Source: an uncultured bacterium
Lineage (GTDB): Bacteria; Lernaellota; Lernaellaia; Lernaellales; Lernaellaceae
Direction of reading: 5' to 3'
Assembly: GCA_964534375.1 (NCBI GenBank)
Contig: CAZHPN010000075.1
Location: forward strand, 1-25,693
Length of the DNA: 25,693 nt
The notes under the pieces were generated by a model, which worked only from the letters and a program-made list of their open reading frames with translations, had not been told where the DNA came from and did no database searches. The translations under genes and the position numbers were made by a program. This document shows, one piece after another, positions 1 through 25,693 of the stretch. The first letter of the stretch is position 1, and each line of letters opens with the position of its first letter.

Positions 1-22
1 CTAAGTATGCGAATTTACAGAA

Positions 23-265
23 TCACGACCCCTGAACTGGCGAAGTTGGGCTAGTTGCGGCCTGGCCGACCGATTCAAATTGCATCCGGCCAAGCTTCTC
101 CGCCGTCACGCGCTTGGAAAGGTACAGCATTTCGATGCCCACCACCTTTCCTTCGGTGTTGCAGTCGAGAATGATGCCCGGCGAGATTTCTTCACTTTCG
201 GCGGCGGGGGCCTGGTCCAAATCGAGGTAGAGCGCATCAGCTTCGCGATCAACAGTCAGCTTCAT
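23..265 (-). CDS. DUF2283-family small protein (putative antitoxin), 80 aa
   Basis: MKLTVDREADALYLDL...SEEISPGIILDCNTEGKVVGIE matches the DUF2283 pattern (D-xxx-DALY ... ILDxxxxGxVVGIE). The ATG at 265-263 overlaps the upstream stop (ATGA). The longer 136-aa ORF call is an over-extension. Confidence 0.85.
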   Translation of the reverse strand: MKLTVDREADALYLDLDQAPAAESEEISPGIILDCNTEGKVVGIEMLYLSKRVTAEKLGRMQFESVGQAATSPTSPVQGS

Positions 266-363
266 AATTCGCCTCTCAAACGCCGATCGAGATGGGCCGT
301 GATCACCCGCCGCGGTTCGGTTGTCGAAACTATAACACGAAGGACGCGCCCAGCAAGTTCTGG
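262..363 (-). pseudogene. 3' remnant of a DUF4258-like (RelE/BrnT-type) toxin gene
   Basis: Manual translation gives PELAGRVLRVIVSTTEPRRVITAHLDRRLRGEL*, with the stop overlapping the DUF2283 ATG. Upstream the frame meets a TAG at 402-400, with no ATG/GTG/TTG between that stop and the conserved segment. Confidence 0.7.
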
Positions 364-377
364 GTGAACCAGCCGCC

Positions 378-406
378 TTGACCCCCGCGGCTCCGGGCGC
401 TATAAA
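378..406 (+). promoter_or_regulatory. sigma70-type promoter for tig
   Basis: TTGACC (378-383), 17-bp spacer, TATAAA (401-406), about 65 bp upstream of the tig ATG. Confidence 0.7.
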
Positions 407-472
407 CTCGCTTCTTTGGTTGACCGGATGCAATGCAACCCGTTGTCACGCATCGGGAATTCGGGGGAAAAG

Positions 473-1837
473 ATGGCCGTCCAAGTCGAGAAAGTTTCGC
501 CGATCAAAACCCGGCTCACGCTGACGATCGAGGCTGCCGCGGTCGCGGCGGAGAAGGAAAAGACGCTGAAGACGATCCGCCGCGAGGCGATGGTGCCGGG
601 TTTCCGTCCGGGCAAGGCGCCGCTCGACCTGATCAAGCGCCGTTACGCCAGCTATCTCGACGACGAGGTCAAACGGACGCTGCTCAAAGAGCGTCTGCCC
701 CAGGCGATCACCGAAGAGAAGATCAAGACGCTCGGCGCGCCGGAGTTGGAAAAGGAAGAATTCGCGGAAAACGGCGACCTGATTTTCGTCGCCGTGCTGG
801 AGACCTGGCCGGAAGTCGTGCTCGGCGAATACAAGGGCATCGAGGTCAAACGCGAAAAAACCGACGTGCGGCCCGAAGCGGTCGACGGGCGCATCGAGCG
901 GTTTCGGCTGCACCTCGCGACGTTCACCCCGGTCACCGACCGGGACGTGTGCGAAAAAGGCGACATGGTCGAGGTCGATTACACCGGCCGCAAAGACGGC
1001 GAAGTGTTCAAGGGCGGCTCGCACAAAGACTTCAAGCTCGAACTGGGCAGCGGGACGTTCATTCCCGGCTTCGAAGACGCCCTCATGGGCATGAAAGTCG
1101 GCGAAACCAAAGAGGTCCCGCTGACCTTCCCTGAAGCGCACGGCCGCCCCGACTTGTCGGGCCAACCGGTCGTTTTCACGGTGACGTTGAAGTCGATCGT
1201 GAAGCGCGAACTGCCGGCGCTCGATGACGAATTCGCCAAGGACACGGGGCTCGCCGACACGTTCGAGGCCTTGAAGCAAAAAGTCCACGACGAGATTTTC
1301 CAGGCGGAAGAGGGCCGCACGAAGCGCGGCGCGCGCCGGTCGCTGGTCAACAAGCTGGTCGAGCTGTACCCGATCGAAGTGCCGCAAGATATGGTCGAGC
1401 GGCAGCAGGACCAAATGGTTCGCAGCACGAAGGTCGAGTTGGCGCAGGCGGGCATGCAAATCAGCGACGACCCGGCGCTCGACGAGCGGCTGCGGGCGCG
1501 CTACGCCGACGAAGCCAAGAAGGAAGTGCAGTGCTTCTTCCTGTTCCAGGCGATCGCCGAAAAGGAAAACATCGTGGTTTCCGACGCCGACCTGGAACTG
1601 AAGTACCTCGAGATCGCCGCCCGTCAGGGCCGGCCCGTGGCCGAGGTAAGCGCTTATTACCAAAAAGAAAATTTCGTCGAGTACCTGAAAGACGGCATGC
1701 TCGACGACAAGGTCGTGGATTTCCTGCTGGCCAACGCGAACATCGTCTGGGAAGAGCCGGTGGCGCACAGCGAGCATGAGCACGAACACGAACACGAGCA
1801 CGACCACGAACACGACCACGATGATTCTCACGAATGA
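473..1837 (+). CDS. tig: Trigger factor with a His/acidic C-terminal tail
   Basis: Ribosome-binding signature PGFRPGKAP and FKBP domain (GDMVEVDYTG...LGSGTFIPGFEDALMGMK). Lies upstream of clpP-clpX-lon. Start chosen at ATG 473 after a G-rich SD-like sequence. Confidence 0.97.
   Translation: MAVQVEKVSPIKTRLTLTIEAAAVAAEKEKTLKTIRREAMVPGFRPGKAPLDLIKRRYASYLDDEVKRTLLKERLPQAITEEKIKTLGAPELEKEEFAENGDLIFVAVLETWPEVVLGEYKGIEVKREKTDVRPEAVDGRIERFRLHLATFTPVTDRDVCEKGDMVEVDYTGRKDGEVFKGGSHKDFKLELGSGTFIPGFEDALMGMKVGETKEVPLTFPEAHGRPDLSGQPVVFTVTLKSIVKRELPALDDEFAKDTGLADTFEALKQKVHDEIFQAEEGRTKRGARRSLVNKLVELYPIEVPQDMVERQQDQMVRSTKVELAQAGMQISDDPALDERLRARYADEAKKEVQCFFLFQAIAEKENIVVSDADLELKYLEIAARQGRPVAEVSAYYQKENFVEYLKDGMLDDKVVDFLLANANIVWEEPVAHSEHEHEHEHEHDHEHDHDDSHE
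1766..1834 (+). repeat. Coding hexamer repeat (CACGAN)n encoding an HE/HD tract
   Basis: Encodes HSEHEHEHEHEHDHEHDHDDSHE, 10 His in 23 residues. Confidence 0.9.
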
Positions 1838-1848
1838 CTTCCCGCGCG

Positions 1849-1878
1849 CGTCCGGGGGCGGCCGGCCCCCCCCGGACG
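1849..1878 (+). terminator. GC-rich hairpin after the tig stop (terminator or processing/stability element)
   Basis: CGTCCGGGGG (1849-1858) pairs with CCCCCGGACG (1869-1878). There is no adjacent U-tract. Confidence 0.35.
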
Positions 1879-1911
1879 AATGATCGCCCGCGCGAAGCAG
1901 CGAGGGCGCCT

Positions 1912-1940
1912 TTGTTCTGACTCCAAGAATGAGTTATACT
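1912..1940 (+). promoter_or_regulatory. Putative sigma70 promoter for clpP-clpX-lon
   Basis: TTGTTC (1912-1917), 17-bp spacer, TATACT (1935-1940) in an AT-rich patch. Confidence 0.5.
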
Positions 1941-1977
1941 AGTGAGAATGGACGCTTGGGGAACCGACGAGGGGTAC

Positions 1978-2591
1978 ATGCTGATTCCGACCGTCATCGA
2001 GCAAACCGGCCGCGGCGAGCGGGCGTACGACATCTACAGCCGCTTGCTGAAGGACCGCATCATCATTCTGGGCCTGCCCATTGACGACAACATCGCCAAC
2101 CTCGTCATCAGCCAGCTTCTGTTCCTTGAGGGCGAAGACCCCGACAGCGACATCTCGCTGTACATCAACAGCCCCGGCGGTTACGCCAGCTCCTGCCTGG
2201 CGATCTACGACACGATGCAGTTCGTCAAGTGCTCGGTGAGCACGTTGTGCATCGGCCAGGCCTATTCGATGTCCGCGGTGCTGCTGGCGGCCGGCTCGCA
2301 CGGCAAGCGCTTCTGCCTGCCGCACAGCCGGTTTCTGCTGCACCAGCCGATCGGCAGTTTCTCGGGCCAGGCGACCGATCTGGAGATTCACGCGCGGCAG
2401 ATCGAGAGCCTGCGGACGACGGTGAACGAGATTCTGGCCAAGCATTCCGGCCGCACGGTCGCCCAGATCACCAAAGACACCGACCGCGAATTCTACTTGA
2501 CCGCCGAAGAGGCGAAGACCTATGGTCTGATAGATCGCGTGATCGACAAACGGTTGCCGCAACCAACCGATATTCGAGACGGAAGAATCCG

Positions 2592-2595
<4 letters not shown>
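1978..2595 (+). CDS. clpP: ATP-dependent Clp protease proteolytic subunit
   Basis: [37 protein letters not shown], Ser97 (AYSMSA) and His122 (LLHQP). The third triad position is Glu171 (DTDRE). GAGGGG SD precedes ATG 1978. Confidence 0.97.
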
Positions 2596-3848
<1,253 letters not shown>

Positions 3849-3875
3849 CCGGCCCGGCCGGCGCGAGGCGGCCCG

Positions 3876-6317
<2,442 letters not shown>

Positions 6318-6375
6318 CCCGTCGAAATTGCAAAACAAAGCCAATGTCCGGCCGAGGCGCCGGTAAGTCATAAGG

Positions 6376-7119
6376 ATGCCGGTGATGCGGGCAGTATTGC
6401 GGTCGGCGTGGGTCTGGTTCGCATTCCTCGCCATCCTGGTCGTGGCTACGCCGTGCGTGGCGCTCGTGCGCCTGTTCGACCGCGATCCGGCGCGGTACCG
6501 CACGGGGCGGCTACTGCGGCGCTTCGCCTGGCCGCTGACGAAGGTCAATCCGCTCTGGAAGATTGCCATCGTGGGGGCCGATCGCGTCTCCGATCCGCGC
6601 CGGCCGTATGTGGCGGTCGCCAATCACCAGTCGTTCGCCGATGTGCCGATCATCTCGCGCCTGCCGTGGGAGATGAAGTGGGTCGCCAAGCGCTCGCTGT
6701 TTCGCGTCCCGTTTTTGGGATGGATGATGCGCCTCGCCGGCGACATCCCCGTGAACCGCCGCGACAAGCAGAGCCGCGCCGCCGTGCTGCCGCGGATGCA
6801 CTGGTACTTGCAGCGCCGCTGCTCGGTGATGCTGTTCCCCGAGGGCGCGCGCTCGAGCGACGGCGAGGTGCACGACTTTGCCGACGGCGCCTTTCGCGCG
6901 GCCATCGAGGCGCACGTTCCGATCCTGCCGCTGGCGATCTCCGGCTCCCGCGACTGCTTGCCGCGCGGCAGTTGGCTGTTCACCGCCGCGTGCGACGTGC
7001 GACTGCAGGTGCTGCCGCCAGTCGAAACGACCGGTTTGACGCTCGCCGATGCGCCGGCATTGCGTGACCAAGTGCGTTCCCTGATCGCCGAGGAGGTCAG
7101 CAGGAAGGCTGCGCTGTGA
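6376..7119 (+). CDS. plsC: 1-acyl-sn-glycerol-3-phosphate acyltransferase family protein
   Basis: NHQSFAD (HX4D), VAKRSLFRVPFLGW and LFPEGARS motifs, plus an N-terminal hydrophobic segment. Confidence 0.88.
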   Translation: MPVMRAVLRSAWVWFAFLAILVVATPCVALVRLFDRDPARYRTGRLLRRFAWPLTKVNPLWKIAIVGADRVSDPRRPYVAVANHQSFADVPIISRLPWEMKWVAKRSLFRVPFLGWMMRLAGDIPVNRRDKQSRAAVLPRMHWYLQRRCSVMLFPEGARSSDGEVHDFADGAFRAAIEAHVPILPLAISGSRDCLPRGSWLFTAACDVRLQVLPPVETTGLTLADAPALRDQVRSLIAEEVSRKAAL

Positions 7120-7272
7120 ATAGTGACGTTCGCTGACCTTCCGACGCGACGGAATTCCCCGCGCTTTTTTGCGGGCCTGAACATCCGCGGCGCGCTCGAC
7201 CGGCGCTGCGGCGAGATGTATTTCCGCACGGGCCAATTCGCGCTGCTCGAACAGACCGCGGCGCGGCAGCGG

Positions 7273-8205
7273 TCACGCGCCATCGCTGGCGCGCGAGCGT
7301 TCGACGGCCGCCTGAACCAGCCGCGTCAGCGCGTCGTTGACCGGCGTCGGCAGGCCGCGCGCGCGGCCGACCGCGGCGACGGCGCCGTTGATCGCGTCGA
7401 TTTCCGTGCGGCCGCCGGCGGCGAGGTCGCCGAGCATGCTGGCGCGGATGTCGCGCGTGTCGGCGATCACCTGCCAGAGCCGGGCGATGACGGCCGCCGC
7501 GTCCAACGTCACGCCGAGCGCCGCTGCCGCGGCGACCGCCTCGCGCACCACGTCTTCCAGCAACGGGCGCAGACTCGCGGCGCGGGCCAACTCGCCGTTT
7601 CGCACACCGAGCAGCGCCGCGACCGGATTGATCGCCGCGTTGACGCAGAGCTTGGCCCAGAGCGCCTCGCGGATGTCGCCGACGGCGCGCGCCGGCAGCC
7701 CGGCGGCGGTCCACGCGGCGGCGATTTCGCGCAGCCGGGGCGTCAGGCCGCCGCGCGCCTCGCCGATGACGGTTTCGCCGTCGGCGGCATGCTGCACGAC
7801 GCCCGGCGCCAGCACGTGCGCGGCGAGCGTGGTGCTGCCGGCCAGCAGCCGCTCGTCGCCGTAGCGGGCGGCGAGGCTTTCGACGTTGCCGACGCCGTTT
7901 TGCAGCGACATGGCGAGGGCGCCGCCGGCGCAGAGCGCGGCGTGCTGCTCGGCGGCGGCGGCGGTGTCGTAGGCTTTGACGCAGAAAACCGCGAGATCGA
8001 CCGAATCGGCGGTTGGCGCGTCGCGATGGATCGGCAGCCGCACGACGTACGAGCCGCGCACGCCCTCCAGGCGCAGGCCGTGGGCGGCGATGTGGGCGAC
8101 GGTTTTGGCGTTGCGTTCGATCAGGCGCACGTCGAGCCCGCCGCGGGCCAACACGCCGGCCACGACCGACCCGACCGCGCCCGCGCCGATGATGGCGATT
8201 TTCAT
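7273..8205 (-). CDS. panE: 2-dehydropantoate 2-reductase
   Basis: MKIAIIGAGAVG Rossmann motif, CVKAYD, SLQNGVG, LWAKLCVNAAINP, SMLGDL...TEIDAING. Confidence 0.95.
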   Translation of the reverse strand: MKIAIIGAGAVGSVVAGVLARGGLDVRLIERNAKTVAHIAAHGLRLEGVRGSYVVRLPIHRDAPTADSVDLAVFCVKAYDTAAAAEQHAALCAGGALAMSLQNGVGNVESLAARYGDERLLAGSTTLAAHVLAPGVVQHAADGETVIGEARGGLTPRLREIAAAWTAAGLPARAVGDIREALWAKLCVNAAINPVAALLGVRNGELARAASLRPLLEDVVREAVAAAAALGVTLDAAAVIARLWQVIADTRDIRASMLGDLAAGGRTEIDAINGAVAAVGRARGLPTPVNDALTRLVQAAVERSRASDGA

Positions 8206-8232
8206 GGGTGACCTGACGGGAGGTTGTCTTGT

Positions 8233-8322
8233 GACAGGATCAACAGAGCCTGCCCCCGACCTGATCGGGGGATCAACCGGATCATGGGGATATTGCTGGC
8301 TTGATTGATCCTGTAATTCCTG
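8233..8322. repeat. Intergenic inverted repeat built from 9-bp units, with a 24-bp hairpin inserted
   Basis: ACAGGATCAA (8234-8243) is the reverse complement of TTGATCCTGT (8305-8314). Internal hairpin CCCCCGA (8253-8259) / TCGGGGG (8265-8271). Confidence 0.7.
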
Positions 8323-8343
8323 GCCAATCGTCGCGTCGCCATC

Positions 8344-9714
8344 TTACCGCGCCATTTTCGTAAACAGCGTCTTGGTCGTTGTCAGCAGGATTTTCAGATC
8401 GAAGCCGAGATTGGTGTGTTTGATGTAATACAGGTCGAGTTGCAGCTTTTCGCGCGCGTCTTCGATCGACGCGCCATACGGGTAGCGCACCTGCGCCCAG
8501 CCCGTAATGCCCGGCTTCACCACGTGCCGCTGGTTGTAATACGGCAGCACGGCCGCGAGTTGCTTGACGAAAAACGGCCGCTCCGGCCGCGGGCCGACGA
8601 AGCTCATCTGGCCTTGCAACACGTTCCACATTTGCGGGATCTCGTCGATGCGAAAGCGCCGGATGAAGCGGCCGACCGCCGTGACCCGCGCGTCGTTTTC
8701 CGCCGCCCAGACCGGCCCCGTCGCGGATTCCGCGTCGGTGCGCATCGAGCGGAATTTCAGCAGGTTGAAGGTGCGGCCGGCCTTGCCGACGCGCTCCTGC
8801 TTGTACAGCAGCGGCCCGCGGCTGGTCACCTTGATCAGAAACGAGAACAGCAGAATGAGCGGCATCGCCAGCGCCAAACCGGCGAGCGCTGCGAAAATAT
8901 CGAAGCCGCGTTTGACGAACAGCCGCAGGCGGCTGACCTTGAAGCCGTCGGAAAACACGAACCAGCTCGGACGCAACGATTCGAGCGTGATTTTCCCCGA
9001 GAACAGTTCGTGAAAATTGACGTTGTCCACGACCCGCACGCCGGCCATTTTGAGGTCCATCAATTCGTCGGTCGGCAGATTGCCGCGCTGATCGTCGAGG
9101 GCGACGATGACCATGTCCATCGGCCGCTCGCGCGACAGCCGCGGCAATTCGGCGATCGTGCCCAGGATCGGGAAATCCATGATCTCGTCCCGCGGGACGG
9201 GGCCCTCGGCGATCACCCCGAGCACCTCGTAGCCGGAGTGCACGTAGCGCAGCACGTCCTCCAGCACGGCCTGCGCCGCGCGGCCGGTGCCAAGCACGAT
9301 GACGCGCTGGGTGAAGCTCGATTCGTCGCTCAAGGAGTTCCACAGAATCCGGAACAACAGCGACGCGAAAATCCCCAGCGGCACGGACAGGGCGGGGATG
9401 TAGTCGCCGACTTTGAGGGGAGGGTAGCCGTAGTAGAGGATCGTCAAGACCACGATCGCCGCGATGTATGCCTTGAGCAGATTGCTGAAAAACTCCTGAA
9501 ACGAAATATGGATGGCAATCTCGTACAGGTCGAAGTAGTGATAGAAGAGCATGATGACCAGGTACATGACGCCCAGGCCGGTCAGCCGATGGATGGTGAA
9601 GACGGGAAACACGTCGTAGATGTAGCGCAGTTGCGTGGCGAGGCAGACGCACCCGATCAAGATCAGGTCCTGCAAAAAGATGAACAGAAAATTGCGGCTC
9701 ACGTTCGAACGCAT
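8344..9714 (-). CDS. Polyprenyl-phosphate sugar-1-phosphate transferase (priming glycosyltransferase, WcaJ/TIGR03013-like)
   Basis: Four N-terminal TM segments, a VIVLGTG CoA-binding-like domain, then VKRGFDI, YKQERVG, KFRSM, RIDEIPQMWNVLQGQMSFVGPRPERP, KPGITGWAQV and DLYYIK. Confidence 0.93.
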   Translation of the reverse strand: MRSNVSRNFLFIFLQDLILIGCVCLATQLRYIYDVFPVFTIHRLTGLGVMYLVIMLFYHYFDLYEIAIHISFQEFFSNLLKAYIAAIVVLTILYYGYPPLKVGDYIPALSVPLGIFASLLFRILWNSLSDESSFTQRVIVLGTGRAAQAVLEDVLRYVHSGYEVLGVIAEGPVPRDEIMDFPILGTIAELPRLSRERPMDMVIVALDDQRGNLPTDELMDLKMAGVRVVDNVNFHELFSGKITLESLRPSWFVFSDGFKVSRLRLFVKRGFDIFAALAGLALAMPLILLFSFLIKVTSRGPLLYKQERVGKAGRTFNLLKFRSMRTDAESATGPVWAAENDARVTAVGRFIRRFRIDEIPQMWNVLQGQMSFVGPRPERPFFVKQLAAVLPYYNQRHVVKPGITGWAQVRYPYGASIEDAREKLQLDLYYIKHTNLGFDLKILLTTTKTLFTKMAR

Positions 9715-9807
9715 GACGCCTGCATCTCGTTGAAAAAAATCACGGTCGCGGTCGGCGCCGCGAGTTCGTGGGCGCAGGCGGCGGGCGGTCTGCCGCGCCG
9801 CCGGCGG

Positions 9808-10272
9808 TTACTGCAATGCTTCCTCCGCCCGCGCGACAAATTTTTCTGCGCACACCGGGCACACGCCGTACAGATCGAGCCGGTGCCCCAGCAATTGGTA
9901 TTTGTAGCGTTCGGCGACCTCGTCCTGCATCCGTTCGATGGCGCGCTCCTCGAATTCGATGTGCTGCCCGCAGCGCACGCAGAACAAATGGTCGTGATGC
10001 TCCTGTCCGTGCACGTATTCGTAGGTGTATTCGGCGCCGGGGAGCGATTCGGCCACCCGCACCAGGCCGCACTCGGCCAGCAGCGGCACCGTGCGGTACA
10101 CCGTGGCGCGGCTGGCGACCGCGCCGCTCTCGGTCAGATCCTTCACCAGATCCTCGATCCGAAAATGTTTGCGCGTCGTGGCCAGCGCCCGCACAATCTC
10201 ATCACGCTCGGTCGTGCAGCGCATGCCGCGCGAACGCAAATATTCCCGGAACAGCTCCACGGCGTCTTGCAT
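9808..10272 (-). CDS. fur: Fur-family transcriptional regulator, 154 aa
   Basis: This is the C-terminal part of the listed 1030-aa ORF: MQDAVELFREYLRSRGMRCTTER...SRATVYRT...HHDHLFCVRCG...YGVCPVC. SD AAGGGGAG precedes the ATG at 10272. Metal specificity (Fur/Zur/PerR) cannot be determined from sequence reading. Confidence 0.92.
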   Translation of the reverse strand: MQDAVELFREYLRSRGMRCTTERDEIVRALATTRKHFRIEDLVKDLTESGAVASRATVYRTVPLLAECGLVRVAESLPGAEYTYEYVHGQEHHDHLFCVRCGQHIEFEERAIERMQDEVAERYKYQLLGHRLDLYGVCPVCAEKFVARAEEALQ

Positions 10273-10300
10273 GCCAGTGACTCCCCTTGATGACGCACGC

Positions 10301-10329
10301 AATGTATCGCCGTCGGCGGCGCCCGTCAA
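10301..10329 (-). promoter_or_regulatory. sigma70-type promoter for fur
   Basis: On the minus strand: TTGACG (10329-10324), 17-bp spacer, TACATT (10306-10301). Confidence 0.65.
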
Positions 10330-10405
10330 GCAATGTTGAGACCGAATCCAAATCGCGGCGACGCCGAGCGCTGATTCGCCAAGCGCCGTCGGGCCGTCAT
10401 GAAAT

Positions 10406-10490
10406 TGGGAATTCTGGGAACGGTGCGGTGGCCGGCGCCGCCGCGTCCCATAATTCCCAGAACTCCCAGATCTCCCATGATTCCCATGCG
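10406..10490. repeat. Inverted element with arms of 9-bp periodicity
   Basis: TGGGA at 10406 and 10415; TCCCA at 10446, 10455, 10464, 10473 and 10482. 10406-10420 pairs with 10454-10468 at 14 of 15 positions. Confidence 0.8.
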
Positions 10491-10514
10491 CTGACGCGCG
10501 ACCGCCCCATTCCC

Positions 10515-10544
10515 TTGACTTTCTGGCGCCTGATCGCCTAGATT
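10515..10544 (+). promoter_or_regulatory. Putative sigma70 promoter for valS
   Basis: TTGACT (10515-10520), 18-bp spacer, TAGATT (10539-10544). Confidence 0.55.
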
Positions 10545-10605
10545 CAACGGCCTTACGATCCCGCGAAGGCAAGGCGCGCCGGCACATGGCGCGAAGGAGG
10601 ATATC

Positions 10606-13107
10606 GTGGCCTTTGAGTTTCCGAAAAATTACGAACCGCAAACGGCCGAGCCGCGCCTGCGCGCGATGTGGGATTTGCTCGGCGTGTACCGCTTCGATCC
10701 GGCGAGCGAGAAGCCGATTTTTTCGATCGACACGCCGCCGCCGTACGTGTCGTCGGCGCACCTGCACGTCGGCCACGCGATGAGCTACAGCCAGGCGGAA
10801 TTCGTTATCCGCTACAAGCGGATGCGCGGCTTCAACGTTTTTTATCCGATGGGCTTCGACGACAACGGGCTGCCGACCGAGCGCTACGTCGAGACGAAAT
10901 ACAAGATCGACAAGGGCAAAATTTCGCGGCCGGAATTCGTAGAACTGTGCCTCAAGGAAACGAAGATCGGCGCGCAGACCTACCGCGACCTGTGGGAGGC
11001 GCTGGCGATCGGCGTCGATTGGTCGCTCACCTATTCGACGATCGATCCGCGCAGCCGCTGCACCAGCCAGACCAGCTTTGTCGATCTGTACGAGAAAGGG
11101 CTGATCGAGCGGCGCGAAGAGCCGATCCAATTTTGCTTTTTCTGCCAGACCAGCCTCGCCCAGGCCGACGTGGAAATCGAAGAAAAAAACAGTTTTCTCA
11201 ATGACATCGTTTTCGTCGGCGAGGGCGGCGAGCGGCTGATCATTTCGACCTCGCGGCCCGAACTGCTGCCGGCGTGCGTGGCGCTGTACGTCCACCCCGA
11301 AGACGAGCGCTACCGCCATTTGATCGGCAAAACGGCGCGCGTGCCGCTGTTCGATTATTCCGTGCCGATCAAGGCCGGCGAGGCGGTCGATATGAGCTTC
11401 GGCACGGGCCTGATGATGGTCTGCACCTGGGGCGACAACGACGACGTGATCAAGTGGAAGGAAGACCGTCTCGAAACGCGCGTCGTGTTCGACACGCACG
11501 GCAAGCTGAACGAACTCGGCGGCAAATTCGCCGGCCTGAGCGTCGAGAAAGCGCGCGCGGCGATCATCGCGGACCTCAAAGAGACCGGCCTGCTGCTCAA
11601 ATCCGAGCCGCTGGTCCACAACGTCGGCGTGCACGAGCGCTGCGGCCACACGGTCGAGTTCCACCACAGCCCGCAGTGGTTCATCAAAATTCTGCCGTTC
11701 AAAGACGATTACCTGAAGCGCGCGCAGGCGCTGGGCTGGTTCCCGCCGTTCATGAGCGTGCGCTACGACGATTGGGTGAAGGGCCTGAAATGGGATTGGT
11801 GCATCAGCCGCCAGCGCTATTACGGCGTGCCGTTTCCCGTGTGGTATTGCACGGGCTGCAAGGCGCCGTACATCGCGCCGCGCGACGCGCTGCCGGTCGA
11901 CCCGACCCAGACCCCGCCGCCGCCCGACGCCCGCTGCCCCGACTGCGGCATGACCGAATTCGTCGGCGAGCCCGACGTGATGGACACCTGGATGACCTCG
12001 TCGTTGACCCCGCTGATCAACTCGCGCTGGGCCTTCGACGACCCGTTGCACGCGAAGATTTACCCGATGGACGTGCGCGTGCAGGCGTTCGAGATCATCC
12101 GCACCTGGCTTTTTTACACCGTCGTGAAAAGCCACCACCACACCGACACGCTGCCGTGGAAGCAGGTGATGATCAGCGGCTGGGGCCTCGACGAAAAAGG
12201 CAAGAAGATGTCGAAGCGGGCCGGCAATTTCGTCGACCCGCAGGACGTCATCAAGAAATACAGCGCCGACGCACTTCGTTATTGGTCGGCCGGCGCGAAC
12301 CTGGGCAACGACCTGCGCTACAGCGAGCGCGACGTGGCCGACGGCAAACGGCTGATGAACAAGCTGTGGAACGCGATCCGCTTCATCGCGATGGGATTGC
12401 AGGACAAGGACGGCAAGATCCTGACGCTGGCGCCCGGAACTCCGACGCCGGTCGATCGCTGGATTCTCTCGCGTTACAACCAGGTCGTGAAGCAATCGAC
12501 CGCGAGCTTTGATGAATACGACTACAGCGTCGCGCTGAAGACCGCCGAACGGTTCTTCTTCGCCGAGTTCTGCGACAACTACCTGGAAATCGTCAAGGAA
12601 CGGTTCTGGAATCCGGAGCGCTTCCCGAGCGGCCAGGTCGACGCCGCGCGGCACACGCTGTTCACCATCGGCCTGGGCGTGCTCAAGCTGTTCGCGCCGT
12701 TCATTCCGTACATCACGGAAGACCTTTACCAAATCGTCTTCAAGCAATACGGCGGGCCGGAATCGCTGCACGTCGCGCCCTGGCCGGAAGCCGATGACGC
12801 CGCGGTGGACGAGCAGGCCGACGAACTCGGCCGCACGCTCGTGGCGATCCTCACCGGCGCCCGCCGCTGGAAAACCGGGCAAAACGCGCACCAGGGACAC
12901 CCGCTGCGCTCGATGCGCGTCACCTGTCCGGATCGCCTGCGCGAAACCTTGTCGCCGGCGCTCGAAGATTTGCGCGCGGCGGCGCGCGCCGAGGCGATCG
13001 ACTTCGGCGACGGCGGCGACGTCGCGACCGAGATGGAAGGCGTAACCCTCGCCCTGGAATTGGGCGAAAAGAAACCGCGGGAAAAGGAAAAGCCCGGCGG
13101 CGAATAG
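10606..13107 (+). CDS. valS: Valine--tRNA ligase, type 2 (archaeal-like)
   Basis: GTG start after SD AAGGAGGA. Motifs FSIDTPPPYVS, HVGH, PMGFDDNGLPTE, GTGLMMVCTWGD, WDWCISRQRYYGVPFP, DVMDTW and KMSKR. No C-terminal coiled-coil arm. Confidence 0.96.
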   Translation: MAFEFPKNYEPQTAEPRLRAMWDLLGVYRFDPASEKPIFSIDTPPPYVSSAHLHVGHAMSYSQAEFVIRYKRMRGFNVFYPMGFDDNGLPTERYVETKYKIDKGKISRPEFVELCLKETKIGAQTYRDLWEALAIGVDWSLTYSTIDPRSRCTSQTSFVDLYEKGLIERREEPIQFCFFCQTSLAQADVEIEEKNSFLNDIVFVGEGGERLIISTSRPELLPACVALYVHPEDERYRHLIGKTARVPLFDYSVPIKAGEAVDMSFGTGLMMVCTWGDNDDVIKWKEDRLETRVVFDTHGKLNELGGKFAGLSVEKARAAIIADLKETGLLLKSEPLVHNVGVHERCGHTVEFHHSPQWFIKILPFKDDYLKRAQALGWFPPFMSVRYDDWVKGLKWDWCISRQRYYGVPFPVWYCTGCKAPYIAPRDALPVDPTQTPPPPDARCPDCGMTEFVGEPDVMDTWMTSSLTPLINSRWAFDDPLHAKIYPMDVRVQAFEIIRTWLFYTVVKSHHHTDTLPWKQVMISGWGLDEKGKKMSKRAGNFVDPQDVIKKYSADALRYWSAGANLGNDLRYSERDVADGKRLMNKLWNAIRFIAMGLQDKDGKILTLAPGTPTPVDRWILSRYNQVVKQSTASFDEYDYSVALKTAERFFFAEFCDNYLEIVKERFWNPERFPSGQVDAARHTLFTIGLGVLKLFAPFIPYITEDLYQIVFKQYGGPESLHVAPWPEADDAAVDEQADELGRTLVAILTGARRWKTGQNAHQGHPLRSMRVTCPDRLRETLSPALEDLRAAARAEAIDFGDGGDVATEMEGVTLALELGEKKPREKEKPGGE

Positions 13108-13113
13108 GCCGCG

Positions 13114-13138
13114 CGACGGCGCCGGCAGGGCGCCGTCG
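13114..13138 (+). terminator. Hairpin after the valS stop
   Basis: CGACGGCGCC / GGCGCCGTCG, a 10-bp stem with a 5-nt loop and no U-tract. Confidence 0.4.
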
Positions 13139-13180
13139 GACGTTGGCCGTCGGCCGCGTGGTCAATAGGCGTGATTTTCC

Positions 13181-15211
13181 ATGTCGGAATGTCGGCTCGC
13201 GCTGAAGAAAATGCTCGCGGCCCTCACCGAACCCGGCCGCAGCCGGATGATCGAGAAATGCATTTGGCTTTGTCTGGGCGTGCTCTGGCTGTATTTCAAC
13301 ATCTTTTGTTTTTTCCGCGACAACGGGGGGTGGACGAGCGAAGAGCAGCCGGATTGCGGCATGCTCGCGACCGGATTGCGGGACGGTCTGGCGGCGTCCC
13401 CCTGGTATTACCAGCACTATCACGCGACCGGCACTTTGGTTTTCGGCCTGCTGCTGTGGCCCGTGTACGCCGTCGCCGGCTCGTCGTTCATCTGGATCAA
13501 ACTGCTTAGTTTCCTTTTTGTCGCCGGCGGCATGCTGTTTTGGACGGCGGCCCTGCGGCGGGCCTGGGGCCTGCGAACGGCCGTCATTTTTTTCTTGTGG
13601 CTGCTCTTTCCGCCGCCGTTTCTAGAGTGGCAGCTTCACCAGGCGTGGGCCAATCACGCAGAAAGCCTGTTTTTCTCCGGGTTGCTGCTGTTTATTTTTG
13701 TGCGGCTCTCTGTCCAACGCTTGGGTTTTCGGGAATCTCTGGCGCTCGGCCTGATCGGCGGCGCGGCCTGTTTTTTCTGCCTGGACAACGTGCTCGTCGT
13801 GCTGGCGTTGGCGGCGACGATCGTCTTGCGTTGGCGGCAGCACGGAGCTCGGCGTCTTCTTTGGCCCATGAGTTTCGGTTTTTTCGGCGGGTTCTTTCCG
13901 GCTTTTTTCTCGCGGAACCTGCCGACCAGCGGTCAAGCCCACGCGCCCATCATGGGAAAATCAATGCTGCTCGAATGCGGACGCCGTCTGGCGGACTTGG
14001 TCTTCCATGTTCTTCCTCGATCTGCGGATTACCATGGACCGGCCGGCCGCTGGCTATCGCTGGCCTGGTTTCTATTCGCCGGTTTCGGCGTCATCCTTGC
14101 GCTGCGGCGCGCCGCCGGAGCGGAAGCGCAAGGGTCGGCCGAGCGTTGGCTGGCCCTGGCGCTCTTCTTTCATTTGACGTTTTTCGCCGTGGCGAACGGG
14201 TTCTCGGCGTTGCATGTCGAGCAGGGGTCCACCGACTGGGGGCTCCACTATGCGTGGCGGTATTTGACGATGATCTTCTTGACCATGCTCGCCTTCGTTG
14301 CGTATTTCCTGCGGCGCTGGCGGGGTGCCTGGCCCTGGCTCTTGCTGTTTCCGTTTCTGGCGGCGGGATGCGTCAACCTCACCGATGGCGTCCAATTCCG
14401 CACGGCGGCGCTGGTCCGAAATTTTCATGAAGTCGCGGCGCGGCGGGGCGACGACTATCTCCGTTTTGTCCGCGTTTTTCTGCCGGCGAGTTGGAAAAGC
14501 CAGGACGGCGCCTTCGCTTCCGTGGCCCGCTTGCCGCGCCGGTGGCGCGGCGAAGGCTACGCGGCGCTCGGCCGGCGCTGGCCGGCCGCGCAGGTGCTGG
14601 ACGCTGTCGTCAGCGCTGATTCGCTGTCCGACGAAGTGCGCTGCAATCTGGCGGCCGGCTCGGGCCGCGCTTTTTTGCGCAGCATTCCTGCGGACCCGAG
14701 AGCGTTCGACGCTATCGCCGCGGAGCAAACGGCTCCGCTTCCTCGAATGCGAGCCTTGAACGCGCCGGCCGCCCGCTCGTTTGTCGAAGGATTGGCCGCC
14801 GAGATCCAGTACCACGAGGTCGGCGGTTTTCCGGCGGCGGCCTGGGGCGGCTACCTACGCGGTCTGCTTCCGCAACTGGACGACCGCGAATTCGCGCGGG
14901 CGCTCGCCCGGGGCGTCGGTCTGTGGATCGGCGGCCAATTCGTCGATTTCCCCGACAAAAAAATCACCCCGTATCTCGCGCCGTTCGGGCCGGCGTTTCA
15001 TGTTGAAATCGGCGACGAGGCGTTCGCTGCTTTCGCCGAGGGCGTCGCGGAAGGACGGGCGACCGCGATTGCCAACACGTTGCGGCGCGTCAGCTTTGCT
15101 GGACGCGAGCGCGGGGCGCCGGCGATCCGCGAGGCGTTGTCGCGGCGCGGCATCGAGTTGCGGCCGGCCCCCGGCGAGCCGGACGCATTCGACCTGGAAA
15201 TCCGGCCGTGA
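13181..15211 (+). CDS. Polytopic membrane protein, probable GT-C (ArnT/PMT-like) glycosyltransferase, paralog 1
   Basis: Roughly 10-11 hydrophobic segments, an acidic EE pair in the loop after TM1, GSSFIWIK, FPPPF and NHAES motifs, and a soluble C-terminal domain. The true start may be a later Met (MLAA or MIEK). Confidence 0.6.
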   Translation: MSECRLALKKMLAALTEPGRSRMIEKCIWLCLGVLWLYFNIFCFFRDNGGWTSEEQPDCGMLATGLRDGLAASPWYYQHYHATGTLVFGLLLWPVYAVAGSSFIWIKLLSFLFVAGGMLFWTAALRRAWGLRTAVIFFLWLLFPPPFLEWQLHQAWANHAESLFFSGLLLFIFVRLSVQRLGFRESLALGLIGGAACFFCLDNVLVVLALAATIVLRWRQHGARRLLWPMSFGFFGGFFPAFFSRNLPTSGQAHAPIMGKSMLLECGRRLADLVFHVLPRSADYHGPAGRWLSLAWFLFAGFGVILALRRAAGAEAQGSAERWLALALFFHLTFFAVANGFSALHVEQGSTDWGLHYAWRYLTMIFLTMLAFVAYFLRRWRGAWPWLLLFPFLAAGCVNLTDGVQFRTAALVRNFHEVAARRGDDYLRFVRVFLPASWKSQDGAFASVARLPRRWRGEGYAALGRRWPAAQVLDAVVSADSLSDEVRCNLAAGSGRAFLRSIPADPRAFDAIAAEQTAPLPRMRALNAPAARSFVEGLAAEIQYHEVGGFPAAAWGGYLRGLLPQLDDREFARALARGVGLWIGGQFVDFPDKKITPYLAPFGPAFHVEIGDEAFAAFAEGVAEGRATAIANTLRRVSFAGRERGAPAIREALSRRGIELRPAPGEPDAFDLEIRP

Positions 15212-17244
15212 GCGACAAACGTCATATTTACGCGGCGCATCTCGGCCGACTGGCGGCCGATCCGGACCAGCGCCGGCGGTGGGAAAAATACCTGTGGCTT
15301 TTCCTGGTTGCCGTATGGCTGTTCTTCAACGTCTTCGGCTTTTTCCGCAACATGTGGTGGTGGGCGTTCGACGACCAGGCCGACACGGGCACGCTGGCCA
15401 CCGGCCTGGTGGAAGGCCTGGCCACCTCCCCGTGGTGGTACCAAAACAGCCATGAAACCGGGTCGCTGGTCTTCGGCGTCTTGCTGTATCCGGTCTACGC
15501 GCTGGCCGGTTCGTCGTTTCTCTGGCTCAAAATATTGAGCTTTGCCGCGGTCGCCGGCGGATTTTTCTTCTGGACGGCAGCGCTGCGGCGGGCCTGGGGG
15601 CCGACCGCCGCGGTGATTTTCTTTCTCTGGCTGCTGTTTCCGCCGCCTTTTTTAGAATGGCACGTTCACCAGTGCTGGGCCCAGCACGTCGAAAGCTTCT
15701 TCTTTTCGGGGTTGCTGGTCTTCCTGTTCGTCCGGCTGCACGATTCGCTGCCGCGATTTTGGGAATCGTTGGCGCTGGGCTTGTCGGCCGGGTTCGCGTC
15801 GTTTTTCTGCATGGACAACCTGTTGATCGCGGGGGCGTTGGCGGCCATCGCGGTCTGGCGTTGGCGCCGGCCCGGGCTCGTCCGCTTGCTCTGGCCGACG
15901 GCGCTCGGGTTTTTGGCGACCTTTTCTCCGAGCCGGTTCTCGCCCGTCCTGCCTGTGCCGTCGCACGAGATCTGGTCGTTTTTTCATCCGTCGGCGCTTC
16001 TCGAATGCGGGCGGCGCTGGACCGATCTGGTTCTCCGGGCCCTGCCGAATTGCGCCGGCTACCGTGGCGCCGCCGGCGCGTGGATGTCGGCGGCCTGGCT
16101 GCTGCTCGTCGGGCTCGGCGTCGGCCGGGTCCTCTGGAACGCCCGAACCGCCAAGGCGAAACCCGAGGGGCCCGATTGGCTGGCGGCCGTGCTGCTGCTG
16201 CAATTGTTATTTTTCGCGCTGGCGGTCGGCATGTCCAATCACCAGGTCGAATTCGGCGCCGGATCCGACCTCGATTTCTATTTGTCGCGCCGCTATCTGC
16301 TCATCGTGTTCCCGGCGCTGCTGGCGCTGGCCTCCGCTTTCCTCGCGCGATCGCGCGGCCCGTGGAAATGGCTGTTGATGGCGCCGTTTCTCGTCGCCGG
16401 CTGCGCCAATCTGACATCCGGCGTCGATTTCCGCGGCGGCGCTTTGGCCGCCAAATATCACGGACTGCGAATCCGGCGCGGCGACGATTATCATCGCTTC
16501 GTCTACGCGGCGTTGCCGCTTTCGTGGCGGAACCAACGCGACGCCCTCGCGTCCGTCGCCCGGTTGCCGCGGCGCTGGCGCGACGAAGGGTATGAGAGCG
16601 TCGGTCTGTGGCGGCCGCTCGGCGAGACCCTCGAAGCGGCGGCGAACGATGGCGGCCTGGCGGTCGACGCGCGGCGCGGCTTGGCCGCCGGAGCAGGCCG
16701 CGGCCTGGTGCAGCACGGGCGCGCAGATCGGCGGCTGGAGGGCTATTCCGAGGCCGACGCGGCGGCGATTTTCGCACTTGTGAACGCGTTGGACAAACCG
16801 CTCGCGCTGTCGTTCGCGATGGGGCTCGGCCGGGAAATCCAGGCACGGGAAGCCGTCGGCGCATCGGCGACCGACCTCGCCTCATGGGCCCGTTCCCTGT
16901 TGCCGCAATTGACCGCCGCAGAACTGTTTCGCTGCTTCGTTCGCGGCTACGGCGTGTGGCTGGGCTTGACGATCCATTCGTTCGACGAACCGGCAAAAAT
17001 GCGCAAGATCGCCGTGTACGAACGGGCGTTCGGAGCGGAATTTGACGACGACGGGAAAGCGGCCGTTGCCGACGGCCTCGCGGCCGGGCGCGCGATCAGC
17101 GTGGCGAACGACTTCACGCGCTTCGTCTACGACTACCCGCCAGCCGACTTTCCCGCGTTCCGCGACGCGCTGGAGCGATTAGGCATTCGCCTGCGGCCGA
17201 CGGTTGGCGTCGCCAATGAGTACGTACTGGTAATAGGGCAGTAG
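15208..17244 (+). CDS. Polytopic membrane protein, probable GT-C (ArnT/PMT-like) glycosyltransferase, paralog 2
   Basis: Colinear with paralog 1 (both have FWTAALRRAWG..AVIFFLWLLFPPPFLEW, RRGDDY and SVARLPRRWR). DD pair after TM1. GTGA start/stop overlap at 15208-15211. Confidence 0.6.
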   Translation: MSDKRHIYAAHLGRLAADPDQRRRWEKYLWLFLVAVWLFFNVFGFFRNMWWWAFDDQADTGTLATGLVEGLATSPWWYQNSHETGSLVFGVLLYPVYALAGSSFLWLKILSFAAVAGGFFFWTAALRRAWGPTAAVIFFLWLLFPPPFLEWHVHQCWAQHVESFFFSGLLVFLFVRLHDSLPRFWESLALGLSAGFASFFCMDNLLIAGALAAIAVWRWRRPGLVRLLWPTALGFLATFSPSRFSPVLPVPSHEIWSFFHPSALLECGRRWTDLVLRALPNCAGYRGAAGAWMSAAWLLLVGLGVGRVLWNARTAKAKPEGPDWLAAVLLLQLLFFALAVGMSNHQVEFGAGSDLDFYLSRRYLLIVFPALLALASAFLARSRGPWKWLLMAPFLVAGCANLTSGVDFRGGALAAKYHGLRIRRGDDYHRFVYAALPLSWRNQRDALASVARLPRRWRDEGYESVGLWRPLGETLEAAANDGGLAVDARRGLAAGAGRGLVQHGRADRRLEGYSEADAAAIFALVNALDKPLALSFAMGLGREIQAREAVGASATDLASWARSLLPQLTAAELFRCFVRGYGVWLGLTIHSFDEPAKMRKIAVYERAFGAEFDDDGKAAVADGLAAGRAISVANDFTRFVYDYPPADFPAFRDALERLGIRLRPTVGVANEYVLVIGQ

Positions 17245-17252
17245 ACGCTGGA

Positions 17253-17446
17253 CCCTCACCCGCCTCGCTACGCTCGGCGACCTCTCCCGGGGGGAGAGGT
17301 GATTACCGCGCTTCCTCTCCCTTTGGGAGAGGGCGGGGGTGAGGGCCCTCACCCGGCCTGCGGCCGACCTCTCCCAGAGGGAGAGGTGAAGACGCCCTCA
17401 CCCGCCTCGCCGCGCTCGGCGACCTCTCCCGGGGGGAGAGGTGATT
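17253..17446. repeat. REP/BIME-like cluster of CCCTCACCC...CCTCTCCC-GGGAGAGG palindromic units
   Basis: 52-bp direct repeats at 17253-17304 and 17395-17446 with 2 mismatches, a variant unit at about 17346-17389 and an inverted unit at about 17314-17345. Lies between convergent genes. Confidence 0.9.
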
Positions 17447-17450
17447 CCGT

Positions 17451-18890
17451 TCACCAAAACGCCACGCCGCCCGGGCTGTTCAGCGCGACATGGAAATCGA
17501 CCGCGTACGGATCGGCGCCGTGGATCGCCCACACGACGCTATCGCCTTGATCGCAGACGTACGCGTCGCCGGTCGCCGGGTGCACGCCCAGCGCCTGCAC
17601 CCATTCCGCGTTGGCGATGACGATCGGGTTGTCGGCGTCGCGCAGCACGGTGTTGTCCGACGTGTCGAAGACGTACACGTCGCCGGCCAGGCCCTCGCCG
17701 ACGAACGCCAGGCCCGAAGACCCAATGCTGATCGGCCCGGGCGCCGAGCCGAGCGCGAACGAATCGACGACCGTCAGGCCGCTCGGGTCGATTTGCGCGA
17801 CCCCGCCTTTGTTCGAAGCGAAATCGCCGGAACTGACGAGGTACAGTTTCGCGCCGTCGGCGGTGACGGCGAAGTAGGCCGGGTCGAGCGTCGCGATCGG
17901 AATGCGCTGCTTGATTTGCGCCTGCGTCGGGTCGAACACGATCACCTGGCCCGAACCGTAGGTGTCGTTGCTGAGATCGAAGCCGGTGCAGGCGATAAAG
18001 ATCAGGTCGTTCGCCGCGATCACGCCGGCGGGCGCGCAGCCGCTGTCGAGCGTGAAATAGACGACCGGCGTGTTCACCGGATCGGCGAGATCGACTTTGG
18101 CCAGTTGGTTGCTGAGGTTGCCCGTGACATAGGCTTTGCCGTTCAGCGGCGCCGCGGCCCACGGGGCCGCGAGCGTGAGCGGCACATCGACGTACGTGAG
18201 GCCGTCGAGCGTGACCACAATCAATTTTTCTTTGCCGTTCGGGGTCGGCTTGCCGCTGCCCGAGTCGGTGAGCAGAAGTTGGCCGTTGTCGTACTTGATG
18301 TCGTTCAAGAGCGCTCCGATCTGGCCGGCGCCGAGCAGATCGGGCACGGCGGTCTGGCTGCCGCGGTCGATGGCCTCGAGCACGCCGCCCTGGTTGTCGA
18401 ACGTGTAGACGTCCGGCCCGACCAGCACGGTCGCGTCGCCTGTCACCTGGCCGATTGCCGCGTGCACCAGCGTCTTGCCGTTCTTGACGCCTTTCACGAG
18501 GCCGGTTTGGTCGACGGTCGCAATCGTTTGGTCGTCGATCGTCCACGTGAAGCCGCTCGTCACCGGATGGCCGCCGATCGTGCCCGACGCGGCGTACGCG
18601 AACGTCGTCGTCGCCGGGATCATCCGCGCCGCCGGCGTCACCACGATCGAGTCGCTGTCGTCGTCGGCCGGCGAGGCGTCGTCGTCGGGCGACGAATCAT
18701 CGTTGTCGTCATCGTCGGGCGAGGCGTCGTTGTCGTCATCGTCGTCGGCCGGCGAAGCGTCGTCGTCGGCCGGCGGCGCCGCCGAACTGGAGCTGGAACT
18801 CTTGCCGCAGCCGCCGAAGGACAGCGCCGCGGCGGCCAAGACGGCCAGCAGTACGATCGGCAGGGCCCAGCGATCCACACTTCTCTTCAT
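17451..18890 (-). CDS. Lipoprotein with Asp-rich tether, Ig-like (Big_2) domain and YncE-like beta-propeller; candidate BtuG-like cobalamin-binding protein
   Basis: Signal peptide ending FGG-C28, a Ser/Asp linker, an Ig group 2 pattern (TWTIDDQTIATVDQTGLVKGVKNGKTLVHA) and repeated blade motifs (KAYVTG, KLYLVS, LAFVGE, DAYVCD). SD AAAGGAG. Directly downstream of a cobalamin riboswitch. Confidence 0.7.
   Translation of the reverse strand: MKRSVDRWALPIVLLAVLAAAALSFGGCGKSSSSSSAAPPADDDASPADDDDDNDASPDDDDNDDSSPDDDASPADDDSDSIVVTPAARMIPATTTFAYAASGTIGGHPVTSGFTWTIDDQTIATVDQTGLVKGVKNGKTLVHAAIGQVTGDATVLVGPDVYTFDNQGGVLEAIDRGSQTAVPDLLGAGQIGALLNDIKYDNGQLLLTDSGSGKPTPNGKEKLIVVTLDGLTYVDVPLTLAAPWAAAPLNGKAYVTGNLSNQLAKVDLADPVNTPVVYFTLDSGCAPAGVIAANDLIFIACTGFDLSNDTYGSGQVIVFDPTQAQIKQRIPIATLDPAYFAVTADGAKLYLVSSGDFASNKGGVAQIDPSGLTVVDSFALGSAPGPISIGSSGLAFVGEGLAGDVYVFDTSDNTVLRDADNPIVIANAEWVQALGVHPATGDAYVCDQGDSVVWAIHGADPYAVDFHVALNSPGGVAFW
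18651..18770 (-). repeat. Coding low-complexity repeat encoding ADDDASPADDDDDNDASPDDDDNDDSSPDDDASPADDDSD
   Basis: Four degenerate DxSP-ending acidic units following the lipobox and Ser run. Confidence 0.85.
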
Positions 18891-19021
18891 TGCTTGTCTC
18901 CTTTCAAAAAAACGGTTGTGGAACGTCGGACCGACCGGATCGAAGGGAGGTCAGGGTGGGCGGGAAACCGAGCGTCCGGCCCGACCTGGCTCTCTTTCCT
19001 CGAAGAGCCGGAAGGTCGCAT

Positions 19022-19178
19022 CGCGACGCATCAGGTTTCCTGGCTTGGGTTTCTCGTCGACCGCCGCCTTCCCAGGCCTCAGGCCCAGTGGCGTGTTGGC
19101 GGCCGGCTCGTCCCCTTACAGTGGCGGGACCGCGCCGGTTTTGCACCGGCTTCCCTAGATGCGCCGCACTTGAAACGA
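19022..19178 (-). ncRNA. Cobalamin riboswitch (long, AdoCbl-type)
   Basis: The minus strand reads AGGGAA-GCCGGTGCAAAACCGGC-GCGGTCCCGCCACTGTAA...GCCACTGGGCCTGAGGCCTGGGAAG...AAGCCAGGAAACCTG, i.e. the hallmark elements in order including the B12 box. Ends are approximate. Confidence 0.95.
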
Positions 19179-19182
19179 GCGG

Positions 19183-19211
19183 AACATACACCAACGGCGG
19201 GCCGGCGGCAA
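19183..19211 (-). promoter_or_regulatory. Putative sigma70 promoter driving the riboswitch leader
   Basis: On the minus strand: TTGCCG (19211-19206), 17-bp spacer, TATGTT (19188-19183), immediately 5' of the aptamer. Confidence 0.55.
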
Positions 19212-19326
19212 GCGACCGCCGGCGTCGTTTCGCCCCCTTCGACTACGCCGGCGCCGCGACAATCGCGTCATGACGACAAAGGCGGCCGCGGGGCCGCCTC
19301 GCCGGATGCGCTGTATTGCGCGGGCG

Positions 19327-20805
19327 TTAGAACAGGAACGAGGCCGACAACATGACGTCGTGCGAGCCCTGCGTGACCTTGCAGTTGTTGTATTCCGCGC
19401 CCCAGTAATCGGCGCTGCCGGCTTTGACCGTGCGGGGCACGCCGAATTGATACGCGGCGTTGACCTCGAACAGGCTGTAGCGGTAGCCCAGGCCGGCGGC
19501 GATGTGATGTTCGATCAGCCCCGGCATGATCAGGCCGACGCGATTCGGGTTGGCCTCGACGTTGCTGGCGTAGTTGTATCCCAGGCGGCCGTAAAAGTCT
19601 TTGATGAACGCGTATTGTGCGCCGACGGCGGCGACAATCTGGTCGTTCCAGTGGGCCGGCAGCGGCGTGATGTGCGGGTCCGACCCGAGGATGTGCGGCC
19701 CGGTCCAGTAGCTGGCGAATTTCATGCTCGCGCGCACCGGCCCCGCCATCGTGTGCGACCACTGAATCCACTTGACGTCGACGCCGAGCAGCAGGCTGTC
19801 GATCGGTTTGTACGAAAAGCCAAGGCCGACGTCTTCCGGCCAGGAAAATTCCATCTTGCTGTTGTAGGTCGTCTGCAGATTTTTCTCGATGCCCCAGTAG
19901 TTCATCTGATTGCGCACCTTGGCCTGGGCATTGGCCGGCGACAGGCCCTGGCTGATATACTGCTGCGTCAGGCTCTGGCCGATGGCGGCGAACTGCGGGG
20001 CCCAGTCGATTTTGTCGTGGCCGTAATACTTCATGTTGACTTGCAGGTCGTACACCAGGCCGATGCGGAACCGCTCGGTCGGCATGATCATCGCGCCGAA
20101 CTTGCCGCCGACGCCGTAGGCGTTCAACTCCCGCATCTGCATGCGGAAGGTCGCTTCGTCGAGCCCGAAGCCGCCCTGCGACAAAGGCATCTTGAACAGC
20201 TTGGCGAACGTCAGGTTGTCGGAGGCGTCGGCGACGCCCTGCATCCAGTCGGGATTCTTGTTGTACGGCAGGTCGGCGTCGAACCGCGACAGCGAAAACG
20301 CCGGCGCCAGAGCCAGCGAGATCATCGGGTGCGGCGCCCAGTCGATCGCGCCCACCAGTTTGGCCGTCTGAAATTGCGAAAAATACCGCGTGTTGTCGCC
20401 GAGCACGGGGTTCTTCAAGCGGAAGTCCGCGACGCCCGTGTCGTTGTTCAGGTACAGGCCGACGCCGCCGGCGACCGAGGCGCCTTGCGGATGGATGCCG
20501 TACGCGATCGCGCCCGAGCCGTAGAGCCGCTGTTGCGCATTCGTGTCGTTCAGATCGTTCTGGAAATGCAAGATCGGCGACAACAGCCCGCCGTTGAGAT
20601 CGACCCGCTGGCCGGGCAGTTGAATCAGACCCGCCGGGTTGGAATCCAGCGCCAAGGCATCCGTCGCGATCGCCAGGTCGACGCCGGCCATGCCGAGGCT
20701 GCGGGCGCCGAGCGCGGTCGCCTCGAGCCCGTCGGCCGGCCACGCGGTCGCGGCCGCGGCGAGAATGGCGGCGAATAAGAAACTAGCGGTGAGAAGGCGC
20801 TTCAT
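19327..20805 (-). CDS. FadL/OmpP1/TodX-family outer-membrane transporter of hydrophobic compounds
   Basis: Sec signal peptide, hatch motif GARSLGMAG...DALALDSNPAG, alternating beta-strand pattern, GRLGYNY and a C-terminal Phe. Confidence 0.88.
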   Translation of the reverse strand: MKRLLTASFLFAAILAAAATAWPADGLEATALGARSLGMAGVDLAIATDALALDSNPAGLIQLPGQRVDLNGGLLSPILHFQNDLNDTNAQQRLYGSGAIAYGIHPQGASVAGGVGLYLNNDTGVADFRLKNPVLGDNTRYFSQFQTAKLVGAIDWAPHPMISLALAPAFSLSRFDADLPYNKNPDWMQGVADASDNLTFAKLFKMPLSQGGFGLDEATFRMQMRELNAYGVGGKFGAMIMPTERFRIGLVYDLQVNMKYYGHDKIDWAPQFAAIGQSLTQQYISQGLSPANAQAKVRNQMNYWGIEKNLQTTYNSKMEFSWPEDVGLGFSYKPIDSLLLGVDVKWIQWSHTMAGPVRASMKFASYWTGPHILGSDPHITPLPAHWNDQIVAAVGAQYAFIKDFYGRLGYNYASNVEANPNRVGLIMPGLIEHHIAAGLGYRYSLFEVNAAYQFGVPRTVKAGSADYWGAEYNNCKVTQGSHDVMLSASFLF

Positions 20806-20875
20806 TACCGGCCCCTTTTTGCGCGGATGCAGTCGCCGCAGGCGCCCGTCGGCCCCAGCCCGCGGGATTCAGTCG

Positions 20876-20904
20876 TGTATAACGGTTTGAGCCCCTGAAT
20901 GCAA
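20876..20904 (-). promoter_or_regulatory. Possible promoter for the FadL-family gene
   Basis: On the minus strand: TTGCAT (20904-20899), 17-bp spacer, TATACA (20881-20876). The -10 lacks the final T. Confidence 0.35.
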
Positions 20905-20989
20905 GTTCAAAATATCCCGCCGGCCAGCGCGAACGCGCGAAACGCGGCGTTGCGCGCCCGCCGCCGTCGCGGCGTCGGGCGTCCCCGCA

Positions 20990-21019
20990 TTGACACCATT
21001 CGGGCGAGGGCAGTAGTGT
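20990..21019 (+). promoter_or_regulatory. Putative sigma70 promoter for the DUF1573 gene
   Basis: TTGACA (20990-20995), 18-bp spacer, TAGTGT (21014-21019). Confidence 0.5.
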
Positions 21020-21052
21020 ATTCCCCGACTTTTTTGGCAACGGAGCAAAATC

Positions 21053-21904
21053 ATGAAACGCCTTTCCTTTTTCCTGTGCGTGTCGATCGCGGCAGCGGTT
21101 TTCGCCGTTGCGGCCTGCGAGAAAAAAGGCCCCATCGCCACGGTGGACGTCGCGGCTTTCGACTTCGGCAACGCCGAACAGAATTCGCAGGTGTCGCACA
21201 CGTACATACTGAAGAACACCGGCGATCAACCGCTCGAAATCGCGCGCACCCGCACGACCTGCGGCTGCACGGTGGCCCAGCCGTCGAAGATGACGCTCGC
21301 CCGCGGCGAAACGTCCAACATCGACGTCACCTTCAGCACCGGGTCGCGCACGGGCAAACAGGAGAAACGGATCACCGTCGAGACCAACGATCCGAAAAAT
21401 CCGAAGACGGTCCTGGTCCTGACCGGCAACGTGATGCAGCGCCTGACCTTCGACCCGGATCGCCTGCACTTCGACAACGCGGAACCGGGTCAGGATTACA
21501 CGCAGACCGTGACGATCGCGAACGCCGGCAAAGAACAGCTCGACGTCAAAGACATCAACATCGGCGAAAAAGATTCGCTGACTTGCAAAGCGGAGTTCAA
21601 TGGCAAGGCCGGCTTGCCGATCAGCTTGAAGGAAGGCGAGAAAGCCACCCTGACCTTTACATTGCGCCTGCCCGCCGACAAACCCTATTTCCACACGCGC
21701 GTCGATTTCGAAACCGCGGCCCAAGGCAAAGACCCGAAGACCGTGACGTACTACGTCGCCGCGCAGTCGAAGAACGCCCAGAACGGCGTCCAGCGGCAGG
21801 CCGCGCCGGGCAGCGGCGGCTTTGCGCCCGCACCGGCCAGCATCATGCAAATGCAAAAAGTGAAAAAACCGGAACCGGCGGCGCCTGCGAAAAAGACCGA
21901 ATAG
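21053..21904 (+). CDS. DUF1573-family lipoprotein with two Ig-like domains
   Basis: Signal peptide with lipobox VAA-C22. FDFG...LKNTGDQPLEI..RTTCGCT...ITVETNDP pattern, then a second similar domain (VTIANAGKEQLDV). Confidence 0.85.
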   Translation: MKRLSFFLCVSIAAAVFAVAACEKKGPIATVDVAAFDFGNAEQNSQVSHTYILKNTGDQPLEIARTRTTCGCTVAQPSKMTLARGETSNIDVTFSTGSRTGKQEKRITVETNDPKNPKTVLVLTGNVMQRLTFDPDRLHFDNAEPGQDYTQTVTIANAGKEQLDVKDINIGEKDSLTCKAEFNGKAGLPISLKEGEKATLTFTLRLPADKPYFHTRVDFETAAQGKDPKTVTYYVAAQSKNAQNGVQRQAAPGSGGFAPAPASIMQMQKVKKPEPAAPAKKTE

Positions 21905-21947
21905 CGACGTGCAATATCCGCGCGAGCGCCGTTTTTCGCGTGCCGGT

Positions 21948-21972
21948 GAGTTGCACGCGCAACTCCTAATTT
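21948..21972 (+). terminator. Short hairpin, possible terminator
   Basis: GAGTTGC-acgc-GCAACTC (21948-21965) followed by CTAATTT. Confidence 0.35.
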
Positions 21973-22007
21973 GTCACTCGTCACTTGTCACTCGTAATTC
22001 GTAATTC
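21971..22007. repeat. Heptamer tandem repeat (T[TC]GT[CA]A[CT]) x5
   Basis: TTGTCAC TCGTCAC TTGTCAC TCGTAAT TCGTAAT. Confidence 0.85.
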
Positions 22008-22156
22008 GGCCGCCGCCCTCGCCGCGGACTGGCGCGAGGCTGCCCCACTGGTTATTGTTGGGTCAGGGCGGCGTCATTCGGCGCAACTCGGATTCACCGG
22101 CGTGACGTCAGGTCCGCCGATGGGCCGCCCGTTTTCCGCGACGGCGGAGGTCGGGC

Positions 22157-24082
22157 ATGCAACCCGCAAAAATGTCGACCGCTCGGTTCGCGCTCCTCAG
22201 TCTCTTTTGCTTTTTCGTCCTCGGCTGCGGCGCGCATAGCCACGAGGCCGGCGCGGGATCCGCGGATGACGACGCCTCGCCGCCGGCCGAAGTCGCGGCG
22301 GCCCTCGATCGCGCCCTGACCTACCTGCGCGACGCGCAGCAACCCGACGGCTATTGGCTGGGCAGCTTCGTCACCGACACGTCATTCACAGCCGATTACA
22401 TATTGCTGACGCATTACCTCGATGCGGTCGACGCGGACCGCCAGGCGAAAGCCGCGGCGTACATCGTTCAGCAGCAGCAGCCTGACGGCGGCTGGAACGC
22501 CTATCCGGGCGGCCCGAGCACGGTGGACATCGCCGCGCTCGACTATCTCGCGCTCAGACTCGCCGGCTACGCGGCCGACGCGCCGGCGATGCAGGCGGCG
22601 CGGGGGTTCATCCTCGCCCACGGCGGCGCCGAAGCGGCGAACGTGCTGATCAAAACCAAGTTCGCCTATTTCGGCCAGGTCCCGTGGGGGTGGATGATTC
22701 CGCTCAACACCGACATCCTATTCTTCGACCAACTGCCCTACGAATTGGGATATTTCCATTCGGTGCTGATTCCCTTCACGCTGATCTACGAGAACTATCG
22801 CGTGGTCCAGCCGCCGGCCGGCCGGGACGTTCCCGAGATCTTCCTTGCCGATCCGTGGGCCGGCGTGCGCGAGTCGCCGCCGTCAAAGGGCTGTTGCGCC
22901 GACAAGGCCATCGCGTGGCTGCTGGAGCATCAGGAAGAGGACGGCAACTGGGCCGGCGTGTTCGTCAACACGATGTTCTCGCTGATCGCGTTGCAATCGA
23001 CCGGCGACCCCGCCTACGCCGCCCGCATTCAGCACGGTCTGCAAGGCGTCGAAAATTTCCAGAACGTCGCCGCCGAGACGATCAACCAGCAATTCAGCCA
23101 ACCGCCGGTGATGGATACGGCCTATATCCTGCGCCTGCTGCTCGCCACCGGCGCGCCGTCGACCGACCCCTCCGTGCTGCGGGCGACGGATTGGCTGGTC
23201 GGGAAACAATCGGACATCTACGGCGATTGGTCGCAGCTCAATCCCACGGGCCAGCCGGGCGGCTGGAGCTTCGAATTGTACAACCGCTATTTCCCCGACG
23301 TCGATTGCACGGCGATGACGCTCGACGCGTTCGCCGCGCTCGACGCGCCGCACCAGGCGGCGATCCGCTCGACGATGCAGAAGGGCCTCAGGTGGATGCT
23401 CTCGATGCAGGACCGCGACGGCGGCTGGCCGGCGTGGGACAAGAACGCCATCGACCCGCACAAGATTTTCCCGTCGCTGCGCGACGCCCTGTGGCTGCCG
23501 GCCGACTTCAGCAACGCCGACATCACCTCGCGGGTCCTGCTGGCGCTGGCCGATTTGGGAGTTGCCGGCGCGTCCGCCGATTCGACCGCGTGGCGGCAGG
23601 GCCTCGAGTTTCTCAAGAACCAACAAGAGGCGCCGGGTTATTGGTACGGCCGCTGGGGCGTCAACTACACCTACGGCACGGGGCAGGCGCTGCAGGCGCT
23701 GATCGCGGCCGGCGAGCCGCCGGGGGCGCCGTATCTGCAGCGCGCCGTTGACTGGCTGCGCCGCGTGCAGAACGCCGACGGCGGCTGGGGCGAAGACCCG
23801 GCGTCGTATCTCAACCCGGCCTACATCGGCGTTGGCCCGAGCACGGTGTTTCAGACGGCGTACGTGCTGATCGGTCTGCTGGCGGCGGGCGAAGCGCCGA
23901 GCGCCGAAGTCAAAACCGGTGTGCAGTGGCTGCTCGCCGCGCAGCAAGCCGACGGCTCATGGCACGACGAGAGATTTCTCGGCTGCAATCTGCCCGGCTA
24001 TTGGTACTCGCGTTACGATCTGCTCTCGACCTACAAATCGGCGTACGCGCTGCTGCTTTATCAGCAGGCGACCAGGCACTGA
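22157..24082 (+). CDS. Squalene-hopene-cyclase-family (class II triterpene) cyclase with an N-terminal lipoprotein signal
   Basis: Seven QW-type repeats (QQPDGYW, QQPDGGW, QEEDGNW, QDRDGGW, QEAPGYW, QNADGGW, QQADGSW), PGGWSFE, FPDVDCTA, WYGRWGVNYTYGT and STVFQTA. SD GGAGG. N-terminus MQPAKMSTARFALLSLFCFFVLG-C24. Confidence 0.92.
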   Translation: MQPAKMSTARFALLSLFCFFVLGCGAHSHEAGAGSADDDASPPAEVAAALDRALTYLRDAQQPDGYWLGSFVTDTSFTADYILLTHYLDAVDADRQAKAAAYIVQQQQPDGGWNAYPGGPSTVDIAALDYLALRLAGYAADAPAMQAARGFILAHGGAEAANVLIKTKFAYFGQVPWGWMIPLNTDILFFDQLPYELGYFHSVLIPFTLIYENYRVVQPPAGRDVPEIFLADPWAGVRESPPSKGCCADKAIAWLLEHQEEDGNWAGVFVNTMFSLIALQSTGDPAYAARIQHGLQGVENFQNVAAETINQQFSQPPVMDTAYILRLLLATGAPSTDPSVLRATDWLVGKQSDIYGDWSQLNPTGQPGGWSFELYNRYFPDVDCTAMTLDAFAALDAPHQAAIRSTMQKGLRWMLSMQDRDGGWPAWDKNAIDPHKIFPSLRDALWLPADFSNADITSRVLLALADLGVAGASADSTAWRQGLEFLKNQQEAPGYWYGRWGVNYTYGTGQALQALIAAGEPPGAPYLQRAVDWLRRVQNADGGWGEDPASYLNPAYIGVGPSTVFQTAYVLIGLLAAGEAPSAEVKTGVQWLLAAQQADGSWHDERFLGCNLPGYWYSRYDLLSTYKSAYALLLYQQATRH

Positions 24083-24107
24083 GCGACGAGACGCAGGCCG
24101 AAGCCGA

Positions 24108-25693
24108 TTCAACCGAAGTTCCCGACCAAGAAAGTTATAACTAGCTGATTATTCAGGGAAAGTGCAGAAATCGGCGTTCCCGTTACTGGCTACACCTGCA
24201 GCAATTCGTAGGCGCGTTGCTGCAAAGTTGTCGGTTCGGTCAACTGTTCGAAGGTCGGCGCATCGGACGCGGTCTTGATCCGGCAGCGATTGCGGCACTG
24301 GGTGGCCAGCACGTTCAGCAACGTGTGGAAGCTGTGAACGGGCAGGCCGTCAGGCGTGCGCTTGGTCCATTTTTTTCGCTGGACGGAGGCCGATCCTTCG
24401 GCGGGCGCGACGGGATCGCGGACGCCCCGCAGTTCCGGCAATTCCTCGTCTTCGAACAGCAGCGGGGCCCAGGCGCGGCGCATGTGCCATTCGACGTAGC
24501 AGGCCAGCATGCACAGAAAGATGTGCGCCGTCACGCGATTCGCTTCCCGATGGAAGATCGGCCGCACGAGCAGGTCCATTCCCTTGAAACAACGGAAAGC
24601 GCGCTCGGCATGAGCCAAGCCCTTGTAGCCGCGCACCGCGTCTTCGGCCGACAACCGCGCGGCGGGCTCGCTGGTGCGAATCACGTAGATGCCGTCGAGC
24701 TGCGCCTCCGAGGCGATGGACTTTTCGTCGCGGGCATAAGTGAACGAGCCGTCGCCGTACTCCACCTGAAAGTGTTTCGCCATCTGGTGGCGGTGGATGA
24801 CGTGACCGACCTTCTCGGCCAGTTGCTCGCACGTCAACGGCGTCTTCGTGCGCCGCGCCGCCGCGGCGGCAATCTGGGCCAGGTCCTTTTCCGTGGCGGC
24901 CAGCAGGGCCTCGCGCTTGCGCCGCCGCTCCTCGGCCAGCAACGGATTGAAGCAGGCGACCAGCCGTTCGCCGGGATAATCCGGCGCGGCGATCTCGGCC
25001 AGGTTCCGCTGATCGAACAGCGACAGTTGCAATGCCCCACCGTCCACCAAACCGCGGATCGCCGAACTGCGCAAGGCCGCGATCCAACCCAAGCCCGGAT
25101 GCTCCTGCAAGTTGTCGATCTGCGTTCGCGTCAGCATGCCGCGGTCGCCGACCAACACCACGCGCTGCAGCGCGAAGCGCTCCCGCAGCTTGGCGACCTG
25201 GTCCGGCACGGTCGTCGGATCGCCGGTGTTGCCCGGGTAGACCTCCAGGCCGATCGGCCGGCCCTCGTGGTCGGTCAAGAGGCCGTAGACGATGATCGGC
25301 AGGTCGCGCTTGCCGTCGCGGTTGTGGCCGAATTTCGCCAACGGGCAATGGCGGCCCTCGTAGTAGCTGCTGCTCACGTCATAGAGCGCGGCGCCGCCTT
25401 CGACCAAATGCCGCGCCGCCAGTTTTTTCTCGATCGCCGCTTGCCGCGCCAGCAGCCAGTCCATGGCCGCATACAATTCGTCTTCATCGGCGTCGGCCAC
25501 GCCGAGTTCGTCGGCCAAGGTCGAGGTCTCCCACTGCCGCGCCGTCGCCAGCTTCGAACCCGGTTGCAAGAGCCGCTCGGCGATCAGCGCCACCGCCAGG
25601 TCGCGCTCGCGGCTGCGCTTCGCCGCCAGCAGCGCGTCCAGCCCCAGGCGTTTGATCGTGCCCAGCACCGCCCGCACGTGGCCGTGCGGCGTC
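24108..25693 (-). mobile_element. IS1634-family insertion sequence, partial (runs off the window)
   Basis: Transposase plus an AT-rich 3' flank (24125-24170). The boundary near AACCGAAGTTCCC (24111-24123) is a guess because the other end is not in the window. Confidence 0.75.
24190..25693 (-). CDS. IS1634-family DDE transposase, 5'-truncated by the window edge
   Basis: LYDVSSSYYEG, FGHNRDGKRDLP, YPGNTGDPTT, VGDRGM, LDGIYVIRTS, YKGLAHAERAFR, RPIFH and HIFLCMLACYVEWH. The frame stays open to the edge (..TPHGHVRAVLG). Confidence 0.92.
   Translation of the reverse strand, partial: TPHGHVRAVLGTIKRLGLDALLAAKRSRERDLAVALIAERLLQPGSKLATARQWETSTLADELGVADADEDELYAAMDWLLARQAAIEKKLAARHLVEGGAALYDVSSSYYEGRHCPLAKFGHNRDGKRDLPIIVYGLLTDHEGRPIGLEVYPGNTGDPTTVPDQVAKLRERFALQRVVLVGDRGMLTRTQIDNLQEHPGLGWIAALRSSAIRGLVDGGALQLSLFDQRNLAEIAAPDYPGERLVACFNPLLAEERRRKREALLAATEKDLAQIAAAAARRTKTPLTCEQLAEKVGHVIHRHQMAKHFQVEYGDGSFTYARDEKSIASEAQLDGIYVIRTSEPAARLSAEDAVRGYKGLAHAERAFRCFKGMDLLVRPIFHREANRVTAHIFLCMLACYVEWHMRRAWAPLLFEDEELPELRGVRDPVAPAEGSASVQRKKWTKRTPDGLPVHSFHTLLNVLATQCRNRCRIKTASDAPTFEQLTEPTTLQQRAYELLQV

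Follow-up and report, generated by a model that had tools for sequence, protein, structure and literature searches.

Characterised squalene-hopene cyclases (SHCs) are described, in the excerpted texts of PMC9586974 and PMC1934363, as monotopic and as being attached to the cytoplasmic membrane. In hopanoid and sterol biology the rings are assumed to be made at this membrane, with the products being exported afterwards. OSCs are not known to carry a signal peptide, and a literature search returned no paper linking a cyclase of the SHC/OSC family to a signal peptide, a lipobox or the periplasm. An initial annotation of the gene described here had been aware of no described example of an exported SHC-family enzyme. 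An 'SHC-like' clade, reportedly of unknown function, figures in Santana-Molina 2020 and McShea 2025; the terms 'signal peptide', 'periplasm' and 'lipoprotein' do not occur in the main texts (as distinct from the supplements) of these two studies. According to an excerpt of PMC12414744, this clade comprises divergent two-domain SHC relatives from PVC, FCB, Spirochaetota and Acidobacteriota. Among engineered enzymes, the D377C variant of the A. acidocaldarius SHC (AaSHC) has strongly reduced activity and yields monocyclic 3-deoxyachilleol rather than hopene, and both it and the D373C variant of the B. megaterium TC form this product from squalene at a low rate (PMC6127371, in part).

The gene considered here occupies positions 22157..24082 (+ strand) of the window, by which we mean the whole 25,693-nucleotide stretch analysed, and codes for a 641-residue, predicted exported homolog of these enzymes, as assigned with Pfam, NCBIfam, AF2 and Foldseek. 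It is the only SHC-family gene of the host genome. The host is a wetland bacterium of a candidate phylum, and its genome is 94% complete. Examination of the product reveals a full two-domain SHC-family protein with matches to Pfam SQHop_cyclase_N at residues 51-233 (22307..22855, + strand; E 3.9e-59, covering only model positions 2-189 of 291) and SQHop_cyclase_C at residues 317-636 (23105..24064, + strand; E 7.9e-99), together with eight QW-like motifs. It passes the NCBIfam hopene_cyclase equivalog TIGR01507 by a narrow margin (463.1 bits, the cut-off being 431.1) and exceeds the cut-off of the subfamily model TIGR01787 (405.6 against 322.7), and it fails the OSC model TIGR03463 (198.7 bits against 851). 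The AF2 model has a pLDDT of 91.8, with residues 1-7 and 16-38 below 50 and the fold starting at about residue 43. Its best Foldseek match is AaSHC (2sqc; TM 0.85/0.87, 33-34% identity), human OSC (1w6k) is matched with a TM of 0.81 at 22% identity, and a weak similarity to thioester (TED) domains is seen in both Pfam and Foldseek. A search of the ESM Atlas with the cyclase recovered ordinary SHC clusters only.

The start of the gene is well delimited. A Shine-Dalgarno-like GGAGG, read from the sequence at 22146..22150 (+ strand), lies 6 nt 5' of the ATG at 22157, as the initial annotation had noted in support of this start. The cyclase frame is closed by a stop at 22103, after which no start codon appears before 22157; ahead of the fold, the only ATG, GTG or TTG codons are the first and the sixth, followed by a TTG at codon 83, within the fold. 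With codons 1, 6 and 83 as the sole candidates, no alternative start drops the signal while sparing the enzyme; thus the earlier statement that no Met separates the signal from the first cyclase helix holds, and codon inspection gives no downstream start of the kind that was to speak against export. A frameshift or fusion artefact was ruled out, since the identical 641-residue product is found on three contigs and the homologs are collinear. One further contig from a metagenome scan (L039) carries the cyclase locus at 100% identity and ends 187 nt past the gene. Despite an adjoining transposase, the gene gives no compositional sign of recent transfer, because its GC content (0.66-0.68) resembles that of the remaining window (0.60-0.73). 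Contigs from four metatranscriptome runs hold identical pieces of the gene, with DNA carry-over being possible, and one of them spans 22072-22378, running from the 5' leader through the Shine-Dalgarno sequence and signal peptide to the first helix. Positions 22394-22877, 21910-22030 and 20700-20941 are uncovered by contigs of all four runs, from which absence cannot be read. One X6 contig has a 96-nt diverged stretch (23668-23765) and probably originates from a related strain. Promoter-like sites between 20700 and 24300 are not above chance (1 found, 0.7 expected), and the single one lies on the opposite strand inside the cyclase gene.

The N-terminus of the cyclase, MQPAKMSTARFALLSLFCFFVLGC, passes a PROSITE-style lipobox rule at C24 (a Cys at 15-35 after an uncharged h-region, with a basic n-region). 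The predicted signal peptide, residues 1-24 (22157..22228, + strand), is delimited by this rule, by its conservation in the clade and by the lack of an alternative start; it comprises an n-region with K5 and R10, a 13-residue h-region (F11-G23) and the lipobox V21-L22-G23-C24. The same rule is passed by 0 of 106 canonical SHC hits. Following C24 is an acidic, apparently disordered tether of approximately residues 25-45 (GAHSHEAGAGSADDDASPPAE...; 22229..22291, + strand), in which the pLDDT remains under 50 to residue 38 and which has similar, D/E-rich counterparts in the clade homologs. A DDDASP-type tether is also present on a neighbouring Big_2 lipoprotein. The basic n-region, hydrophobic h-region, lipobox and short tether that had been described initially are thus all recovered. 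A Tat signal was ruled out by the lack of a twin-arginine at the N-terminus. The host genome has three Lgt and two LspA matches above cut-offs. We infer from these sequence features that the cyclase is a Sec/SPII lipoprotein.

The cyclase falls in a small core clade of 15 sequences (SH-aLRT 100) in an unrooted tree built solely from the hits gathered in this analysis. Overall identity among clade members is 46-72%. Asking whether the closest homologs share the signal had been suggested as a check, and a lipobox or signal-peptidase-I type signal is indeed present in all 15: nine have strict lipoboxes, two near-lipoboxes (P0002, P0006) and three SPI-type signals (P0011, P0014, P0122), with one being ambiguous (P0012, where an h-region and Cys follow a long extension and the start is uncertain). 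A CarboxypepD_reg domain is inserted between signal and cyclase in P0010 (40.6 bits) and P0011 (40.0 bits; cut-off 32.3), and P0014 has a similar domain that scores under the cut-off (25.2 bits). In a sister pair, P0123 has no signal and a DLDC motif, and P0124 has a lipobox and DVDD; thus, export and the Asp-to-Cys change discussed below are separable. More broadly, roughly a tenth of the top 150 representatives have a hydrophobic N-terminus, and these fall into five or more separate lineages. Further signal-bearing representatives include P0231/P0241/P0242, P0236/P0253/P0256, P0202 and others, and these may belong to the 'SHC-like' clade. Of 37 loci found in the metagenome scan, three belong to the cyclase's clade, namely the identical L039 and the short L040 and L041.

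Alignment to 1gsz_A places the motif D381-V-D383-C384 (23297..23308, + strand) opposite AaSHC D374-V-D376-D377, the fourth Asp being replaced by Cys. Among the hits, DxDC is found in 14 of 14 clade sequences and DxDD in 106 of 106 others; DxDD is absent from all 15 core-clade members, and the fourth position is Val in representative P0121 and Thr in P0122. In an alignment of 13 clade and 64 canonical rows, D381, D383, F372, W500, Y506 and Y620 are invariant across all 77 sequences. The cyclase thereby retains the equivalents of AaSHC D374, D376, F365, W489, Y495 and Y609, among which we take D376 to be the central general acid and Y495, W489, F365 and Y609 to be its partners. Other positions separate the clade from canonical SHCs, with one residue shared by 12 or more of the 13 clade rows and another by 58 or more of the 64 canonical ones; these are C384/D, M319/W, Y199/W, W427/F and L441/F. 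M319, at the position of AaSHC W312, is Met in 13/13 clade rows and Trp in 64/64 canonical ones; the canonical Trp at AaSHC W169 is Y199 (F200 in the phmmer alignment) in the cyclase; AaSHC Y420 is represented by Trp; and the AaSHC F434 gate position is occupied by L441 (or S440), the IPF(A/C)D gate motif having been replaced. The combination of invariant positions with clade-specific replacements at 46-72% identity suggests an active site altered under selection, not one in decay.

Furthermore, comparison of alignment segment lengths reveals a clade-specific deletion at residues 230-253 (22844..22915, + strand), with a conserved DPW.G....PP.KGCC pattern. The segment between F229 and W254 has 24 residues in all 13 clade rows, as against a median of 52 in the 64 canonical rows, and AaSHC residues 203-237 stand opposite query residues 233-244. 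At this site the model of a canonical homolog (P0015) has a helix at 217-234, WNTFFVLLDKLLKISERY, and the AF2 model of the cyclase has none within 214-247; the segment's maximal hydrophobic moment does not exceed 0.45 in the clade, as against a median of 0.61 over 63 canonical rows. Deleted in the clade, then, is the 28-residue amphipathic helix that lies between the two Pfam domains of canonical SHCs. In AaSHC the amphipathic helix at this site presumably dips into the membrane beside the substrate channel. The earlier description of a complete two-domain class II cyclase thus stands for both Pfam domains and the fold, but the protein is not a standard SHC, with DxDC in its acid motif, the 28-residue helix deleted and W312, W169 and IPF(A/C)D replaced; DxDC, the helix deletion and the replacement of Trp312 and Trp169 had been overlooked as features of the clade.

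Examination of genome content bears on where a substrate might come from. No member of the SQS/PSY family (PF00494) turned up in any of the 17 genomes of the class, all of them MAGs (77-99% complete) and 14 of them at least 90% complete; the family was detected in the control genome G019, which has a canonical-type SHC, and in 8 of 14 control genomes. The family is missing class-wide, beyond the five cyclase carriers, and hence its absence is uncorrelated with the cyclase inside the class. In the host genome squalene epoxidase (SE) was not found and no HpnH scored above its cut-off; likewise, DUF2600/YtpB (PF10776) had no match there, the Bacillus subtilis control being detected. Because neither the genome nor the class has a recognisable squalene/phytoene synthase gene, formation of polycyclic triterpenoids from the cell's own squalene is unlikely. 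The substrate is therefore most likely something other than squalene of the cell's own making, and hopene is probably not what the enzyme produces. Of the initial proposal that polycyclic terpenoids are formed outside the cytoplasm, the location accords with the clade-wide predicted export signal, but a source in the cell's own squalene is improbable given the 0/17 count for PF00494.

The cyclase gene is preceded by a gene for a DUF1573/HYDIN-like Ig lipoprotein (21053..21904, + strand; Pfam PF07610, 99 bits), the N-terminus of which ends in ...FAVAAC. Between the two is a terminator-like hairpin (21948..21965, + strand), a consensus match of a kind found seven times against 4.6 expected from shuffles. 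Further upstream (19327..20805, - strand) lies a FadL/TodX-family gene (Pfam Toluene_X, 59.9 bits, cut-off 29.7), whose product, an outer-membrane transporter for hydrophobic compounds, starts with a signal of the signal-peptidase-I type. Directly downstream a DDE transposase gene (24190..25692, - strand; Pfam DDE_Tnp_1, 30.2 bits) runs off the contig end. No gene partner conserved across clade members was found: one clade locus (G015) has an MlaE-MlaE-MlaF-MlaD/Mce cluster beside the gene, in two others (G010 and G011) it sits between gap-pgk-tpi and typA, and the G009 contig spans just 3.7 kb. BLASTP among three upstream neighbours (the FadL-like protein of the window, L005:6159-7754 and L004:5801-7117) detected no mutual similarity. 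The neighbours vary among clade members, and no pathway partner favours any particular substrate.

In light of these observations, we propose, as a reading that we consider probable though by no means secure, that the clade represents exported, lipid-anchored class II isoprenoid cyclases of the periplasm or outer membrane, which act on a substrate other than self-made squalene and whose product is probably not hopene. The precursor would be processed by Lgt and LspA, leaving Cys24 to bear the lipid anchor, and the acidic disordered tether of about 20 residues would hold the two-domain alpha/alpha-toroid cyclase in the periplasm, at either the inner or the outer membrane. D383 (AaSHC D376), together with D381, Y506, W500, F372 and Y620, would protonate an isoprenoid and thereby start cation cyclisation; such proton-driven chemistry requires no cofactor or ATP and would be feasible outside the cytoplasm. 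In place of the amphipathic helix near the substrate channel, the clade would have adopted a lipid anchor at its N-terminus as its means of holding to the membrane; it has also remodelled the first-ring aromatics (W312 to M, W169 to Y/F) and, from DxDD to DxDC, the acid motif. The substrate could be an isoprenoid scavenged from elsewhere, such as squalene, oxidosqualene or a similar compound, which might enter via FadL-type porins; alternatively, it could be a regular polyprenoid of the cell itself that is exposed to the periplasm. A more specific version, in which scavenged squalene, oxidosqualene or related isoprenoids pass through FadL-type channels and are cyclised in the periplasm into rigid polycyclic outer-membrane lipids, we put forward only tentatively. 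We count against the main proposal the helix loss, which sits uneasily with the access of a very hydrophobic substrate to the channel, and likewise the unconserved neighbourhoods, the class-wide lack of PF00494 irrespective of the cyclase, the MAG status of every genome and the separability of export from the Asp-to-Cys change in P0123 and P0124.

As a sub-case of the proposed exported isoprenoid cyclase, the enzyme might be epoxide-dependent and OSC-like, acting on environmental oxidosqualene or epoxy-isoprenoids. The OSC acid motif is DCTA, which the Asp-Cys pair of the cyclase resembles; moreover, any epoxide would have to be exogenous, as SE was not found in the genome, and a FadL-type importer is encoded nearby. 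We nevertheless think this sub-case rather unlikely, for the TIGR03463 score is 198.7 against a cut-off of 851, the clade retains D381 at a position that we take to be Val in OSCs, Val and Thr each replace the Cys in one clade member, and the neighbourhood with the importer is unconserved.

That the protein is instead an ordinary hopene-forming SHC which has gained a lipoprotein anchor, with squalene coming from a pathway that has escaped recognition or from genes that the MAGs lack, and hopanoids made at the periplasmic face, appears to us improbable. Such an enzyme would be expected to pass TIGR01507 and to keep the fold and the central acid, as this one does, and every genome of the class is an incomplete MAG. 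However, the TIGR01507 margin is small, DxDD is lost throughout the core clade, W312, W169 and the F434 gate are replaced, and no HpnH above cut-off occurs in the host genome; AaSHC D377C itself no longer makes hopene (PMC6127371, in part). Repeated loss of PF00494 in assembly is also unlikely, given that 14 of the 17 genomes lacking it are at least 90% complete.

We likewise give little credence to the notion that the protein no longer catalyses cyclisation and is an exported alpha/alpha-toroid lipoprotein serving, for instance, to bind isoprenoids or lipids or as a carrier. This would accommodate the missing fourth Asp, the two Trp lost from the active site, the C/V/T drift at the fourth motif position, the weak TED-domain similarity and the lack of a detected substrate pathway in the genome, but not readily the invariance of D383, D381, F372, W500, Y506 and Y620 across 13 clade and 64 canonical sequences, nor the upkeep of key positions and clade replacements alike at 46-72% identity. 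Finally, an uncleaved anchor or mis-called start on a cytoplasm-facing enzyme, with the anchor compensating for a lost amphipathic helix whose absence does call for some other membrane attachment, is very improbable, since K5 and R10 precede the h-region and so predict an outward C-terminal side, the h-region has just 13 residues and ends in the lipobox Cys, three members have AxA-type sites followed by a CarboxypepD_reg-like domain (above the cut-off in two and below it in P0014), no downstream start exists, and the acidic tether is like that of the neighbouring Big_2 lipoprotein.

The proposed exported isoprenoid cyclases run counter to the conventional picture of ring formation at the cytoplasmic membrane: the export and lipid-anchor signals, the helix loss, the altered acid motif and the failure to find a squalene synthase, taken together, indicate that terpenoids are cyclised within the cell envelope, with a substrate that is scavenged or of a new kind. 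If the tentative version with scavenged substrates is true, it would be the first extracytoplasmic terpenoid cyclisation, hopanoid- or sterol-like biomarkers could arise in organisms without the upstream pathway, and the several independent signal-bearing lineages of the SHC family would represent a widespread, overlooked compartment for terpenoid chemistry. The clade also matters for the use of the 'shc' gene in predicting hopanoid producers, as its genes score above the NCBI hopene-cyclase cut-off but probably make no hopene from their own squalene, and it is relevant to how uncultured phyla scavenge lipids and to the biology of their outer membranes. The use of SHCs in biocatalysis is hampered by their being monotopic membrane enzymes and by the outer membrane, which blocks substrate entry (PMC9586974, in part); a helix-less, predicted periplasmic natural variant might serve as a soluble scaffold for this purpose.

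Comparison with known systems places the cyclase as follows. It shares with AaSHC (2sqc/1gsz) the alpha/alpha-toroid fold, the eight QW motifs, the general acid with its partners and a passing TIGR01507 score, but differs in its predicted Sec/SPII signal and acidic tether, in DxDC, in the 28-residue deletion, in the changes W312 to M, W169 to Y/F and Y420 to W with loss of the F434 gate, and in a host without a detected squalene synthase. With OSCs such as the human enzyme (1w6k) it has in common the superfamily fold and the Asp-Cys pair in the acid motif, but it lies far below the TIGR03463 cut-off, at 22% identity, and no SE was found in its host. The pathway of the tetraprenyl-beta-curcumene (sporulenol) cyclase SqhC depends on a partner, YtpB (DUF2600), as maker of its C35 substrate, and this partner was not found in the host genome (G000). 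Closest in the acid motif are AaSHC D377C and B. megaterium TC D373C, as the clade naturally bears the identical Asp-to-Cys change; those engineered enzymes are of the cytoplasmic face and have otherwise wild-type pockets, unlike the clade with its additional pocket changes, and the product of the clade is therefore not readable from them. Compared with the other signal-bearing lineages, the clade of this cyclase scores nearer to the crown SHCs.

The cyclase gene (22157-24082, forward strand) encodes 641 amino acids and is preceded by a Shine-Dalgarno element, GGAGG at 22146-22150, with the ATG six bases further on. Its frame has a stop at 22103 and no start codon from there to 22157, and within the ORF an ATG precedes the enzyme fold only at codons 1 and 6. 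A downstream start, which would speak against export, was looked for: the next ATG, GTG or TTG past codon 6 is a TTG at codon 83, inside the fold, and initiation there would truncate it. The N-terminus, MQPAKMSTARFALLSLFCFFVLGC, displays two basic residues, an uncharged 13-residue h-region and a lipobox (VLG-C24), and is followed by the Pfam domains SQHop_cyclase_N (residues 51-233) and SQHop_cyclase_C (317-636); ORF, Shine-Dalgarno element, lipobox and domains are thus as the initial annotation described them. The GC content of the gene bears no sign of recent transfer. Identical pieces of it occur in contigs of four metatranscriptome runs, one of which corresponds to 22072-22378 and spans leader, Shine-Dalgarno element, signal peptide and first helix; these are assembled contigs in which DNA carry-over is possible, and they hint weakly that the gene is expressed, its signal-coding part included. 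The intergenic region upstream contains short direct repeats (GTCACTCGTCACTTGTCACTCGTAATTCGTAATTCG; 21960-22005) right behind a terminator-like hairpin.

A homolog search of 5.8 billion clustered proteins (8000 candidates scored) recovered 598 matches with E <= 1e-10, and the best 120 of these 598 show a sharp score break: P0002-P0014 score 673-1027 bits at 50-71% identity and the next match 428 bits at 38%. All members of this top group with a complete N-terminus begin with a signal, P0013 being a fragment; P0012 has its hydrophobic stretch and Cys behind a long N-terminal extension that is probably mis-called. None of the 106 lower matches among the best 120 of 598 has a hydrophobic N-terminus (10-residue window, Kyte-Doolittle >= 2.28, starting before residue 41). 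A PROSITE-style lipoprotein rule is passed by the cyclase and by 0/106 canonical SHC homologs. The clade is small: when 1.84 billion representatives at 50% identity were searched exhaustively with an HMM, it gained P0121, P0122 and three fragments, and the pair P0123/P0124 came next. A maximum-likelihood tree of 81 sequences unites the 15 core members in a single group (SH-aLRT 100), in which nine carry a strict lipobox, P0002 and P0006 a near-lipobox, P0011, P0014 and P0122 a signal-peptidase-I type signal, and P0012 an ambiguous start. In P0010 and P0011 a CarboxypepD_reg domain, scoring above the Pfam cut-off, lies between signal and cyclase; the P0014 score for it is below this cut-off. 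The predicted signal is therefore a property of the clade and no accident; this comparative evidence lends good support to the export proposed initially, and export with lipidation of the cyclase is very probable.

The tether beyond Cys24 (…GSADDDASPPAE…) is similar to the one (…PPADDDASPADDDD…) in a neighbouring Big_2-domain protein (17451-18890, reverse strand), itself a lipoprotein (…LSFGGC…) whose long poly-Asp/Ser-Pro tether matches the cyclase tether in type. The window's genome has an unusually rich lipoprotein-processing set, with three matches to Lgt and two to LspA; its contig C111 (L034-L036) has both LspA genes and one of the Lgt genes next to one another, and the other two Lgt copies lie elsewhere. 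Given that residue +2 varies across the clade (G, A, E, D, K, V), sorting to the inner or outer membrane is not readable from it. The neighbourhood in the window is of the envelope type: along with the Big_2 gene it includes one for a FadL/TodX outer-membrane channel for hydrophobic molecules (reverse strand) and, between this and the cyclase, one for a DUF1573 lipoprotein (forward strand). A DDE transposase gene (24190-25692, reverse strand) lies directly 3' of the cyclase and is cut by the end of the contig. The locus was also assembled a second time (L039), and that contig ends 187 nt past the cyclase gene, as would happen if assemblies break here at a repeated IS element. A tandem pair of polytopic membrane proteins, 676 and 678 aa long and clearly paralogous (13181-15211 and 15208-17244, forward strand), with overlapping stop and start codons, has no Pfam match. 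The loci of cyclase relatives that were compared differ, with no conserved neighbourhood and no similarity found among their upstream neighbours: in G015, another carrier genome, an MlaE-MlaE-MlaF-MlaD/Mce lipid ABC transporter is encoded directly downstream of the cyclase homolog (locus L005, 10332-13603, forward strand), and two relatives sit between glycolytic genes and typA. Upstream of the G015 homolog is a gene for a poly-Asp lipoprotein of no known family.

An AlphaFold2 model of the cyclase built from 77 sequences (pLDDT 91.8) has its fold from about residue 43, with pLDDT <50 at residues 1-7 and 16-38. Aligned to Alicyclobacillus acidocaldarius SHC (AaSHC, 1gsz_A), D381-V-D383-C384 corresponds to D374-V-D376-D377. 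The clade's acid motif is P-D-x-D-C-[TA] in 14/14 members, against DxDD in all 106 others of the best 120 matches; at its fourth position P0121 has Val and P0122 has Thr. Also replaced are several pocket residues that canonical SHCs keep invariant or almost invariant: AaSHC W312 by M319, W169 by Y199 (F200 in the phmmer alignment), Y420 (F in most SHCs) by W427, F434 of the IPF(A/C)D gate by L441 (S440 in the phmmer alignment), W558 by Y569 and I261 by V268. D381, D383, F372, W500, Y506 and Y620 are kept in 77/77 aligned sequences. The predicted active site is thus conserved and altered around an intact general acid, a pattern that speaks against decay; real cyclase activity appears likely. 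The initial description of a complete two-domain cyclase holds for the two domains; the DxDC motif, the pocket changes and the loss of a helix had escaped it. Activity drops strongly in the AaSHC variant D377C, whose product shifts to monocyclic 3-deoxyachilleol (PMC6127371), and the higher acidity of the SHC site is required for squalene (PMC12414744). Together with the weakened acid motif and the replacement of Trp312 and Trp169, these observations argue against plain squalene-to-hopene chemistry.

The segment F229-W254 comprises 24 residues in 13/13 clade rows, against a median of 52 in 64 canonical rows, and the part gone from the clade is a conserved W-x-x-F-F-x-L-L-D-x-L-L-K stretch. AlphaFold2 models the canonical homolog P0015 (pLDDT 93.5) with this stretch as helix 217-234 (WNTFFVLLDKLLKISERY), and in the cyclase model no helix falls within residues 214-247. 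The segment is more amphipathic in canonical SHCs (median maximal hydrophobic moment 0.61, n=63) than in the clade (at most 0.45). The missing helix would be the one in the non-polar plateau, next to the substrate channel, with which SHC inserts into the membrane. SHC is described as integral and monotopic, residing in the cytoplasmic membrane and having a lipophilic channel for access (PMC9586974, PMC1934363). The lipid anchor could plausibly substitute for the lost amphipathic helix in membrane attachment. Consistent with export and helix loss going together, a separate signal-bearing lineage (P0231, P0241, P0242 and P0220) that keeps DxDD has only 13-19 residues in this segment; however, other signal-bearing lineages keep a long segment and the link is therefore partial. 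In the stretch replacing the helix, residues 245-247 (22889-22897) form a vicinal Cys-Cys behind an invariant Gly; this G-C-C is present in 8/13 aligned clade members. In the sister pair, P0123 has DLDC and no signal, P0124 has DVDD and a lipobox, and both have a segment of intermediate length (38-40 residues); they may be evolutionary intermediates.

The cyclase is the sole SHC-family gene of its 94%-complete genome, in which no SQS/PSY-family gene (Sqs, HpnC/D, CrtB/M), squalene epoxidase or YtpB/DUF2600 was found, and no radical-SAM protein reached the HpnH cut-off. The SQS/PSY family was likewise not found in the class's four other cyclase-carrying genomes, nor in any of its 17 genomes (14 of them >=90% complete); the same search was positive in a control genome with a canonical-type SHC (G019) and in 8/14 well-known control genomes. 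Distribution of the cyclase within the class is patchy (0/7 other genomes of the window's family, 4/7 of a second family). As no squalene synthase was found in the lineage, the most likely substrate is either a compound acquired from the surroundings or a regular polyprenoid belonging to the cell's own envelope. Class II cyclisation needs a protonating Asp and a shaped pocket and no cofactor, and is therefore possible in the periplasm. We propose that Sec would export the precursor, Lgt would add lipid to Cys24, LspA would remove the signal, and about 20 acidic disordered residues would hold the enzyme at the periplasmic face of the inner or outer membrane. Export and lipidation combined with cyclase activity is, from sequence, the moderately favoured reading.

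In line with the initial claim of no described example, a full-text literature search found no SHC/OSC-family cyclase linked to a signal peptide, lipobox or periplasm. The accessible text of a hopanoid-transport preprint discusses signal peptides for HpnL, HpnM, HpnS and HpnT only, and the terms "signal peptide", "periplasm" and "lipoprotein" are absent from the main texts of two family phylogenies (PMC12414744 and PMC7306690), whose supplements may bear on the matter. A crude hydrophobicity screen flagged a hydrophobic N-terminus in 17 of the 150 top representatives, at least three of them (P0167, P0243, P0259) doubtful by eye; the distribution of the flagged sequences over well-supported tree branches requires five or more independent origins. 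In P0220 (1176 aa), one of the flagged sequences, a MacB-type periplasmic core domain and an FtsX permease are fused to an SHC-family didomain that carries a signal and the canonical DxDD. Given these origins and this fusion, exported SHC-family proteins may be a wider, overlooked phenomenon, and some may belong to an "SHC-like" clade without known function. The top Foldseek match of the cyclase model is A. acidocaldarius SHC (TM 0.85). The cyclase passes the hopene-cyclase equivalog TIGR01507 narrowly (463.1 vs a cut-off of 431.1 bits) and falls below that of the oxidosqualene-cyclase NCBIfam model (198.7 vs 851 bits). Despite the TIGR01507 pass, squalene-hopene cyclase is not a suitable annotation for it, since it lacks several features that define hopene cyclases; SHC-like in its fold and predicted proton-driven chemistry, it is a variant within the SHC family and not a separate kind of enzyme.
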